A program made the translations under genes and the position numbers. Positions 1 to 64,000 of a stretch of DNA of 64,000 nucleotides are shown piece by piece. The notes beneath the pieces are model-generated. The model was not told the DNA's origin. It searched no databases and worked only from the letters and a program-made list of their open reading frames with translations. The DNA comes from a virus (taxonomy: Duplodnaviria > Caudoviricetes), in the IMG/VR virus record IMGVR_UViG_2799112742_000018, positions 50,065 to 114,064 of that record; one strand, written 5' to 3'. Positions within the stretch are counted from its first letter, which is position 1. Each line of letters starts with the position of its first letter.

Positions 1-48
1 CTCGTATGGCAGATAGTCGCTTGTTGTTACTGATCCTTTCTTGCTCAT
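1..48 (-). CDS. N-terminus of a probable tyrosine recombinase/integrase (runs off the window)
   Basis: ATG at 48 with AAAGGAG upstream and its own promoter. MSKKGSVTTSDYLPYE resembles the 'TT.DY' N-terminus I recall from small Bacteroidetes phage-integrase-family proteins. Only 16 aa are visible. Confidence 0.45.
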   Translation of the reverse strand, partial: MSKKGSVTTSDYLPYE

Positions 49-73
49 ACTCCTTTAGTTTTAATTTCGGTTG

Positions 74-105
74 CAAAGATAATATGTTTTTTCTTAACCT
101 CCAAA
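74..105 (-). promoter_or_regulatory. Bacteroidetes housekeeping promoter (-33 TTTG, -7 TATCTTTG)
   Basis: Minus-strand TTTG-N20-TATCTTTG upstream of ATG 48. Confidence 0.8.
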
Positions 106-201
106 TAATTTGTTGAATAAATAGGTTAAGAAAAGTTAATCAATACATAAAAGCTTCTTTCTGAATAAATTAAAGTATGTGCGTACATTATACATAATAA
201 G

Positions 202-234
202 AAAAAGCGCAGCTTATTCACATAAACTACGCTT
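202..234 (-). terminator. Intrinsic terminator of the dUTPase operon
   Basis: Minus-strand hairpin AAGCGTAGTTTAT-GTGA-ATAAGCTGCGCTT followed by a T run. Confidence 0.75.
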
Positions 235-264
235 CACAATGAAGAAAAATGTACTTGCTGTATA

Positions 265-708
265 TTACTTTGTGCCAGAATGTCCGAAGCCACCCCCACC
301 ACGCTCTGTATCATCCAGAGACTCGACCAAGCTCCATTGAATTTGCTCGTGACGTGCAATAATCATCTGAGCTATGCGTTCTCCAGGTTTGATTTCAAAT
401 GCCTGGTCTGAGAGGTTGATGAGTAGTACCATTACTTCCCCACGATAGTCAGCATCCACCGTACCTGGAGAGTTGAGTACGGTGATACCATGCTTCAGAG
501 CAAGACCACTACGAGGACGTATTTGTGCCTCGAAACCTACTGGGAGAGCTATATGGAGGCCTGTTGGTACAAGCTTGCGTTCCATAGGGAACAAAATGAT
601 AGGACTTTCAATGTTAGCGCGGAGATCCATACCAGCGCTCTGAGGTGTTGCGTACATTGGCAATTCCTGATTGCCATTGTTTACTACTTTTACTAATGTT
701 GTACTCAT
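265..708 (-). CDS. dut: Trimeric dUTPase
   Basis: Motifs [39 protein letters not shown]. Confidence 0.97.
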
Positions 709-1037
709 CTTTTGTATTTACTTTCTAAAATTATTTCATTCTTTTTCATATTTCTTGTGGCATAGATACGTCTGTCAATCCCCTGTTCTCTGTCAAAGTC
801 AAGCAAGGTCAGAGTTCCCAGGTCATCACAATCCATGATGTATTCCTTGGTATCCACTTCACGCCAATACATACCCTTTGCCGCTATAATCTTGCCGCTA
901 CACGCCTTAGCAATCATCTGATGAGAAACACCAGTTGTCTTTGCTGCCGTATAGTAGGAGCTGAACATTCCCACCAATTTAAGATTTGAGTCAAAGACTA
1001 TAACGCTTTTGATATGGTCATTCTTCTTTTTGCTCAT
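705..1037 (-). CDS. NUMOD1-like HTH DNA-binding protein
   Basis: F.S...AAKTTGVS...I.KAC.GK...AKG.YWR pattern; no nuclease domain. Confidence 0.65.
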
Positions 1038-1482
1038 GACGAGATTTGATTATTTCCTGAAGAGCCTCATCTGGTAGTTGAAGCGATGCCATTTGCATAA
1101 CAAAGCCTTCACTAAACGCTATACCATTGGTAAGGCAAGTGATTACCATGTTGTTGAAATAGAAGCATGTTTCAGGGTTTACATACTGAATGAATATCAA
1201 TGCCAACGAAACATCTATCAGTAGATGCTTGTCTGTATTTACATAGAATAGTTCAGAGCTTTTCTTTTCTGTATTCTTGCAAATAGCATCAATATATCTA
1301 TAACACTGAGTGTAGAACGCTGAGTATGGTGGTAGTTCTGCATCGACAGCTTCACAATATACCGTAGCATCGAAGACTATCTTTTCAGGATTGATATTCC
1401 CGACAAAAATATCTGGGATGTCAGGAAATATATTCTCCTGACATTCCACTATTTTTGTAAGTTGATTAAGCTTAGGCTTCAT
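1018..1482 (-). CDS. Hypothetical protein, possibly KilA-N-like
   Basis: Overlapping operon member; FDAT.Y and LALIFIQYVNP motifs. Confidence 0.5.
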   Translation of the reverse strand: MKPKLNQLTKIVECQENIFPDIPDIFVGNINPEKIVFDATVYCEAVDAELPPYSAFYTQCYRYIDAICKNTEKKSSELFYVNTDKHLLIDVSLALIFIQYVNPETCFYFNNMVITCLTNGIAFSEGFVMQMASLQLPDEALQEIIKSRHEQKEE

Positions 1483-2008
1483 ATCGTTCTACTATTGATG
1501 TATAAGACTCAGGGAACAGATAGATATTTTCTGCTGGATCAAGCTTAGAATCTACAATGACAAAATCAGTCATAGAACGTCTAAGATAGTTTCTTAGGGT
1601 AACAATGGCTGAATTGATAGACTCTTCAGCAACAACAAATGCCTGAGAGGTGTACTTTTCCTTGCCAGTCTTCTCATCAATGTGTACGAACTTAACTTTG
1701 ATAACAAAGAAACCATCGTTGTCCTTACTGAAATAGCACTCTACTCTTCCTTCCAGATCGTTCCCATACGTATCTTCGCATGTAACCTTGTTATCTATGA
1801 AATCCTTGACCTTGTACTTTGTCTTGATGATTTCATACTCAGGTAATCCAAACTGGCCCCATCCATTCTGTTCTACGATAGCATAGACAAGTTTTTCTGC
1901 ATCTGTGTAGGTTTCACACTCAGCAAAGGCCTCAGTCTTGGCCTTCTTTACCTCGCCATTATCATTCTGATATTTGTAGGCGAACTTCAATCTAAAAATT
2001 GTACTCAT
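1472..2008 (-). CDS. DUF4494-like protein with two tandem domains
   Basis: Repeated F..K..Y/F.....G..K....F......TDAE/SA pattern. Confidence 0.65.
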   Translation of the reverse strand: MSTIFRLKFAYKYQNDNGEVKKAKTEAFAECETYTDAEKLVYAIVEQNGWGQFGLPEYEIIKTKYKVKDFIDNKVTCEDTYGNDLEGRVECYFSKDNDGFFVIKVKFVHIDEKTGKEKYTSQAFVVAEESINSAIVTLRNYLRRSMTDFVIVDSKLDPAENIYLFPESYTSIVERYEA

Positions 2009-2030
2009 ATTAAATAATTTGTTTTGCTGT

Positions 2031-2044
2031 TTTAAGGATAATAG
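2031..2044 (-). promoter_or_regulatory. Putative phage late promoter CTATTATCCTTAAA
   Basis: Copy of the recurrent CTATTA-N5-AAA motif, 22 nt before ATG 2008. Confidence 0.6.
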
Positions 2045-2207
2045 GGTTTATGCACATCATCTTGACTGTTAAAGAAAAGTTAAAATCTATAATTGTCTTA
2101 TATACAGGTGTTTATATTTGAAGAAAAATTTCATGTAATAGGTGAAATATCTTTTAAGATTGGAATTATATAAGTTGGTGCTGGATGGATGTAAAAAGAA
2201 ATAAGAC

Positions 2208-2221
2208 CTATTATTAAGAAA
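2208..2221 (+). promoter_or_regulatory. Putative phage late promoter CTATTATTAAGAAA
   Basis: Identical 14-mer also at 11568, 18282 and 61418, each about 10-11 nt before an ATG. Confidence 0.8.
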
Positions 2222-2232
2222 ATTACATAGTA

Positions 2233-3501
2233 ATGAAAAAGAGAAATTCAGTAGAATCGGGAGGTCAGTACTTTACAAGCAATGACCTTGTATCATACTA
2301 CAACGAGACCAAGAAGACCATTCAGGACTACGTTGATGAAATAAGAAGGCATTGTGGATACAAGACAGTCGTATCTCAAACTGCCGATGGAACTATCCTT
2401 GATGATCGAGGAAGACTGATGGATCTTTATGATTCATGTCTCATGCAGGATGCACATCTCAGGTCTTGTATGGAAACATTGTATTCATACATTACTGGTG
2501 AAAGATATGCTCTCGGCACTATTGACGAAAGGGGTGAATTTGTCATTGATGTTGAAGAAACAAAGAAAGTACAGACACTTGATTTTGAGAAATTCATAAT
2601 CGGTATTCAGGATGCTACGGCATACGGATATACATTGTTCGATATTTCCTCAAAAAGAAACCCCGCTACTGGACTTCCAGATTATATAGGTACGGTTGAG
2701 CGCCGTAATGTTCTTCCAAGTCAGAGACGAGTAGTCAAGACACAGGGACAATGGATGCCTGGTTGGGATCTTGATAGTGAGAGATATAAACACAACTATA
2801 TCCTTATTGATACTTGTGGACTCGGTATGTTTGCCACCAGTACACCTCTTGTATTGGCTAAGAAATATACCGTTTCAAACTGGGTAAATTTCAGCCATAC
2901 ATACGGACAGCCTATCATTCATGGCAAGACAACCGCAACCGATAATGAGAGTAGAAAGAGATTGGCGCAGAGTATTGTAAATGCAGCCCAGAATAAGGTT
3001 GTTGTTACTGGTACTGATGATGCTATTGACATCAAGACATTTACAATGTCAAACTCTGAGAAAATATTCCAGAGCCTTATTGAGAATTATGCTAATGCCG
3101 AGATTTCAAACCTTATTCTTGGCTCTGAGTCTATGGCTGGCGCTACCCAGTCTTATGTGGGATCAACTAAGGCGCATGAGGATATTCTTAGGAGTAGAGT
3201 ACGTAGGTATCGCCGTTTTATTGAGCAGACTATCAATGAAAGAATACTTCCAGAATTGGTTTACTGGGGTTTCATCAAGCCTGGCCTTGTATTCAAGTAT
3301 TCTAAGCAGCTTGATATGTCTGTTGAGGCAAAAACCGAGGTATTCAAAATGCTTACCGCAGCTTATGATGTGCCAAAGGAAACTATCAGAAATGAGTTTG
3401 GCGTTGAGGTAGGAGAGCAGATGAACCATAAGCAGCAGTTGGTAAGTAAAACCACTGGTAACGCAAATGCAAGGGTAAATTTTCTGAGGGGAAAGCAATA
3501 G
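2233..3501 (+). CDS. Portal protein (Mu gp29/DUF935-like)
   Basis: LMDLYD...DAHL, YGYTL, W..F...YG.P, N.EIS.LILG and HE motifs; first gene of the head operon. Confidence 0.85.
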   Translation: MKKRNSVESGGQYFTSNDLVSYYNETKKTIQDYVDEIRRHCGYKTVVSQTADGTILDDRGRLMDLYDSCLMQDAHLRSCMETLYSYITGERYALGTIDERGEFVIDVEETKKVQTLDFEKFIIGIQDATAYGYTLFDISSKRNPATGLPDYIGTVERRNVLPSQRRVVKTQGQWMPGWDLDSERYKHNYILIDTCGLGMFATSTPLVLAKKYTVSNWVNFSHTYGQPIIHGKTTATDNESRKRLAQSIVNAAQNKVVVTGTDDAIDIKTFTMSNSEKIFQSLIENYANAEISNLILGSESMAGATQSYVGSTKAHEDILRSRVRRYRRFIEQTINERILPELVYWGFIKPGLVFKYSKQLDMSVEAKTEVFKMLTAAYDVPKETIRNEFGVEVGEQMNHKQQLVSKTTGNANARVNFLRGKQ

Positions 3502-3532
3502 GCGGTACTGTTTTCCCAGACATAAAAGCCGC
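3477..3532 (+). other. Putative -1 ribosomal frameshift signal (A_AAT_TTT plus H-type pseudoknot)
   Basis: In-frame XXXYYYZ heptamer at 3477-3483; stem 3489-3497/3509-3517; loop pairing 3502-3506/3528-3532; the -1 frame is open 3462-4385. Confidence 0.7.
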
Positions 3533-3533
3533 A

Positions 3534-4385
3534 TTGTCCGAAGATGAGGATGAGGAGAATAAGAAGAAAATGCTTGATCTTTTTATTGCCCTTATCAGAT
3601 CTATGGGCAATGCAGATTCCCGCGAGGAAGCCCTGTATCAATTAGCTGAATTGCGTACTGAGATTGCTGTGAATAGAGCTTTTGATGGATTTAATATTGA
3701 ACCTGAAGATGCTCTTAGCTTGATACGTGAAATGGATGTTACCAAGCTTTCAGAAGAAGATATTGAAAAGCGTAATGTTCTTATTGCGGCTATCAGTAAT
3801 CTTATTGAATTTGCAACTTGTGAGGAATATCATCTTTATAAAGATGTAGAAGAGCAAGGCAAGGATTATACCGATGAGGACTGGATAGATGAAAATCTTG
3901 ACGATCCTCTTTCGCCATTCCTCAATATTAACCATAAGTACAACGAGGTATATGCCGATGTGGAGGATTCTGATATAGAATACTCTATGGCTATGGCTTG
4001 GCTATGGGTAGTTGAGTGGGATAAGCATACTACTCTTACCTATATGACACAGAATGATGATCGTGTACGTCCCTGGCACTATGCGCTTCAGGGGTTTACG
4101 GCAAGGAGAGACGAGTTCCCAGAATGGATGATACCACCTATTGAATGGGCTTGTCGTTGCTATCTTGTTGCTGAAACTGGAGTAAGTGCGAAGCTTGATC
4201 TTAATGTGATGGCAAAACAAAAGACACCTAAGAAACCAAAGGAACTTGATGGTATTTTTAAGGAGTCTGTTTGTAAGTGTGGGCGTATTTTCTCTGATGA
4301 GCATCCTTATTTTCAGATTGATGATAAGGATGAAGATATGCTGAAGGGGTTTGTTGAACGTTTAAGGCAGAAGTATTATGGCTAA
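3534..4385 (+). CDS. Minor head morphogenesis protein (Mu gpF/SPP1 gp7 family); start uncertain
   Basis: Y.T..DDRVRPWH..L.G, PP..W.CRC and HPYF motifs. Confidence 0.88.
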   Translation: MSEDEDEENKKKMLDLFIALIRSMGNADSREEALYQLAELRTEIAVNRAFDGFNIEPEDALSLIREMDVTKLSEEDIEKRNVLIAAISNLIEFATCEEYHLYKDVEEQGKDYTDEDWIDENLDDPLSPFLNINHKYNEVYADVEDSDIEYSMAMAWLWVVEWDKHTTLTYMTQNDDRVRPWHYALQGFTARRDEFPEWMIPPIEWACRCYLVAETGVSAKLDLNVMAKQKTPKKPKELDGIFKESVCKCGRIFSDEHPYFQIDDKDEDMLKGFVERLRQKYYG

Positions 4386-5193
4386 GAAAATATTAGGATT
4401 TAGAAGTTCTGGCCCTAATAAAAGCCCATATCTCGGATTCTTTTCTCAGAGTAAAAACGCTATTATTAGGAGTGCTTCTTATGGGATTCATCATCCTGTT
4501 GGTAATCTGAAAATTTCAAATCAGCTTAAAGATTTTAATAGGGGTAAGCTGAGAGATGTGGGTTATATTCCTGAAAAAGGCCCAGGTAAGGGGCTTACTC
4601 AAATTAAGGGTGATCAGTTTGCGCAACATCTTAATATACTTTCTAATCAATTTGATATTGCTACTTGGATGTTTATTCAAGCTTTAGGTTCCCACATGCT
4701 TCAATGGTTTCAAAGTAGCTTTAAGAATAAGGGGCTTACTACTGATAGATGGAAAGCGTTGTCTGATACAACAAGAAGAAAAAGAGTAAAACTCGGATTT
4801 AGTGCAATTGATACACTTGTTAGGACTGGAAGGTTAAGAGATTCATTGGAAATGTATCCGCTTCCAGGAGGAAAAAGTGTAAAAATATTAACCAAACCAA
4901 ATGCGTTTAGAGGTGCATATCCTGAATTTATAGGATCTCATAGACGTAAAACAATATATAATGGTAATGTTGGTAGATCTGGATTCTCAGTAAATGGTAG
5001 GCAATTATGGGGGCGTTTAGGAAGAATATATGCTGGATGTCACCTTAATAAGGATAATGAGCGAATGTATCGACCATTTATGACCGAGGATATTAGAGGT
5101 AATGAAAAAAAGAAGATAATAATCCTTATGGATGATATTCTCTTCTATGGTGTGTTTAACAGGGTAATGGGATTCTCAATATATAAAGGTTAG
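4378..5193 (+). CDS. Virion morphogenesis/neck protein (Mu gpG-like)
   Basis: WKALS..T...R, L..TGRLRDSL, YA..H and RPFM motifs. Confidence 0.75.
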   Translation: MAKKILGFRSSGPNKSPYLGFFSQSKNAIIRSASYGIHHPVGNLKISNQLKDFNRGKLRDVGYIPEKGPGKGLTQIKGDQFAQHLNILSNQFDIATWMFIQALGSHMLQWFQSSFKNKGLTTDRWKALSDTTRRKRVKLGFSAIDTLVRTGRLRDSLEMYPLPGGKSVKILTKPNAFRGAYPEFIGSHRRKTIYNGNVGRSGFSVNGRQLWGRLGRIYAGCHLNKDNERMYRPFMTEDIRGNEKKKIIILMDDILFYGVFNRVMGFSIYKG

Positions 5194-5195
5194 AT

Positions 5196-5951
5196 ATGAT
5201 AGTTGATAAGAAAAGCAAAAATGTGATTAGTAACAATCAGGCTAATTCACAGCACATAGAGCCATTGGGAACTGGTGACAATCTGCCACCAGAAATGCCT
5301 TATAATGGTATAATTGAGGTATTTAAGGCTATCAAGACTATCTTGAAAGAGACAAGATGGTATTATAATGATCCTAATAGTGATTTTATATTTAAGACCG
5401 TCCAACACAATACTGGTCAGTATGAATATGAAATTACTGGCCACATGAACACTATGGCCGAAATAGCGTACCCAGCCGCATTTATCAGCTTTATTAATAT
5501 GAGGTGGATAAATGGTCAGAATACGGTTAATGAGGGTTCTGCCGAGTTACGTATCCAGTATGTTATGAACACATTGAATAATCATGATGACGATAAGGAT
5601 ACTGAACTTTATTATGTAGGACAGCGTATTATTCAGACAATACAGGAAAGAAGAGGAGAGTTCCCATGTCTTCAGAAAGAATGTAAGTTGACATTCATGG
5701 ATACCGCCACTTATATGCACAATGGACTTCAGGCTTGCTGGCTTACTTATTCTATCAAGTTTACCGAGGTTAGTGTGTGGGCTGAACGCAATAGGATTAG
5801 TAGGTTTATCATCACACCACCATTTACTAACCATTCAGACCAGAAAGATCCTGAATTGCAGAATCCGATGCACCATAGCGATGCTCATCATCCACGTGCC
5901 TATGATGAAGCTACGCATTTTGATAATTTGGAGGATAAATTCAAATCATAA
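5196..5951 (+). CDS. Probable tail completion/terminator protein
   Basis: Position after the gpG-like gene; YPAAFI.F motif. Confidence 0.5.
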   Translation: MIVDKKSKNVISNNQANSQHIEPLGTGDNLPPEMPYNGIIEVFKAIKTILKETRWYYNDPNSDFIFKTVQHNTGQYEYEITGHMNTMAEIAYPAAFISFINMRWINGQNTVNEGSAELRIQYVMNTLNNHDDDKDTELYYVGQRIIQTIQERRGEFPCLQKECKLTFMDTATYMHNGLQACWLTYSIKFTEVSVWAERNRISRFIITPPFTNHSDQKDPELQNPMHHSDAHHPRAYDEATHFDNLEDKFKS

Positions 5952-5986
5952 GTAATTGTGTTACTATTAATTATAAACAAATCAAT

Positions 5987-7249
5987 ATGAAACAAGAAGA
6001 TTTGAAATTCGTAAAAGGAAGCGTTGAGCGTGGTAAGCCAGCTACAATATGCTTCTTCTCTGAGGTAGAGAAATGGAATGTCCAGGACTTTATCTGGGAG
6101 TTCAATTGGATTAAGGATCGCCAGCCTTCTGAGATTAAGGTTCTCATTAATTCTGTTGGCGGTAACTGCGTTGATGGTATCAGTGCTTTCTCTACTATCA
6201 TCAATTGTGAAATTCCTGTTACCTGTGTCATCGAGGGTATTGCGGCTTCTATGGCTTCTATTATCTGGGCTGCTGGTAACAAGTGTCTCATGCGTGATTA
6301 TGCTCTTCTTATGATCCATAATCCCTGGTCTGAGAAATCAGATGATCCAGAAACACAGCGCACAATCGAGAATTTCACAACCCAGTTGAAGACTATTTAT
6401 ACCAAGCGATTCAAGATGGATGAGGAAAAAATTACAGCCATTATGAATGGTGAGGATAATTATGATGGAACATTCTTTACTGCTCAACAGGCAGTGGAGG
6501 CTGGCTTCATTACTGCTGACCAAATCATTGAGACTGGGAGTGTTAGCGCATCTATTGCAGCTAAGCTTGAAGGTGTCAGCAATTCTTCCGCTATCGTTTC
6601 TATCATGCAGGGTGCGATTGATCAAAATCTAAAAAGTATTGAGAGTCGCACTATTATGAAGAAAGAAGATAATTTGTTAAACAATAAAACAAACAACATG
6701 AATCAGGAATTTCTTACAGTAGCCGCACTTCTCGGTTTGACAGGTGAAAAGGCTAATGAGAGCGCAGTATCTGCAAAGATCCAGGATCTTGTTAAGGCTT
6801 CTAAGGAGCTTGAGACTCTGAAGGCTGAGAAGAAGGCTCTGGATGAAAAGGTATCTGCCCTCAACACTGAGCTTGCTGGTAGCAAGGCTTCAGTAGAGAA
6901 TCTTACTAAGAATCTTAACGATGCTCAGGCAGCTCTTGACAAGTACAAGCAGGCTGAAGAGGCAGCACGTACAGCTTCTATCAACGCTATGATTGATGAT
7001 GCTATCGCTGCTGGTAAGATCGGCAAGGATGCAAAGGACACATGGGTAGCAATGGCTGAGGAAAACTTTGACCTCGCAAAGCAGACTCTTGACTCTATCC
7101 CAGTACGTGAGGACATCTCTGCTCAGATTGCACAGGATCCAACTAACAAACAGAAGACTGCCGAGCAGATGGCCGATGAAGAGGCTAAGGTAAAGGCACA
7201 GGTTGACGAGGTTGTTGGTAAGGATTTTGCGTTCCGTTCTCTCAAGTAA
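5987..7249 (+). CDS. ClpP-type prohead protease with C-terminal scaffold domain
   Basis: INSVGG, GIAASMAS, LMIHNP, TFFTAQQAVEAGF; coiled-coil C-terminal half; lies before the major capsid gene. Confidence 0.92.
   Translation: MKQEDLKFVKGSVERGKPATICFFSEVEKWNVQDFIWEFNWIKDRQPSEIKVLINSVGGNCVDGISAFSTIINCEIPVTCVIEGIAASMASIIWAAGNKCLMRDYALLMIHNPWSEKSDDPETQRTIENFTTQLKTIYTKRFKMDEEKITAIMNGEDNYDGTFFTAQQAVEAGFITADQIIETGSVSASIAAKLEGVSNSSAIVSIMQGAIDQNLKSIESRTIMKKEDNLLNNKTNNMNQEFLTVAALLGLTGEKANESAVSAKIQDLVKASKELETLKAEKKALDEKVSALNTELAGSKASVENLTKNLNDAQAALDKYKQAEEAARTASINAMIDDAIAAGKIGKDAKDTWVAMAEENFDLAKQTLDSIPVREDISAQIAQDPTNKQKTAEQMADEEAKVKAQVDEVVGKDFAFRSLK
6698..7249 (+). CDS. Nested in-frame scaffold protein (183 aa)
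   Basis: Internal late-promoter copy at 6651-6664 and an A-rich leader (AACAATAAAACAAACAAC) before in-frame ATG 6698. Confidence 0.65.
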   Translation: MNQEFLTVAALLGLTGEKANESAVSAKIQDLVKASKELETLKAEKKALDEKVSALNTELAGSKASVENLTKNLNDAQAALDKYKQAEEAARTASINAMIDDAIAAGKIGKDAKDTWVAMAEENFDLAKQTLDSIPVREDISAQIAQDPTNKQKTAEQMADEEAKVKAQVDEVVGKDFAFRSLK

Positions 7250-7278
7250 TATTGAACAACTAAAAAATTATCAATAAT

Positions 7279-8379
7279 ATGGCAACAACATCATTTTCTT
7301 TCGGTGCAGGTCAGTCTAACTACACTGGTGAGGTACTTAACGATCTGCTATCATACACAGCTCAGGAGAATGAGACCTACAAGAATGGTCTGATCCACGT
7401 TGAATCTGGCATTCAGAAGAAGCTTGCTCTTCCTCTTATTCAGCGCCAGCCATTCATTCAGTCTCGCACCCCTACACCACGCCAGGCTTCTCAGAACAAT
7501 CTTTCTGCTGATAGCTACGGTGGCTTTACATTCACCGAGCGTTATCTTGAGCCACAGGACTTCATGATCTATCTTGAGTTCAATCCTCGTGACTTCGAGA
7601 GCTACTACAAGCAGTTCCAGCCAAAGGGCAACCTCGTATTCCGCGAGCTTGATCCACGTGTACAGGCAACTATGCTTCGCCTTCTCATGGAGGGTAAGGA
7701 GTCTTATATTAACAACGCTATTTGGCGTTCAGCTAAGGCTACTGATGCAGCTCATGTAAAGGACAATGCTTCTACTCCTGCTGCTCAGACAATCATCGGT
7801 GGTGACGATGCTGCTGGTCCAATGAGCTTCTTCGGTGGCGCTCTCTATCGCATTATCGCTAATGCTAATGCTACTGCTGGCTCTGAGGAGGCTAATGGTG
7901 GTAAGGTTACTGTCACTGGCAACGCAAGCTTCACAGGTAATGTGGCTACTGCTGGTGCAGCTATCGAGACTGAGATGTACAACATGTGGCAGCATCTTCC
8001 AAAGGAGCTTCGTTCTGATCCAAAGCTTGAGTTCCTTATGGACTACAACACATGGGACATCTACGATCAGTATCTTTCATCTAAGGATGTTAAGTACACT
8101 GACAACCGCGAGGAGAACCAGCGCCGCTTCAGAGGTCGCCGCGTAATCCCAATGGTTGCTCTCCCAGACAATACTATCATCCTCGGTAGGTTCACAACAG
8201 GACGCGACTCTAACCTCTGGATGGGTGTTGACTATGCTGATGCAGAGAACACAATCCAGGTTGATCGTCTTCAGAACAACTCTGAGCTTTACTTCTTCAA
8301 GGCTCTTCTCAAGATGGATGTTAATATCGTCCGTCCAAAGGAGATTGTTGCTCACCTTCCATTCACATGGTCTGCGTAA
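7279..8379 (+). CDS. Major capsid protein
   Basis: 366 aa, follows the protease/scaffold gene, strongly biased codon use, followed by a terminator. Confidence 0.8.
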   Translation: MATTSFSFGAGQSNYTGEVLNDLLSYTAQENETYKNGLIHVESGIQKKLALPLIQRQPFIQSRTPTPRQASQNNLSADSYGGFTFTERYLEPQDFMIYLEFNPRDFESYYKQFQPKGNLVFRELDPRVQATMLRLLMEGKESYINNAIWRSAKATDAAHVKDNASTPAAQTIIGGDDAAGPMSFFGGALYRIIANANATAGSEEANGGKVTVTGNASFTGNVATAGAAIETEMYNMWQHLPKELRSDPKLEFLMDYNTWDIYDQYLSSKDVKYTDNREENQRRFRGRRVIPMVALPDNTIILGRFTTGRDSNLWMGVDYADAENTIQVDRLQNNSELYFFKALLKMDVNIVRPKEIVAHLPFTWSA

Positions 8380-8401
8380 CTTTTTCTGCATAATAAAAAT
8401 T

Positions 8402-8435
8402 GAGGGGTGGCGGTTCTATTCCACCACCCCTTTTT
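8402..8435 (+). terminator. Intrinsic terminator
   Basis: GGGGTGG...CCACCCC hairpin plus TTTTT. Confidence 0.8.
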
Positions 8436-8450
8436 CAAAACTAATACACT

Positions 8451-8837
8451 ATGGCAAGACGTATCACAAAAGAAGAAACCGAAGAGGTTGTAAAGACACA
8501 GGGAGTACAGGAAACACAGGAAACCGAGTCAAGTACTGAAACACAGCAGGAACAGGAAACTGAGCAGAAGACCGAGACACAGGAAACTGAGCAGGAGCCT
8601 GAGACACAGGAGCCAAATCCTGATGTTGAAAAACAGGAGGAACAGGAGGATAAGCCTAAGACTGAAACCAAGAAGGGTGATAAGATCCCTGAGAATGTGG
8701 AGGCTCTTATGAAGCTTTATCCTCACATGAAGGAGATGATCATCAACTCAAAGGGTTTCCTCTTCACACCTGGAACACCTCAGTCAATGCACAATGACGG
8801 TATTCTTTACAAGAACAAGTTTTTCAATAACAATTAA
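8451..8837 (+). CDS. Acidic low-complexity virion-associated hypothetical protein
   Basis: ETQE-rich repeats; lies between capsid and sheath genes. Confidence 0.7.
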   Translation: MARRITKEETEEVVKTQGVQETQETESSTETQQEQETEQKTETQETEQEPETQEPNPDVEKQEEQEDKPKTETKKGDKIPENVEALMKLYPHMKEMIINSKGFLFTPGTPQSMHNDGILYKNKFFNNN

Positions 8838-8849
8838 AAATAAAATCAA

Positions 8850-10214
8850 ATGGCAACAACAAGACTTGGTGGTGTCTTCATGAATGACACCGATGGTAAT
8901 ATTGCAAAAGGCGCTGCTGTCAGCACTGAGAATGTGTGTGGTCTGATTTTTGATACTAAGGGATTTTCCAATCCTCTCGGTTCAGGAACTGCTGCTACCA
9001 CATTTGCTAATGGCAATGTTGTGGAGCTGAATACCTCAAAGGATATTGCGGCTGCTGGTATTGATGAGAACGTAATGTGTGGTCTTCCTTACTACCACCT
9101 CAAGATGTTCTTTGAGCTTGCTGGCGAGAATCAGCGTATCTTCGTTTCCTTCATGGACTCTCAGGCAGATGCTAACTTCGATGCAATTCAGGTTATGCAG
9201 GCTGCTGCTGATGGTGTTATCTATCAGATTGGCGTATGGACTGCTGAGCCAGTAGCAACAAAGAATGGTGAGAACTTCACATTCACCACTCTCTACACAA
9301 AGCTTCAGACTGCTGCCGAGGCTCTTGGTGGTAAGATCGGTGTTCCTAACCTTGATGGTAACTCTCCAATCAACATCATCCTCAATGCACCAGTAGTTAC
9401 AGACCTCGTGGTTGACTACACAAAGCTTCCTGAGATCAGTTCTCTCAACTTGCCAAAGGTAACTCATATCCTTGGCCAGGAGGCTAACGAGACTGAGGTT
9501 CGTCCTATCCAGCTTGCCCTCATCAATGCTCTTGGTGACACTAAGGCTGTTCAGGTAGGTAACGTAGGTGCAGCTCTCGCTGTCCTCGCAGTAGCACCAG
9601 CAGACGTAAGCATCGCTTATGTTCGTGACTACAACCTCTCTGGCGCTATGCAGTCATGTGAGCTTGGTTTCGGTAGTATCATTCTTGATGGTGAGACAGC
9701 AGGCGAAAAGACATTCGCAGCAGCTTGCTCTTTCAATAACATGAAGAGCATCACCTATCAGAAGCGTAACGAGAAGCTTCACCAGAAGGGGTATGTATTC
9801 CTCACACCAGTTGAGGGTATCCAGAATGGCGTATTCTTCAGCTCTGACATGACAATGAGTGAAGGTGATTATCGTAGCATCTCTCGCTGTCGCGTAATGC
9901 ACAAGAGCCGCCGCGTTGTACGTCAGGCTCTTCTCAACAAGATCAATGCTCCTGTAATGCTTGATGCTTCTACAGGTCAGATGAGTTCTGCTGACATCAC
10001 AGAGTATCAGAACACTGTTCTTTCAGCTCTTGATCTCAACATGGTACAGCCAGGTACAGGTAACTCACAGATCAGTGGCCGTAGCTGCGCAATTGATCCT
10101 GAGCAGAACATCATCGCTAATGATGAGCTTCTGATTGAGTACTCTCTCGTACCAATCGGTTGTACAAGCGTTATCACTGTGACTGAGGGCTTCGTAGGTG
10201 CTGTTTCTGAGTAA
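8850..10214 (+). CDS. Tail sheath protein 1 (DUF2586-like)
   Basis: YYH...FF, KGY.F and GDY..I...RV..K..R motifs; precedes the tube gene. Confidence 0.85.
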   Translation: MATTRLGGVFMNDTDGNIAKGAAVSTENVCGLIFDTKGFSNPLGSGTAATTFANGNVVELNTSKDIAAAGIDENVMCGLPYYHLKMFFELAGENQRIFVSFMDSQADANFDAIQVMQAAADGVIYQIGVWTAEPVATKNGENFTFTTLYTKLQTAAEALGGKIGVPNLDGNSPINIILNAPVVTDLVVDYTKLPEISSLNLPKVTHILGQEANETEVRPIQLALINALGDTKAVQVGNVGAALAVLAVAPADVSIAYVRDYNLSGAMQSCELGFGSIILDGETAGEKTFAAACSFNNMKSITYQKRNEKLHQKGYVFLTPVEGIQNGVFFSSDMTMSEGDYRSISRCRVMHKSRRVVRQALLNKINAPVMLDASTGQMSSADITEYQNTVLSALDLNMVQPGTGNSQISGRSCAIDPEQNIIANDELLIEYSLVPIGCTSVITVTEGFVGAVSE

Positions 10215-10236
10215 TAACAATTAAAAGAATAAAGAC

Positions 10237-10752
10237 ATGGCAACAGTAATCAATAATGTAGTCGCAAGCTGGTCAATGATCCAGCTCAAGATGAGCAACG
10301 CCTCAAACTCTTCATTCCCAATCTCAGATCAGGGCGGTGAGAACGGTATCCTCGTTGATGCAACAAGTATCAAGTGGAATTGCTCTCGTAAGATTGAGGA
10401 CATCTATGGTCTTGGTGGTCAGAGTCGCGGACGTGGTTTCGGTAATGTTACCTACACTGCCTCTATCACTCTTCCTTACCAGACACAGGCAGAACTTCAG
10501 GCTAAGGGTGGTGGTACTCTTATGGGACTCGGTGAATTTGACATCATCGTTTCTTGGCAGAATGACCTCGCACAGAACATCTCTATGGACACAGTTACCC
10601 TCAAGGGCTGTATCTTCTCAGAGTCTGCTATGGAGGCTAACCAGGATGATACAAGCATTACCCACGAGTATGACCTTCATCCATATCGTATCTATACTTC
10701 TACGGCAGCATCTAACAATGTTAGCTGGAGTATGGAAATGTACAACAAGTAA
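10237..10752 (+). CDS. Tail tube protein
   Basis: VIN....SWS.I, YG.G....RG.GN..Y.ASITL, FDI.V, TL..C.F motifs. Confidence 0.85.
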   Translation: MATVINNVVASWSMIQLKMSNASNSSFPISDQGGENGILVDATSIKWNCSRKIEDIYGLGGQSRGRGFGNVTYTASITLPYQTQAELQAKGGGTLMGLGEFDIIVSWQNDLAQNISMDTVTLKGCIFSESAMEANQDDTSITHEYDLHPYRIYTSTAASNNVSWSMEMYNK

Positions 10753-10786
10753 GCAACGCCGTTTTGCTATACTGAACATAATTTTC

Positions 10787-10816
10787 AGGGAGGAATCGCA
10801 AGGTTCCTCTCTTTTT
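10787..10816 (+). terminator. Intrinsic terminator
   Basis: GGGAGGAATC-GCAA-GGTTCCTCT plus T run. Confidence 0.75.
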
Positions 10817-10903
10817 GTCTATAATCGTTACTAATTGTATATGTTGCTGAAACTATTATCTATAAAGTAAACCATTTAGTTTTTATTTTTAATTTGTTTA
10901 ATT

Positions 10904-11299
10904 ATGGCAAAACAGAAAGAAGAAGAGACACCAGTAGTAGAGACTATTGATGTAAACAACCTCTCAGAGGAACAGCTAAATGCTATCAAGGCAAAGATTG
11001 CCGAGATCAGGGAGAAGCAGCATATCAAGCGTGTATTCGCTATCGTAGTTGAGGGCGATGAGTTTGACGAAAAGCCTATGTTTATTGGCTACTTCCGCAA
11101 CCCAAGCATCATGCACTTCAGTAACTATATGGCATTCGTAACAAAGGATGCTGTACAGGCAGCTCTCAATCTCGCTAAGGCAACCTTCATTGAAGGTGAT
11201 CGTGAGCTGGTTGATGATGATGACATCTTCCTTCGCGGCACATTTGATCGTTTCAGTGCGATCATGGAGCGTAGAAACTCTGAAATGGTAAAAGCATAG
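10904..11299 (+). CDS. Tail assembly chaperone (gpG-like)
   Basis: Lies between tube and tape measure genes; frameshift signal at its 3' end. Confidence 0.8.
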   Translation: MAKQKEEETPVVETIDVNNLSEEQLNAIKAKIAEIREKQHIKRVFAIVVEGDEFDEKPMFIGYFRNPSIMHFSNYMAFVTKDAVQAALNLAKATFIEGDRELVDDDDIFLRGTFDRFSAIMERRNSEMVKA

Positions 11300-11505
11300 A
11301 GCGTTGTCGGATTGATAAGAAGGGATTATTCCAACAACGCATAGCCTTAACGTTCCACTATTACCCGCAGTTCAAACTTCAGGATATGACAGACGAGGAG
11401 TTTGCATTCTGGAGTGAAAATGCCCTTTGGTTACATGAGCAAATGTCATTACTGAAACAAGGTAATACACTCGCAGCTATGGGTGGTGCTGGAGCCAATA
11501 GATAG
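11290..11505 (+). CDS. -1 frame extension of the tail chaperone (gpGT-like), absent from the ORF track
   Basis: Open frame with no start codon near its 5' end (KSIERCRID...HYYPQF..QDMTDEEFAFWSENALWL...GANR); G_GTA_AAA_G then hairpin 11301-11340. Confidence 0.75.
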   Translation, partial: KSIERCRIDKKGLFQQRIALTFHYYPQFKLQDMTDEEFAFWSENALWLHEQMSLLKQGNTLAAMGGAGANR

Positions 11506-11517
11506 ATTTTCTTTCCA

Positions 11518-11565
11518 AAGGGTGACTTTTGAGGCAAAAACCTCATCAGTCACCCTTTTATTTTT
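11518..11565 (+). terminator. Intrinsic terminator
   Basis: AAGGGTGACT...AGTCACCCTT plus T run. Confidence 0.75.
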
Positions 11566-11592
11566 GTCTATTATTAAGAAAAACATTACGTA

Positions 11593-12876
11593 ATGGCAAC
11601 AAAGTTAGGCGGTTTTAGTACTGGCACTATGGTCAGCAAGCCAGAGATAAGGGTTCCAATAGATGAATCTGTCTGTGGCATGATATTCGACATAGCAACA
11701 AGGGATAATATATTCTCAGGATATTCTAAGGCAAAAGTATATTTTGAGGATAATCAGGTTCAATGTATCAATAATGTAGATGAAGCCATCAGTCTCGGAA
11801 TTGCGAAATTCGGAGTACTGAGTGGTGTGCCTTACTATCATATTGAGCAGTTCTATAACTATGTCGGACATGATGCTAAACTCTATATTATGTTTGCCGA
11901 CATAACAAATTCAAGTGTTGAAAATTCACCACTTGAGATAATGCTTACAGAAAGTAATTGCGAGGTGTTTCAGATTGGTATCTGGACTGAAAGTAACATA
12001 TTCAATAAGCAAGATGACAATATTGTGTTTTCTGACATAATATCAAATATCCATGCTCAATCTCAGCAAATCAAAGGTACAAGCGAAGCACCGACATCAT
12101 ATCCATCAGCAGTTAATGTAATTGTCTGTGGAGGTCTCGGTGCTGGGGATCTTCATAAGAGTGACATCAATTATAAGAATCTACCAGATTGTACAGATAT
12201 GAACTATGAGCTTCTATCTATCATCATCGGTGAATGCACAAATACTTCTGTCTTACCAATTGCTGATGATGCACAAGTAGGCATGATTGGTCTTGTAATG
12301 GGATGTCTTGCCACATGTGGTGCTGAGAATAGTATTGCCTGTGTAAAGGACTTTAATCTTAACAGAGATGATACATTTGCCAGTGCTAAATTGGGACTGG
12401 GAAGTGACGGAACTAATATAACAAATATTAATCGTATTCAAGCTTCCATTCTTGCTCTGAAGGGATACATATTCCCAACAACATACGACTCTAAAGAAGG
12501 AGCTATATATCTATGCAGTGATAGCACAATGTCTATGGGCGATTATGGATCTATTAGCAGTAATCGTATAATTGACAGACTGAGAAGGATCATGCGTAGA
12601 GCATTAGTTCCTATGATTAATGGTAGAATCGTTTTTGAAAAGAGAATGGATACCATATCTCAGGCTTCAATTACTGAGATAAAAAATAACATGAAGGATG
12701 CTATTGATACATATATGATAAATACCGAGGGACAGTCTCAGTTATCTGCTTATGAAATCAATATCAATAGTTATCAGCCAAAGGCTAAGGATGATCAAAT
12801 TGAAATAGAAATTGCCTTTGCATATCTTGAGAGTGAAAATGTAATTAGTTTTATTGAACGCTACAATACTAAGTAA
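11593..12876 (+). CDS. Tail sheath paralogue 2
   Basis: Collinear similarity to 8850..10214 (MAT.LGG, VCG.IFD, G.PYYH, QIG.WT, KGY.F, SD.TMS.GDY.SIS). Confidence 0.85.
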   Translation: MATKLGGFSTGTMVSKPEIRVPIDESVCGMIFDIATRDNIFSGYSKAKVYFEDNQVQCINNVDEAISLGIAKFGVLSGVPYYHIEQFYNYVGHDAKLYIMFADITNSSVENSPLEIMLTESNCEVFQIGIWTESNIFNKQDDNIVFSDIISNIHAQSQQIKGTSEAPTSYPSAVNVIVCGGLGAGDLHKSDINYKNLPDCTDMNYELLSIIIGECTNTSVLPIADDAQVGMIGLVMGCLATCGAENSIACVKDFNLNRDDTFASAKLGLGSDGTNITNINRIQASILALKGYIFPTTYDSKEGAIYLCSDSTMSMGDYGSISSNRIIDRLRRIMRRALVPMINGRIVFEKRMDTISQASITEIKNNMKDAIDTYMINTEGQSQLSAYEININSYQPKAKDDQIEIEIAFAYLESENVISFIERYNTK

Positions 12877-12878
12877 TT

Positions 12879-15800
12879 ATGGCTGGAATATCACAGACAA
12901 AAACATACGGAGTAAGCTATGTTATTAATGGTGATGCTTCAAAACTTACAAGCGCCTTAACAGGAGCTAAAGAACAGGCTTCCCTTCTCAGTGATGCTCT
13001 TAGTGGTGCCCGCACAAACATGCAGGCTTTGTTTGGACATGGATCTAATTTAACTGAGTCTTTTGAAAAACTAAATAAATTTTATAGTGAGGCTATAAAA
13101 GCGCAGAAGTCAGGACAAAGTAATGCTCTTTCAACCAGCGCTAAATTATCAGAAGATTTAACTAAAAAAACAAAAGCATTACGAAAGCAACTTGAAAGTA
13201 ATCCGATAATTTCAGAAAAGGGACTAATTGGTGCTAATATTGTTAAGAGTATTCAGAGCCAATTAAATGCTCATAAGTTTGGAATAACGGTAAGTCCAAT
13301 ATTGTCCGCTAATGCACAGGTAACACTTCAGGAACAACTAAGCAAGTTGAGCCTAACCGTTAATGTTCAGCCAAACTTTAATAAAGCTAAGGATACTAAA
13401 AAAGGCGCTAACGCAGTATCCCCATCTCAGAAGAGAACCTACACGTCTCCAACAGCTAAGGCTTCCGCTAATTCTTTGGCTCAAATTAGACAGGAACTTA
13501 CTCAGCTTCAGAACTACATAAAGGCAAATCCTCTTACTGGTAACTTCCGCGTAAACTACGGAGAAAGCCGCACTCAGGTTCAGCGTATTATCGGCAATCT
13601 GAGACAATATGCTATGACCAAACCTATCAGGGTTCCTGTAGAGGTTGTATGGGGTAATGCTGGAGGTCAACTTCAGAATATATTATCAGGTCTTCAGAGT
13701 TTTGCTAATGGACATGGCATAAAGACAACGGCAAAAGTATCAGGAACTGCTACAGGAGGCAGTACAGGTACTGGATCAACACTTACTGATGAACAGAAAA
13801 AAGAGTCTGCAATAAGGTCTGCTGCCAGATCTAAATGGTCTTCTATGTTGGATAAGCAATTGGGTAATTACTATCCAGGATGGAAAGAAGAGCAGATGGC
13901 TAAATATGATAAGTGGGCGGCAAAATTTCCAGGAATGGCTGGAGCAGAAAGACTTCAGAATTTTTCTGAAAATTATCGTCAACGCCAACTTCGCCAGACA
14001 TCATTGGATAAAGCCAACAAGCAGGCAGAAAGGATAGAAAAACAACATCAAGCAAATAAGCAGAGGGTTACTGACTCTGTAATGCGTGATATTGAGAAGA
14101 GCAACAGAGCTGAAATAAAGGAAAAAGAAAGACTTGCAAGGGAAAGCCAAAAGGCGCAGGAAAGAATTGCAAGAGAACAGGCTAAGGCTCAAGAAAGACT
14201 TATAAAGGAGCAGGAAAGGGCTGCTCAAAGACAGGCAAGAGAGCAGGCTAAGGCTCAGAGAATAGCACAACAGAGAGCCAATGCCCAGCGTTATGTTCCT
14301 GGAGGCCCTAATGGGCCTATTCCTCCTGGTAGCAGAGGTGATATATACACCAGAATGCGTAAGTCTTGGTATCCATTTACAGGAAACACCTCATTTGGCG
14401 CTCGTACCCCAATGGCTCTTGATATGGCCAAGGGTATGGGTATGATGTTCGCTGTCAGTGGTGTAATGCAGGCTGTGACAAGCTCTTTCCATCAGGTAGC
14501 TGAATACGAGAATATGATGAAGACCGTACAAGCTATCCTGAAGACTAATGATGGCGGCGCTAACTTTAATGGTCGTTTCAAGGCTATGGAGGAAGAGGTT
14601 CGTAGGGTAGGGCGTGAGACTAAGTTCACAGCCCCAGAGGTTGCTGGTGCTGCTCGTTTTATGGCTATGGCTGGTCTTGGTATTGAGGATATTAATGCTG
14701 CTACCAACCCTATCGCTAACCTTGCTCTTGTTGGTGACAATGATATGAGTACAACGGCTGATAAGATGACCAATATTATGACATCTTTCGGCTTGTTGAA
14801 GGGACTTAGTGCTGCTCAGAAGAAAGCTAATATGAGGCATACTTCAGATATTTTGACAAATACTTTTACAAAGTCAAATACTGATCTTATGCAATTGGCA
14901 GAGGCTATGCAGTACGCTGGCCCTATGTCACATCTTACAGGTACATCCCTTGAGGATGCTGCCGCTATGGTTGGTGTCATGGGTAATGCTGGTATTCAGT
15001 CTTCTATGGCTGGTACTACGTTGCGTATGATGTACCAGAATATCATCAAGCCTAACAAGAAACAGGCTGCTGAATGGAAGAGACTTGGTATCAATACTAA
15101 GGATGATCAGGGCAGGAATCGTGACATATTTGAGATACTGAAGGATCTCCGAGCAAAGATTACTGGTACTACGGATTTGAATAGTAAGGTTGGAGCTGAC
15201 CAGTTAAAGATAATGGGTGCTGAGGTGATGTCTCTCTTCAGAACAACTGCTGGTGCTGGTACTGCTGCTTTGCTTGAGAATCTTGGTGAGGCTATCAATC
15301 TTGCACAAAGTAACCGCGAATCTAACGGTGTTGCACAGACTATTGCCGATGAGAAGAAGAATACTATCTCAGGTCTCTGGGCACAGGTAACATCTACATT
15401 CACAGATCAGAGTGTTAATACTGTGAATGAATTTGTCGAGACTATTAAAGATATGCTTCGTAATTTGAGGGATTGGCTTGCTTCTAAGGAGGCTGCCAAT
15501 ACTCTCAAGGAAATTTATTCTTTGGCAAAAAGTTTAATTGAAGTTTTCGGAAGTGTTGCTAAAATATGGTTGGGAATATATAATTTTGCACCAAGTGTTG
15601 TAAAATTCTTTATTTCTTTCCAGTTATGGGCTACACAATTAGGCTTCCTTGCTACACCTATTATACAGGTAACTGGCGCAATAGCAACATTAAAAAATAC
15701 ATTATTGGGATTATTAGGAGTATCAACCACTGTATCTGGCGGTCTTGCAAGAGGTATGGGAGGATATTTGCCTATTGCGGCCAATGGTATTGGTGTCAGT

Positions 15801-18266
15801 AGAATTGCACAATCAAATATTGATAATGGTGGTCTTGTTCTTGCTAATATTCAAGGTGGAAGAAAAAGAATACCAGAAAGTATAAGACAGGATATGATGG
15901 CATATAGGGCTGCAAATTGGCCAAATAATATGTCTTCTTATGCTATGGGTAGAGATCGTGTAAGGAGTTTAACAAAAATTTATAAAAATTTTGATCCAGC
16001 AGCTTATGGAACTATGGCTGTTGGTACTGGCGCTCTTACTGCAAATAATATTGCGCGTTTTTACAATGGAAATGCAAGTCTTCCAAGCGCACAATTAGCA
16101 AGGCTTCAAATGAGAAATATGCTTGTTAAGGCAGGAAGAGAAACAAACGCATTACGTCCTTCAAATAGAATCCCAAGATATTACAATACTGCTGGTATTA
16201 CAAGGGTTATGCCATTCTATCAGTATGCAAACAATAGTAATGCCGTATTGTATGGTGGTACAGCAATAACTTCATTGGCAGATACATATAGAAGAAAATC
16301 TGGCCAATATAATACATTAGCTCTTAGACTTTCTCCTGACGATAAAAGAAGAGGAGAATTGTTTGCTAAGGCAAATAAAATGATGAGAGCTGCTGATGTA
16401 GCTGAAGCTGCACAGAAAAAAGCACGTAAAGATGCAATATTCGCAGCAGCAGCAAAAAGACACGCTACGAGAACTATTGGTAATGATGTTCTTCTTCGTG
16501 GAATGTCAAGGGGAAAATTTGGATATGGGGGAGCATTTGGCGCTGCCTTACAATCTGGCATAGCTATGGGGGCATGGAGTGGCATTAATGGTATCAAACA
16601 AATTTTCCAATCATTAAGTCTTTATCTTGCAAAAGGAATAGGCCTATTAATGAGTCCAGTGGGTGCTGTTACCGCAGGATTAGTAACATTAGGTGTAACT
16701 TTATACAAAGTTTATGAACATGTAAAAGAAGTAAACAGACAACATGAGGTAGCAATAATAAACTATCAGAAAATGTCAGACGCATTATCTAAAGATAGGG
16801 AAAATCTTATTAATATGGGTAATGCTATTGGTGGTTTTAGTGTAATTAATTCTGGGTATCAAAGAGAGATGTCTTCTACCCCAACATCTTATACCCTTCC
16901 AACAGAATATACAAAGGGTATATTGAATGACACAGGTAAATTATTACCAAGTGAAATTGTTAAAAGCTATGTTTCATTATATGGTAAATATTTACCAAGC
17001 GGAACAATAGAGACATTCTTGAAACGTACACCAGATTATACATCAATGTCAAATTATGAGGATCCACATGATTTGTTTGGTGGTGCTACGGTAAAAAATG
17101 AAAAGGGCAGCAAAAATGCTCAAAGACTTGCTGTTGTTGCTCAATGGGCTAAATTTGCCACAGAGCAAGACGATGTTCAGAAAGCAGCCAGGGCTATTCT
17201 TGAGGCTCAGTCAAAGGGTGATCTGAAACAAGTTCGTGCAATTCTTGATCAGTTTAAGGTTCCAACAAATGCCAAGAGCATGTTGAGCATGAATAAGAAT
17301 GCGGAGGAACTTTCAAAGCTTGAAAATGCAGACAAAACATTTGAGTTTATGTATGCTCAGCTTAATTATCTGAAAGAAATAGCTGACAAGATGGATATTC
17401 CTATTCAGAATTACACTAAGGCAATGGAGTTAATAGATGAGTTATCTAAACAAAAAGGAAAGATTTCCTCAGATAGCATCAAGGAACTGTCAACAACATT
17501 GTTAAAGGCACAATCTGTATCTTGGAGAGGTAAAACAGGTTCTCTTATACTTGGTAAGGATAATAAAGTTGATTGGCTTGCAATGGCTAAACAATTTAAT
17601 GAAAGTATTCCTTTTACATTGGCTGAACAACAGCAAATCATGTATGATGCACTTGACAATATATTTGATAATGAAAATATGGATAAGATTCCTGAAATAG
17701 CAACTTTGGTAGCGAGATACCTTCCATTACTTCAGAATCTTACACCATTTGATAGTAACGGTTTATCATATACTTCTAACTCTATCCAATCCGTAGCTAA
17801 CAAAATCAAAGATTCACAAAAGCATTTTACTGGTATGGCTTCAGAGAATGCTGATGAGCGCGAGTCAATGGTAAAGAATATAATGCAATGGATAAGATCA
17901 AGAAAAGGAGATAGGGGGCAGGATTTAACACAGCAAAATATTGACAATCTATATGCACTATTGAAAAAATGGGGATATGATAAAAAGGGACATAAAATAG
18001 TTGCTCCTGAAAAGAATACATCCATTACCCCTCCAGGCACTTCAGATCAGTCTGCATACGATTCTAAATACAACAATCATCAGGCTCGTCCAACGCAGAT
18101 TATCTTTGATATTGATAATCTTGTTAAATTCGACAATACTCAAGTCAATAGTTTGGATCAAAAGGGTATTGCAGAATCCGTTGGCAGACAGATGGCTGAA
18201 GGTCTTCATTTGATGTTTGCACAAGCAGCTTCTGAATTTGGAATCGTCGCAGAACATAACGGATAG
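12879..18266 (+). CDS. Tape measure protein (TP901 family)
   Basis: 1795 aa; TKFTA.EVA.A...AMAG, SNTDL.QL.EAM.Y.GP, GIQ.S.AGT.LR. Confidence 0.95.
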   Translation: MAGISQTKTYGVSYVINGDASKLTSALTGAKEQASLLSDALSGARTNMQALFGHGSNLTESFEKLNKFYSEAIKAQKSGQSNALSTSAKLSEDLTKKTKALRKQLESNPIISEKGLIGANIVKSIQSQLNAHKFGITVSPILSANAQVTLQEQLSKLSLTVNVQPNFNKAKDTKKGANAVSPSQKRTYTSPTAKASANSLAQIRQELTQLQNYIKANPLTGNFRVNYGESRTQVQRIIGNLRQYAMTKPIRVPVEVVWGNAGGQLQNILSGLQSFANGHGIKTTAKVSGTATGGSTGTGSTLTDEQKKESAIRSAARSKWSSMLDKQLGNYYPGWKEEQMAKYDKWAAKFPGMAGAERLQNFSENYRQRQLRQTSLDKANKQAERIEKQHQANKQRVTDSVMRDIEKSNRAEIKEKERLARESQKAQERIAREQAKAQERLIKEQERAAQRQAREQAKAQRIAQQRANAQRYVPGGPNGPIPPGSRGDIYTRMRKSWYPFTGNTSFGARTPMALDMAKGMGMMFAVSGVMQAVTSSFHQVAEYENMMKTVQAILKTNDGGANFNGRFKAMEEEVRRVGRETKFTAPEVAGAARFMAMAGLGIEDINAATNPIANLALVGDNDMSTTADKMTNIMTSFGLLKGLSAAQKKANMRHTSDILTNTFTKSNTDLMQLAEAMQYAGPMSHLTGTSLEDAAAMVGVMGNAGIQSSMAGTTLRMMYQNIIKPNKKQAAEWKRLGINTKDDQGRNRDIFEILKDLRAKITGTTDLNSKVGADQLKIMGAEVMSLFRTTAGAGTAALLENLGEAINLAQSNRESNGVAQTIADEKKNTISGLWAQVTSTFTDQSVNTVNEFVETIKDMLRNLRDWLASKEAANTLKEIYSLAKSLIEVFGSVAKIWLGIYNFAPSVVKFFISFQLWATQLGFLATPIIQVTGAIATLKNTLLGLLGVSTTVSGGLARGMGGYLPIAANGIGVSRIAQSNIDNGGLVLANIQGGRKRIPESIRQDMMAYRAANWPNNMSSYAMGRDRVRSLTKIYKNFDPAAYGTMAVGTGALTANNIARFYNGNASLPSAQLARLQMRNMLVKAGRETNALRPSNRIPRYYNTAGITRVMPFYQYANNSNAVLYGGTAITSLADTYRRKSGQYNTLALRLSPDDKRRGELFAKANKMMRAADVAEAAQKKARKDAIFAAAAKRHATRTIGNDVLLRGMSRGKFGYGGAFGAALQSGIAMGAWSGINGIKQIFQSLSLYLAKGIGLLMSPVGAVTAGLVTLGVTLYKVYEHVKEVNRQHEVAIINYQKMSDALSKDRENLINMGNAIGGFSVINSGYQREMSSTPTSYTLPTEYTKGILNDTGKLLPSEIVKSYVSLYGKYLPSGTIETFLKRTPDYTSMSNYEDPHDLFGGATVKNEKGSKNAQRLAVVAQWAKFATEQDDVQKAARAILEAQSKGDLKQVRAILDQFKVPTNAKSMLSMNKNAEELSKLENADKTFEFMYAQLNYLKEIADKMDIPIQNYTKAMELIDELSKQKGKISSDSIKELSTTLLKAQSVSWRGKTGSLILGKDNKVDWLAMAKQFNESIPFTLAEQQQIMYDALDNIFDNENMDKIPEIATLVARYLPLLQNLTPFDSNGLSYTSNSIQSVANKIKDSQKHFTGMASENADERESMVKNIMQWIRSRKGDRGQDLTQQNIDNLYALLKKWGYDKKGHKIVAPEKNTSITPPGTSDQSAYDSKYNNHQARPTQIIFDIDNLVKFDNTQVNSLDQKGIAESVGRQMAEGLHLMFAQAASEFGIVAEHNG

Positions 18267-18305
18267 GCTATGTAGGAAAACCTATTATTAAGAAAGATAA
18301 TAATT

Positions 18306-19406
18306 ATGGCATCATTATTCCAGAACTTATCCGTAACCGCTATACCAACTGTAAATTATGCGTATGACATAGTATCAGGCTATGCCATACGCACTCTTAG
18401 TAATAAGATGGATGAGATCATCAATGGTAAGAGGCAAGTCAGATTCTACTATAGGAGAGATAACAGATCATTCTTTCAAGTATTGGTGGATTCTGCCCTT
18501 CAGTATGCTTCTACAGAATTGAAGAATGCCATGTACAAAGCGGTTAGGGATAAGTTTCAAAAACAAAGAAAAGAGGAATATGTCAATCTTGTTAAGGATC
18601 GTAGAAAAACCAAACTGGTAAGTAGTGGTAATCTTCAGATACGTAACTATGGTGTGATGACAGTCCCCATTGTTGATGAAAAAAATAAATTTGGAACAAT
18701 TGAATGTAAGGATACTTATGGAAATAGTTGTAGTGATGGTTTGATGTTGAAAATACCAACAAACTACAATGTCAAATACACAAGGTATCAAAATTATGTT
18801 TCACACTATGATACGGTATCAGTATCCGTAGGTAATAATAAAGATATAGAGTCAACCTTTGAGTCTAAGTATCTTGTCTGGAGCGATGCTACCTCAATGA
18901 TAACTTTTCAGAGCAATAAGAATACAATTATAACACCAGTTGTCGGCAGAGACTATTCTCGTAAGGAGCTTGCATCTAATGGTGATATAAAGTTCTCAGT
19001 ATCAGGTCATATACTTTCAGGAATGGCTGAGGTGTTTCCTACAGAACAGGTACAGAAATTCATCCAGATAATGCAGTACAAAGGACTTATTGAAATCAAC
19101 AATATTCTCCTTGATCAATTTGGTATTGAAAAGATACTTGTACTTGATTTTAGCATTACACCATTGGAAGGAACAAAGTCTCAGGTGGACTATTCATTCA
19201 ATGCAATAGGTATCCAACCAAGACATGAAATTGAAATTACCGATGATACGCTATACTTGGATGACATTATATTTAATATGCAGACATCTGATGAAGAGGA
19301 TGCTTGGACTAAGTGGTTCAATGCAAAGGCTGAGGGTACTGCGTATTCTGTTATTGAAGTTCTTGATACTGGTATCAATGCCGCTATCAACAAAATCCAT
19401 ATCTAA
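18306..19406 (+). CDS. Tail tube initiator/baseplate protein (DUF6046-like)
   Basis: KN.I.T.V.GRD.S.KE....D and L..FGI motifs; follows the tape measure gene. Confidence 0.65.
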   Translation: MASLFQNLSVTAIPTVNYAYDIVSGYAIRTLSNKMDEIINGKRQVRFYYRRDNRSFFQVLVDSALQYASTELKNAMYKAVRDKFQKQRKEEYVNLVKDRRKTKLVSSGNLQIRNYGVMTVPIVDEKNKFGTIECKDTYGNSCSDGLMLKIPTNYNVKYTRYQNYVSHYDTVSVSVGNNKDIESTFESKYLVWSDATSMITFQSNKNTIITPVVGRDYSRKELASNGDIKFSVSGHILSGMAEVFPTEQVQKFIQIMQYKGLIEINNILLDQFGIEKILVLDFSITPLEGTKSQVDYSFNAIGIQPRHEIEITDDTLYLDDIIFNMQTSDEEDAWTKWFNAKAEGTAYSVIEVLDTGINAAINKIHI

Positions 19407-19407
19407 T

Positions 19408-20937
19408 ATGCCAGATTATAACAATATACAAACATACGGACAGACACCGAAATATATAGTAAGGGGACACAATGATGATCTCCTTGCTATTATGTTCTGT
19501 GAGATTAAGATATGGAGAGCTACTAAGGAAGACTGGTGGACACCTAAAGACTATATTCGTCTTACCGAGGTTGAATCCATAGATATTCAGAAATCATATA
19601 AGAAAATTATCCAGAAAGCAACCGTAAAGTTTCCGCGAGGCACTGTTGTAGGACAAAGAATAAGCGATACAAAAAAAGATGAAAAGGTATCAACAGGAAA
19701 CAATACGGATGCAAAAGAGGAAACATCTCTGATAGAATCCACCAATTATGGTGAGGTTATAGTTCCAGGCTCTGCAACCAATGTAATAAATGCTTTTCGT
19801 AAGGATGATGGTATTATTATTGTTGGTAGAAATGGAGAACAGGAGTTTAAGCCTAAGATGATAAGTACAGGAGATAGGATTGAGATTCGTCTTGCTTATG
19901 CTTATTCTGAAGATGAATATACATTGTATAAGAGTGGAAAGATACAAGGACACCTGGAGTTCTCAGGTTTTGTATCTAAGTGTTCCGTAAGCACACCTCT
20001 AATTCTTCAGTGTGAGGATATGATGTCTATTCTAAAGACCTTTTCATGTCCTGATAATGTGGCTAAGAAGAACTATACCGTTAATGATTATCTTTGTGAT
20101 GATGGTATATTCAAGCTGTTAAAAGGAACAGGGCTGAAGATTGACGATGATACAAAAGCAGCAAAGATAAATGTCGGCAGGGTAAATATGACAAATGACC
20201 TTGTTGTTGCTGACATTCTTGATGAGTGGTCTAAGTGTGGCTTGTATGCCTATATGAATGAAAATGATAATTTTAGAACAATCAGAGTAGGCAGAGTTTA
20301 TACTTCAGGGTTTAATTTTGGTAAGAATGGAAATGTCGTTCAGGCTCAAGCTGGCGTTCATATTATTCAATTTGATTGGGATGTTGCTAATGATTCTCTT
20401 GATGTTGTTGAAAGAGATAAGCGATACCTTGCTATTGAATGTAGTGGCATGAAGGCGAATGGCACATATATTAAGTTTACTATTAGAAAGGATAAGGATG
20501 ATAACTGGGATGTTATTAACGAGCGAGATAATATTCAGGCAAGGACTGGTAGAAAAACAACTGATAAGACTGCCAGTGTTCAAGGTGTAAAGATGCAACA
20601 CCCACCTAAAATAGATCTTTCAGACTATAATAAAGTAAGCTATATTTCACCAACAAACCCAATAACAAAAGATAAGCTGATAAGTGAAGGCAAGGCTTAT
20701 TATGAGAAGTTCAATCCTAATGGTGTATCTGGAAAGCTTACTATATTTGGTGACAGATATATAAAACCAACGGATACCGTAGGATTATTAGATATGAGAC
20801 ACCCAGAAAGAAATGGCTTCTATTTTGTTTCTGAGGTTAATACAAAGTTCAGTGTTTCAGGAGGTTTTAGAAGGGAATTAAGCATACCTTATAGACTTGC
20901 TAAGTTTCCAAAAGATCAACCGATAACCATTAAGTAA
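19408..20937 (+). CDS. Baseplate hub protein (P2 gpD/Mu gp44-like); start moved to ATG 19408
   Basis: GDRIEI.L.Y, F.G.V...S...P....CED.M and G.LT.FG motifs; ATG directly after the upstream stop. Confidence 0.8.
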   Translation: MPDYNNIQTYGQTPKYIVRGHNDDLLAIMFCEIKIWRATKEDWWTPKDYIRLTEVESIDIQKSYKKIIQKATVKFPRGTVVGQRISDTKKDEKVSTGNNTDAKEETSLIESTNYGEVIVPGSATNVINAFRKDDGIIIVGRNGEQEFKPKMISTGDRIEIRLAYAYSEDEYTLYKSGKIQGHLEFSGFVSKCSVSTPLILQCEDMMSILKTFSCPDNVAKKNYTVNDYLCDDGIFKLLKGTGLKIDDDTKAAKINVGRVNMTNDLVVADILDEWSKCGLYAYMNENDNFRTIRVGRVYTSGFNFGKNGNVVQAQAGVHIIQFDWDVANDSLDVVERDKRYLAIECSGMKANGTYIKFTIRKDKDDNWDVINERDNIQARTGRKTTDKTASVQGVKMQHPPKIDLSDYNKVSYISPTNPITKDKLISEGKAYYEKFNPNGVSGKLTIFGDRYIKPTDTVGLLDMRHPERNGFYFVSEVNTKFSVSGGFRRELSIPYRLAKFPKDQPITIK

Positions 20938-20938
20938 T

Positions 20939-21763
20939 ATGGCAGAAAATGTATTCAAAGATGAGCTTTTGAAATATACAGATGACTTTGCAAAGGCGGT
21001 TCAAACAATAGCTCAGAAAAAGTTGTCAAATAGAAAGGGTGCCCCTATCGGTACTCAAAAAATTGATGGCTATGTTTCATATATACATGATGATCAAAAT
21101 GATCCTCTTTATGGTACGGTAGATGTTCAGGAATTTGGTTATGATCCTGTAATAGATTATCCTGAAGGTTTTCATGAGGGTGTTCAAATATCTGCTGTTC
21201 CAGGCGATGATAATGGTATGTATATTGTACCAATGCTATTGTCTGATGTTGTTATTAACACAGAACCTATAAGTCCATTCAGGGAATTTATAGTGGCATA
21301 TTCAAGGGCTAAGATAATGCACCTTCATAGTCATGATAGGGTAACAATAGGCGTTGATGAAACCGCTAAAATGGCAAAACCTGAAGAGGAACTTAGCGAT
21401 ATAAGAATGCTGAAAAATACAGGAAATTCATCAAATACCTTATATGAAAAAGACAAGGTAGTTCATACTGTCGTGAGAAATGGTCAGGTATCTTGTTTTA
21501 TTTCATTGGATGCTGATGGTACTGTCAGAGTAAGCGGTAAGAATATTAAAATAGATGGAGATACCGTTAAGCATAATTCTGGTGAGCAGAAAATGGTGTT
21601 GGGAGATAAGCTTATAGGTCATTTACAGGATCTTTGCCAGGCAATCGCTACTATGGCTATATCAACCCCACAAGGAGCTGGTTTTGTAGCTAATCAGGCA
21701 CCATTTACAAAGATAGCCAGTCAATTAGCTAACGACCTGTCTCAGAAGTCATATCTGGAATAA
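20939..21763 (+). CDS. Baseplate spike protein (gpV-like)
   Basis: Follows the hub gene; OB-fold-like N-terminus; MVLGD.L...L and T..G motifs near the C-terminus. Confidence 0.65.
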   Translation: MAENVFKDELLKYTDDFAKAVQTIAQKKLSNRKGAPIGTQKIDGYVSYIHDDQNDPLYGTVDVQEFGYDPVIDYPEGFHEGVQISAVPGDDNGMYIVPMLLSDVVINTEPISPFREFIVAYSRAKIMHLHSHDRVTIGVDETAKMAKPEEELSDIRMLKNTGNSSNTLYEKDKVVHTVVRNGQVSCFISLDADGTVRVSGKNIKIDGDTVKHNSGEQKMVLGDKLIGHLQDLCQAIATMAISTPQGAGFVANQAPFTKIASQLANDLSQKSYLE

Positions 21764-21785
21764 GACTATTAATAATAAAGACAAT

Positions 21786-22652
21786 ATGAAAGATATATTA
21801 CTCGACATACAAGAACGCGATCTGATATTATCTAATCAGAACAAATACATAAAGTTCAGAAGAGCTTCATGGGGTTCTGACGATAATGATTATTGTTATC
21901 TAAATATAGAACCTGAAGATAATGAAAATGTTGAGAATGTATATACAGATACAGAAGAAAGACCTTCTTATGTGTTTGCAGATTCTTCGGTATATGTTCC
22001 GTTAGAGTCATCAAATATATATTTTACAGCAAAATATCACCCTTCTGTATTAAAGGTAAAGATTGTTTTTGATGGTGTAGAATATCCAGTCAAGACTAAA
22101 TTCTGGGATGGGCAGAAACGTGACGTAAAAGCCTGTCAATTTCCAATAATAAACATTTCTGGTAAATATATGATACAGATAGCGCAAGAAGAAGACGATG
22201 AAGCTCTATATGCCTATTTGTACAATGCTGATGAGCTTGATTTTACATCTAATGAATCTCAGGATCAAGAAGCACAATTGCTTGCTCTTTGTGCCCCAGG
22301 ACAAAATTATAGATACCCAACAGTCGGGATTGACGTTTCTAAGTATGTTAATTCAGTACCTTCATTAACTGATTTGGGACAGAAAATTGTCAATGAATTT
22401 AGCAATGATGGTAAGGATGTCTATAATGCTGATTTTGATGCAGATACAGGCAATATAACGGTTGAATTTAATCAAGCAAATACCACACAAGATGTATCAG
22501 AAACATTAAATGTTGAGGATTATACTGAATCTGATTTGATAGATATGGCTGAGAAGATTGCGGTGGAAACAACCGAAATAAACAATAATGGAAATGATTT
22601 TCCACAGATAAACGACAATATTTCAAGAATCCAAAAATACTTATTGATATGA
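21786..22652 (+). CDS. Baseplate wedge/sheath initiator-like protein
   Basis: MKDILLD...DL and Q...LL....PG....YPTVG motifs. Confidence 0.5.
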   Translation: MKDILLDIQERDLILSNQNKYIKFRRASWGSDDNDYCYLNIEPEDNENVENVYTDTEERPSYVFADSSVYVPLESSNIYFTAKYHPSVLKVKIVFDGVEYPVKTKFWDGQKRDVKACQFPIINISGKYMIQIAQEEDDEALYAYLYNADELDFTSNESQDQEAQLLALCAPGQNYRYPTVGIDVSKYVNSVPSLTDLGQKIVNEFSNDGKDVYNADFDADTGNITVEFNQANTTQDVSETLNVEDYTESDLIDMAEKIAVETTEINNNGNDFPQINDNISRIQKYLLI

Positions 22653-22879
22653 AACATATAGATCGAAATTCATTGAAGCATTTTACAGTATGTCTTCTGC
22701 TTTCATTGATAGGCACTTATGGGGTTGCAATAGCAATAGGCGCTTCATTTACCAAAGAATATTATGATAAGAAAAGTTACGGCCATTGGTGCTGGGTTGA
22801 CCTTTTCTTTGATGGATTGGGATGTGTTGTTGGTTATGGCTTACATATTTTGGCAGCATATCTTATTTCTCTTTTGTAG
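22649..22879 (+). CDS. Small membrane protein (YfiM/VanZ-like)
   Basis: KHF..C, KE.YD and W.W.DL..D..G motifs; hydrophobic. Confidence 0.65.
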   Translation: MKHIDRNSLKHFTVCLLLSLIGTYGVAIAIGASFTKEYYDKKSYGHWCWVDLFFDGLGCVVGYGLHILAAYLISLL

Positions 22880-22908
22880 GAAACGGTTTGTTCTCATATA
22901 TAGTTTTT

Positions 22909-22938
22909 AGGGCGCAGTTAATAGCTGCGCTCTTTTTT
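22909..22938 (+). terminator. Intrinsic terminator
   Basis: GGGCGCAGT-TAAT-AGCTGCGCTC plus T run. Confidence 0.8.
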
Positions 22939-22948
22939 ATGTCTTTAA

Positions 22949-22980
22949 TTAGGGCGTTGGACTTGATTGTATTATATTTG
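22949..22980 (+). promoter_or_regulatory. Variant promoter A: TTAGGGC-N17-TATATTTG
   Basis: Same architecture as 24433 and 24716. Confidence 0.7.
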
Positions 22981-23009
22981 TACTCAGTATTAATTAAAAA
23001 CTTAACGGT

Positions 23010-23483
23010 ATGGATTATAGAACAATAATTGAAAACGCCAGAAATAAAGGTGTTACGAGTGAAAAGGTGATGTGGTCAAGTATCGCAAGAATAGATGGTG
23101 TTTTAGACACTATCAAGGACGAGCATCCAGATTTGTATTGGAATTTGCTTAGAGATACACACGAGGAGCTATATGGGCCACATTACGATAAGGAATTTGC
23201 TGAGTATGATGTTAATAGTATGCACTGTACGGATAAGGATGGCAAGCTTCGTCATGGAGCCTTCTGGACTTTAGATGAGATACTGGCAGCAACAAAGAAT
23301 AAAACCTTCCCAGCAGAGACTACAAATTGGGACAAGTATGTCGCTTACAATGCCTGCGCAAATGACTTTGGTAAGGCTTTTGAAGATGAGGATGTTTTGG
23401 AGATTGCCTATATGTTCTTTTTTGATGATGAGGATGCCCCTTCTGGAAAAATCTGGAAATACATCAGGGCGATGATGTACTAA
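23010..23483 (+). CDS. Conserved hypothetical protein (DUF7841-like by recollection)
   Basis: GPHY..E.A...V..M, W...E, WD.YVA.N, FF.DEDAP.GKIW.Y; has its own promoter and terminator. Confidence 0.7.
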   Translation: MDYRTIIENARNKGVTSEKVMWSSIARIDGVLDTIKDEHPDLYWNLLRDTHEELYGPHYDKEFAEYDVNSMHCTDKDGKLRHGAFWTLDEILAATKNKTFPAETTNWDKYVAYNACANDFGKAFEDEDVLEIAYMFFFDDEDAPSGKIWKYIRAMMY

Positions 23484-23502
23484 GTGTATTGGTTGCTAAC
23501 AT

Positions 23503-23529
23503 GCCGCTACCTTATGGTGGCGGCTTTTT
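23503..23529 (+). terminator. Intrinsic terminator
   Basis: GCCGCTACC-TTAT-GGTGGCGGC plus T run. Confidence 0.85.
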
Positions 23530-23610
23530 ACATAAAAGATATTAAAAATACATTGGTAAAGTGATGTTTTTCGATATTTCTTTGTATATTTGCACAATAA
23601 AACTTACACA

Positions 23611-23991
23611 ATGAACATAAACAATACATACAAAAAATTTTTGCAACTAAAACTGATAACTAAATATGGTATATTTGGTTTGGCTTTTATTTCACTTTCA
23701 TATTGTGTTTTGACATTCTTAGGGTATTATGTGCCCTGGATGTTCATAGTATTTTTCAGCTTTGCATTTGTATTGAGAATCATCCTTTCTAAAGCTTTTG
23801 GATTATGTTGGATTCATAGAAGCTGTATCTTATATAACTATTGTGTTTCTATTTGCATAGTTACAAAACCAGAAACATTATATGCTATGTTAGGTATCGG
23901 CAAACAAACAATGGTAGGTATTTTTGCAATTATAGGTATAATAATATTTAGTCTTGTAATATGGAAAATAATAGCAAAGAAGAGTTGCTAA
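23611..23991 (+). CDS. Four-TM membrane protein
   Basis: Hydrophobic segments with an FGLCWIHR..I.Y motif; TATATTTG at 23585 and A-rich leader favour ATG 23611. Confidence 0.75.
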   Translation: MNINNTYKKFLQLKLITKYGIFGLAFISLSYCVLTFLGYYVPWMFIVFFSFAFVLRIILSKAFGLCWIHRSCILYNYCVSICIVTKPETLYAMLGIGKQTMVGIFAIIGIIIFSLVIWKIIAKKSC

Positions 23992-24287
23992 TGGAGCTTG
24001 CCGTTGTCAATATCATGATAACGGAAAACCCTTGCGGATTAAAAGAAAGTCTTTTTAATTCCTTAAAGGACGTTATTAAATCCATTATAGGCGCACATTG
24101 CATAAAAGGTGCAACGCGTGAACAGGTAGCCAAATACTTTCAGCGTGACGTTAGGACATTATCGCATTGGAAGGATAAATACGATGATTTTCCAGAATGC
24201 AAGAAGGACTTTGCACACAATAAGACATACAATTGGATGGATATTATTGAATGGAAATTAAAGCATAAAGAGATATGGGAATGTTAA
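23961..24287 (+). CDS. HTH DNA-binding protein (Xis/MerR-like); alternative start 23991 via TAATG coupling
   Basis: TREQVAKYFQRDVRTLSHW....DFP helix-turn-helix and wing. Confidence 0.75.
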   Translation: MENNSKEELLMELAVVNIMITENPCGLKESLFNSLKDVIKSIIGAHCIKGATREQVAKYFQRDVRTLSHWKDKYDDFPECKKDFAHNKTYNWMDIIEWKLKHKEIWEC

Positions 24288-24432
24288 TCGTTCCCATATT
24301 TTTATTTCCTAAATTCAGGATATTTTTAAGATTACTAAAAATTTTTTATTGCCTATTTTTTATTTTTATCTTTTATATATAAAAACTGGTGACACAATAT
24401 CATTTATAATCCATGAAAAACCATTTCCCTTT

Positions 24433-24464
24433 TTAGGGCACTCTCTCATTCAGTAGTACTTTTG
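24433..24464 (+). promoter_or_regulatory. Variant promoter B: TTAGGGC-N17-TACTTTTG
   Basis: Drives an ORF-free unit ending at the terminator 24666-24702. Confidence 0.7.
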
Positions 24465-24467
24465 CCT

Positions 24468-24702
24468 ACGATATTCTGTCACAGAGAGATAACTTCCAGG
24501 TGAAGCCCAAGGCTTAGAGTTTGCCTCAATCTATATACATAGGGATAAGCAGATCAGCCGAAGATAGGTAGGGGGCATCGTCAGGAGTAAGGTGAACGGT
24601 ATGTGGCAGTTAGTAGTGTTGCAGGGCATTAAATCATCTTAGCTGATGTAACTACATATCAAATAGGGTAGGTAAGAGTGTGCTTTTGCCTACCCATATT
24701 TT
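24468..24702 (+). ncRNA. Candidate ~230-nt structured small RNA
   Basis: Own promoter and terminator, no ORF, GC-richer than flanks; helices 24553-24565/24636-24647 and crossing 24598-24606/24652-24660. Confidence 0.55.
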
Positions 24703-24715
24703 ATCAATTCCAATA

Positions 24716-24747
24716 TTAGGGCATTGTCATTTCATAAAGTATCTTTG
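24716..24747 (+). promoter_or_regulatory. Variant promoter C: TTAGGGC-N17-TATCTTTG
   Basis: Flanked by the direct repeat CAATTCCAATAT (24705, 24751). Confidence 0.7.
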
Positions 24748-24789
24748 TGGCAATTCCAATATCGGAAGAAACTCTAAAAACTTATCTTT

Positions 24790-25716
24790 ATGGCATTAGA
24801 AGTAGAAACTCCAGAGAAAATCTATTGTTGCGGAGGTGACAATAACAATGCTCTGATGACCGCTATGATGGCCAATGGCGGTGGTGTAAATGGTATGTGG
24901 AACAATCCTTGGGCTTACATGATGATGATGTACGTCATGAAGAACATGAACGGTAATGGTCAGAATGGTACTGAGGTGGGTGTTGACTACAATAGTCGCG
25001 CTCTTGCAACACTTCAGGATACCGTTAATCAGAATCAGCTCAACAGCACCGTCCTTGCTGCAATTAACAACAATCAGGATGCGGTTCGTGAGCTTGCTGG
25101 TATCTTCCACACTGACATCAGTACTATCCAGCAAGGTATTGGCTTCATCAATTCATCTATCCAGCAAGTTGGTGGTCAGATTGGCCTTGGTATCGAGTCT
25201 GTTAAGAATGCTGTTGCTCTTGGTGACAATGCTGTTATTCGCCAGCTTTGTGATTGCTGTTGCTCTATGAAGACAATGGTAATGGAAGGCTTCAATGATA
25301 CTCAGCGTTCTATTCTTGAGGGCTTCAATGGAACACAGCGTGAAATCCTGAACGGTACATATCAGGAGCAGCTTGCAACTGAGAGACAGACCAATATTCT
25401 TGGTTCTAAGATTGACATGAACCATGCAGCAGAGCAGTTACAGACATGTCAGTCCGTAAACGCTCTCCAGTCTCAACTTTCTCAGATGTATAGCGGATTG
25501 CAGGCAAGCATGACCAATCTTGGTTTCCAGACTGAGAAGAATACTGCCGCTATCGTTCAGAACAATACCGCACAGACACAGCGTATTCTTGATTCTATTT
25601 GTGAGCAGACAACCCAGTCACTTAGGGATAAGCTTGCTGACAAGGATAGGGAGATCCAGACACAAACCATTCTTGCACAGCTTAAAAGTTCAACGACTGC
25701 CGCAGTAGCTGGTTAG
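24790..25716 (+). CDS. Conserved hypothetical coiled-coil protein with Gly/Asn/Met-rich N-terminus and CDCCC motif
   Basis: WNNPW.YMMM, QLCDCCC, repeated EGFN.TQR.IL, TQRILD; strongly biased codon use. Confidence 0.8.
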   Translation: MALEVETPEKIYCCGGDNNNALMTAMMANGGGVNGMWNNPWAYMMMMYVMKNMNGNGQNGTEVGVDYNSRALATLQDTVNQNQLNSTVLAAINNNQDAVRELAGIFHTDISTIQQGIGFINSSIQQVGGQIGLGIESVKNAVALGDNAVIRQLCDCCCSMKTMVMEGFNDTQRSILEGFNGTQREILNGTYQEQLATERQTNILGSKIDMNHAAEQLQTCQSVNALQSQLSQMYSGLQASMTNLGFQTEKNTAAIVQNNTAQTQRILDSICEQTTQSLRDKLADKDREIQTQTILAQLKSSTTAAVAG

Positions 25717-25729
25717 TTTTGTCATTACT

Positions 25730-25772
25730 TGAGGGTTGGTGCGGTATTTTTATCGCATTAAACCCTCATTTT
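25730..25772 (+). terminator. Intrinsic terminator/hairpin
   Basis: TGAGGGTT...AACCCTCA plus T run. Confidence 0.7.
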
Positions 25773-25812
25773 TGTAAGTTTTCTGCAAAAATCACACTTT
25801 AACGCATAAAAT

Positions 25813-26256
25813 ATGAATTTTAGAGAACTGAAACAAGGGAATGAGCTGTTTATAATGAACAGAGACACTATGGAGGTAAAGCGTGGAAACATAACACATG
25901 TTTCAGCACCACACATAGATACAAAAATAAACATGACACCTCAGCAAGTTGTTGATGTCACCGCATTGGTTGATGGAAAAGGAATAACCTATGTTGCACC
26001 TGAAGGATCATCAGTAACATATTGTGGATCTCTGGTTATAAGTTGCTCAAAGGAATATATTCTAAATGAGGCTAAGGCTATAAAGTCTCAATGTGAACAG
26101 CTATTATCTTCTATTGATGATACAAGATCCAAACTTGAAAAGTGCAATAAGACAATCTCAGAACTTGACGATGTGTTTAGAGAAAGACAAGAAAATGATG
26201 CCAGACTTTCCAAACTTGAAAGTATGATGCAGTCTTTATTAGATAAACTTACATAG
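25813..26256 (+). CDS. Hypothetical protein (beta-rich N-terminus, coiled-coil C-terminus)
   Basis: A-rich start; followed by hairpin 26261-26292. Confidence 0.75.
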   Translation: MNFRELKQGNELFIMNRDTMEVKRGNITHVSAPHIDTKINMTPQQVVDVTALVDGKGITYVAPEGSSVTYCGSLVISCSKEYILNEAKAIKSQCEQLLSSIDDTRSKLEKCNKTISELDDVFRERQENDARLSKLESMMQSLLDKLT

Positions 26257-26348
26257 TCTTATAAGGGTGATAATTTATTTTATCACCCTTTATTGTTGTC
26301 TATAGTTACCAAAATAATCTAATATTAATAAAAACAACATAAAATATT

Positions 26349-27272
26349 ATGGCACAGGAAAAACAACTTAGCACCATAACTGAAGGTAAGGGGGCTATAC
26401 CATTTTCTCCTAAAGTCAATACATCAACAGTGTATGATGAAAATGGACAGCCGCTAAATGTTGTTCTTCGATCCGTTGATGGTAAATTCAAAGAGTGTTC
26501 TCATTCAATAGGAGAACAAAGAGAAAAAACTGAAGGATTGCAAGATACTATCAATGAAGCGGCTCTACACAATGGAGAAGTGCAAGCTGCTGTATTGGTT
26601 AATATTGCTTCAGGAACAGGACTTACAGCAGTTAATGCTCAACAGGCTTTTGCGGAAATAGCAAGAGAAATATACCCAGTACAGGTAACTATTGCTGAAA
26701 GTAATGCTGGAACTTTTGAGATAGGTACTCGTAAAACCCCACACATTGTTCTTAGTATTTTAAGAAATGGGACTGATGTGTCATCCTTAGCCGACACCAC
26801 ATCTTCACAAGGCGAAGTTCAATCCGACCATAAGACGATTATTGGTTCTGAAATCACAAGTGGAACAACTACATTCCAGATTTCTGTTTCGCAAGGTGGT
26901 CAGACAGTCGATGCTCCTAATCAAGTATTCGACTTTATGAATTATCGTTATTATGGTGTAATTAATAGCACAACCGAGCCGACAAAGGCACAGGTAAAGA
27001 CATTGTGTGAAAATGGCACCTTGACTAAGCAATTAAGTCGTTCTACCAAAATGTCGGCAACTGATCTCGCAGCCAATAAATGCTATGTGTTTGTAGTTCC
27101 AAATACAAATATTAATCTCATAGTCAAAAATGCGAAATCGGGCAATCCTATAAGTGGATGCACAGTTGATACGGTTACTATCAATCGAGTTAATGGCACT
27201 GGTACGGTAAGCTGCAAATATGTAATCGTTCCTTATGGTGCTGCCGCATGGACATTTGAGATAACTAATTAA
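26349..27272 (+). CDS. Virion structural/fibre adaptor protein with Ig-like region
   Basis: Late-promoter variant at 26319; beta-rich, Thr/Ser-rich. Confidence 0.6.
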   Translation: MAQEKQLSTITEGKGAIPFSPKVNTSTVYDENGQPLNVVLRSVDGKFKECSHSIGEQREKTEGLQDTINEAALHNGEVQAAVLVNIASGTGLTAVNAQQAFAEIAREIYPVQVTIAESNAGTFEIGTRKTPHIVLSILRNGTDVSSLADTTSSQGEVQSDHKTIIGSEITSGTTTFQISVSQGGQTVDAPNQVFDFMNYRYYGVINSTTEPTKAQVKTLCENGTLTKQLSRSTKMSATDLAANKCYVFVVPNTNINLIVKNAKSGNPISGCTVDTVTINRVNGTGTVSCKYVIVPYGAAAWTFEITN

Positions 27273-27283
27273 ATTAGACGGTT

Positions 27284-27625
27284 ATGGCAACAAAGAAAGA
27301 ACAAGTGGCCTTTGAGTTAGAAAATCCTGGTGGATTTGTTACTCAAGCAAGTCAAATAGGCATGGATGGTAAACCCATCAATCAGCAAATAACTGGTAGA
27401 GACACTAAGGTTAATTATAATTCTGGCAGTATTGAGAGTAAATTAAATGCCATGATTGATTGTATGCAGTTAATGATACAAGGTGTTGTGTTTCATTCTG
27501 GCACCCCTTTTGTGTCACCAGCAGAACTTAATGATCATCTCGAATTGTTGAGAATATCAAGCAGTTCAACTACAGCTAAGTGCGGTCAAGCAATTTGTGG
27601 TCAAGCAATATGTGGAACTAATTAA
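27284..27625 (+). CDS. Hypothetical virion protein with C-terminal CGQAI repeats
   Basis: AKCGQAICGQAICG tail; operon context. Confidence 0.65.
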   Translation: MATKKEQVAFELENPGGFVTQASQIGMDGKPINQQITGRDTKVNYNSGSIESKLNAMIDCMQLMIQGVVFHSGTPFVSPAELNDHLELLRISSSSTTAKCGQAICGQAICGTN

Positions 27626-27638
27626 AAAATAAGAAGAT

Positions 27639-29171
27639 ATGGCAAATATTCCAAAATTAAACTATTCGTTTACCGACAATCAAACAACGATTTCGGCTGA
27701 ACACTTGAATGCTTTTGTTAATAGGATTAACTTGTTGATTGATGCGGTAGGTGAACAACCTGTTCCTACACAGACGGTTGCAACACCTACTATTTCTATA
27801 AGTGGCACAACCGCAACAATCAGTTGCTCTACAAGCGGTGCAACTATATATTACACAACTAATGGTAATACACCAACAACAAGTAGCACTCAATATAGTA
27901 GCCCTATTACATTGTCTGGTGCCTGCACAATTAAAGCTATCGCGGTTAAGAGTGGAATGAGCAATTCATCTGTTGCAAGTCAAAGCTACACACCATCCGT
28001 TGTGGCTGCGCCTGTGATAAGTATTAGCGGTAATTCTGCAACTATAACTTGCGCGACATCGGGTGCAACTATACATTACACATTAGATGGAACTACACCG
28101 ACAGCAAGCAGCGCTCAATACAGCAGTCCTATCACGTTATCGGATGCTTGCACAATCAAAGCTATTGCGATGAAGAGTGGCATGACAAATTCATCTGTTG
28201 TAAGCCAGTCTTATTCGCCACCAGTAGCTCAGTATATCACATTTACAGATTCGGCAGTCAAGGCTATTCTCGTTGCGGATGCAACCATTAATACGAGTGG
28301 TGACAGCGAAATTTCCTTTGAAGAGGCAGCAGCAGCAGAAGCATTGCCATCAGCGTTGAAGAACAATACAACTATCACTTCATTCAATGAGTTGGAAAAC
28401 TTCACAGGCTTGACCTACATTTCCTCTGAACAATTTAAGGGAGACAGCAATCTTGCAAGTATCAAATTCCCTTCTACTATAACGGATATTAGAGGCTTGG
28501 CATTTACGGATTGCACAGAACTTGGTAGTATCACATTACCTCCTAATCTAACGACATTAGGTAGCAATGTTTTCAAGAATTGCACCAAAGTCAACTTCTC
28601 ATCTATACCAAACGGAGTGACAGAAATAGGTACTGCCACATTCTATGGTTGTACTGCTTTGGCACTATCCTCACTGCCGACAGGCTTGACGAGCATTGGT
28701 AGCCAAGCGTTCTATAATTGTGGAAATATCACTTGTAACACATTGCCAAGTACACTGACTTCAATCGCAGGTTCGGCATTCTATAATTGCACCAAAGTAA
28801 CATTCAGCTCATTACCATCGGGAATTACGTCAATCGCCAATCTTACATTCTATGGTTGCAAACTTATCACTATATCCGCTATACCAAGCGGTGTAACATC
28901 AATTGGTGATAATGCTTTCAGAGGTTGCACAGGCTTGACTACTATGGAAATACCATCCACAGTTACGTCATTAGGAACTAAGGTATTTAATGGTTGCACT
29001 AATCTTGCTAAGGTTAAGATGCCAGCAACACCGCCTACAATAGTAGATGATACTTTCCCATCTACAACGGTATTTTACGTTCCTGATGCAACTGCTCAAG
29101 CAGCTTATGCAGCAGCAAGTGTATGGAGTGGCATAGAATCAAGTAGAATTAAATTGTGGTCTGAATGGTAA
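27639..29171 (+). CDS. Adhesin-like protein: two Fn3-associated/chitobiase-C-type domains plus BspA-type LRRs
   Basis: Duplicated T.GATI.YT..G.TPT.SS.QY..PI...TIKAIA; repeats of LP..LTSIG..AF..C. Confidence 0.9.
   Translation: MANIPKLNYSFTDNQTTISAEHLNAFVNRINLLIDAVGEQPVPTQTVATPTISISGTTATISCSTSGATIYYTTNGNTPTTSSTQYSSPITLSGACTIKAIAVKSGMSNSSVASQSYTPSVVAAPVISISGNSATITCATSGATIHYTLDGTTPTASSAQYSSPITLSDACTIKAIAMKSGMTNSSVVSQSYSPPVAQYITFTDSAVKAILVADATINTSGDSEISFEEAAAAEALPSALKNNTTITSFNELENFTGLTYISSEQFKGDSNLASIKFPSTITDIRGLAFTDCTELGSITLPPNLTTLGSNVFKNCTKVNFSSIPNGVTEIGTATFYGCTALALSSLPTGLTSIGSQAFYNCGNITCNTLPSTLTSIAGSAFYNCTKVTFSSLPSGITSIANLTFYGCKLITISAIPSGVTSIGDNAFRGCTGLTTMEIPSTVTSLGTKVFNGCTNLAKVKMPATPPTIVDDTFPSTTVFYVPDATAQAAYAAASVWSGIESSRIKLWSEW
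27777..28220 (+). repeat. Tandem 225-nt (75-aa) intragenic domain duplication
   Basis: Units start at 27777 and 28002. Confidence 0.85.
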
Positions 29172-29190
29172 TTCCTAAAGATAGATAATT

Positions 29191-31011
29191 ATGGCAGACA
29201 ATATTTATAGAAGTGATGGCACACCTTTACAGTTACCCCAAGTCAATGTCAATCCGATATTGACTGAGGGTACTCCTATCGCCTCTATTAATGGTAAGGT
29301 GTTGTACGCCCCAAGTGACGGTGGAGGTGGTGAGCCTGTAGTGGTTGAAACTGTATATACTCTTGCAGATATTGCCGTAGAAGGCTCTAAGACAGGTTAC
29401 TACGTACATACTGATGGAAGAATACTATCAGCAGCTAACTGTATTGTAACTAAACCATTCCTACTTAAAGTTGGTGATGTTATCACCTGTTCAACTGGAG
29501 GTACAGGTATTTCCGTTTTGTCTATGTCTAACAGCATTACAGGCAATAGAGTAGATTCAGTCGTAGCTGCAACAACATCATTCTTAGGCACAATCGAAAC
29601 AGAAGGGTATTATGTATTTAGTGGACGCATTAATAGACAAGATGATACAAATCTTGTAGTTGAGGTGCATCGCTATACCACAGACAATCCTTTGGAAGAG
29701 CTTGAAGAAAGGGTAGATGTACTCGAACATAAAGTTAATGGAATATCTGGTGCATCATCAGCCCTTTCTCTCGGTGTCCTCAATTACATGGATGAGATAC
29801 CGTCCTATTGGTTTGGTTCTGGGTATGGCAATGGAATGTGGTACGATACCTATTTGGAGAATAAGATTCATTCTGTACCGCAAGGCAAGCATTTCATTTT
29901 CATCACAGACGTACATTACACCTTGAACAAGAAACATTCAGCAGCACTCCTCGACTATATTAGGCGAAGAATGAACATCAAGACTATAATTCATGGTGGT
30001 GATGTAGAGAACGAGGCAACAACTAAAGAAGCGGCTGCAAAACAATGGCTTGATTTCAATGAGGATTATGTGTTCAGAATTGGTTCTGACTTCAAGCAAG
30101 TATGCGGAGACCATGACCACAATGCAAGTTCAGGACATGAGCCTCTTCCTTATGAGTTCGTACAGGAAGCGATGAACGGATATAATATTAATGAGCTTCA
30201 TTACGATACCTTGTATGATGAAAGGATTGCCACTTATGGTTGGTCAGCAAGTGAAATGGCCGAGTACGAAGCATGGAAGAAAATGCACTACTATTATGAC
30301 GATACCACTATCTCTACAAGGTTCATAGTTCTACATACTGGTTGGCCAGGCGATGTAGGATTAATATACACAAAGATAGGTGAGGGCGCTCAGTCTGAAA
30401 CAGGTGCGCCATACTTGCAAATGGATTTCTTGTATCATGCACTTATGACTGTACCAAATGGATATAATGTTGTGGTGTGTGGACATAATGTAATAGGTAA
30501 TAAATATTACAGGGTAGATGAGCAAACTATGTATAACCTAACTGAGCCTGTCTGGAAGGGTTCATGGCAACAGGTTTCAAAAATGCTCAGAGCATTTATC
30601 CATAAGACTGTTTCACCATCTATAACATATCGAGATTGGGATGGAACTGCCACCAAAACGAAGGTATATGATTACAGCGAAGCTCCAACCGCTAACATCG
30701 TATTCTGTATAGGTGGCGATGTGCATTGGGATATTATGGCTAAAGCACAGACATCATTAGAAACATTGGCAAATGTAACTAATGGAAGTTCAATCAGTAA
30801 GACTGAGGATATTGCTCATATTGTTGTAATGACTGACGGAGCAGATCGAGGCTACAAGAGCTATCCAAATGGAGATGCTATATGCCCATCCGCAACAGCA
30901 GGAACATTGGATGAACAGGCATTTGACATAGTTACACTTAATGATAAGGGTATATTCTTTACAAGAATAGGCTGTGGTTCTGACAGAAGTATTTTATTCT
31001 CTAATAGTTAA
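29191..31011 (+). CDS. Calcineurin-like metallophosphoesterase with virion-anchor-like N-terminus
   Basis: FITDVH, HGGD, GDHDHN, VCGH, GGDVH; C-terminal AFDIV...RIG.G.DR. Confidence 0.85.
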   Translation: MADNIYRSDGTPLQLPQVNVNPILTEGTPIASINGKVLYAPSDGGGGEPVVVETVYTLADIAVEGSKTGYYVHTDGRILSAANCIVTKPFLLKVGDVITCSTGGTGISVLSMSNSITGNRVDSVVAATTSFLGTIETEGYYVFSGRINRQDDTNLVVEVHRYTTDNPLEELEERVDVLEHKVNGISGASSALSLGVLNYMDEIPSYWFGSGYGNGMWYDTYLENKIHSVPQGKHFIFITDVHYTLNKKHSAALLDYIRRRMNIKTIIHGGDVENEATTKEAAAKQWLDFNEDYVFRIGSDFKQVCGDHDHNASSGHEPLPYEFVQEAMNGYNINELHYDTLYDERIATYGWSASEMAEYEAWKKMHYYYDDTTISTRFIVLHTGWPGDVGLIYTKIGEGAQSETGAPYLQMDFLYHALMTVPNGYNVVVCGHNVIGNKYYRVDEQTMYNLTEPVWKGSWQQVSKMLRAFIHKTVSPSITYRDWDGTATKTKVYDYSEAPTANIVFCIGGDVHWDIMAKAQTSLETLANVTNGSSISKTEDIAHIVVMTDGADRGYKSYPNGDAICPSATAGTLDEQAFDIVTLNDKGIFFTRIGCGSDRSILFSNS

Positions 31012-31012
31012 T

Positions 31013-31087
31013 ATGACACACATAGACAAGAACAGCATAAAGTACTTCTCTGTATGCCTTACAGGACAAATTTGCACAATAATCTAA
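31013..31087 (+). pseudogene. Truncated remnant of the 22649 membrane-protein gene
   Basis: MTHIDKNSIKYFSVCL versus MKHIDRNSLKHFTVCL, then diverges and stops. Confidence 0.7.
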
Positions 31088-31088
31088 A

Positions 31089-31125
31089 TAATAAGGAGGT
31101 GTCTGATGACATCTCTTTATTGTTT
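31089..31125 (+). terminator. Intrinsic terminator
   Basis: AATAAGGAGGTGTC-TGAT-GACATCTCTTTATT. Confidence 0.7.
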
Positions 31126-31207
31126 TATATTGAATACAAAGAAAATGAAACACAAATACTTGTTGAGCAGCAATTAAACAAGTGTCTATTATTTAGAAAA
31201 CAGCAAT

Positions 31208-31426
31208 ATGAAAGAGTTTTTCAAATCAATGATGGGTAGGGGAGGATACAGCTCCAAACGTTTCTGCGGTTTTATGATCGTAGGAATGCTCTGTTTTGCC
31301 TATGTGTATTGCACCATTAAGCAATGTCAGATGCTTGAGGCTACTTATGGTTTCATGGCACTTGCTGGCACCTTACTTGGCATTGAAACAATATTTACTA
31401 AGGGTAGTTCAAAGAATGGGAAATAA
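31208..31426 (+). CDS. Probable holin
   Basis: 72 aa, SSKRF.G motif, two TM segments, basic tail; late promoter at 31186. Confidence 0.7.
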   Translation: MKEFFKSMMGRGGYSSKRFCGFMIVGMLCFAYVYCTIKQCQMLEATYGFMALAGTLLGIETIFTKGSSKNGK

Positions 31427-31907
31427 GGAACGGATAATATGGTGGCTAATATTGGTACTATTGTTAATATCAACAATAGGAGTAATTACACGTCACCTTA
31501 TGCAACCTAAAAATGTCAGCGTAACTTACGATACAATAACCGTATATGACACAATTATTTACCCTATCCCATGTGATAGCATAATCAAAAGATACGAAAC
31601 TGTCAAGCTTCCAGTAACAAATACTGAAGTGAGAACAGATACCATATATAAAATAGACTCTGTAGAAGTCTCAGTTCCAATCTCACAAAAAACATATTCG
31701 GATAGCACTTACAAAGCTGTCATCTCAGGATTCCATATATCCCTTGACAGCATAATTGTAAGGAACAGGGAAATAACCAAAACAATTACTGAAACCAGAT
31801 ACAAGCCTACGAGATGGGGGCTTGGCATATCTGCTGGGTATGATCCCATTAACAATAGCGTGGGAATAACACTCGGTGTTCAGTACAATATATTACCACT
31901 AAAGTAA
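31416..31907 (+). CDS. Spanin-like protein (DUF6808-like); start moved to ATG 31416
   Basis: N-terminal TM segment, DT repeats, PI.QK.Y.DS.Y.A.ISG, C-terminal RWGLG..AGY...G..Y.I beta hairpin. Confidence 0.65.
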   Translation: MGNKERIIWWLILVLLLISTIGVITRHLMQPKNVSVTYDTITVYDTIIYPIPCDSIIKRYETVKLPVTNTEVRTDTIYKIDSVEVSVPISQKTYSDSTYKAVISGFHISLDSIIVRNREITKTITETRYKPTRWGLGISAGYDPINNSVGITLGVQYNILPLK

Positions 31908-32587
31908 TGAAGACATATACAACAAGGTCAGGACAGAACATATTCGATATTTGCTTGATACTATATGGAAGTATCGAAGGCATACTGGATCTTCTGGTAT
32001 GTAACACATCTATTGACATTACTGAATATGGGCCGAGTGAACTGGAAGGCAAGCAACTTACTATGGATACTAAAATATCCAGGGGTATAATATTGAAATA
32101 TCATGAAGGGATCAATATTAATACCAATGTAATTGACAATGCTTCCCAGTCAAACACACCATTTGCAAACGGAGATCACTATATAGAAATTCCAGTTATA
32201 AATCCTGAGTCTATTATAATGATTGTGGATCAAACTGGAATTATGTCAACTTTCAGGTGTCAGCTTGTTTCTGGTACAATTTATATAGACTGGGGTGACT
32301 TTAGCGATGTCGATGTTATAGAGCCTGAAGATGACATAACAATAGAGCATGTTTATAAGTCTTCTGGCAAGCATGAGATTAAGATATACGGTGAAGGACT
32401 TATCCATTTCCATATCCTTGATATTAGGGGGATAAATGGTATTGCATATCCAACAAGCAGGATATATGCTGATGAGTTCTACACGAACAACAATAATCCT
32501 GACCTTCAGGGGCTTATAACCTCAGAACCTATAATTGAATGGTATATTGTAGATGAGGTTCCATTGGATACAGCTAAAATTAAATAA
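31907..32587 (+). CDS. LysM/tail-X-like baseplate protein with PKD-like domain
   Basis: GQNIFDI.L..YGS.EG...LL..N; IDWGD...H.Y...G.H.I.IYG. Confidence 0.75.
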   Translation: MKTYTTRSGQNIFDICLILYGSIEGILDLLVCNTSIDITEYGPSELEGKQLTMDTKISRGIILKYHEGININTNVIDNASQSNTPFANGDHYIEIPVINPESIIMIVDQTGIMSTFRCQLVSGTIYIDWGDFSDVDVIEPEDDITIEHVYKSSGKHEIKIYGEGLIHFHILDIRGINGIAYPTSRIYADEFYTNNNNPDLQGLITSEPIIEWYIVDEVPLDTAKIK

Positions 32588-32589
32588 AT

Positions 32590-33255
32590 ATGGAAATAAC
32601 AAGATTTGCAACTGGAGATATTGATGTATCTGAAAGATTGAATCTTATGATAGATACAATAGATCAGAATGAAACAGATATTGTAGCGATTAAAAAGAAG
32701 ATATTCCCAATGACAGCTACGGTATCCATTTCACCAACAGGCTATAAGGAAAAGGGATCGGGATCAGTTAATGTTACTATCTCTTGGGCTAATGCTAAGG
32801 TAGATAATCAACCAGTATCCATTACAAAAGTTACAATTAATGGTGAGGAAGTAAACGCTGCTGCTGGAAGTGTAGTAAGAAGCGTTTCAGATACCACATC
32901 ATTTGCCGTTGTTGTGTATGCTGCTGGTATGTCAGATTCTCATAGTGTTGGTATTACTTATGTATATCCAACGTACATATTCTTCTCTGTTGAGTCTAAC
33001 TATCAGAATGTTACGCTTGGTGGTACAAAGCAATTACTTGGTAATGCTACAATGAATAATAAGAGTGTTACCAATAATGCTGCTACAGATGCTTATCTAT
33101 GGATTTGCACACCTTATAATGTTTCATCGGTAAAGACATCTGGAGGTCTTGAAATTGGTGTGGCTGGTTCTATAAGGGGTACAAGAAATAATCTCAAATA
33201 CTGGAGAAGCAATGATGCTCTTGCACCTGGAACATGGATATTTAATGTAAAATAA
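32590..33255 (+). CDS. Virion structural/fibre adaptor protein
   Basis: Beta-rich; precedes the fibre genes. Confidence 0.6.
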   Translation: MEITRFATGDIDVSERLNLMIDTIDQNETDIVAIKKKIFPMTATVSISPTGYKEKGSGSVNVTISWANAKVDNQPVSITKVTINGEEVNAAAGSVVRSVSDTTSFAVVVYAAGMSDSHSVGITYVYPTYIFFSVESNYQNVTLGGTKQLLGNATMNNKSVTNNAATDAYLWICTPYNVSSVKTSGGLEIGVAGSIRGTRNNLKYWRSNDALAPGTWIFNVK

Positions 33256-33256
33256 T

Positions 33257-35044
33257 ATGGCAGAACAAATAAAAGTACCTGGAGTTCTCAAGCCTGGAAC
33301 TGGAACCTACCATAGTTATGCCAAAGACATAATAGATGACCAGTTAAGGAATAAGAAGCAATCTGAACTGAATACTTTGTTTAATCAGGGTAAAGGTTTG
33401 GATGCTAATGGAAATGTCGTACCTGTTGTTGGCCCTACAAATGCCGATAACGTTCCATATACTGATAATATTCCAGCCAGTCAGCATCCATCAGGCAGTA
33501 CTGGTAGGAAAATTAAGCAGCTTGAAGATCGCATAGATAGTCTTGTGCCAGCAGAAGAACCTACTTTAGGTGAATCCATTGACTTGGTTGACTATATGAT
33601 GAGCGATAATGTTGCATTGTCATTTACTTATGATGTAAATAAGAAATATGTGTATGGTGATAAAGTTACAAGCATGTGTACTTATGCCAGAAATAATACT
33701 TCTTATGCAGCATTCAAGGTTGTAGATGTTGACTTGTATATTGTATATACGATTTCAGGCAATACGTTCACATATTATGCTCAAATGGATTCTGAAACCC
33801 TTCCTAATGAAGCTCGTAGCAAGTTTGAATTAGGAAGATATGCCTTAGTAAAGCAGCTTCAGGGCGCTACTGGTGATTCTTGGGTAGATGGAACTGCTGG
33901 CGTATTTGTTGGTACTGACGAGCGCCCTATGGCTTTCAAATATGTTGCAAGTGTTGAAATAAATAGTCAGACAATCAACAATGTACTATTGGCAAGAACA
34001 TCAAACGATTCACATATCTATGTTTATCGCTTACAATCTGGATTGTTCAAATATTACACTAAAGTAGCATCCAGCAATGCCGCTTTTGCGAATTTGAATG
34101 CACTTATTGTGGGTGTAAGTGGTGGTTCTGGTGGCACAAATGATTATGAAGAATTAATCAATAAGCCTATTTATAAGATAGAAGGGGAAGATGGATATGT
34201 TATGAATGGGGCAAGCAGTGCCATTAAAGGATTTGCAGAAGGGGTAAGGACTAAAACCCATTTGGAGGGGGCACACGCTGAAGGCTATGAGTCTGTAGCT
34301 ATGGGGCGTGGTGCCCATGCAGAAGGTGGTGTTACAAAAGCGATAGGATGGTTTTCCCACGCTGAGGGTGATAGCACAATTGCAGAAGAAAGTGGCGCTC
34401 ATGCGGAAGGAGATGGTATTATCTATCAAATGGCGGTTTCACGCAATTATACTCAGGGAGATACATCTTTGTATTCAGTAACCAAAATCCACTATGGCGC
34501 AGCTATAAAACAAAGTTTTTCAGATGATGTGGTTTTTGTTACAGACTGTCAAAGTAGTGGTGATGGTGATTATTGCTTAACTTTGTCTGCTCCATTGGAT
34601 AGAGATATAGAGCGACAAACAATAATTAGTCATTATGGCGCATCACGCGGAATTGGTTCTCATACAGAGGGACGTGGAACAATAGCGTTTGCTCATGGTG
34701 CCCATGCAGAGGGTTATAGAACTTGTGCGTATGGAGAAAATTCTCATGCAGAAGGCAGTAGTTCAACGGCGCAAAGCAATAATTCTCATGCAGAAGGAGT
34801 AGATACCATAACCACCAATAATGGAGAACACGCTGAAGGAAGAATGAATCTATCTACATTAAATAGAACATTAAGTTCTGTTGGTTGTGGCGATTCACGA
34901 GTTAGAAAAAATGCCTACGAAATAGATTTTGAAGGTAATTTTTATCTTTATGGTGTCGGTGGTTATAATGGAAAAAATATAACCAGCTCTAATGTCAAAT
35001 CAGTACAGGAGGTAATAGCAGATCTTCTTGCAGCATTAACTTAA
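33257..35044 (+). CDS. Tail fibre with YadA-head (Hep/Hag-like) repeats
   Basis: Multiple 14-aa A.G..AHAEG repeats; VG.G....KNA.EI...G..Y..G.GGY.G. Confidence 0.85.
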   Translation: MAEQIKVPGVLKPGTGTYHSYAKDIIDDQLRNKKQSELNTLFNQGKGLDANGNVVPVVGPTNADNVPYTDNIPASQHPSGSTGRKIKQLEDRIDSLVPAEEPTLGESIDLVDYMMSDNVALSFTYDVNKKYVYGDKVTSMCTYARNNTSYAAFKVVDVDLYIVYTISGNTFTYYAQMDSETLPNEARSKFELGRYALVKQLQGATGDSWVDGTAGVFVGTDERPMAFKYVASVEINSQTINNVLLARTSNDSHIYVYRLQSGLFKYYTKVASSNAAFANLNALIVGVSGGSGGTNDYEELINKPIYKIEGEDGYVMNGASSAIKGFAEGVRTKTHLEGAHAEGYESVAMGRGAHAEGGVTKAIGWFSHAEGDSTIAEESGAHAEGDGIIYQMAVSRNYTQGDTSLYSVTKIHYGAAIKQSFSDDVVFVTDCQSSGDGDYCLTLSAPLDRDIERQTIISHYGASRGIGSHTEGRGTIAFAHGAHAEGYRTCAYGENSHAEGSSSTAQSNNSHAEGVDTITTNNGEHAEGRMNLSTLNRTLSSVGCGDSRVRKNAYEIDFEGNFYLYGVGGYNGKNITSSNVKSVQEVIADLLAALT

Positions 35045-35054
35045 TTAAAATAAT

Positions 35055-37961
35055 ATGGCAGAACAAATCAAAGTGCCAGGAGTATTAAAGCCTGGAACTG
35101 GCAACTATCATAGTATAGCCAAGGATATAATAGATGATGAACTAAACAACAAGTCTCAGGCAGAATTGAATGCTTTGTTCAATCAAGGCAAAGGCATTGA
35201 CGAACATGGCAATCCAATAGATATTGGAGGAAGAAGCTATTCTGCTGGTACAGGCTTGAAACTTGTCGGTAGTGTATTCTCCCTTAGTGATGATGCTATA
35301 TCCAAGCTTAATAGTGTTGCAGTGGGAGTTAAGGCAGAGAATAATAGGGGTGTCTGGAAAGCACAGATAGCAACCATTCCAGTTACTCTTGATGTCTATA
35401 CCAATTCAACGGCAACCACAAGGCCTGTTGTTGGGCAGCATTATTCAACTTTGTATGTCAAGATAAAAGCATCAGAGATAGTTTCTACGTATGAATGGAA
35501 TATAGAGGACAGCAATGCTAAGATAACGATAGTAAACGATGAGATACTATCTCAAAAGCTTCTTGATGTATTGCTTTATGAATCTTTCCATTCAGACGAT
35601 ATTTTCTATGAGGATGGTATATATGAGGTTGTTTCTGATACCTCAGTAGAGTTTACCTCTTCAATGAAGACTGCGTTCTACATCAATGGTGCGGCAAACA
35701 CAACAGGAGGCGATATACCAAATACTGAATATGAGCCATACATGAACACAAATCTTCAGTACACAACTGTTTACCATAAGGGTACAAAATGGTTGTGTAA
35801 TGCAGACGTTAATGAGGCTGTGACCACAGAGGAGCCAAACTTCAGTTCTACAAAGTGGCTTGCACTTCAGGAGGCCGTTACTGGTAAGGGTATTTCTCAT
35901 ATTATTGTCGAGCAAGCACTCTCCACTTCAGCCTCATCAGTTAGCGGTTCATGGTCTCAGACACCTAAGTCGGTAACTTCACAGAAGAGATACCTTTGGG
36001 AAAGAACAACTATTGTCTTTACCGATGGAACTGAATACCGAATTGGCGCACATGTAGTCGGTGTATATGGCGATAAGGGTGATGATGGCACGAGTGTAAC
36101 TATCAAGGGAACACTTGATGATGCTGGGGATCTTCCATCTTCAGGCAATACGGTTGGCGATGGATATGTTATTGATGGTGATCTCTATGTGTGGACAACG
36201 GCAGACACATGGGTAAATGTCGGTAGAATTAAGGGTGACGATGGTAATGATGCTACCCAATATTATATTCATACCGCCTACGCTGATAGCAATGTATATC
36301 AGGATGAAAGCCACTGGACTACTGGTGTACCAAGTAGGGATTATGCCTACATAGGTATTTGTATCAATACATCACCAACAGATCCTTCTGGTCAGTCTGG
36401 TTTTGCCCAATACACATGGCAACTTGCTTGCGGTATTATCTATACAATCGTATTGGGTAACAATATAGTTCCTGATGGTTCAGTATATGTACCAATGAAG
36501 TTTTTGAAGACAATCGGCAGTACCCAGAAATATCTTACCTACAATGAAACCGTAGCAGAAGGAATTACTTTCAAGGGTGCTGATGATTTGGCAGATAATA
36601 ACGTTCAGTGGTACGCAGACACATCTTTCCAGAGATTGTATCGTTCTTCAGGCTTTACTTATGGTGCTAAATACACTGTGGTGGCATATAAGGACAATAA
36701 GGAAATCACAAGAACAACATTGGGTGTTACAAAGAAGGGTGATCCAGGCTCACCAGGCGCAGATGGAGCTGTCGGCCCAAGAGGTGCTATTCTTAGAGGC
36801 CCAACGGTATGGAAAGATGGAGTTGTATATCAAGGAGGTAATACTGGAGATGACTATCAAGACATGGTATATGTTGAGAGTGTCAATAAGATGTATCTCT
36901 GTAAATTTACCCACACGTCAAATAACAGCAATGAGCCTACCCAGCACAATGCTCAAGCGGCATGGAGTGCTTCACAACCCTGGTATGAAACAGATTTACA
37001 GGAATTTGTTGCTACTAAGGTTGTCTTCGCCGAAAGAGGCATGATAAAAGATGTAGATCTTGTTAATGCCACAATTAGAGGAACAATTACTGATGTATGT
37101 GAAGAAATGACCTCACGAGTCCATCTTGTCGGTAGTGTTGAAAATCAACTTGCATCTATCAACGTAAACACAAACGAAACACCAGACGATGAGTGTGGTC
37201 AGATAGAATTACCAAGTGGAGCTGTTCTTACTCGTTGGTCTTCTGAAGGTGGGCGTATAATACAATTGCCAACCTATAACGGATATAGCGAGTCTGGCAT
37301 TTCATTTAAGGCTTATCCTTATCAGACTGCTGGAACAAGACTATCCATATTCACAACACCAGTACCAGGATACTCAAATTGGGCTGGAGTTAGTGACTTC
37401 CCAGAAAATCAGTTAGCGGATTTGCTAAGATGTGCCGTAATGGTTAGTGCAGATCCTAAGTCATTGATTGGAGAAGCTTATGTGGATGCTAACAATAAGG
37501 TGATAAGACCAAAACACATGTGGGGTGGCGCTTCTATATTCTCAAATGATTGGAAGCATGGAAGATTCTTGTACAAAGGCAGAACAGCAAGATTTGTAAT
37601 GTTATTCCCAGGACAACATCTTGATTTGATTTCTCAAGTACAAATGATAAACGATGAGCCATGTCTTGTATGGAATATCAATAATGCTTCTGATTTTGAT
37701 CCAGTAAGTATTAACATGAGAGTGGAAGATGTTCCATTTAGTGCTTTCTCTGGCATAGAGGGTGGATATAGGAAAAATACTTCTGTATATGGTGAGTCTG
37801 GAGCTGATGGAAGCGATGCTCTTATTGCTAATCTTATGCAATATAACTATCCAGAAGATAATCCAGTCGAGATTACCATGAGCCTTGCTGGAGTTTACAC
37901 ATACAATGGCGTTAATGAAACAACATTATTCCCTTCATGGATGGTGGAAGACGTATTGTAA
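35055..37961 (+). CDS. Tail fibre/receptor-binding protein with short collagen-like segments
   Basis: GDKGDDG, KGDPGSPGADGAVGPRG, YLW.RT.I..TDG; N-terminus shared with 33257. Confidence 0.8.
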   Translation: MAEQIKVPGVLKPGTGNYHSIAKDIIDDELNNKSQAELNALFNQGKGIDEHGNPIDIGGRSYSAGTGLKLVGSVFSLSDDAISKLNSVAVGVKAENNRGVWKAQIATIPVTLDVYTNSTATTRPVVGQHYSTLYVKIKASEIVSTYEWNIEDSNAKITIVNDEILSQKLLDVLLYESFHSDDIFYEDGIYEVVSDTSVEFTSSMKTAFYINGAANTTGGDIPNTEYEPYMNTNLQYTTVYHKGTKWLCNADVNEAVTTEEPNFSSTKWLALQEAVTGKGISHIIVEQALSTSASSVSGSWSQTPKSVTSQKRYLWERTTIVFTDGTEYRIGAHVVGVYGDKGDDGTSVTIKGTLDDAGDLPSSGNTVGDGYVIDGDLYVWTTADTWVNVGRIKGDDGNDATQYYIHTAYADSNVYQDESHWTTGVPSRDYAYIGICINTSPTDPSGQSGFAQYTWQLACGIIYTIVLGNNIVPDGSVYVPMKFLKTIGSTQKYLTYNETVAEGITFKGADDLADNNVQWYADTSFQRLYRSSGFTYGAKYTVVAYKDNKEITRTTLGVTKKGDPGSPGADGAVGPRGAILRGPTVWKDGVVYQGGNTGDDYQDMVYVESVNKMYLCKFTHTSNNSNEPTQHNAQAAWSASQPWYETDLQEFVATKVVFAERGMIKDVDLVNATIRGTITDVCEEMTSRVHLVGSVENQLASINVNTNETPDDECGQIELPSGAVLTRWSSEGGRIIQLPTYNGYSESGISFKAYPYQTAGTRLSIFTTPVPGYSNWAGVSDFPENQLADLLRCAVMVSADPKSLIGEAYVDANNKVIRPKHMWGGASIFSNDWKHGRFLYKGRTARFVMLFPGQHLDLISQVQMINDEPCLVWNINNASDFDPVSINMRVEDVPFSAFSGIEGGYRKNTSVYGESGADGSDALIANLMQYNYPEDNPVEITMSLAGVYTYNGVNETTLFPSWMVEDVL

Positions 37962-37964
37962 TTA

Positions 37965-38002
37965 AAATCAAGCCCATAAGTTAATTCTTGTGGGTTTGAT
38001 TT
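37965..38002 (+). terminator. Intrinsic terminator
   Basis: AAATCAAGCCCATAAG...CTTGTGGGTTTGATTT. Confidence 0.75.
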
Positions 38003-38058
38003 CTTCTTATGTATGTTACCATAAAGTCTAAACATCAGTCTATTATTAATAAAAAGAA

Positions 38059-39000
38059 ATGAGTAGAACATTATCTCAGATATATACACAGGCAACCACA
38101 GTAAGGAACAATTATTTGCAACTTACAAGCCTCAACCCATCGGTTTTGAGTAGTAGCAAAATGTCACTTCTCAACGCACTTACCTATATAGTTTCAGCAT
38201 TGATATATTCATACGAAACCATACTGGATGCGTTTGAGGTAAATTTGCTTGGTATCACGTCTCAGAGAATGCCTGGAACGGATGCTTACTATCTTAGAAT
38301 GTCAAAGCTATTCCAGTATAATGAGATTACTGGTCTTGGTGATACTATGGTATTGGATGAAGAGACTTTGAACATGAAATATGAAACTGAGGATGCAGAC
38401 CATAGAATAATAACACATGTAGCCTATCAGTATGATAATGATTCAAAATATGATTTGATTCTCAAGGTTTGTAAGGATGGTGAGGAAGGTGAAGAAGGTT
38501 CATGTAAGCCGCTTTCAAACCATGAACTAACAGCATTTAAGAAATATATTGATACCATTAAGTTCATTGGTACTGAAATTCAGTGTATTTCATGTCCTGG
38601 AGATATTCTTTATGTAAACACTATCGTCTATTATGATGATACATATATAACAGCAGACCAGGCTTCAGAGGATGTAAGAAAAGCTCTTATTGATTATATC
38701 AATAATCTTGATTACAATTCATACGTTTATTTCCAGTCTGTTATAGATGCTATTCAGGCTGTCTCTCATATTAAATTTGTTGATGGATCTTCTACACTTC
38801 ATATTAGAAAATACAATTCTAATACAAGGGAATATGGAGATCAAATACAAATTAGCGATATTTCCCAGCTTTATGCTGGATATGCCACATTTATTGATGA
38901 GAATGGTATTTCCACATTGATAATGGAAAATTGCGCTAACAAAGTAGAGGCTTTGGCTTCAACAGCAAACATTAAATTCGTACCTCAGTCAAGTCTATAA
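38059..39000 (+). CDS. Baseplate wedge protein (gpJ-like)
   Basis: MSRTL..I, GT..YY.....FQY, L...EL.AF..Y...IKF.GT motifs. Confidence 0.7.
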   Translation: MSRTLSQIYTQATTVRNNYLQLTSLNPSVLSSSKMSLLNALTYIVSALIYSYETILDAFEVNLLGITSQRMPGTDAYYLRMSKLFQYNEITGLGDTMVLDEETLNMKYETEDADHRIITHVAYQYDNDSKYDLILKVCKDGEEGEEGSCKPLSNHELTAFKKYIDTIKFIGTEIQCISCPGDILYVNTIVYYDDTYITADQASEDVRKALIDYINNLDYNSYVYFQSVIDAIQAVSHIKFVDGSSTLHIRKYNSNTREYGDQIQISDISQLYAGYATFIDENGISTLIMENCANKVEALASTANIKFVPQSSL

Positions 39001-39001
39001 T

Positions 39002-39544
39002 ATGAACTTTGTATCACAATATAACATATCCATCAACAAAGTGCTTGGAAGACTTATTCCATACTTTTTCAGAGGACGTAAATTGTACGCCTTAATGGTG
39101 AGCTTATTGTCTTCTCTGGAAAGTACCCATGATGGCTTTCTTAAATGGGCGCAAAAGGTAACTATAATATCTAAGCTACCATTTATCAAGGAACCTATGG
39201 AATATATGCTGAAGGATAATCTCGGTTCATATTTTGCCAATCCTGAAGATAATTTCTGCTTTGATAAATATGCCCATAAAAGATATGGAAGCTATGTTTA
39301 TCCGATAACAGATGAAACACACCAGGCTGATGCACCAATTATATATCCATTCAATGAAGATGATGGTACGGCAGTTATATATGCAAGAAAAGATGTAACT
39401 GGATCAACAGCCAACAGATTTAATCTTTCAGCACCAAACATCGCAGATAATAGTAAGAAGGAAGAGTACACAACCACTATAAGATTGTTACTTTCTCAGT
39501 TTACAATAATAAAAAAATATGACATTATAATTCAAGATTTTTAA
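39002..39544 (+). CDS. Baseplate wedge protein (gpI-like)
   Basis: Lies between the gpJ-like and collar fibre genes; L.P.F.R motif. Confidence 0.55.
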   Translation: MNFVSQYNISINKVLGRLIPYFFRGRKLYALMVSLLSSLESTHDGFLKWAQKVTIISKLPFIKEPMEYMLKDNLGSYFANPEDNFCFDKYAHKRYGSYVYPITDETHQADAPIIYPFNEDDGTAVIYARKDVTGSTANRFNLSAPNIADNSKKEEYTTTIRLLLSQFTIIKKYDIIIQDF

Positions 39545-39545
39545 T

Positions 39546-41078
39546 ATGAAAGAATTAAACATGCCGAGTGGTGGAAGACCAGTCTATACTGAGGACTTCC
39601 AGACACTTCAGAATGAAATATCCGTTTTTGAAAAAATAACAGAGCAGAATTGTAGGAATTGTGTTCTGTCAGGTTGTGTTTATACAGAAACCCCAAATCC
39701 TGATGGGGAAACGTATAATGCTAACCTTACCGAAGGCTATGCCATCATTAATGGAAAGATTTGTCATGTAGCTGCATGGCACAATGCGGCTTTCCATCAT
39801 ATTCAGCTTCCATTGTATATTGAGCTTGTACAATCCGATAGCGTGGAAAGAACACAGCTTGTCAATGGAGAAACCGCCCCTATGACAATCAACTATGAAG
39901 GAGAGGTTCGTACTGCTGGAAACACAATGGTAGGCCCTGCAATCTCCATGAACAGAAAGAAATCGTCATCTTCTGAAGAAAATGATAGATTTACATATTT
40001 TCATGACTTATATGAGGGTTTTGTAAGAAAAGCAGAGGTTGAGGATGTCAATAAGAGAGCCTATATAATTGATTTAGCTGATTATATAGGTGTTGATAAG
40101 GTGTTACCTACCACAAATGCTGCCTTTGTATATCAGAGCCATATTGTTCAGCCTCGTACTTTCACTATTTTTAACGCCAATGGTGAAAATTATAATAACT
40201 TGGCAAATGGCACATACTTTGCATTTTGTATTCGTCAGTTTTTCTCCCTTAATGTTACTGGCTTAGGTCATGATTATCTCCTTTATGACTGGTCACTTAG
40301 ATTTGTGGGTAAATATAACGATACAAATGCACCAGAATTTATTCGTGATCTTTATGGGGAAACTATTGCCACCACCACCAAGGATGGTCGTATGTCTAAA
40401 GAGCAAGTTAAATCCCTTAATAATAAGGCCGACAAGACGTATGTTGATCGAGAATTAGAAAATAAAATGCCGAGCAATGGTACATATACCAGACAGGAAA
40501 TAGATGATGCCTTAGCCCAGAAGTTGAATTATAGTACTTGGCAAGACAATATGGATATTCTCTGGGGTGAGATAAAAATGTGGGCTGGAGTAACACCGCC
40601 ACCTAAATATCGCCTTTGTAATGGAGATAATCTTCCTATTCCAGGCAATAATCCTTCAGATCAGTATTATGATCTCTATCAGGCTATTAAAGAGACCTTT
40701 AATGTAGTTGGAGCCAATGGTACGCCAGCTGGTTATTTTGCTCTTCCAGATTTGAGAGGTCGTTTCATTGTTGGTATGGGCAAAGGTACAGGTGATAAGG
40801 AGTTTACATTCAAAAGTACTGGTGGTGCTTCAGAAGTAGCTCTCACAGTTGATCAAATGCCAACACATAGACATACTGTTCCTTCAGATGATTGGGATAA
40901 TGGAGGTGCCCCACCATATTCACAGTATGGTATTGAAAATTATAGAGAATTAAGTTATGGTCCTGGAGAAAGTGGAGATGGTGGTGTATGTGATTCTGGT
41001 CCTGCTGGCGGCGGCGGCGCTCATAATAACCTTCCACCATACTATACGCTCGCATATATAATAAGAGTAGCAAAATAA
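39546..41078 (+). CDS. Tail fibre protein with tail-collar domain
   Basis: GEIKMWAG...LCNG, F.LPDLRGRF, GG...V.LT..QMP.H.H, HNNLPPY..LAYII. Confidence 0.9.
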   Translation: MKELNMPSGGRPVYTEDFQTLQNEISVFEKITEQNCRNCVLSGCVYTETPNPDGETYNANLTEGYAIINGKICHVAAWHNAAFHHIQLPLYIELVQSDSVERTQLVNGETAPMTINYEGEVRTAGNTMVGPAISMNRKKSSSSEENDRFTYFHDLYEGFVRKAEVEDVNKRAYIIDLADYIGVDKVLPTTNAAFVYQSHIVQPRTFTIFNANGENYNNLANGTYFAFCIRQFFSLNVTGLGHDYLLYDWSLRFVGKYNDTNAPEFIRDLYGETIATTTKDGRMSKEQVKSLNNKADKTYVDRELENKMPSNGTYTRQEIDDALAQKLNYSTWQDNMDILWGEIKMWAGVTPPPKYRLCNGDNLPIPGNNPSDQYYDLYQAIKETFNVVGANGTPAGYFALPDLRGRFIVGMGKGTGDKEFTFKSTGGASEVALTVDQMPTHRHTVPSDDWDNGGAPPYSQYGIENYRELSYGPGESGDGGVCDSGPAGGGGAHNNLPPYYTLAYIIRVAK

Positions 41079-41090
41079 AAATAAATTATT

Positions 41091-41309
41091 ATGAAAATTA
41101 TACCAGTTGGAAACGACTACGCACTTGCAGCAAGGTTGCGTTCAGTCAAAGTAGAAAAGAGCGATGAAGTCACTAATACAGCAAACCAGTCTGAAGAGAC
41201 AGGTAAGGAAGGCAATAAGGGAGAGGAGGCTTCAGTTCAATCAACAGAAGGCAAGAAGAAAGCCAGAAGATTCAAGAAAGAAGCAACCTCAGAAGAGGGA
41301 GAAGAGTGA
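41091..41309 (+). CDS. Small charged hypothetical protein
   Basis: Strong A-rich start; overlaps the next ORF. Confidence 0.55.
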   Translation: MKIIPVGNDYALAARLRSVKVEKSDEVTNTANQSEETGKEGNKGEEASVQSTEGKKKARRFKKEATSEEGEE

Positions 41310-41619
41310 TTTCTCCCAAACCCCATTAGGTCATTTTCTTATCCATGAATGCCCAGCAGAGTGGAAAATCCTTCAGGATGCTAAAAGAAACCTTGCGATA
41401 AGAAAATATGATCCCGACATCATCCGTAGCATGGCGTTGAAATCCGACAATCCAATGTTCAGGACTAAGGAGTTTCACGATGCTTTAAGGGACTGGGAAC
41501 TATATGGGGCAAGAACACCAAACAAGGTAAAATTTGATTTGGATGCTGAGATAGCTTTTATCCGTAAGACACAAAGTGTTAATGATGAAGAGGTTGAGGT
41601 GGAACTGTTATTGTTCTAA
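41164..41619 (+). CDS. Hypothetical protein
   Basis: Globular C-terminal part fills the gap to hairpin 41591-41630. Confidence 0.65.
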   Translation: MKSLIQQTSLKRQVRKAIRERRLQFNQQKARRKPEDSRKKQPQKREKSDFSQTPLGHFLIHECPAEWKILQDAKRNLAIRKYDPDIIRSMALKSDNPMFRTKEFHDALRDWELYGARTPNKVKFDLDAEIAFIRKTQSVNDEEVEVELLLF

Positions 41620-41668
41620 CCTCAGCCTTTTGTCTATTATTCATAAAACAACATAACAATAAACAACT

Positions 41669-42265
41669 ATGAATGTTACCCCAATAAACAAGCGTAGCGG
41701 CTTCAAAATACTTATCGCCTTAGACAATTATAGCGGTGAGGATTTTAGGCTCTCATTCTATGCTGCTGGAACCGTACAGAAGCGTTTTATATGTTCCTAT
41801 ATTAACGGAGCCTACACTAATTGTCAACGCATAGATGATTATCATGTTTTATGTTCTTTCCCACCAAACACATTCAATCTCGGAATACTGAAGTGTGAGG
41901 TATGCTATGGTTTCTATGACGAACTATCAGAGTCAAATTACTTTAAGGTAATCTCAAATGAGATTGTAACCGCAAGGGTAAATGACGAAGACAGCCATAT
42001 TGAAATTACCAATGATAAGACTGGGAAGATTGTCACACCAGAGTTTGCTATTTACCTATTGGGGCCTGTGCTTCAGCCTAAGAGTGTAAAAATCAAGCTC
42101 AACGGCGTTATTTATGAGGCGGTGGATGGAGTTATCGACTTAGGTACAATAGAGCCTTCTGCGTTGAATAATGAGGCAAAATCGCTACTTAGGGAGATCC
42201 TTCGGGCAGCAACCTACACATCAGAACAATACGACAACATAGAATTACTTATAAATTCGCTCTAA
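41669..42265 (+). CDS. Hypothetical late (virion-associated) protein
   Basis: Late promoter at 41634; F.L.FY, Y.NC, G.L motifs. Confidence 0.65.
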   Translation: MNVTPINKRSGFKILIALDNYSGEDFRLSFYAAGTVQKRFICSYINGAYTNCQRIDDYHVLCSFPPNTFNLGILKCEVCYGFYDELSESNYFKVISNEIVTARVNDEDSHIEITNDKTGKIVTPEFAIYLLGPVLQPKSVKIKLNGVIYEAVDGVIDLGTIEPSALNNEAKSLLREILRAATYTSEQYDNIELLINSL

Positions 42266-42269
42266 AAAC

Positions 42270-42301
42270 AAAATGGCAGATCATTACGGTCTGCCATTTT
42301 T
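42270..42301. terminator. Bidirectional terminator
   Basis: AAAATGGCAGA...TCTGCCATTTT between convergent genes. Confidence 0.85.
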
Positions 42302-42302
42302 A

Positions 42303-42545
42303 TTATACTTTTACATACAGATTGCAACAGCATTTATCTTCGTTCCTGTAACCTGAGCAGGGACATTCTTTTTCCTGACTGTTGTTAGAACATGGGCATT
42401 GACCTGAACATCTTATCAAGCCCTTAAAAATACCCTCTACTACTTTTGGATTAGGATTTACTTGCCAGCCTTCCTTTGCATCTTTCTGAGCAATGCTGGT
42501 GACTGTTTTGATAACGTCTTTTGTGATGTATTTTGATACACTCAT
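42303..42545 (-). CDS. Ferredoxin-thioredoxin reductase catalytic-subunit-like protein
   Basis: NP.......GL...G.CPC...CPC...CCC.LY. Confidence 0.8.
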   Translation of the reverse strand: MSVSKYITKDVIKTVTSIAQKDAKEGWQVNPNPKVVEGIFKGLIRCSGQCPCSNNSQEKECPCSGYRNEDKCCCNLYVKV

Positions 42546-42581
42546 ATTTAGGAAATTTATAATTTTTCCTAATAATAGTCA

Positions 42582-43304
42582 TTACGCATATTTATTTTTG
42601 TAATTAGCAACATGAGCATTTATCTTTTTGTCCTCTATTATGTCTCTAATTTTTGACATTAATCGCCTTACCTTATAATCGTCCTTCACATCAGCATTTT
42701 TTATTCTTAATGTGATAATGTGGTATTGCGATGTGATAAAGTCTCTTTTCTTGTCTTTTTGTTTTTGTTCTTTAGAAAAATGATATTCGCCATCAACCTC
42801 GATTGCAATATTGTATTTGGGAATAAAAAGATCAAAGAAAAAGACATTACCGCCATTAACACCATATTTGAATATATGCTGTCTTTCAATATGATAACCA
42901 AACCCAAGATATTTCATTTTTTTAAGTAACATTAATTCATACTTGGAAGCACATTCCTTAGCCTTTTCCTGATACTCCTTTTGCCAAGCTAATTTTTGCT
43001 CAAGCTCTTCCTCAGTAAATGCCCTTTTGATCTTCTTTTTAGACTTTTTATCATATTGGCGTTGGTATTCTTCAAGAGTTATATAATGTGTCTTTTTATT
43101 TAAGGGCATATCTTTTGTATTAGGTATAAGGCAAGCGTTAGTTACCCCTTCTCTTATCAAAGCAAATTGTTTGTCTTGGGTTAAACCTACCATCTTAACA
43201 TTAATACCAATCTCACCTTCCTGAATTGTATGTCTATTGATTACATAACATTCGGGATATTGCTTTAGAAAATCTAAAATTTGAGAATGTTCAATTTTTG
43301 CCAT
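42582..43304 (-). CDS. DUF559/Vsr-like PD-(D/E)XK endonuclease with N-terminal extension
   Basis: E......L, Q, F.DLF.....IAIEVDG.YH...Q..KD..RD, LRI.N.DV. Confidence 0.85.
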   Translation of the reverse strand: MAKIEHSQILDFLKQYPECYVINRHTIQEGEIGINVKMVGLTQDKQFALIREGVTNACLIPNTKDMPLNKKTHYITLEEYQRQYDKKSKKKIKRAFTEEELEQKLAWQKEYQEKAKECASKYELMLLKKMKYLGFGYHIERQHIFKYGVNGGNVFFFDLFIPKYNIAIEVDGEYHFSKEQKQKDKKRDFITSQYHIITLRIKNADVKDDYKVRRLMSKIRDIIEDKKINAHVANYKNKYA

Positions 43305-43338
43305 AATGATTTATTTTTTGTTAAATTTTAATATTATA

Positions 43339-43818
43339 TACAGACCGCCCTTTATCCTCCAGAAGGAAAAGAAATTCCTTCAAAAGAGAATATGAAAAAG
43401 GAATGTATAACCTTTTTCAGGCCCAAAACATCAAATATTTTATTCCTCCTACGTTGCTGGGGTTTACAAGTCCCTCTGGAGTTACCTGTTGTTAGCGGTG
43501 GAACAGAGCAGGATAGTAAGCAACGGATGTTTTTAGAGTCAAGGAGCTTTTTGTATCGGAGAGACTCCCACGGTAGCTACTGATGGAACCAATTTTTCAA
43601 TAAGCCGTTCTTTTGAAGTGAACGTAAGGCTATGCCTTGTATAAGACTTGCACGTCCCTAACGTCTGGCTTGATACAGTTTTGCCAGGAACCACTGTCGA
43701 TGTTTGGATTACCACACCTTACCAGGTTGCCATGTCCCTTACGGACTACTATCCTAATGGCATCGGATATGCTCTTTTTCTGTAGAAGAAGGATTTGATT
43801 AGAACAATAAGACCTGTA
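43339..43818 (-). ncRNA. Candidate large structured non-coding RNA (~490 nt)
   Basis: Closing helix, several long-range helices, two pseudoknots, GUAA-capped hairpin; G-U pairs favour the minus strand; no credible ORF. Confidence 0.6.
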
Positions 43819-43821
43819 GAT

Positions 43822-43935
43822 AAAAATAGGAACAACCAAAAGCCTAAAGTAGCACGCAGCTTTCAGTTGTTCCCTGTATCTCGTAGAAAAAACGATTCAA
43901 ATATGTTTTGCTTATCAATGTGCTACTAAATCTAA
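43822..43935 (-). promoter_or_regulatory. Attenuator-like leader: terminator hairpin whose loop is complementary to the leader 5' end
   Basis: Stem 43874-43859/43843-43828 plus AUUUUU; loop GUGCUACU pairs with AGUAGCAC (43927-43920). Confidence 0.65.
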
Positions 43936-43942
43936 GCGATGA

Positions 43943-43974
43943 CAAAGGTACGTACTTTATTTTAAGCTACCAAA
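43943..43974 (-). promoter_or_regulatory. Housekeeping promoter (leftward)
   Basis: TTTG-N20-TACCTTTG on the minus strand. Confidence 0.85.
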
Positions 43975-44164
43975 TAAAATTTCAAAAATCTTTCATTTAG
44001 GGTGTTAATTTAACCTTTATTCACAATACAAATATTAAATATATAATAATGTACATACGTGAAACATCTCAGCATTGTAGAGATTAAAAAGTGTTGTAAC
44101 TTGCACAGACAGAGGGGTAAAATAATACGTAAAGAAAATTTAACATAAAAAAATCTATTAAAAA

Positions 44165-44196
44165 TTTGCACAGATAAAAATTTCTTCTTACCTTTG
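44165..44196 (+). promoter_or_regulatory. Housekeeping promoter of the replication operon
   Basis: TTTG-N20-TACCTTTG. Confidence 0.85.
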
Positions 44197-44260
44197 CACT
44201 TGGTAAGAGGAAAAAGTTTCTATTCTAAGCTTTTAGTATTTGTGAAAATATGACAAAGCT

Positions 44261-44307
44261 CCAGGGATGTCCCCAACTAAGCGCATGTGTAACATCCCTG
44301 GTTTTTT
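44261..44307 (+). terminator. Leader terminator before the first replication gene
   Basis: CCAGGGATGT-21 nt loop-ACATCCCTGG plus TTTTTT. Confidence 0.7.
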
Positions 44308-44351
44308 AGAAGTCAAAGCGTTGAATTTTCTAATTCAATTTTATATATAGT

Positions 44352-44843
44352 ATGATTAAAGGTCAAGGGGCAATCAAAAAGGTAGATGGCACTCTTTATC
44401 AAGATGAGCTTCTGTCAGCCTTACACAAACTGCCTAATAACCGAGACTATGAGTTTCTGATTGTGGACAAAGAGAAGAACAGAACGTTGCCAGCATCAAC
44501 TTATCTATTTTCAGTAGTCCTACCTCAGATTTCGGAACAGTTACCTGATCATCCTCCAAAAGAGGCTCTTTACCGCTATTTTGAGGACATCTTCGCACCT
44601 CTTTATAGTGTGACTATCAACGGAGAAGAGTACGAGTACTCTGATTTGAAACGCGAAAAAATAATGATTATCAACGAAGTTTGTGAGAAAATCGTTGATT
44701 ACGCTGAGAAGAAATGGGGTATCAAAGTAATGTCTTTGGATGACCTCAGAGATTCAAAAAACTCTCAGTTGTATAGTGTGGCTTACAAACAGAACGATGT
44801 AAGCTGGGCAAAATTCCTCTCTCATCAAAAATCAAACAGTTAA
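44352..44843 (+). CDS. NinB/YbcN-like protein
   Basis: R......YLF.VV...I and ..KI..YA...WGI pattern. Confidence 0.55.
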   Translation: MIKGQGAIKKVDGTLYQDELLSALHKLPNNRDYEFLIVDKEKNRTLPASTYLFSVVLPQISEQLPDHPPKEALYRYFEDIFAPLYSVTINGEEYEYSDLKREKIMIINEVCEKIVDYAEKKWGIKVMSLDDLRDSKNSQLYSVAYKQNDVSWAKFLSHQKSNS

Positions 44844-44852
44844 TTTAACAAG

Positions 44853-46271
44853 ATGAGCGAAGAAGTTCAGAAAATGGGTTTGTTTAATCTTTTTCAGCAA
44901 ACCGCACAGACCTTAGACCAGGCAGAGGCTAAGGCAAAATCAGAGAAAGGTTTTGAGAAAATTGATCGTTTCCGCACTCCTGAAGAGGGCGAGTACGTTG
45001 TCAGGGTATTGCCTCTCGCACCTACTGGTGTGGATGCTGAGGGTAAGCCAATCATGCCAATGGATCGAAATGGTTTCGAGTTCCAGTTGTACAGCACATT
45101 CCTTGACATCGACCAGCCTGCTGATAAGAAGGGTAAAGTCAAGACCTTACACATTCCAGTAATCAAGACAACCCAGAAGGGTGTAGATAAGTCTGTTGAC
45201 CTCCTTGAGAAGTACCTGGAGATCGCTAAGGATATGTATGCCGATGACGATGAGGTTATCGAGCTTCTTACAGGTCAGAACAGCCGCCATCGTATCCGTT
45301 TCAGCAACCAGCGTGTAATGTACGTTCTTGACATGACTGATGGCACACCTAAAGGCCCTATGTTCTGGCAAGTATCAACCAGCAGCTATAAGGACATCGA
45401 CAACGAGCGCCGTTCAGTATGGACTAAGGAATCTGAGAAGGCCGCTAAGAAGGGGCTTCCAAAGCCAGAGTGTCCTCTTTGTGGACTGACACAGGCATGG
45501 CCTCTTACCATCACACGTACTGGTACTAAGTTCAATGACACCAAGTATGCGTTCAAGATTGATCGTGGTGAGGAGCAGTTGCCTCTTACTGAGGAACAGC
45601 TTCAGAAGCTTTTCGATCTCCCACGTATCCCAGATGAGATCTATCACTATACTCGCTATCAGATGGAAGCTACCATCGAGTATCTGAAGCAGTATGATGA
45701 GAAGCATGACCTTGAGGTTTGCAAGGATCAGGAGTTCCTTGATGCAATCGAGCAGTTGAAGGGTGAGCTTTCTACTGATGATAACTCTCATTTCTCATTG
45801 TCAGGTGATAATGGCTCTGATAAGGGTAATTCACGTAAGATTACTCTTGAAAGTCTTAATGAGGCTTACGACTACATTGTTGATAAGGGACTCGGCAAGG
45901 ACTCTGATGAGTATGAGGAGTTGCGTGAGGACATCCGTCAGTTCATCGAGGATAACGAGCTTGACGTTGTTGTTAAGCATACTAAGAAGATTGAAGACCT
46001 TCTTGAGGAAATTGAGGAGGCTCTTGATAGCAAGTCTAAGACTCCTACAAAGCCTGTCGCTAAGGAAGAGCCAGCAGAGGAGAATAATGACGATAAGAAT
46101 GAGCAGGAGGAAGAGAAGCCTCGTACTCGCAAGCGCCCATCTCGTCAGGAGGAAGACGATGAGGAACAGAAGCCTTCTAAGAAGGAGGAAAACAATGACG
46201 ATGACAAGGACGATGATAATACCGCAGAAGAGCAGCCTCGCCCTCGCCGCCGCCGCAGAAGTGAAGAGTAA
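44853..46271 (+). CDS. ssDNA-binding protein (T4 gp32-like) with long charged tail
   Basis: Y.VRVLP and ITR.GT...TKY motifs; acidic C-terminus; highly biased codons; upstream of sbcDC. Confidence 0.65.
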   Translation: MSEEVQKMGLFNLFQQTAQTLDQAEAKAKSEKGFEKIDRFRTPEEGEYVVRVLPLAPTGVDAEGKPIMPMDRNGFEFQLYSTFLDIDQPADKKGKVKTLHIPVIKTTQKGVDKSVDLLEKYLEIAKDMYADDDEVIELLTGQNSRHRIRFSNQRVMYVLDMTDGTPKGPMFWQVSTSSYKDIDNERRSVWTKESEKAAKKGLPKPECPLCGLTQAWPLTITRTGTKFNDTKYAFKIDRGEEQLPLTEEQLQKLFDLPRIPDEIYHYTRYQMEATIEYLKQYDEKHDLEVCKDQEFLDAIEQLKGELSTDDNSHFSLSGDNGSDKGNSRKITLESLNEAYDYIVDKGLGKDSDEYEELREDIRQFIEDNELDVVVKHTKKIEDLLEEIEEALDSKSKTPTKPVAKEEPAEENNDDKNEQEEEKPRTRKRPSRQEEDDEEQKPSKKEENNDDDKDDDNTAEEQPRPRRRRRSEE

Positions 46272-46312
46272 TCTCGTTCATCAGATATTTATAGTTTGAT
46301 TCTTACATTTTC

Positions 46313-46343
46313 AAGGGGGAGTATTCCACGTACTCCCCCTTTT
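46313..46343 (+). terminator. Intrinsic terminator
   Basis: AAGGGGGAGTA...TACTCCCCCTT. Confidence 0.8.
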
Positions 46344-46356
46344 AACTCAAACCTAA

Positions 46357-47409
46357 ATGCGTATGAAACGAGAACCACTTTGTATTCTTGTTAATGACTT
46401 ACACGTTAGCAAGGACAACATTCCAGAATTTAGAAAGAATTGGCAAGAGCTGATTGATATATGCAAGAGTCGCGGTATCTATGATATTGTGATAGGAGGT
46501 GATCTGTGGACATCCAGGGCTGGACAGACACTTGATACCTTTCTTGCCGTACAGGAGTTTATTCTTGCTGCTACGGTTACTGAAGGCATTTATCTTACTA
46601 TTGCTGAAGGTAATCATGACCTTGTGGATCAAGAGCAATATGCTGGCTATTCCCATATTTTCCATCCATATAAGGGGGTGGAGGTGATCGACACCCACAA
46701 GATAATGAGTTGGGAAGATTGTGATAAATACCTTGCCGTTATGAGTTATTTCCCAGAGCAAGGTACTTTTACCGAGAAATTGAAGGCTTTGAAGAAGAAC
46801 CTGAAGATGAAGGACATCAACATTTCAGATGTTACCCTTTATATTCATCAGGGCATTCAGGGCGGTTTGCCTGGAGGTTTCATTTCCAGTACCGATCTTC
46901 CAAAGGATCTGTTTGACGATTTTGAGCAGACTCTGGTAGGACACTATCATAATCGCTGCCATGTTAAGGATAGCAATATCTGGTACATCGGCTCGTCTCG
47001 TCAGGATAATTTTGGCGAAGACGAGGAAAAGGGATATACGATATTCTATGATGACGCAAGCACAGAGTTCATTAAGAACCAAGTGAACACCAGATACGTT
47101 GACTATGAGCTTGATGCGGCTGATCTTGACAGTTTTAAGTCTGATAAGCTTAATGATAGCCTGTACAAGGTAAAGCTGAAGGTTAAGTGTACTGAAACAG
47201 AGTCAAAGACACTTGATCGAAATGCGTTAATATCCCAGGGATTCAATAAGGTAGAAGTAAATGTCGTAAGGACACAGCATACTACTGAAAATTCTGATAT
47301 TTCTGAAAAGTTTGATAAGCATACCATTTCTAAGGAGTATGTAAAATTCTGTGACAAGGAAAACATAGACAGCACATTAGGTACTCAGTACCTGGATAAA
47401 ATCAAATAG
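46357..47409 (+). CDS. sbcD: SbcD/Mre11-like nuclease (T4 gp47-like)
   Basis: NDLH, GGD, GNHD, GHYH, YIGS..Q.NFGE...KG. Confidence 0.9.
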   Translation: MRMKREPLCILVNDLHVSKDNIPEFRKNWQELIDICKSRGIYDIVIGGDLWTSRAGQTLDTFLAVQEFILAATVTEGIYLTIAEGNHDLVDQEQYAGYSHIFHPYKGVEVIDTHKIMSWEDCDKYLAVMSYFPEQGTFTEKLKALKKNLKMKDINISDVTLYIHQGIQGGLPGGFISSTDLPKDLFDDFEQTLVGHYHNRCHVKDSNIWYIGSSRQDNFGEDEEKGYTIFYDDASTEFIKNQVNTRYVDYELDAADLDSFKSDKLNDSLYKVKLKVKCTETESKTLDRNALISQGFNKVEVNVVRTQHTTENSDISEKFDKHTISKEYVKFCDKENIDSTLGTQYLDKIK

Positions 47410-47412
47410 GCT

Positions 47413-49788
47413 ATGTGGAAACTTACGCACGTCAGTGCAAGTAATTTTGTTAGTTTCAAGGAGTTAGACCTGGAATTAACACAGGGAGTCGCAACCCTAT
47501 TGTATGGTATCAACAAAGATAATGAGAACCAGAAGAACAATGGAACAGGTAAGTCTTCATTGCTTGAGATAATCGCATTTGGTATTACTGGTGATTCTAT
47601 CAAAAAAGTACCTAACACTAACGATATTATCAACAACTATGAAGAAGAAGCAAGCGTATGTCTCTCCTTCCTTAATGATTACAACGGTAAAAGTTTCAGG
47701 ATCGAGCGTTACATTTCAAGGAGCCAACCGCAGCGCATTGAGCTGTTTGAAGGTACTCCTGGAGATGGGGAGAAAGCCATCGTCCTATCCTCAGTTCTTG
47801 AGTATGGTAAGTATATACTTGATGCCCTGGGATTGACTAAGGATGATATATATGGCTGTTTTCTTCTGAATAGCGCACGTTTCAAGTCTTTCTTTGTTGC
47901 TTCTGACAAGGAGAAGAAGGACATCATTAATAACTTCAGTAATGGTGTTGTGGTTGATGAAGCCATTGATAAGCTTCATGAGGACATGGAGCCTGTATCT
48001 CAACAGCTTACTGATGCCAAGATGGAAGTTGCAAGGTCTCAGGGTGCAGTAGAGGCCATTGTCAGTCAGATACAGGCTACACTGGATAATCAGGAGAATG
48101 AGGCAAATCAGCGTAATGAGCGTATCAATAACATCAAGGAGGAAATTGCCAATAAGAGGGTAATTATTACCCAGAATGAAGAGGCAATTGAAAAAGCCAA
48201 TGAGAGAATTGGCAAGCTTCAGGATGTAAAGGATAAACTTGCCAAGCTTCAGGAAACTGACATTTCCATTACGGAAAGCTATCGTAAGATTAAGGAGATG
48301 TTTCAGCAGAATTGCATTTCCGCTATTGAGGATTATGATAGCAAGGTTGCCATAACCCACGCTAAGATTGAGCAATTCTCAGAATCATTGTCTGAAACGA
48401 AAAAACTGGCTGAAAAGGCACAGAAGGACTACGAGGAATATCAGAAGCAATACGAAAGTGTACGAGATTTGTACACTAAGGCAAAGAACGCTACCGATGT
48501 TAAGATCCCAGATATTGACAAGCATATTGAAGAGCTTAACAATGTTATGGATAACATTGAAAACGCAATAGCTGAATATGAAGTTTCTATTTCCAAGTAC
48601 AATAAGGACATTGACCAAATTGATGCAACCATTAATAGGTTGAATATCAAGATTAATGGCAGTATTACTTGTCCTAAGTGTGGTTATCGGTTTGTTGTAG
48701 AAACCGATGGTGACAATGTTTCTGTAGAGGAGTTGAAAGACCTTATCAAGACACAGAAGACGATTAAAGGAAATCATCAAGACCAAATCTCTGAAATCAA
48801 AGGCAAAATAGCAAAGATGGATGAGAATTTTGACAAATATGATCTTCAGGTTGTTGACATGAAGAAAGAGAAAAAGAGGCTTCGTGAATCGCTTGATGCT
48901 GAATATGCCAAGCTTACGGAAGCCAAGCATAAGCTTTCTGAATTTGCCGATGAACAGGTTCGTTTTTCTCGTGAACTTGACTCTTTGGAAAGGGATAAGA
49001 ACATGTATGTTTCCGAGGTGGAGAATATGTGTTACAAGATGTTCTCTCAGGCCAATACTAATGTGGATAAGGCTATCTCTAATGAGAATATCTGTGTCAG
49101 CAGCTATAAGACTACTATTTCCTCTCAACAGGGCAGTATTGATGTTCTTCTGAAGTCTATTGAGGATTTGAAGAACTTTGATGCTACTGGCGTTGTGGAT
49201 CAGCTAAAGGCTCGTAAGAAAGAGCTTGATGAGGATCTGGAGGGTGCAAGAGTCATAGAGTCAAGTAGGCAGCGTAAATATGATGAACTGGTAGCCCAGG
49301 AGGATTACTTTGTCCGCTTTAAGTCTTACCTTGCCAATACCAAGATAGAGTCAATCGCAGATCTTACTAACAGCTTCCTTCAGCAGATAGGCTCTGATAT
49401 GAGCGTGGAGCTGAGTGGCTATAAGGTACTCAAAAACAAAAAGGTTCGTGAAAAGATCACTGTGTCTGTGCTTCGTAACGGAGAGGATACAGGAGCCTTT
49501 GAGAAGCTTTCTGCTGGTGAGAGGTGTCGTATTGTACTGGCTGGAATACTGGCAATGAGACAGCTTACCAACGCTAACTGCGAGGATGGTAAGGGGTTAG
49601 ATCTCCTGATTATTGATGAATTGATGGATGCTTCTGACTACCCAGGTTTGATGTCTTATGCGGAAGCAATCAATTCACTCGGCATAACTACACTTATGGT
49701 TACTCAGAATGTCGTTTCTGAAAGTTATCCATACAGGCTTGTTGTGCAGAAAGAAGGCGGTATAAGTACTATTATTAACAAAGAATAA
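47413..49788 (+). CDS. sbcC: SbcC/Rad50-like ATPase (T4 gp46-like)
   Basis: NGTGKSS, CPKC zinc hook, LSAGE, IIDE. Confidence 0.93.
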   Translation: MWKLTHVSASNFVSFKELDLELTQGVATLLYGINKDNENQKNNGTGKSSLLEIIAFGITGDSIKKVPNTNDIINNYEEEASVCLSFLNDYNGKSFRIERYISRSQPQRIELFEGTPGDGEKAIVLSSVLEYGKYILDALGLTKDDIYGCFLLNSARFKSFFVASDKEKKDIINNFSNGVVVDEAIDKLHEDMEPVSQQLTDAKMEVARSQGAVEAIVSQIQATLDNQENEANQRNERINNIKEEIANKRVIITQNEEAIEKANERIGKLQDVKDKLAKLQETDISITESYRKIKEMFQQNCISAIEDYDSKVAITHAKIEQFSESLSETKKLAEKAQKDYEEYQKQYESVRDLYTKAKNATDVKIPDIDKHIEELNNVMDNIENAIAEYEVSISKYNKDIDQIDATINRLNIKINGSITCPKCGYRFVVETDGDNVSVEELKDLIKTQKTIKGNHQDQISEIKGKIAKMDENFDKYDLQVVDMKKEKKRLRESLDAEYAKLTEAKHKLSEFADEQVRFSRELDSLERDKNMYVSEVENMCYKMFSQANTNVDKAISNENICVSSYKTTISSQQGSIDVLLKSIEDLKNFDATGVVDQLKARKKELDEDLEGARVIESSRQRKYDELVAQEDYFVRFKSYLANTKIESIADLTNSFLQQIGSDMSVELSGYKVLKNKKVREKITVSVLRNGEDTGAFEKLSAGERCRIVLAGILAMRQLTNANCEDGKGLDLLIIDELMDASDYPGLMSYAEAINSLGITTLMVTQNVVSESYPYRLVVQKEGGISTIINKE

Positions 49789-49791
49789 CCA

Positions 49792-50301
49792 ATGGCACAG
49801 GAAATTACAGAAGAATTTATCAAGTCCTTGACTAAGTGGCAGATATTAGCCTTGGACTGCGCTCAACACACTGGCTTTTATTCATGTAAGGAATACGGAA
49901 CAGTCTATTTCCCAAACACCGATAAGGCACCTAAAAAATTGGGTGAGGATTATGAACAACATAAGGCTTTCAGGGATTGGGTAATTGAGATGGTAAAAAA
50001 GTACAATTTTAAGTTGATTGTTGCCGAAGACGTTAATGTCGGGAACCAGTTTACAGCACTTAGAAAACTATCTCAGTTCCAGGGGGTTTTGTATGAGGTT
50101 TGTGCAACCTTGAAAATACCTCTCATAGTATGCAATGTAGCCAGTATCAAGCGTTTTGCCGCAGGAAAGGGCAATGCTACTAAACAGGAAATGATAGAGG
50201 CTGCTAAACGGCGATGGAAGTTTGACTGTGAAAATGATGACAATCTTGCTGATGCGATGCACATCTTCCATTACATAACTAAACGCTACAACATTCAATA
50301 A
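49792..50301 (+). CDS. ruvC: RuvC-like Holliday junction resolvase
   Basis: ILALD...TG, IVAE, K....GKGNA.K.EM, DN.ADA. Confidence 0.85.
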   Translation: MAQEITEEFIKSLTKWQILALDCAQHTGFYSCKEYGTVYFPNTDKAPKKLGEDYEQHKAFRDWVIEMVKKYNFKLIVAEDVNVGNQFTALRKLSQFQGVLYEVCATLKIPLIVCNVASIKRFAAGKGNATKQEMIEAAKRRWKFDCENDDNLADAMHIFHYITKRYNIQ

Positions 50302-50324
50302 CCAAACAAGTAAATTCCGAGAGT

Positions 50325-50975
50325 ATGGACACAGCAGTAGAAGAAAAGAAAGAACCTGAGAAGAAGCAAAGACATGATCCAGTTCTCAATAAGCCTTTGT
50401 TTGAGAAATACATTGTGCCTAATCTGGATGAGATAAGATCGCTTGTGTTTTTCTATTCCAGCAACAAACAGGAGGTGGATAGTAACTATAACTTTGTACT
50501 GACTGAGATGTACAAGTATATCCACTCTTATGATCCAAGCAAGTCACTAAAGACATGGATACATATTGTTGCAAGGCGCGGCACCCAGTTTCAAAACAAG
50601 AAACAATACCAGGCACATTGCCATGATCATGGCTTGAGCTATGACTTTGATCATGACAATGGCGATGATGACGATGTACTGGAATGTGGTGGTGGATCAA
50701 CAACAATGGTTGTAGGAAATGTGATTGACAATGTTTCTGACAAGGTACTTTCAGCTCTTCAACGCACACCCCCAGCTCTCTTATCGTCATTCATTCTATA
50801 CTTTCAGGGATATAGCCACGAGGAAATCGTGAACATCGAGTATCAGCGTGGCTATATTGACCGAAACGATCCTGATGCAGCAAAGACTATTCAGAACAGA
50901 ATATATATGGCAAAGAAAATAATTAAGAAAACATTAGCTGAGTATGGAATCACCAAAACAGATGGAAACTGGTAA
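50325..50975 (+). CDS. Phage ECF-like RNA polymerase sigma factor
   Basis: Region 2 YDPSKSLKTWIHIVAR; region 4 GYSHEEI...TIQNRIYMAK. Confidence 0.85.
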   Translation: MDTAVEEKKEPEKKQRHDPVLNKPLFEKYIVPNLDEIRSLVFFYSSNKQEVDSNYNFVLTEMYKYIHSYDPSKSLKTWIHIVARRGTQFQNKKQYQAHCHDHGLSYDFDHDNGDDDDVLECGGGSTTMVVGNVIDNVSDKVLSALQRTPPALLSSFILYFQGYSHEEIVNIEYQRGYIDRNDPDAAKTIQNRIYMAKKIIKKTLAEYGITKTDGNW

Positions 50976-51585
50976 GCAGTTTAGGCGAATAGCGAGAGCT
51001 GTCGAGGTTATTATCAGGAAATGTATCTATCCTAAATATAGGCTTCCCCAAAACGAATACTACCTTGTGAATATCGAACAGGGGATGCAGATGTATAGGG
51101 AGAAATGTTATCCGATGGGTTTAGCTGATGAGCGTATAGCAGACTACATCCTTTATCAGATTTATCGTTATCGTGATATGATAGGTACTGATAGCAGATG
51201 GACTATTGTATGGCTATTCACTCAGAATGCAGTGGAAAAATATCGTGCGCAGTTCCTTTCAAAGGGTGGCAAGAGTGGTATGTATTACTATATCCATGAA
51301 TGGATGGATGATAATGAACTTACCATGCGGAGGGTTCTGAATGTGATTGCAGAGCCTAAACCGAATGAGATGGCAAAGTACGTCTATATGCCCTCAGAGG
51401 AACCAATTAAAAGAAGATGGCTGAATACAGAGGCTGGCTATGCCTTATGTGGTACAAGCACTACTGGCTGGTCTCCCCAGTCAAGAATATGTAATCAATG
51501 TAATTATGTAGGAAAATGTAGGGTAAGGATGCAGACAAAGTATCCTGAACTATTAAGAATCAGAAAGGAAATTCAAAATGGCTAA
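50944..51585 (+). CDS. Hypothetical protein with C-terminal four-Cys cluster
   Basis: C....TGWSP.S..CxxC....C; overlaps both sigma and helicase genes. Confidence 0.7.
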   Translation: MESPKQMETGKQFRRIARAVEVIIRKCIYPKYRLPQNEYYLVNIEQGMQMYREKCYPMGLADERIADYILYQIYRYRDMIGTDSRWTIVWLFTQNAVEKYRAQFLSKGGKSGMYYYIHEWMDDNELTMRRVLNVIAEPKPNEMAKYVYMPSEEPIKRRWLNTEAGYALCGTSTTGWSPQSRICNQCNYVGKCRVRMQTKYPELLRIRKEIQNG

Positions 51586-52933
51586 GAAAGAGATGAATGT
51601 GTTGACAGAGGCTTATCTGAATGAACTTTACAATGCGGCAATAGAGAACGATTACATGTGCAGCGTTGTTGTTCAGTATATGAAGGATGAGTATCTGCCA
51701 AGTAGAGATTACCAGATGTTACACAATGGTCTGAAGCAGCATTTCTCACAATACAAGAGAGCGCCTAAATATGGTGTGATAGCGCAGAAAATGGCTACTT
51801 CCAGGTCTGTAACTGAATTGCTTGATGAGATCAGAGATACTGCAACCAACAAGGACACAGACTCAATACGAGATCAGTTTGAGGAGTTTCTAAAATTGGT
51901 TGAGTTCAAGAAGATATACAAGCTCATTGGTGATAAGTTCAACAATGAGAATAGGATAGAGGCTTTGCAGATGTTTCAGGAGCAGAGCCAGAAGATGCAG
52001 ATGTTCTCTTTGAAGCCTGAGACATTCATAGATGTTGCTGGAACATTTGAGCAGCGTTTGAATGAGAATAAGGAGCGCACCTATGCTGAGGATGGGAACA
52101 TGCCAGTCAATAGTTTCTATATTGATTGTCTTGATAACCTCAACCAGGGCAGAAACCTCAGAACACAGCTTACCGTATGGATGGCGATGTCTGGTGTTGG
52201 TAAGTCTCATGTGGCTCGCTGGATAGGCTATAATGGTGCTTATGTAAGTGGCCTTAACGTTCTTCATATCCAGCTTGAGGGTAGCGCTAACGAGACACTG
52301 GATGCTTACTCTGCAACTCTTATCGGTCAGTCTGCCTTTGCTTACGAGACTGGTGATGTCAATACACATTCAGTTGAAATGTTTATTAAGCAGAGTGAAC
52401 AATATAAGGGTTCATTGAAAGTCAAGGCATATTCTAAGTTCGGACAGAAACGTACTACCAATGATATTAAGGCTGTCATGGATGATTACAAGAAGAACTT
52501 TGGTTTCTATCCAGATATTTGTGTTATAGACTCTCTGGATCTTCTTCTTGATAGTACTGGTAGAACATGGAATAAAGATAGTCTTAGATTTTTGCGTATA
52601 TCTGTCGCAGAGGAATTAAAAGACCTTGCCGCAGAGACTAATTGCTGGATAAATGCAACATACCAAGCAACCATAGAAGACAGGAAATTCTGTAATGATG
52701 AGAAGAACGTTCTTGATGGTTACAATCTTTCTGAGGCAAAAGGTCTTCAGCGCCCAGTTACCCATCTTATTTCTTTGAATAGGTCTGATAGGGAGAATGA
52801 AGAAGAGACTATGAGATTGCATGTTGCTAAGTCTCGTTTCTTCCAGAAGGGCGGTACTTATCGTATTGCCACAGATTATGATCATGAGCGCTTTTATGAT
52901 AGAGAGCGCACCTTATCCCTTTCTCAGAAATGA
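51578..52933 (+). CDS. dnaB: Replicative SF4 helicase (DnaB/T4 gp41-like)
   Basis: SGVGKS, VLHIQLE, VIDSLDL, ATYQA, K.R finger. Confidence 0.9.
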   Translation: MAKKEMNVLTEAYLNELYNAAIENDYMCSVVVQYMKDEYLPSRDYQMLHNGLKQHFSQYKRAPKYGVIAQKMATSRSVTELLDEIRDTATNKDTDSIRDQFEEFLKLVEFKKIYKLIGDKFNNENRIEALQMFQEQSQKMQMFSLKPETFIDVAGTFEQRLNENKERTYAEDGNMPVNSFYIDCLDNLNQGRNLRTQLTVWMAMSGVGKSHVARWIGYNGAYVSGLNVLHIQLEGSANETLDAYSATLIGQSAFAYETGDVNTHSVEMFIKQSEQYKGSLKVKAYSKFGQKRTTNDIKAVMDDYKKNFGFYPDICVIDSLDLLLDSTGRTWNKDSLRFLRISVAEELKDLAAETNCWINATYQATIEDRKFCNDEKNVLDGYNLSEAKGLQRPVTHLISLNRSDRENEEETMRLHVAKSRFFQKGGTYRIATDYDHERFYDRERTLSLSQK

Positions 52934-53046
52934 TAAAGAATTGTTCCACTTGTCAGTATGAAAACCAGGATGAAGATAGATACCCTTGTGACCGATGCAC
53001 TCCCTGTCAATCGTCAGTCTATTGGAAGCCTAAGTCTCTCATATAA
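52930..53046 (+). CDS. 38-aa Cys-rich mini-protein (not in the ORF track)
   Basis: ATGA overlap with the helicase stop; MIKNCSTCQY...PCDRC...YWKPK. Confidence 0.7.
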   Translation: MIKNCSTCQYENQDEDRYPCDRCTPCQSSVYWKPKSLI

Positions 53047-53121
53047 TAATAAATAAGGTACATGTGCGCGTGTGAATCGAGCGCCAAATAGGTTAAGAAA
53101 ACTTAATTAATTAATAGAAAA

Positions 53122-53153
53122 TTTGCAAATCTAAAATTTAATTTTTATCTTTG
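53122..53153 (+). promoter_or_regulatory. Housekeeping promoter upstream of primase
   Basis: TTTG-N20-TATCTTTG. Confidence 0.85.
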
Positions 53154-53309
53154 CAGCATTGATTGAGCCACATGTTTGGCAAATTTCTACATTCATAATT
53201 GTCCTGTCTCTTTGACAGGGGTTTGATTGTAAACTTGATTGATTGAACGGAGAGATTGCTTTCGCAGTCTCTCCAAATTTCCACAAGTAAGAAATTAAAC
53301 TAAATTATT

Positions 53310-54341
53310 ATGAATCTTGTAGAAAGCGATAAACGTACCATTATCGACACCTTACAGATTGATTTTCGTGGAAAGACTGATGGAGGACGGAGAAACCTTT
53401 TGTTTCCTCGTTGTCCTTTCTGTGGGCATGATGGTTATAAATTCGGTATCTACATTGGCAAGGATTACGGAGGTAAGATCTTCGGTAAGTCCCATTGTTT
53501 CTCCTGCGGACGTAGTTGTAATAGTCTGAAGGATACATTGGAATTGCTTGACCGTAGAGACCTTCTGCCAAAGGAAACTGAAACTTATAACGAGGAACTA
53601 TCTACGGAGCTTGCCTTGTTTGAGGATGAGATTGACGATGAGCTTGTAGAAGTTGAAATGCCTAAAGGTTACAAGCGTGTATTCAAGAACCACTATCTGA
53701 AAAGTAGGGGATGGAGAAGTGATGACTATGAGTATTTCCCAGTCGGAACAAATCGTGGAATGGACTGGAAATTGGAAGATTATGTTATTATCCCTATTGT
53801 TGAGGATGGTGTTAATGTCGGTTATGTGGCTCGTCATACATGGTCTAAGGATGAGATCGAGTCATATAATGAGAAACACAGAAGAAAGATATTGCGTTAT
53901 AGAAACTCTACCGAGGCTGATGGTAATGGCTTTGAGAAGCTGATCTATAACATTGATGCTATTGTCCCTAATCTTACTGACACAATCATAGTATGCGAGG
54001 GTGTCTTCGATGTTGTCGGACTTACAAGGAAACTGGAGTTGTATGACAATGAGAAGATACAGGCCGTTGCTACTTTCGGGAAGAAGCTCTCAGATACCCA
54101 GCTTTATAAACTGCAATCTAAGGGTGTCAGGACATTGGTCTTGGGATTTGACCAGGATGCAGTTGAGACTACTTGTAAGATAGCAAAGGAGCTGGAGCAG
54201 TACTTTGATGTCTTTATCGTTGATGTGCCACAGGATTGGGAACAGAAGGACTTTGATGAAATGAAGCCCTCCCAGCTCTATGAATTATTTAGTGAACATA
54301 TTAAGACAGTATCAGAATTTAATTTACAGACTATACTATGA
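53310..54341 (+). CDS. dnaG: DNA primase (zinc finger plus TOPRIM)
   Basis: CPFC..HCFSC, VCEGVFD, ATFGK, FDQDA. Confidence 0.9.
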   Translation: MNLVESDKRTIIDTLQIDFRGKTDGGRRNLLFPRCPFCGHDGYKFGIYIGKDYGGKIFGKSHCFSCGRSCNSLKDTLELLDRRDLLPKETETYNEELSTELALFEDEIDDELVEVEMPKGYKRVFKNHYLKSRGWRSDDYEYFPVGTNRGMDWKLEDYVIIPIVEDGVNVGYVARHTWSKDEIESYNEKHRRKILRYRNSTEADGNGFEKLIYNIDAIVPNLTDTIIVCEGVFDVVGLTRKLELYDNEKIQAVATFGKKLSDTQLYKLQSKGVRTLVLGFDQDAVETTCKIAKELEQYFDVFIVDVPQDWEQKDFDEMKPSQLYELFSEHIKTVSEFNLQTIL

Positions 54342-54889
54342 GCAAAGAAGATTTTATTTTTAATATAGGCTATGAGCCAATAGAGGGAGAAATCTGGAAA
54401 GAATGGGAGAAAAGCCCCTTGTATCAGATTAGCAATAAAGGGAGAGTAAGGTCGATAAATGGTCGATTTCGTCATAACAATTGTAAGGAGTGGAGATTAT
54501 TAAAGCCATGTTCTTCTAATAGAAAAGTCCCTTATTTACGTTATGGTTTTTGTATAGGTAGGAAAGTACACATGTACTATGCTTCCAGACTTGTATATGA
54601 GGCCTTTATAGGGAAAATTCCCGATAGGCATAAGGTAATATACAAAGATGGTGACTATACAAATAATTCTGTTGAAAATCTGGCATTGATGAGCTATGAG
54701 GATTTCTTTTGCAATGAGAAAACGAAAAAGATAGGCAGAAATGGCTGTTTTTCAAGAGAAACCTTTATTAGTATTGCAAGGGAGCATCTTTGTGATAAGG
54801 TTTCGTTATCTGACCTTGCGGTAAAATATAATGTGCCATATTATTGTATTGTTAATGCGTGTCAAAGATACAAGAATAAAGTTCTATGA
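54338..54889 (+). CDS. NUMOD4-HNH homing-endonuclease-like protein, catalytic His apparently lost
   Basis: EIWK...YQISNKGRVRS; SRLVYEAF..VIYKDGD.TNN.V.NL. Confidence 0.8.
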   Translation: MSKEDFIFNIGYEPIEGEIWKEWEKSPLYQISNKGRVRSINGRFRHNNCKEWRLLKPCSSNRKVPYLRYGFCIGRKVHMYYASRLVYEAFIGKIPDRHKVIYKDGDYTNNSVENLALMSYEDFFCNEKTKKIGRNGCFSRETFISIAREHLCDKVSLSDLAVKYNVPYYCIVNACQRYKNKVL

Positions 54890-56595
54890 TTGAAGAATTG
54901 GAACAATGGTTGAAAGACCATTACATACAATATAGCCTACGCAGAAATGACATTGTGGACATTCCTGAGTTTGGTCGCTGTCTCTATCAGTCGATGGAGA
55001 AACGAGACCACTTGTTTAAGGTGGATAAGGAAACTAAGGAGGTTCACATTTCTTGCGTTGAGAATTATGAATACCTCAAAAATGACAATATCCAGTATGT
55101 CATTGTAAAGTTCGGTAATTGTTTCTATTACTGGGACATCAATGATCCTAAAGAGGAACTTTATATACTGAAATATGTCGGTAAGTTTGTAGGTTGTGAG
55201 ACTGAATGTGACTACTATCCATTAGGAATACATAGCGGCTTTGAGTTGCTGAATGGATCTTCCAGCCTCAATAATTGGTGTAAGAAGGCAAAGTTCCTGG
55301 GTTATAAGGGAATTGCTACTTGTGAGCTTAATACAATGGCTGCATCCCTGGATCTTCAGCGTGAGGCTACTGCTGCTGGACTGAAATATTGCTTTGGGTA
55401 TTCTCTGATTGTTGAGGTGGGTAATGAGAAGATTGGTATTAAGCTGTATTCTCAGACACAGGAAGGCTTTCAGAATATGCTTAGAATCCAGTATCATATT
55501 AACGTGCTTAGGATGGAGGATAAGATGATTGCCTTATATGACCTTCTACATCTTGCGAAGGGTAATGTTATTGTCTTTGGTAAGCTTTCTTTGTCTTGGT
55601 TGGTAAAGCCTGAGAATGAAGAGGTGGTTAAGGACATGATAAGTTACTTTGAAGCTGCCTACGCACAGATAGACTGGAGTGAGTACAAGGCCAATAGGAT
55701 AGACTCTCAGGTTCTTGTTAATATGAAGGACTATTTTGATGCCACCAGTGACGGATGGATATATGGTATTGAACCAGTTTTAATACAAGATGTCTATTAT
55801 CCTGATGCTGATGAATACAGAAACAAGATAGTTCTCAATAAGATTGATTTGGGAGCCGCACATGAACAATCGGTAAGGCAGTATATGAAGACCTTAGATG
55901 AATTGTTTGATGAGTTTGATGCTTTGTTTTCCAACAAGTACTCTGAGGATGTCTTTTATCTGATGTGCGAGAATACCGCAAAAATCATAGAGCCTGCCAA
56001 TGCTGGATATGACATGAGTGGTAACTATATGCCACGATACGAAATGACACCAGAAGAAGAGGCTAAGTATGGGACAAATCGTAATATGTTCCGTCAGTTG
56101 CTTGAGGAAGGCTTTAAGAGGTTTGTTCCTGAAGGTGAAGAGGAGGTATATCGTAAACGTCTGGAGTATGAGACGTACATATTGGAAAGTACCGATAACA
56201 TAGATTATTTCCTTATCCAGTATGACTGCGTTAATTGGGCAAGAGAACATGATATACTTGTCGGCATTGGCCGAGGCAGTGCTGGAGGTGCATTGTGTCT
56301 TTATCTTATGGGTATTACCCAGATTGATCCTATTAAGTATAGCCTCATCTTTGAGCGTTTCCTTCTTCCTGAACGTGCTGGTCTTGAGGCTAAGGAGTTG
56401 ACAAAGATATGCAAACCGATAGAGTCTTCAGATTATATTGAATTGACTCTTGAGAATGGTAAGACATATAAGTTTGATAGAGATGCGGAGTTCTTAGTAA
56501 ATCGAAACGGCAAGGAAATAAAAATCTATGCTGATGAGCTTGAGGAGGACGATGACATTATTTTCGACAACAAGGATCTATTATTTACACTTTAA
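54886..56595 (+). CDS. dnaE: DNA polymerase III alpha, N-terminal fragment (PHP plus palm start) with intein-N-like tail
   Basis: HSGFELLNG, DYFLI, GRGSAGG, GIT.IDP..Y.L.FERFL.PER. Confidence 0.92.
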   Translation: MIEELEQWLKDHYIQYSLRRNDIVDIPEFGRCLYQSMEKRDHLFKVDKETKEVHISCVENYEYLKNDNIQYVIVKFGNCFYYWDINDPKEELYILKYVGKFVGCETECDYYPLGIHSGFELLNGSSSLNNWCKKAKFLGYKGIATCELNTMAASLDLQREATAAGLKYCFGYSLIVEVGNEKIGIKLYSQTQEGFQNMLRIQYHINVLRMEDKMIALYDLLHLAKGNVIVFGKLSLSWLVKPENEEVVKDMISYFEAAYAQIDWSEYKANRIDSQVLVNMKDYFDATSDGWIYGIEPVLIQDVYYPDADEYRNKIVLNKIDLGAAHEQSVRQYMKTLDELFDEFDALFSNKYSEDVFYLMCENTAKIIEPANAGYDMSGNYMPRYEMTPEEEAKYGTNRNMFRQLLEEGFKRFVPEGEEEVYRKRLEYETYILESTDNIDYFLIQYDCVNWAREHDILVGIGRGSAGGALCLYLMGITQIDPIKYSLIFERFLLPERAGLEAKELTKICKPIESSDYIELTLENGKTYKFDRDAEFLVNRNGKEIKIYADELEEDDDIIFDNKDLLFTL

Positions 56596-56597
56596 GT

Positions 56598-56927
56598 ATG
56601 TACTATTACGCAACGATTAAAACAGATAGTGGGCCAATTCATTTTGAATTTGAACACCTCGCACAAGGTACGGTGGTTGCTCTGGATGCTAAGTTAGATG
56701 ACTTTAAGGCTAAACCTTGCAAGTTGCCTGATGGAAGTGATGGAATAGAATTTGCACCTAAGACCGCTAAGGATTGTAGGAACATAGATGGATGTATCTA
56801 TCTTCACTTAGGGGCTGTTTCAGATACTGAAATGGTAAGGTTGATAGAAATATTCCTAAAGGCAGTAAAGGACAAAACCCTGTGGAAGCAATCAATGCCG
56901 AATACAATAATCACAACCATTCGATAG
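56598..56927 (+). CDS. Hypothetical protein between the two dnaE halves
   Basis: Tightly packed, 2 nt and 1 nt from its neighbours. Confidence 0.7.
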   Translation: MYYYATIKTDSGPIHFEFEHLAQGTVVALDAKLDDFKAKPCKLPDGSDGIEFAPKTAKDCRNIDGCIYLHLGAVSDTEMVRLIEIFLKAVKDKTLWKQSMPNTIITTIR

Positions 56928-56928
56928 T

Positions 56929-59121
56929 ATGAAAGTATTGTCATTAAAACATATAAACAAGTCAGAGTCCGTTTCTGTAATGGATTGTTCTGTGGGCAAG
57001 GGATATTGGAAAGTTGCTCATGGTTCTCTTCCTGATGTGGATCTCGACTTTCAGGCAGACCGCAGACAAGAGGTAAAGGAATACCTCGAAAGGCGATACG
57101 GACATGGTAAGACACAGCGTGTATTCTCAGCAGGAACCTTTACTACTGCAAAGGTTAAGTCTGCTATGAAGGATATTGCGGCTGTATATAAGATCCCAAG
57201 AGGCACAACCAACTATGTTACCGCCATTATCAACGATGAGCTTACATGGACTGGTCTGATGAAGATGGCTGCAACCAACAAGACAGTGTATGATTTCATT
57301 CAGAAGCACCCTAATGTGTTTGAGGATATGAGACCTATACTTGAGCAGCCAAGAAGTGCTGGTATCCATGCTTCAGCCTGTATTATCGTACCAGATGTAA
57401 TCAAGGAGCAGAAGATAGAGTGTTTCGAGGTCTTACCAGTCAGAAAGCAGAATGACATGCTTGTATCTGAGATTGGTGGAGCTGATATTGATGAGCTGGG
57501 TATCCTTAAAAATGACTTGCTCGGTATTGCGGAGCTTGCTCGTATCAAGGAAACTCTTAATATAGTCAAAGAGGAATACAATAGAAGCTATTCTATCCTT
57601 CAGCTTATTGACGATGAGCATCTGAAAGATAGTGCGGTTTACGATATAATCAGTAAGGGCTATACTCAGGGACTTTTCCAGTTATCATCACCTGGTATGA
57701 CTAAGTTTATCAAGCAGTTGAAGCCTTCCAATATTGAGTATCTTATCGCTGCCGTTGCTTTGTTCCGTCCTGCCACATTGGAGTCTGGTTCGGTTCAAAA
57801 GTATATTGACATTAAGAATGAGGATGCTTTTCCAGAATATCTCTGGGGTACTGAGAACGCATTGTCATCAACATATTCATGTCTGATCTATCAAGAACAG
57901 CTTGCGCAGATGGCTCGTGAGGTTGGTGGTTTCAGTCTCGGTGACGGAGTTAAGCTTGTCAAGCTGATTTCTAAGAAAAAGGTTGACAAGATCAAGGCTC
58001 AGAAAGATAAGTTCATGACTGGGGCAGCTAAGAAAGGATGTCCTAAAGATGCAGCAGAGGCTATATGGGCAATGATGGAGGCGGCTGGTACGTACTTGTT
58101 TAATAAGAGTCACGCCACAGCCTATGCCCTCACCAGTTATGTAGGAGCCTGGTTGAAGACACACTATCCAGTTGCTTTCTATACCGTTCAGTTGAAATGG
58201 GTTGCTGATGAGAAGCTTCCTACTTTGATGAATGAGATAGAAGACCTGGAGGGTACAGAGCTTGTACAATGTAATATCAATCTGTCTTCTGAGGTGTTTG
58301 TTACCGATTATAAGCATGGTATCATATACTGGTCTCTTGCTCGTGTAAAGTATGTGGGGGTTAAGGCGGTTATCCAGATAGTTAAGGAAAGAAACATGAA
58401 CGGCAAATATGTCAGTCTTCGTGATTTTGTTGTCCGTATCTATAAGAGCAAGCTCAAGAAGAATAAGTATAAGGGTTTTACTGATGATGATTGCGTGGAG
58501 GATGGTGGGCGTAATGCCGTTACCACTCGTCACCTCAAGCAGCTTATCATTTCAGGAGCCTTTGATGAGGTAGAACATATTACCAACCCAGCTCAGAGAT
58601 ATATTCTTCTGAAGGGAGCTGCAAGGATGCTTGGGTTTGAGCTGAATGATAAGGATGCACCAGAGGAAATGAGGGATAAGCCTTATTACTGGCAGCAGAA
58701 ACAGATAGATATTACTGGTTTCGGAGCTATTGACTATAATGCTATCATTTCTAAGTGTGAGGCAGTACCGAGCAGCATAAGCGGTACTAAGCGCCTTAAC
58801 CTGAAGGTTCTTGCCCAGACTACCTTGATGCCTGAGAAGTATGTTATGTGCGCTACCATAGCTGAGGTTGTCTGCAAGTCTTACAAGGATAAGAAGACAG
58901 GAGCCACAAAGCACTATGGAAAGATCGTTGTCCGTCAGAACAATTATCTTGGTCTGCTTACTATATGGGGTGATGCCTGGGAGCAGTGTAGGGATAAGTT
59001 CGTAGGCAAGGTTAATCGTCTCGTAATAGCCGTAGTTCACACTGAATGGAGTGACTATGATGAGCAGAATGTGTTGAAGTTAAACAGAAACGCCTTTGTA
59101 TGTAACCCAGATGAAGTTTAA
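56929..59121 (+). CDS. dnaE: DNA polymerase III alpha, C-terminal fragment with intein-C-like head
   Basis: LPDVDLDF, GIHA, K.DLLG, FQL, RP, IYQEQ, Y.FNKSHA.AY. Confidence 0.93.
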   Translation: MKVLSLKHINKSESVSVMDCSVGKGYWKVAHGSLPDVDLDFQADRRQEVKEYLERRYGHGKTQRVFSAGTFTTAKVKSAMKDIAAVYKIPRGTTNYVTAIINDELTWTGLMKMAATNKTVYDFIQKHPNVFEDMRPILEQPRSAGIHASACIIVPDVIKEQKIECFEVLPVRKQNDMLVSEIGGADIDELGILKNDLLGIAELARIKETLNIVKEEYNRSYSILQLIDDEHLKDSAVYDIISKGYTQGLFQLSSPGMTKFIKQLKPSNIEYLIAAVALFRPATLESGSVQKYIDIKNEDAFPEYLWGTENALSSTYSCLIYQEQLAQMAREVGGFSLGDGVKLVKLISKKKVDKIKAQKDKFMTGAAKKGCPKDAAEAIWAMMEAAGTYLFNKSHATAYALTSYVGAWLKTHYPVAFYTVQLKWVADEKLPTLMNEIEDLEGTELVQCNINLSSEVFVTDYKHGIIYWSLARVKYVGVKAVIQIVKERNMNGKYVSLRDFVVRIYKSKLKKNKYKGFTDDDCVEDGGRNAVTTRHLKQLIISGAFDEVEHITNPAQRYILLKGAARMLGFELNDKDAPEEMRDKPYYWQQKQIDITGFGAIDYNAIISKCEAVPSSISGTKRLNLKVLAQTTLMPEKYVMCATIAEVVCKSYKDKKTGATKHYGKIVVRQNNYLGLLTIWGDAWEQCRDKFVGKVNRLVIAVVHTEWSDYDEQNVLKLNRNAFVCNPDEV

Positions 59122-60028
59122 GGAAGACTATACTCAAGAGGAAAGGCAGATTGCGCACGATAAGCAAGTAAACAGCAAGCGTAAGAAGCGTAATATGTAT
59201 TATCTTACCGACTATACAGATAAGATGAAACAGAACGTGATGCAATGGCAAAAGGATCATCGTGAGCAATACAGAGTCTATAATCGTGAACTGAAGAAAC
59301 GCAGATATGTAGAGCGTGGTAAGCCTAAGTTGTCTGATAAGGCACTAAACAAGAGAATGAGAAAGGTTGCCATTCAGAATACACGTCATTTCAGAACACG
59401 AGGTCATATAACAAAACAGCAATATAAGGAAATACTTATGGAAATAGAAAAGAGAAAGGTTGCCGATTATCTGGATAAGGTAGAGGGCAATGTAAGGAAA
59501 AAGATAATCCTCTGCATAATAGGGGAGAGTGGGGCGGGAAAGACATTGGCCTCACTGCATCTGAAGTATAAACTGGATGCAAATGTCATCTGTTCATTTA
59601 CCACCAGACCGCCGAGAGAGACGGAGGTGGAGGGTAGGGATCACCATTTCGTTGATATAGTACCCGACAAGAATGATCTCCTTGCCTATTGTGTCTTTGG
59701 TGGTTACAAGTATTATGCTCTCAAGACACAGGTATATGGGCCTGTAACGGTCTATGTGATTGATGAGAATGGCTATCTTGACCTGAAGGAGAGGTTCAAG
59801 GATGAGTACGATCTTCATGCTATATATGTCAGCAGAAAGAAGTCATTGAAGATGATTGCTGGAGTGCCTGAACATAGAATGGCAAGGGATAAGAAACGTG
59901 CGGAGCTTCTGTCTGATGATGTCTATGATTGTAAGATAGAGAACAATGGGACTAAGGCAGAGTTCTTTGAGAAAGTAGAAACTATATATAATAACCTTTT
60001 AGAGAAAGCAAAAGAATATGGCTGGTAA
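59096..60028 (+). CDS. gmk: Guanylate kinase-like protein with basic N-terminal extension (possible starts 59111 or 59438)
   Basis: GESGAGKT, SFTTRPPR..EV.G.DH.FV, VIDENG. Confidence 0.8.
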   Translation: MYVTQMKFKEDYTQEERQIAHDKQVNSKRKKRNMYYLTDYTDKMKQNVMQWQKDHREQYRVYNRELKKRRYVERGKPKLSDKALNKRMRKVAIQNTRHFRTRGHITKQQYKEILMEIEKRKVADYLDKVEGNVRKKIILCIIGESGAGKTLASLHLKYKLDANVICSFTTRPPRETEVEGRDHHFVDIVPDKNDLLAYCVFGGYKYYALKTQVYGPVTVYVIDENGYLDLKERFKDEYDLHAIYVSRKKSLKMIAGVPEHRMARDKKRAELLSDDVYDCKIENNGTKAEFFEKVETIYNNLLEKAKEYGW

Positions 60029-60788
60029 TGATAAAAGCACTGTTGTAATGATGTACGTCTTTGACTTTGAGACTGGAGGCCTCAAGTGTCAGGAATGCGC
60101 AGCTACCCAGATTTCAATACATGCAGTTAGACTGGATACGTTTGAAATGGTAGATACCCTTAATCTGTATATTTCCCCATATCAGTATCAGGAGTCAGCA
60201 GGAAAGGCAGCTAAGAAAGTCCTCAAGAGCAAGTACGAGGATGATGAAGCACCTCTGATGAAGTATGAAGAGGCAGCTCTTGATTATAGTGCCATTACTA
60301 TGGATATGCTTGAGAGACTGGGCAAGCCTTTGGAGGATGTATGCGACCAGATACTTGAGTTTATCGAGACTAATTCACCTAAGACATCACCAGCCAACAA
60401 GCCTATTCTCTGTGGCCAGAATGTACTCTTTGATATTGGCTTTCTTCAACAGATATTTGTCTATACTAAACGCTGGGAAGCTCTTTGCAAGCTCATCAGG
60501 GGACATAAGGATTTCTGGGGTAATTTCCAACCTTACTATATAGACACAATCATTCTCAGCCAGTTAGCTTTTAATCATGACAGGTCTATTAATACATATA
60601 AGCTGGAAATTTCCGCAGAGAGGCTTGGTATTGATTTGGATGATGCCCATGATGCAGATGCGGATGTGTTGGCTACTCAGGAAATCGTTAGGGTTTTGAC
60701 AGCTAAGATGAGAAGCGATGGTGATGGTGCTGATGCTGGATTGGCAGAGGTGAAGAAAGTGAAGTTAAGAGAACATTTTAAGATATAG
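60018..60788 (+). CDS. DEDDh 3'-5' exonuclease (DnaQ-like proofreader)
   Basis: DFETGGL, GQN..FD..FL, IDT, H.A..D. Confidence 0.9.
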   Translation: MAGNDKSTVVMMYVFDFETGGLKCQECAATQISIHAVRLDTFEMVDTLNLYISPYQYQESAGKAAKKVLKSKYEDDEAPLMKYEEAALDYSAITMDMLERLGKPLEDVCDQILEFIETNSPKTSPANKPILCGQNVLFDIGFLQQIFVYTKRWEALCKLIRGHKDFWGNFQPYYIDTIILSQLAFNHDRSINTYKLEISAERLGIDLDDAHDADADVLATQEIVRVLTAKMRSDGDGADAGLAEVKKVKLREHFKI

Positions 60789-60792
60789 GCTT

Positions 60793-61029
60793 ATGGATAT
60801 GATAATGTCGTATTGCTGTGGTGTACTCAGCACACTCCTTATCGGTGCGATTGCACTGATTATGAGAATGAAGAAAGACATCAATAATATACAAAGCGAT
60901 ATTATTGGTCTTGGCGGCAGTTTCCAAAACTGCATTGATGGATTAACTAAACAAATCAATAACCATTCTGATGTTCTTAGGCAGCATCAGAAGGCTATTG
61001 ATTACTTAACAAAAGAATGCAATGACTAA
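60793..61029 (+). CDS. Small membrane-anchored coiled-coil protein
   Basis: N-terminal hydrophobic helix; operon packing. Confidence 0.6.
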   Translation: MDMIMSYCCGVLSTLLIGAIALIMRMKKDINNIQSDIIGLGGSFQNCIDGLTKQINNHSDVLRQHQKAIDYLTKECND

Positions 61030-61411
61030 ATACTCATTTAACAAAGAGACTGGTACATTAGAGCCTAAGTCTCCACAACAGAAAGATGTGATTGAGAAAA
61101 AGGAAATGGAGGTTCCACAGGCAAAAGAGGAAGATGTAAAGAATATCGTCACTAAGCCTGAACAGCCTAATGTTGATGACGGAGAAGAGGCTGAAGTGGT
61201 ATTCAGACAATTCTCAGACCTCTCAATCATGCGTGTAGATGATCAGGCTACTGGTAAGTGGTTATGCTATTTTTCAGGTTATGCGCTTGACATCAAGTTC
61301 AATATGGAAGAGCTGAAAGGTGCTAATGCTTCCAAAAAGATAGAAGCGGCATTGGAAGGCTTGAACAAACTCTTCAGAAAAATTATACTGGATCAGGCTG
61401 TTGGTGGTTAA
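61022..61411 (+). CDS. Hypothetical protein
   Basis: Overlaps the upstream stop; fills the gap to the late promoter. Confidence 0.7.
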   Translation: MTKYSFNKETGTLEPKSPQQKDVIEKKEMEVPQAKEEDVKNIVTKPEQPNVDDGEEAEVVFRQFSDLSIMRVDDQATGKWLCYFSGYALDIKFNMEELKGANASKKIEAALEGLNKLFRKIILDQAVGG

Positions 61412-61442
61412 AAAAGTCTATTATTAAGAAAACATTAAAGCA

Positions 61443-62540
61443 ATGGCATATCAGAGATTTTTGACCGATAATGATTATTTAGCCCTTATCACTGAGGAAG
61501 GGCTAAACTCTCTTACTCGTGGTAATACAGACCGTCTGGCACAGGCAGAGCAGAGAGCTGAAATGAGAATTGTGGACTATCTTGATCAATTCTATGAGAT
61601 TGGTGCAGTCCTTGAGGTTGGTAAGCGTATTAAGGATTACTCTCCTCTTATTACCTATCCTTCCAATGTGTTCTTCAAGAAGGATGGAAAGATATGGAGG
61701 ACAGCTAAGGCCATGAATGCTTGTCATAGACCTAACGATAAGGTCTATTGGGAGAAGGCGGTAGATCTTACCCTTCCAGCAGAGCAGCTTCGTGAGACCA
61801 ATCGAGAGGTTCTTCCATACCTTCAGCAGAAGACCTACAAACCTGGTGACGTTGTTGAGTATCTTGGCATTACATGGCAATGCCTTATTGCTAACGGATG
61901 GGATTTTAAGAACATTCAGATCCCTGGTATTAACTATTGGGAGAAGATTGCCGTTGATGGTTGGGAGGCCAATATCCATTATCATGTCGGCGATGTTGTT
62001 GCCTACGATGAGCAGTTCTATATGGTAATCGCCGATGATGAGTCAGAACGCGAGTACTATGAGGATGGCACACCCACCATACCAGAAAACATAGACTGGT
62101 CTGAAGATCCTGAGATAAGTCCTGCCTATGGTCTTATCGGTGACTATGCTGAAGACTATAATTACAATCTGGATGGCAATGACTATGTTGTCTATGAGAA
62201 TGAAGTTTGGAGGCCTACAATGAACCCTAATGCAGACGAGCCAGTAGAGAATGAGAATATAGTTCAGGACGATCCTCGAAACTACAATCTCGTCAACTAT
62301 ATGACAGCGATTGCTCTCTACTATCTCAATGCCCTTATTGCCCCGACAAATGTTCCTCTTACAAGAGAGACCATGTTCAATGAGGCAATGGATTGGGTAG
62401 AGTCTGCTGCAAGGTTGAAGCTTGATCCACATATTCCTCGTAAGATTGACAGGGATAAGAAATGCCCGAAAGACGATTGGGCATTGGCTTCATTTGAAAC
62501 AAATCAGGAAACCCAGGTCAATAGTCCCTGGTTTACATAA
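61443..62540 (+). CDS. Head-tail connector (Mu gp36/DUF1320-like) with inserted carbohydrate-binding-like repeats
   Basis: FLT..DY...AE..A....YL...Y and RN..LV.....IALY...R...F..A..W......P.IP flanking Y..GD.V.Y....W/Y repeats; late promoter at 61418. Confidence 0.75.
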   Translation: MAYQRFLTDNDYLALITEEGLNSLTRGNTDRLAQAEQRAEMRIVDYLDQFYEIGAVLEVGKRIKDYSPLITYPSNVFFKKDGKIWRTAKAMNACHRPNDKVYWEKAVDLTLPAEQLRETNREVLPYLQQKTYKPGDVVEYLGITWQCLIANGWDFKNIQIPGINYWEKIAVDGWEANIHYHVGDVVAYDEQFYMVIADDESEREYYEDGTPTIPENIDWSEDPEISPAYGLIGDYAEDYNYNLDGNDYVVYENEVWRPTMNPNADEPVENENIVQDDPRNYNLVNYMTAIALYYLNALIAPTNVPLTRETMFNEAMDWVESAARLKLDPHIPRKIDRDKKCPKDDWALASFETNQETQVNSPWFT

Positions 62541-62576
62541 GTAGAGGTTAGATATTTTTGATTAGGGGATTAGTTC

Positions 62577-62610
62577 AGGAGGTTAAATCGTGAGATTTGA
62601 TCTCCTTTTT
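62577..62610 (+). terminator. Intrinsic terminator
   Basis: AGGAGGTTAAATC-GTGA-GATTTGATCTCCT plus T run. Confidence 0.8.
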
Positions 62611-62630
62611 AGTTAAAAAATGTATAAAAA

Positions 62631-62662
62631 TTTGCATAGGTTAAGAAAAGTTTATACTTTTG
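62631..62662 (+). promoter_or_regulatory. Housekeeping promoter upstream of the tRNAs
   Basis: TTTG-N20-TACTTTTG. Confidence 0.85.
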
Positions 62663-62827
62663 CAACCGCAAACGAGGAACGATGTATATTTTGATATGCA
62701 CAAAGTGTTACAGAAATAAAATCGTATCACCTCAAAACGTTGACACTCAGTAGGTTAAAGAAGAGAAGGGTTTTTACCCCCACCTTCCGCCTCAAAGTCA
62801 ATGTATATTTGTACTTTCTCGGAAGAT

Positions 62828-62899
62828 GGTGGATTCATCTAAGGGTTAGGATTCAAGATTCTCAATCTTGCCATAGGGGTTCGAATCCCCTATCCACTA
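62828..62899 (+). tRNA. tRNA-Glu(CTC), copy 1
   Basis: Acceptor GGTGGAT/ATCCACT, anticodon arm CAAGA-TTCTCAA-TCTTG, T arm AGGGG-TTCGAAT-CCCCT; no encoded CCA. Confidence 0.95.
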
Positions 62900-62932
62900 C
62901 AAGAAAGGGGCTGAGACAGTACAAATTAATCC

Positions 62933-63004
62933 GGTGGATTCATCTAAGGGTTAGGATTCAAGATTCTCAATCTTGCCATAGGGGTTCGAATCCCCTATCC
63001 ACTA
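62933..63004 (+). tRNA. tRNA-Glu(CTC), copy 2 (identical)
   Basis: Exact repeat of copy 1, including trailing CAAGAAA. Confidence 0.95.
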
Positions 63005-63021
63005 CAAGAAAATGAATATAT

Positions 63022-63053
63022 GCGGTACTCAATGATGTTTTTGAGTGCCGCTT
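63022..63053 (+). terminator. Hairpin terminator after the tRNAs
   Basis: GCGGTACTCAA...TTGAGTGCCGC. Confidence 0.6.
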
Positions 63054-63055
63054 AA

Positions 63056-64000
63056 TTGTTTTGCATCGTGAGCATCAGAAGATACCTACATATTGTTCTA
63101 GTCGTTGCTGCTTTGGGCTGTCCGGGCGTTTTGTCGGGGCAGATCAAGACCAATGCCGTATATCAGCAGTATATTGAGATATACAAGGACCTTGCCATTG
63201 AGCAGATGAGGAAGTATTCCATTCCGGCAAGTATCACCCTTGCGCAGGGACTTCTTGAGAGTTCTGCCGGTAGGAGTTCGTTGGCTACTATGGGTAACAA
63301 CCATTTCGGCATCAAGTGTCATGACTGGACGGGTCCTACGATGTTGCGTGACGATGATGCTCCTAATGAATGTTTCCGCGTGTATAGTAATCCGCGTGCA
63401 AGTTTTGAGGATCATAGTAAGTTCCTTCAGCGTCCGCGTTATCAGAGCCTGTTCCGTCTGAAGGTGACTGACTACAGGGGATGGGCTAATGGTTTGAAGG
63501 CTTGTGGATATGCCACGAGTCCAACATACGCACAGAAACTTATCAATATCATTGAGGCGTACCAGCTATATCAGTACGACACGCAGAAGACCGTAAATAC
63601 CTTCGTGCTGAAACATTCTGTTACGAGTCCGAAGGTGCAGTTGCAGGGACAGCAGCCACACCGCCTTTATTCCTACAACAAGAACTATTATATCATAGCA
63701 CGTCATGGTGATACTTTTACGAGTCTTAGCAAGGAACTGAGAATCAGCGCTATTAAGCTTGCAAGGTACAATGAGCGCGATAGGGTGGAGATGCTTGCCG
63801 ATGGTGATGTTGTCTATCTGATGAAAAAGCAGAAGCATGCAGTCAAGGAGTATCGTGGACGCTATCATGTAGTGAAGAACGGCGAGAGCCTTTATTCTAT
63901 TGCCCAGCATTATGGAGTTCGCCTTTCACGTCTTTATATTTGGAACAGATTGCCTATTGATTATTCTGCAAAAGTGGGTGATAGGATATACCTCTATTAA
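63056..64000 (+). CDS. Secreted GH73 glucosaminidase with LysM domains (host-like; start uncertain)
   Basis: Signal peptide, IPASITLAQGLLES, NNHFGIKC, GYATSP.YA, two LysM-like repeats; GC-richer than the phage genes. Confidence 0.92.
   Translation: MFCIVSIRRYLHIVLVVAALGCPGVLSGQIKTNAVYQQYIEIYKDLAIEQMRKYSIPASITLAQGLLESSAGRSSLATMGNNHFGIKCHDWTGPTMLRDDDAPNECFRVYSNPRASFEDHSKFLQRPRYQSLFRLKVTDYRGWANGLKACGYATSPTYAQKLINIIEAYQLYQYDTQKTVNTFVLKHSVTSPKVQLQGQQPHRLYSYNKNYYIIARHGDTFTSLSKELRISAIKLARYNERDRVEMLADGDVVYLMKKQKHAVKEYRGRYHVVKNGESLYSIAQHYGVRLSRLYIWNRLPIDYSAKVGDRIYLY

Follow-up and report, generated by a model that had tools for sequence, protein, structure and literature searches.

Few programmed -1 ribosomal frameshifts are conserved throughout a phage lineage, and the tail assembly chaperone pair G/GT is the classic example. 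As described in PMC8008677 and PMC7911831 (citing Levin et al. 1993; Xu, Hendrix & Duda 2004), this frameshift occurs in lambda and most long-tailed phages, its canonical X_XXY_YYZ heptamer being located close to the 3' end of the upstream virion-assembly gene. The downstream reading frame lacks a separate start and is translated solely as a C-terminal extension, and the site, which is thought to fix the ratio of short to long product, is kept across highly diverged phages. A -1 shift near the end of a head gene is described in PMC10885494 (citing Garcia et al. 2004) for T7 gene 10A/10B and the major head protein of Lactobacillus phage A2, where a minor, C-terminally extended form is incorporated in the virion. 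In IS3/IS911 OrfAB and other bacterial -1 cassettes a slippery heptamer is combined with a spacer of about 5 nt and a stable stem-loop, or perhaps an H-type pseudoknot, and the resulting fusion protein, a transposase in their case, has a new function and is made at a set fraction (PMC4066793). The portal and MuF families themselves are best known from SPP1, in which, according to PMC5576092 (citing Droge 2000, Stiege 2003), the gp6 portal binds gp7 (MuF family) non-covalently with one to two gp7 per capsid; gp7 is thus an internal head protein of low copy number that is attached to the portal. Within the head/packaging module, MuF is encoded directly 3' of the portal (PMC5576092).

Comparison of a portal-MuF junction in a 64-kb stretch of phage DNA (hereafter the window) with its relatives makes it highly likely that a programmed -1 ribosomal frameshift joins the portal to MuF in this gut-type phage. 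The features of the junction are:

2233..3501, + strand: portal gene, Mu-type, zero frame, 422 aa (ORF list, Pfam, PHROG), stop TAG at 3499-3501
3477..3483, + strand: slippery heptamer A_AAT_TTT of the form X_XXY_YYZ, in the portal frame, read from the sequence and invariant in the family alignment
3483..4385, + strand: MuF/gp7-like minor head protein in the -1 frame, which is open from 3462, stop at 4383-4385
3484..3488, + strand: spacer of 5 nt between heptamer and stem, the commonest value in the family (32/63 junctions)
3489..3517, + strand: putative stimulatory hairpin, arms 3489-3497/3509-3517 and loop 3498-3508, from the minimum-free-energy fold
3489..3495, + strand: second in-frame heptamer, G_GGA_AAG, within the 5' arm of the hairpin, window-specific
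3501..3532, + strand: candidate stem 2 of a pseudoknot, loop GGCGGT (3501-3506) with GCCGC (3528-3532), connecting loop 3518-3527
3534..3572, + strand: candidate independent MuF starts: TTG 3534, at residue 20 counted from the slip site, and ATG 3570, at residue 32 and within predicted helix 22-41

The junction appears to resemble G/GT in all the respects named above. Unlike in G/GT, the gene pair is portal and MuF, i.e., of the head, and the heptamer is A_AAT_TTT instead of G_GGA_AAG and others; furthermore, a strong covarying downstream hairpin is nearly universal here, and MuF in certain relatives is encoded by an independent gene or as part of a constitutive fusion. In T7 and A2 the extension adds a short domain to the protein itself, whereas MuF is a separate, conserved family encoded by a stand-alone gene in other phages. 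Heptamer, spacer and type of downstream structure are shared with the IS3/IS911 cassettes, but the proteins concerned here are structural components of the virion. SPP1 has the same two families in the same order, portal then MuF, but gp7 has its own start and a non-covalent link to the portal, while a peptide bond made by recoding is predicted here. The initial annotation had placed known phage frameshifts elsewhere, mostly in tail chaperones and capsid/tail proteins, and this agrees with our search of open-access papers and preprints, in which neither a published portal-MuF recoding nor proteomic or reporter data on one were found. As judged by sequence comparison, the mechanism is of a known kind, and its very probable use to join portal and MuF is apparently new.

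The identity of the upstream gene is clear from its match to Pfam PF06074 Portal_Mu (E 9.1e-51, 173.6 bits, cut-off 23.9, profile positions 1-336 of 336) and to PHROG 113, portal. Its final codons are AGG GTA AAT TTT CTG AGG GGA AAG CAA TAG. The downstream product matches Pfam PF04233 Phage_Mu_F marginally and over profile positions 65-111 only (E 5.6e-7, 30.7 bits, cut-off 29.6). The same profile scores higher in more distant relatives (65.9 bits in L052, 53.9 bits in L134), and the homologue in the cultured phage BS-TP1 is annotated as MuF domain protein. The homology to BS-TP1 in tblastn begins at residue 6, which is the heptamer. In the AlphaFold model of MuF (pLDDT 88) residues 1-19 score below 50 and are followed by a helix at residues 22-41, and the 19 residues past the slip site are modelled as a disordered linker. 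A sequence search for solved structures gave no match for portal or MuF, and Foldseek found none for the confident MuF model (best E 0.31). The portal (2233-3501) and MuF (3483-4385) genes are followed by two small ORFs and a ClpP-type protease-scaffold gene (5987-7249), and this order of the head module (portal, MuF, small ORFs, protease-scaffold) is shared by BS-TP1 and the related locus L133. The predicted trans-frame product is 717 aa long with ...ARVNF on the portal side of the junction and SEGKAIGGTVFPDIK on the MuF side. As TAG is reassigned in some gut phages, its reading as a sense codon was considered and rejected; the zero frame would gain just 7 codons, to TAA 3523, and the outcome is unaltered.

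The two arms of the hairpin, GGGAAAGCA (3489-3497) and TGTTTTCCC (3509-3517), form 9 bp including one G-U and enclose an 11-nt loop with the portal stop codon at its 5' end. This is the ViennaRNA minimum-free-energy fold of 3484-3540 (-14.4 kcal/mol), and at -12.2 kcal/mol in the family comparison it is among the weakest hairpins of the family. Compared with dinucleotide shuffles it is unremarkable (z-score -0.99), and the 42-nt window after the heptamer is in the top 2.7% for stability among 673 windows across portal and MuF. The motif AAATTTT occurs 24 times in the AT-rich 64-kb window against 27.4 expected, i.e., at chance level. In E. coli the H_HH.U_UU.Y class, of which A_AAU_UUU is a member, ranks with the most efficient -1 motifs (PMC4066793), but the E. 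coli rules for motif efficiency may fail to transfer to Bacteroidales ribosomes and tRNAs. From the window sequence alone the case for frameshifting is weak. Re-reading confirmed every sequence statement of the initial annotation (heptamer, spacer, stem, loop complementarity, open -1 frame, start codons and 717-aa product), and its proposal that a programmed -1 frameshift fuses portal to MuF is strongly supported, though solely by the comparison with relatives.

The comparison comprised 92 related phage and Bacteroidales prophage loci with the signal, from IMG/VR phages, Bacteroidales genomes and the cultured Bacteroides phage BS-TP1, representing 63 distinct junctions. An in-frame AAATTTT followed by MuF in the -1 frame and by a strong hairpin of other sequence, as had been anticipated for homologues, was found in 38/50 IMG/VR relatives, in 50/69 junctions in bacterial genomes and in BS-TP1. 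The portals of the signal-bearing relatives are just 48-60% identical to that of the window. In the portal phylogeny the window belongs to a clade of 17 members (support 100), all of which have the signal. In 63/63 distinct junctions the heptamer is close to the portal stop and MuF is read in the -1 frame, and in a 60-nt alignment of these the only invariant columns are the seven bases of AAATTTT and one C in the 3' arm. The codon preceding the heptamer specifies nine different residues (V/A/E/K/S/T/G/Q/L) but ends in A in 63/63 junctions, compared with a background of 20% A-ending codons. The site retains AAT and TTT even in loci in which their share of the Asn and Phe codons elsewhere in the portal gene falls to as low as 4% and 0%, respectively.

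The hairpins of the relatives start 0-6 nt, mostly 5 nt, past the heptamer and have a median stability of -16.6 kcal/mol, while their sequence varies by lineage; the first 7 nt of the 5' arm alone occur in 39 versions. Among about 670 local windows the hairpin ranks within the most stable 1% in 52/63 junctions and within 5% in 59/63. RNAalifold on the MAFFT alignment of the 63 junctions returned 3 pairs only, the alignment not being structure-aware and stem lengths being variable, and per-sequence folds with the local rank test were used in its place. In relatives without the heptamer signal MuF is initiated separately. These spell Asn-Phe as AAC TTC or AAC TTT, with the exception of one sub-lineage (L092) with AAT TTC. 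In the five that were folded no hairpin was found (-2.4 to -3.5 kcal/mol), and the next gene starts at its own ATG, 7 nt past the portal stop. Taken together, the comparative evidence argues decisively for a frameshift signal.

Alternatively, portal and MuF could be two ordinary genes, with MuF starting at TTG 3534 or ATG 3570 and with heptamer and hairpin being incidental or serving another purpose, e.g., mRNA stability or translational coupling. Both codons are indeed present in the window, being the only early starts in the -1 frame, and the region upstream of ATG 3570 is A-rich, which suits initiation in Bacteroidota; the single-sequence statistics of heptamer and hairpin, as given above, are those of an unremarkable site. 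Independent initiation is conceivable in the window because TTG 3534 is positioned just ahead of the structured part of MuF, and it could coexist with frameshifting. However, neither start is conserved in the relatives, and ATG 3570 lies within a confidently predicted helix. Among 36 diverse loci the first ATG is found 3' of the start of the first conserved MuF helix in 29, and in 22 the -1 frame meets a stop in the 30 nt preceding the heptamer. There is no ATG, GTG or TTG ahead of this helix in 17 of the 36, yet the frame is open and its residues are conserved, and in 10 there is none ahead of the invariant Phe. Two separate genes would also leave unexplained the seven invariant bases and the A that ends an otherwise variable preceding codon, and the lineages in which MuF has its own ATG have lost heptamer and hairpin alike. 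No terminator-like or promoter-like site was predicted in 3300-3750. It is therefore improbable that MuF is made by ordinary initiation with the signal as a bystander.

The second heptamer, G_GGA_AAG at 3489-3495, had not been pointed out in the initial annotation. It is read in the portal frame and is of the V_VV.A_AA.R class, which is efficient in E. coli (PMC4066793), and a slip there would enter the identical -1 frame. Ribosomes might thus slip at G_GGA_AAG instead of, or alongside, A_AAT_TTT, to give a fusion differing by two residues. We regard this as very unlikely: the motif is not conserved in the relatives, a similar GGGAAAA being present in L112 only, and its position inside the 5' arm means that the hairpin would be unable to stimulate a slip there, the sole possible structure 3' of it (3501-3505 with 3528-3532) being weak.

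Finally, an error of sequencing or assembly in the A3T4 run, a recent frameshift mutation of an ancestral in-frame fusion, or, as a variant, slippage by RNA polymerase, has a negligible chance of explaining the frame break, since, error-prone as homopolymer runs are and known as in-frame portal-MuF fusions are among relatives, it is effectively refuted by 63 distinct junctions, drawn from independent metagenomes, genomes of isolates and a cultured phage, that all break the frame at these seven bases, a covarying hairpin would not survive error or mutation, and runs of A3 and T4 are far below the length of about nine or more that transcriptional slippage needs.

An H-type pseudoknot had been proposed in addition to the hairpin. 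The complementarity on which this was founded is present in the window, where GCGGT in the loop (3502-3506) can form a 5-bp duplex with GCCGC at 3528-3532 (-9.4 kcal/mol), and connecting loops of 3, 2 and 10 nt make the fold geometrically plausible; across the family, support for the pairing is pooled and statistical. For 22 lineage representatives taken together, the duplex energy between loop and downstream sequence was -10.06, compared with -8.39 +/- 0.52 after shuffling (P 0.002) and -8.49 +/- 0.51 with permuted partners, in a test in which the 'loop' contained inner stem bases in several representatives. In four lineages the pairing was weak. Scored by the longest complementary run, P was 0.12 for the window and 0.036 pooled, and no single locus was significant. 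The pseudoknot is thus unproven, with moderate family-level support from the pooled comparison (P about 0.002).

If programmed frameshifting operates as these comparisons suggest, most ribosomes would stop at TAG 3499 and release the 422-aa portal. A fraction would pause with tRNA-Asn on AAT in the P site and tRNA-Phe on TTT in the A site, held up, as we propose, by the hairpin, which begins 5 nt further on and is hard to unwind. The two tRNAs would then re-pair one base back, on AAA and TTT, and translation would proceed in the -1 frame through the flexible linker of about 20 residues into MuF, to give the 717-aa portal-MuF chain. That slippage occurs, and at what rate, we infer from sequence conservation. 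Fusion and plain portal chains may co-assemble in the dodecamer, so that the rate of frameshifting would set the number of MuF domains on its inner, C-terminal side, a substoichiometric number in the proposal of the initial annotation, and there MuF would presumably act as gp7 does in SPP1.

A covalent link between portal and MuF appears viable, since natural in-frame fusions of Portal_Mu and Phage_Mu_F (729-848 aa) exist, in the case of L133 within a syntenic module. These constitutive fusions (P0001-P0003, L133 and L134/MT835523) have the same end product, Portal_Mu, linker and Phage_Mu_F, as predicted for the window, but would place MuF on every subunit unless another recoding event intervenes; their existence in related phages suggests that a low copy number of MuF is not obligatory. 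The term 'portal and MuF-like fusion protein' is also in use in the annotation of actinobacteriophages. In L134 the junction contains an A-run at which slipping back by one base would end translation after 5-6 codons, a mirror image of the arrangement in the window and similar to tau/gamma of dnaX.

It is tempting to speculate, at rather less than even odds, that MuF is often made solely as a portal extension in gut Bacteroidales phages and prophages, and that the number of MuF-bearing subunits among the 12 follows directly from the rate of slippage, a covalent control of stoichiometry at the level of translation that breaks the 12-fold symmetry. As a further part of this speculation, MuF and the toxin cargo that it carries in some relatives may be placed to leave together with the DNA by the portal channel, and other Bacteroidota phages would obtain two products by way of an A10 run (Winoviridae) or an in-frame fusion at which slippage ends translation.

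If true, portal-MuF recoding would be a second widely conserved frameshift in phage structural genes, in this case in the head and joining two families known to interact. It would offer a concrete mechanism for holding a portal-bound minor head protein at low copy number, and asymmetric portals would be predicted in abundant phages and prophages of the human gut. As BS-TP1 is grown on Bacteroides salyersiae BG8, the prediction is directly testable. There are also consequences for annotation, as gene callers split such loci and assign arbitrary internal starts to MuF. Many MuF proteins of Bacteroidales in the databases are probably N-terminally truncated; in BS-TP1, MuF is annotated from 114 nt past the portal stop.

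The heptamer A_AAT_TTT at the end of the portal gene, together with the hairpin that follows it, is very probably a programmed -1 ribosomal frameshift site that fuses the portal to a MuF/SPP1-gp7-like minor head protein (MuF). The source record is an IMG/VR provirus of 114,064 nt, of which the window is 50065-114064, and the features concerned are:

2233..3501, Mu-type portal, 422 aa (Pfam Portal_Mu, E 9.1e-51)
3462 to 4385, open frame of the MuF/SPP1-gp7-like protein, offset -1 relative to the portal (Phage_Mu_F, E 5.6e-7, barely over the curated cut-off)
3477-3483, slippery heptamer A_AAT_TTT, in frame with the portal
directly 3' of the heptamer, spacer of 5 nt
3489-3497 / 3509-3517, stem of 9 bp (minimum-free-energy fold by ViennaRNA, -14.4 kcal/mol)
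3489-3495, second in-frame heptamer G_GGA_AAG, within the 5' arm of the stem and 9 nt ahead of the portal stop
3528-3532, partner of the loop segment by complementarity
5987-7249, protease-scaffold, 420 aa (N-terminal ClpP-type protease domain, C-terminal Mu-like prophage I, scaffold-like region)
62828-62900 and 62933-63005, two tandem tRNA-Glu(CTC) genes

The gene order portal, MuF, two small ORFs and ClpP-type protease-scaffold is that of a Mu-like head module, to which the protein encoded at 5987-7249 belongs. The portal ends AGG GTA AAT TTT CTG AGG GGA AAG CAA TAG, and the codons GTA AAT TTT therefore place an X_XXY_YYZ heptamer in frame. The initial annotation had proposed the frameshift, and its sequence statements on the window are all correct. 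The predicted signal has the anatomy of canonical -1 frameshifting: the P-site tRNA-Asn (on AAU) and the A-site tRNA-Phe (on UUU) could each move back by one base and pair with AAA and UUU, while a stem beginning 5 nt downstream would sit at the mRNA entrance during decoding of the heptamer. In E. coli, motifs of the type H_HH.U_UU.Y rank with the most efficient ones (Sharma et al., PMC4066793). Neither tRNA-Asn nor tRNA-Phe genes are encoded within the window, and the slip-site tRNAs are therefore not obviously phage-supplied. The predicted product has 717 aa, with the junction ...ARVNF/SEGKAIGGTVFPDIK. As portal C-termini point into the capsid interior, a MuF domain tethered to the portal C-terminus by a flexible linker would be positioned at the portal within the head, and it is conceivable that the number of MuF per dodecamer is set by the frameshift rate.

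In the window sequence by itself the signal does not stand out from chance. AAATTTT occurs 24 times where 27 are expected, and the hairpin has a z-score of only -0.99 against shuffles and places, by stability, in the top 2.7% of 673 local windows of 42 nt. The case must therefore rest on comparison with relatives. Portal relatives were taken from IMG/VR (50 loci, identity 51-60%), from prokaryotic genomes with each species represented once (71 loci, almost entirely from Bacteroidales, among them Bacteroides, Alistipes, Prevotella/Segatella, Muribaculaceae, Dysgonomonas and Butyricimonas) and from phages in GenBank (Bacteroides phage BS-TP1 and two scaffolds from human faeces). An in-frame AAATTTT 9-30 nt ahead of the portal stop, usually 21 nt, was found in 92 loci with 63 distinct 60-nt junctions, and MuF was in the -1 frame in all 92, so that heptamer and offset show the conservation in related phages that the initial annotation had put forward as a check. 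In an alignment of the 63 junctions nothing is invariant except the seven bases of the heptamer and a single C in the 3' arm. The codon preceding AAT specifies nine amino acids (V, A, E, K, S, T, G, Q, L) and ends in A in 63/63 junctions, against a background of only 20% of portal codons; AAT and TTT are retained at the site though elsewhere in some portal genes their share falls to 4% of Asn and 0% of Phe codons. Portal GC content among the relatives spans 35% to 59%. Selection on the heptamer thus acts on nucleotides and not on protein. Every lineage has a hairpin beginning 0-6 nt past the heptamer (5 nt being the commonest spacing), with a median energy of -16.6 kcal/mol; the first seven bases of its 5' arm take 39 different sequences, and it ranks within the most stable 1% of about 670 portal and MuF windows in 52 of the 63 junctions and within 5% in 59.

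The initial annotation also described an H-type pseudoknot. In the window the loop GGCGGT pairs with GCCGC at 3528-3532 (-9.4 kcal/mol), leaving geometrically reasonable connecting loops of 3, 2 and 10 nt, and the longest complementary run is not significant for the window alone (P 0.12). Among representatives of 22 sequence clusters, with a loop definition that is imperfect in several, duplex energy was -10.06 kcal/mol; the controls gave -8.39 +/- 0.52 with the downstream sequence shuffled (P 0.002) and -8.49 +/- 0.51 with partners permuted (0/500). The complementary segments differ by lineage, from pentamers to octamers, and four lineages pair only weakly. The pseudoknot is plausible but unproven.

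The junction is identical at every base, heptamer plus hairpin (about 4275-4334), in four loci (L098, L100, L103, L124), and differs by one downstream base in L099 and the faecal scaffold MT835494. The five host loci come from Bacteroides propionicigenes, B. ndongoniae, Phocaeicola coprophilus, Alistipes sp. and B. gallinarum. This spread agrees with the wide distribution published for Hankyphage (PMC6199706), which is a candidate identity only. In one relative (L026, about 3448-3475) G_AAT_TTT replaces A_AAT_TTT, with MuF open for 306 aa in the -1 frame and a hairpin GGGAAC/GTTCCC; here the A-site tRNA alone may slip, or the site may be weakened. In another (L013, 4287-4727) portal and junction are the same as in six other contigs and the MuF frame ends after 146 codons, a sign either of damage to this copy or of misassembly.

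Several observations argue that the -1 frame is translated starting from the slip site. A tblastn match of the -1 reading to BS-TP1, where portal and MuF are annotated as two separate genes, starts at open-frame residue 6, exactly at the heptamer, and overlaps the annotated portal end. An alignment of 36 diverse loci shows a conserved helix, EY..L..F..L, also present in independently started MuF proteins; ahead of it lies a linker that varies in sequence and spans about 20-30 residues. The first ATG lies past the start of this helix in 29/36 loci and past its invariant Phe in 26/36; ATG, GTG and TTG are all absent ahead of the helix in 17/36 and ahead of the Phe in 10/36. In the L098-type loci the earliest start codon of any kind is residue 84. 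The -1 frame is closed less than 30 nt upstream of the heptamer in 22/36, precisely at the heptamer in 3. The confident AlphaFold model of the window product (pLDDT 88, pTM 0.87) has residues 1-19 past the slip site disordered and its first long helix at 22-41. ATG 3570 is residue 32, within that helix; TTG 3534 is residue 20, ahead of it, and could serve in the window genome for independent initiation of MuF, with heptamer and hairpin incidental. Such a reading is improbable, as it leaves unexplained the nucleotide-level invariance, the covarying hairpin and the loci without any start codon. Slippage at G_GGA_AAG, the same motif as in lambda G/GT, is a minor possibility specific to the window; it is not conserved among relatives and would change the product by only two residues (NFLRGK/AIGG vs NF/SEGKAIGG). 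Transcriptional slippage is unlikely with a run of merely three A and four T, and no terminator or promoter that might account for the hairpin is predicted in the region. The recurrence of this frame break in 63 distinct junctions, a cultured phage included, excludes an error or a pseudogene.

The signal is absent from about a fifth of the relatives. Among these, the lineage with the best sampling keeps the portal ending ...N-F-L-K-Q/E, with Asn-Phe spelled AAC TTC or AAC TTT (AAT TTC in a related sub-lineage, L092); the 60 nt downstream fold at only -2.4 to -3.5 kcal/mol, and MuF is in the +1 frame, where it has an ATG of its own 7 nt past the portal stop. Heptamer, hairpin and the lack of a MuF start therefore appear and disappear as a set. 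In the unrooted portal tree the frameshift state occurs in all three major clades, and the window portal falls in a 17-member clade (support 100) with the signal in every member. Lineages lacking the frameshift branch from within a single major clade, a placement suggesting that the signal was lost several times.

The open-access literature covers portal/MuF adjacency, MuF-toxin fusions and many phage frameshifts, and no description of a portal-MuF frameshift was found there, in line with the remark in the initial annotation that known cases lie elsewhere. What is new would be a canonical -1 frameshift cassette in a gene pair and role previously undescribed, with conservation throughout a large set of phages and prophages of the gut.

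Natural fusion proteins show that portal and MuF can be viably joined in one chain. Three in-frame fusions with Portal_Mu (P0001-P0003, 729-763 aa) were found in a search limited to longer proteins; all match the window MuF across 93-96% of its length, and P0002 also shows Phage_Mu_F at 25.7 bits, under the 29.6-bit cut-off. One lies at 3001-5262 of L133 in a module with the gene order of the window. Their linker is long and very acidic, and nothing convincing as a slip site was seen at the fusion junctions. The human faecal phage scaffold MT835523 (41.9 kb) likewise encodes Portal_Mu and Phage_Mu_F in frame (848 aa, 965-3511), and its C-terminus weakly matches a CdiA_C-like toxin (E 1e-4, under the cut-off). 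Its domain junction near 2251-2260 carries an A-run at which a -1 slip would lead to termination after 5-6 codons, a dnaX-like arrangement and the mirror image of that in the window. Since constitutive fusions exist, low MuF copy number is not obligatory.

A Winoviridae clade unrelated-looking to the window family comprises Winogradskyella phage Peternella_1 (MT732475) and seven IMG/VR relatives. In all members a run of ten A (within 2200-2340 in Peternella_1 and about 3740-3800 in L125-L132) ends the Portal_Mu gene. Phage_Mu_F is read in the -1 frame, where the earliest ATG is codon 159-190 and residue conservation reaches further upstream than any start. Ribosomal or transcriptional slippage on this different motif would give the same portal-MuF fusion, and the junction shows the logic of the window cassette reached by another route. 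In the GenBank record of Peternella_1 the portal is labelled 'head morphogenesis protein'.

Follow-up and report, generated by a model that had tools for sequence, protein, structure and literature searches.

It is rare to meet an uncatalogued structured RNA of 300-500 nt that contains several pseudoknots, and ROOL, GOLLD, OLE and HEARO have each opened new biology. The freshwater-1 RNA motif is a 62-nt candidate sRNA from aquatic metagenomes, and GIR1 is a lariat-capping ribozyme located upstream of a homing endonuclease ORF. Phages also encode RNA control units, such as c4 in the immI operon of P1/P7 (c4-icd-ant) and the CI RNA of P4. In Prevotellaceae and other Bacteroidota gene control is poorly understood and Shine-Dalgarno pairing is hardly used, and Shine-Dalgarno-based occlusion is not expected to apply in these hosts. 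In the Salmonella prophage Gifsy-1, the terminated leader RNA IsrK acts on an inactive read-through mRNA ahead of an antirepressor-type gene (PMC4825925).

In this paper we analyse the window, that is, the whole 64,000-nt stretch at positions 50,065 to 114,064 of IMG/VR record IMGVR_UViG_2799112742_000018, in which 43815-43339 of the minus strand is confirmed as a real, conserved and heavily pseudoknotted RNA of about 480 bases. A preliminary description had proposed a large, multiply pseudoknotted minus-strand RNA of no known family, and this is borne out: at gathering score no Rfam family matches the window or 16 related loci. At E values up to 10, five stretches gave only chance-level matches, except for a recurrent sub-threshold freshwater-1 hairpin (RF02979; 15.4, 14.1 and 12.9 bits, where the gathering score is 72), which occupies the homologous place in each of three lineages. 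The RNA belongs to an uncatalogued family in gut and rumen phages of Bacteroidota (Prevotellaceae-type hosts). The locus is composed as follows.

43943-43974, minus strand: promoter of Bacteroidota type, with the -33 element TTTG (43974-43971) and the -7 box TACCTTTG (43950-43943).
43910-43937, minus strand: leader hairpin 1, with stem GCUUA/UAAGC and a loop that bears AGUAGCAC (43927-43920).
43820-43874, minus strand: leader terminator, a 15-16-bp hairpin (43874-43829) with a U-tract (43828-43820).
43339-43815, minus strand: large structured RNA body, 91.4% identical to related locus L004 and 99.1% to L007, with diverging flanks.
42582-43304, minus strand: gene for a 240-aa DUF559/PvuRts1I-like (PD-(D/E)XK) nuclease of homing-endonuclease type, by Pfam and PHROG matches.
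42303-42545, minus strand: 80-aa Cys-rich ORF, the last gene of the minus-strand unit, 70% identical in L004.

The canonical promoter of the preliminary description is present at 43974-43943 in its Bacteroidota form (TTTG ... TACCTTTG), and the -7 box and the same leader start are retained in about 35 related loci. Minus-strand 43974-43305 has no open frame, in agreement with the earlier claim that no credible ORF lies between the promoter and the nuclease ATG; stops throughout all three minus frames also rule out an alternative genetic code or a hidden ORF. The region had been described as richer in GC than its flanks, and indeed 43400-43800 has a GC content of 0.43-0.45 against 0.26-0.32. 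All seven pairings first listed exist with 100% complementarity, and several G-U pairs of the RNA fit the minus strand alone, as had been stated. The minus-strand fold beats shuffles (z -2.2), which the plus-strand fold fails to do (z -0.9). A tmRNA or tRNA-like identity was rejected, as ARAGORN finds only two tRNA-Glu genes, both elsewhere. We infer that minus-strand 43974-42303 is a single transcription unit starting at the host-type promoter, in which the transcript ends, read-through and processing are predicted from sequence and the nuclease gene would be co-transcribed with the RNA. The 80-aa ORF has no counterpart in lineages B-D, and the small ORFs 3' of the nuclease are not conserved between lineages; the terminator-like hairpin at about 42300-42270, after the 80-aa ORF, was found on the plus strand.

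Transcription from the promoter would yield a leader of about 110 nt in which the loops of a 5' hairpin and of an intrinsic terminator are complementary to each other, an arrangement that suggests a kissing-loop attenuator. The terminator loop (43858-43844) contains GUGCUACU (43855-43848), and the 8-mer AGUAGCAC in the loop of hairpin 1 is its exact complement. This loop pair covaries, that is, AGUAGCAC/GUGCUACU of the window is replaced by AGUAGUGC/GCACUACU in L007 and by GUAGAGA/UCUCUAC in L004, and there are further versions in L008, L009, L031, L032, L030, L036, L107, L133, L115, L149 and L135. The covariation of complementary hairpin and terminator loops, in more than ten versions, belongs to the leader (43937-43820) and not to the large RNA. 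The terminator stem of L004 has a wholly different sequence, with hairpin and U-run retained. In every lineage a promoter followed by complementary hairpin and terminator loops lies upstream of the core. Read-through past the attenuator would then produce the RNA of about 480 nt, which is predicted to take up a compact fold with several pseudoknots.

A short kissing-loop leader RNA ahead of an RNA of about 500 nt, which in this phage sits back to back with the SbcCD/DnaE module, recalls a replication pre-primer or origin RNA like ColE1 RNA II under the control of a short leader RNA, a function that the preliminary description had put forward. We consider it most improbable, as GC skew has neither a minimum nor a turning point at 44 kb, the RNA is found elsewhere in unrelated genome contexts (e.g. 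beside integrases or inside accessory cassettes), and unrelated RNAs take its place in sister phages.

Selection on the RNA is indicated by its conservation: in comparison with L004, 43815-43339 is 91.4% and 43590-43348 is 95.1% identical, where the leader is 53%, the remaining intergenic region 66% and the nuclease gene 84% identical. Within the RNA body the following parts can be told apart.

43728-43769, minus strand: pseudoknot Y/X, in which the loop (43762-43757) of hairpin Y (43769-43765/43754-43750) pairs with 43733-43728 (X), the GUAA hairpin 43746-43734 being placed in between.
43591-43727, minus strand: middle domain, in lineages A-D only, with aligned motifs that include the hairpin CGUUC/GAACG.
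43545-43590, minus strand: start of the universal core, with the conserved loop GGUUCCAUCAGU; Pt (43590-43588/43574-43572) crosses Pa (43578-43575/43548-43545), and Pi (43568-43565/43561-43558) is an inner hairpin.
43425-43533, minus strand: stacked helices S1 (43533-43526/43432-43425) and S2 (43525-43519/43458-43452), within which lie hairpin H (H1, 43512-43509/43488-43485; H2, 43505-43502/43493-43490), the 5' strand of pseudoknot 2 (43481-43475) and hairpin h6 (43474-43472/43462-43460).
43348-43424, minus strand: 3' part, with variable hairpins (43424-43364), the 3' strand of pseudoknot 2 (43363-43357) and the conserved purine tail GAUAAAGGG (43356-43348).

Eleven helices, three of them crossing pairings (pseudoknot or loop-loop), were verified in nine representatives, and in each of five further lineages S2, Pa and pseudoknot 2 occur in new matched versions. 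Pairing is better between cognate than between non-cognate strands. In a MAFFT alignment (A6), 99.3% of cells are paired, compared with 16-46% after sliding of the partners; in six pairs both sides change, and the observed covariation score was reached in none of 500 shuffles. Pa covaries at all four positions (AGCU/AGCU, GGCU/AGCC, GCCA/UGGC, ACAG/CUGU, GCAG/CUGC and GCAC/GUGC). The stacked helices had been recognised in the preliminary description and are now backed by covariation, S2 being retained through at least eight different sequences and S1 through four. The same applies to its helix 43762-43757/43733-43728, which is X; Y and X are each retained across six different sequences, and H1 and H2 have one covarying pair each. 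RNAalifold, given raw MAFFT alignments, paired AACAUC of the 43654 region with 43432-43425, a pairing that we rejected in that the comparative data favour S1.

Other parts of the first model were revised. Seven of the 11 bp claimed for pseudoknot 2 (43481-43475/43363-43357) covary; the pseudoknot is found as eight different sequences, and its strands keep their places, one 2-4 nt past H1 and the other immediately ahead of the tail. The hairpin capped by GUAA (43746-43734) is present and has one compensatory change in L004, but it is lineage-specific. The proposed pseudoknot 1 (43755-43747/43518-43510) is abandoned, as it overlaps the covarying helices Y (43754-43750) and H1 (43512-43509), has no counterpart in other lineages and, as a 9-bp match within 480 nt, is near chance expectation. 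Nor do we keep the helix thought to close the RNA end to end (43818-43811/43346-43339), which loses three of its eight pairs in L004 and, lineage C apart, does not outperform shuffles. The motif GAACGGCUUAU is reminiscent of the conserved 3' strand of P4 in RNase P RNA; RNase P was ruled out because the motif lies mid-molecule, forms a local hairpin that covaries (CGUUC/GAACG; CGUUU/AAGCG) and is missing from lineages E-H, as is the whole middle domain (43591-43727).

Homologues in lineages B-H were found by nhmmer. The family comprises 16 + 43 IMG/VR contigs, with 37 of the new loci confirmed by nhmmer, and the eleven helices are retained, in differing sequences, across at least ten lineages and about 60 phage contigs. 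Judging by the record names, some of the contigs stem from cattle rumen assemblies. The RNA is also present on one MAG contig of Candidatus Segatella albertsiae, the one true member among 12 matches of a second pattern in a 185,579-species genome collection, where the first, three-motif pattern had no match. Searches of the GenBank phage collection in near and distant modes gave no match, and neither did the first nuclease-based locus search of IMG/VR. The universal core common to the family is about 250-300 nt long and ends in the long-range pseudoknot and the purine-rich tail, 12-65 nt upstream of the start codon of the next gene. No terminator lies between core and next ORF, which in about 30 contigs begins at +298 relative to the start of the core and of which the first 18-53 codons travel with the RNA. 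RNAs that are 94% identical occur in loci otherwise sharing nothing (L091, L103), the same slot in sister phages is occupied by unrelated large non-coding RNAs (L166/L167 vs L107; L034/L036 vs L031-33), and mosaic RNAs are seen. Alternative RNAs of the slot are present in L166 (about 1090-1480), L036, L030 and the L021 group.

Such a distribution could reflect a free-standing, trans-acting stable RNA, either an 'ornate' RNA like ROOL/GOLLD or an immunity, anti-defence or decoy RNA, with the downstream gene merely co-transcribed. The RNA moves as a discrete module between unrelated loci, is kept where the following gene is deleted, and alternates in its slot with unrelated large RNAs, as expected for arms-race cargo; moreover, loop-loop pairings may be near-palindromic (GUGGCCGC/GCGGCCAC in L092), and covariation is blind to the distinction between intra- and intermolecular pairing. 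The partial origin from cattle rumen also suits this explanation. We nevertheless hold it to be possible but unlikely, given a 3' end without terminator, the short and fixed distance to the next start codon, the codons that travel with the RNA, and the absence of matches to the ROOL, GOLLD, OLE and raiA Rfam models.

Distinctly doubtful, in our judgement, is a mobile ribozyme, that is, a self-splicing or self-processing intron-like element in the 5' UTR, sometimes with a homing endonuclease gene on its 3' side. It would account for presence and replacement polymorphism at a precise site (the junction is directly after AAUCGGUU), for the three or four nuclease families on the 3' side, the decay of the nuclease gene in L032, the co-transfer of flanking codons and the mosaic RNAs, and the interleaving of S2 and pseudoknot 2 loosely recalls P3/P7 of group I introns. 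However, the models for Intron_gpI (RF00028), group II and GIR1 found no match in three lineages, even at E values up to 10; the pseudoknot has its 5' strand ahead of the small hairpin, whereas group I has it after P6; pseudoknot 2 is without a conserved bulged G-binding pair; and there is no interrupted gene or RNA in need of splicing.

The gene downstream of the RNA varies. Antirepressor-type regulators (Rha, Bro-N/KilAC, KilA-N/KilAC) are commonest, and ANT, T5orf172, RtcB, DUF559 and HNH also occur; lineage G has antirepressor-type genes (Rha, Bro-N/KilAC, KilA-N). In this window the RNA is followed by the nuclease and the 80-aa Cys-rich ORF, not by an antirepressor. The Pfam scores of the window protein are sub-threshold or weak (DUF559, 20.5 bits against a cut-off of 20.6; PvuRts1I-like, 23.9 bits), and it matches the PHROG 'homing endonuclease' and 'HNH endonuclease' families; DUF559 scores are clear for the nucleases of its relatives. 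Defence-system libraries returned generic nuclease-domain matches only, and PADLOC HEase matches L031.

The order of promoter, long structured RNA and nuclease start codon is that of IscB/HEARO, and in about 24 of about 60 contigs the RNA is directly followed by a nuclease gene. The preliminary description had offered the RNA as partner or guide scaffold of the PD-(D/E)XK nuclease, in an omega-RNA-like RNP. The tally of genes after homologous RNAs speaks against this, most being Rha, Bro-N/KilAC, KilA-N or RtcB and not nucleases. Among RNAs that are 94% identical, DUF559 is next in L091 and HNH in L103, proteins that share no N-terminal domain, and in L032/L033 (lineage D') the nuclease is deleted to about 25 codons and the RNA kept. 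The RNA has no variable guide-like segment except the kissing loops, which pair with each other, and HEARO is unmatched. Because the RNA precedes unrelated genes, because near-identical RNAs stand beside unrelated nucleases and because the nuclease can be lost with the RNA kept, neither a dedicated guide RNA nor a replication primer is likely, and the guide is very unlikely.

The DUF559 nuclease would rather be a selfish homing-type gene lodged between the RNA and the rest of the operon, borrowing the operon promoter. Its domain is of a family known from homing endonucleases, and the fixed site is polymorphic for its presence: the order is RNA, DUF559, Rha in L208 and RNA, Rha in L107, the gene is deleted in L032, and HNH is found in L103. 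On account of this exchange of DUF559 and HNH beside the same RNA, the L032/L033 deletion, the order in L208 vs L107 and the PHROG matches, the window nuclease resembles a selfish insertion rather than a protein that partners the RNA.

The analysis establishes the RNA with its structure, family and position, and it establishes that the gene behind the RNA is exchangeable. As to the function of the RNA itself, we see about an even chance that it is a modular cis-acting leader that gates an accessory or antirepressor operon. After the attenuator, it would act in cis on the read-through transcript, gating translation or stability of the downstream gene by a logic akin to that of IsrK and c4, leaders guarding the antirepressor operons of prophages. 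In favour are the promoter and attenuator upstream in every lineage, the lack of a terminator before the ORF and the fixed ORF distance. On the other side, a fold of 300-480 nt with three crossing pairings far exceeds, to our knowledge, any known translational leader; 94% identical RNA in unrelated loci is more in keeping with a mobile element or with a free-standing RNA gene, and so is the swapping of the slot with unrelated large RNAs. The tail, at 12-65 nt from the start codon, is too far away for classical Shine-Dalgarno occlusion, and no alternative on and off conformations of the RNA were identified, which also counts against a cis-acting leader. It is unlikely, though of interest, that the RNA represents a novel class of large catalytic or self-assembling RNAs, whether as a mobile ribozyme that would insert into the 5' UTR of accessory operons in phages and self-process from it, or as a machine made of RNA alone that would sense a cellular signal; in that case the slot behind the attenuator would be a hot spot at which phages exchange several unrelated large RNAs of this kind.

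With about 60 contigs in at least ten lineages, the family is large enough for proper covariation modelling and structure determination, and it places an RNA at a defined regulatory position in phages of Prevotellaceae/Bacteroidota. Three features stand out, namely alternative unrelated large RNAs behind a 'lock-and-key' attenuator, homing-type nucleases of several families at the 3' edge of the RNA, and an antirepressor as the usual cargo; together they make RNA gating of the lysis-lysogeny switch and of accessory genes testable. The result also disposes of the attractive but unsupported idea that the PD-(D/E)XK nuclease is a new RNA-guided enzyme.

ROOL, GOLLD, OLE, raiA and HEARO resemble the present RNA in size class, in their many conserved helices and pseudoknots, in their phage or prophage location and, partly, in a rumen or gut origin. 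Unlike them, it invariably lies behind an attenuator and next to a downstream start codon. HEARO (RF02033) in particular gives no model match, and here the neighbours are DUF559, HNH, Rha, ANT, RtcB or none rather than an obligate IscB/IsrB/TnpB. The freshwater-1 consensus hairpin CCUGCUCUG..CAACAGG and its small hairpin agree letter for letter with hairpin H and h6, although that model covers just about 60 of the 300-480 nt; freshwater-1 could represent part of a larger, related RNA, or the two could share no more than a local motif.

Group I introns with homing endonuclease genes and GIR1 are alike in having interleaved long-range helices beside interchangeable HNH or PD-(D/E)XK genes, and in discrete gain, loss and mosaicism. 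The group I order is P3-P4-P5-P6-P7-P3'-P8-P7' with a G-binding pair in P7, whereas we find S2, H1, H2, pseudoknot 5' strand, small hairpin, S2', hairpins and pseudoknot 3' strand, with no conserved bulge or G-C pair in the pseudoknot 2 helix; in place of flanking exons, the unit starts at a promoter and stops short of an intact start codon. Among proteins, the homing endonucleases that are free-standing in phages (T4 seg/mob; Vsr-like/EDxHD, HNH) are likewise small nucleases that insert between genes, are swapped for another nuclease family at the same site and decay in some lineages; for the window protein, with its sub-threshold or weak Pfam scores, homing is a prediction from sequence.

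Neither the window nor the related loci have a sequence or Rfam relationship to c4 (RF01695) or IsrK. In organisation, IsrK-orf45-anrP, c4 and P4 CI, which stand at the head of antirepressor-type operons, are alike in a promoter, a terminated leader with a loop complementary to a place elsewhere on the same transcript, and a gene borne by the read-through transcript; 43937-43820 is such a leader. Those systems are without a conserved pseudoknotted RNA of 300-480 nt between leader and gene, whereas here that RNA is present, the complementary loops covary in many 'address' versions, and Rha/ANT are the commonest cargo.

The 1047 bases that separate the ATG of the 240-amino-acid nuclease ORF (43304, minus strand) from the plus-strand SbcCD/DnaE module, whose first gene begins at 44352, hold no credible ORF in any of the frames, as the preliminary description had held for the tract upstream of the nuclease. 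The elements of this locus are as follows:

43950-43943, minus strand: TACCTTTG, preceded by TTTG; Bacteroidota-type promoter, read in the sequence
43937-43820, minus strand: kissing-loop attenuator with complementary loops
43927-43920, minus strand: AGUAGCAC, loop of leader hairpin 1, with an exact complement in the terminator loop
43874-43829, minus strand: terminator hairpin of 15-16 bp with GUGCUACU in its loop (43855-43848) and a U-run next to it
43815-43339, minus strand: large RNA, its universal core beginning at 43590
42582-43304, minus strand: DUF559-type nuclease gene

The large-RNA tract has a GC content of 0.43-0.45 against 0.26-0.32 in its flanks, an enrichment already described. 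Compared with shuffles, folding is more favourable for its minus strand (z -2.2); the plus strand shows no such advantage (z -0.9). The remaining, divergent intergenic region (43975-44351) contains the promoter region of a plus-strand gene for a 163-aa protein and, in the minus-strand reading, more hairpins, such as CCAGGGAUGU..ACAUCCCUGG near 44300-44260 and another near 44210-44175. An 80-aa ORF (42303-42545, minus strand) has clustered cysteines (CSGQCPC ... CPCSGYR ... CCC). Its counterpart in the related locus L004 is 70% identical, other lineages lack it, and the only PHROG that it matches, weakly, is of unknown function. Two identical tRNA-Glu(CUC) genes stand in tandem at 62828-63005.

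Relatives of the nuclease are few and retain the same synteny on their contigs. Comparison with L004 gave identities of 85% for the nuclease protein and 84% for its DNA, 91.4% for the large RNA (95.1% over 43590-43348), only 53% for the leader and 66% for the intergenic rest (43975-44351); because its identity exceeds that of the leader, the intergenic rest and the nuclease gene, the RNA body is the part of the locus under the strongest constraint. For L007 the values are 99.1% for the RNA and 92.9% for the leader. Three routes led to diverged homologues: distant relatives of the nuclease (L008, L009), the neighbouring 163-aa protein (L017/18, L031-33) and two DNA patterns made from conserved motifs. 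The matches were verified by nhmmer. The large RNA was found on about 60 IMG/VR contigs from at least 10 lineages and on one MAG contig of Candidatus Segatella albertsiae (L149); going by record names, several source records are cattle-rumen assemblies.

All pairings listed in the preliminary description exist in the sequence. Eleven helices, placed by fixed anchors, are fully complementary in nine representatives despite paired sequences that differ between lineages, and five more lineages contribute new matched versions. Helix X (43762-43757/43733-43728) and the stacked helices S1 (43533-43526/43432-43425) and S2 (43525-43519/43458-43452), all previously proposed, keep their pairing across lineages with differing sequences. 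Of the proposed pseudoknot 2, 7 of the 11 bp (43481-43475/43363-43357) likewise occur in matched versions: CUCCAGA/UCUGGAG in the window and CAGCAAG/CUUGCUG, UAGCAAG/CUUGCUA, CUCAUC/GAUGAG, CCCAAG/CUUGGG, CCCAUC/GAUGGG, CCCAUAC/GUAUGGG or CUCAC/GUGAG elsewhere, always 2-4 nt after hairpin H (H1, 43512-43509/43488-43485; H2, 43505-43502/43493-43490) and immediately 5' of a purine tail (GAUAAAGGG in the window). S2 is CGUUGCU/AGCAACG in the window and CACUGG/CCAGUG, GCCAU/AUGGC, UGUAGG/CCUACA, CUCUUGU/ACAAGAG, a 10-bp UUAUUGG-type helix or a 12-bp version elsewhere; helix Pa (43578-43575/43548-43545) is AGCU/AGCU in the window and GGCU/AGCC, GCCA/UGGC, ACAG/CUGU, GCAG/CUGC or GCAC/GUGC elsewhere. 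Pairing runs longer for cognate than for non-cognate strands. Three pairings cross: Y/X, where the loop of hairpin Y (43769-43765/43754-43750) is paired with a downstream segment, Pt/Pa (Pt, 43590-43588/43574-43572) and S2/pseudoknot 2. G-U pairs in several lineages are compatible with the minus strand only, which upholds the earlier strand assignment. Two proposed pairings did not survive comparison. Pseudoknot 1 (43755-43747/43518-43510) draws on bases of helices Y and H1, both of which covary, and has no equivalent elsewhere. The helix said to close the RNA (43818-43811/43346-43339) is not retained even in L004 and is significant in lineage C only.

Covariation was tested on nine sequences aligned with MAFFT alone, over the four helices that came out correctly aligned. 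Paired cells amounted to 99.3%, against 16-46% with the partners slid, two-sided changes occurred at 6 pairs, and none of 500 shuffles reached the observed covariation score. L208 (560-1060) carries a mosaic RNA, identical in its 5' half to the L103 type as far as GGCUCUUAUG and of another type in its 3' half, with matched S2, H2 and pseudoknot 2 pairings of its own; its tail motif UUAGGUAGGUGAGGG is present in duplicate.

Rfam gave no family at threshold in the window, the other lineages or the neighbouring loci, in agreement with the earlier failure to recognise one. The sole recurrent weak match was freshwater-1 (13-15 bits against a threshold of 72), whose consensus hairpin matches hairpin H exactly; the likeness may reflect a shared module, or freshwater-1 may be a piece of some larger RNA related to this one. 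A group I intron was rejected, as the helix order does not fit and the unit begins at the promoter. Comparative support from the sequences is strong, and the RNA family is real and uncatalogued in Rfam.

The preliminary description is largely correct on structure; its functional reading is unsupported. It had proposed a guide or partner RNA for the nuclease that follows, a small PD-(D/E)XK protein with weak DUF559 and PvuRts1I-like scores. Its relatives score clearly, and the PHROG families matched carry the annotation homing or HNH endonuclease. L091 and L103 have in common a 420-nt RNA, 94% identical between them, and otherwise nothing over 10 kb of DNA or protein, the RNA being followed by a 160-aa DUF559 protein in the former and a dissimilar 161-aa HNH protein in the latter. 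The nuclease gene of L032 and L033 is deleted to about 25 codons and the RNA is kept, its pseudoknot 2 showing a compensatory change; gene order in L208 is RNA, DUF559 nuclease, Rha. Among the largest group, the next gene stands directly after the RNA, at +298 from the core start, and is one of the following:

Full Rha gene (9 contigs)
62-aa Rha remnant, then a Bro-N/KilAC antirepressor (at least 14 contigs)
KilA-N/KilAC
T5orf172 chimera
RtcB
Unknown ORF, then a NUMOD4-HNH endonuclease

Together, the swap, the deletion, the varied cargo and the L208 order argue that the nucleases behave as homing-type insertions at the 3' edge of the RNA and not as its partner, and a guide role is very improbable. 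The commonest cargo is antirepressor-type regulators. At L116 (6595-7584) and about 14 similar loci Rha is cut to 62 codons, diverging after residue 53, with the Bro-N/KilAC antirepressor immediately next, and L133 and L140 have only the first 18 Rha codons left, fused to a T5orf172 protein; the ORF start appears to travel together with the RNA. An RtcB RNA ligase gene directly follows the RNA in L137 and in the MAG contig L149 (5299-6492), a lineage that ties the family to Prevotellaceae as host. A large structured RNA beside an RNA repair enzyme is an odd pairing.

Upstream of the core, every lineage has a promoter, a hairpin and a terminator hairpin, with 7-10 nt of complementarity between the first-hairpin loop and the terminator loop. 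Besides the window, these kissing-loop attenuators are located at:

L004, 5356-5490
L008, 4307-4455
L009, 4321-4475
L031, L032, L030, L036, L107, L133, L115, L149 and L135

The loop sequences differ in nearly every lineage yet remain matched, and even L007, 96% identical, differs by two compensatory pairs. The loop pair looks like a self/non-self 'address'. In lineages E and F, the pair taken for Y/X is that of the leader loops.

This leader is retained in about 35 loci of a clade of ~110-kb phages, where the non-coding segment behind it (400-700 nt) falls into at least four groups mutually without sequence similarity. L166 and L167 have the leader of L107 and an Rha 98% identical, yet their non-coding segment, about 390 nt long, is another one, the junction lying immediately after AAUCGGUU; L034/L036 stand in the same relation to L031-33. 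DUF559 nucleases upstream of the 163-aa gene in L027, L030 and L039 (32-38% identical to that of L091) have the same leader before them but a different segment between. The alternative segments are:

L166 and L167, about 1090-1480
L036, about 3050-2570, minus strand
L030, about 3050-2500, minus strand
The group of L021, L022, L026, L037, L040 and L042

They are 390-700 nt long, GC-richer, non-coding, dissimilar to the large RNA and to one another, and without an Rfam match; they may be further structured RNAs of new kinds. The L030 segment includes a tail-like CAUAAAGGGGGG.

The attenuator with its lock-and-key loops sits promoter-proximal, the cargo behind the large RNA is interchangeable, and the conserved pseudoknotted RNA ends 12-65 nt 5' of the start codon that follows, and no terminator intervenes. 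The most likely reading, at about even odds, is that the large RNA forms the body of a leader that acts in cis and decides whether read-through transcripts give protein. Transcription passing the terminator would yield a read-through mRNA, and the large-RNA body would then set whether protein is made. A fold this large and complex, the discrete horizontal transfer of the RNA and the exchange of unrelated RNAs at this position speak against a simple leader. They also leave room for two other readings: a free-standing trans-acting RNA, a possible but less probable one, and a mobile ribozyme, which we consider unlikely. A replication pre-primer, also proposed earlier, is the least probable reading, since GC skew gives no signal.

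The RNA is of interest for being large and structured while holding a well-defined regulatory place in phages of Bacteroidota, and as one occupant of a variable RNA slot. As a cis-acting leader, the unit would follow a gating logic comparable to that of c4 of P1/P7 and to that of IsrK of Gifsy-1, a terminated leader RNA that activates an otherwise inactive read-through mRNA before an antirepressor-type gene (PMC4825925).
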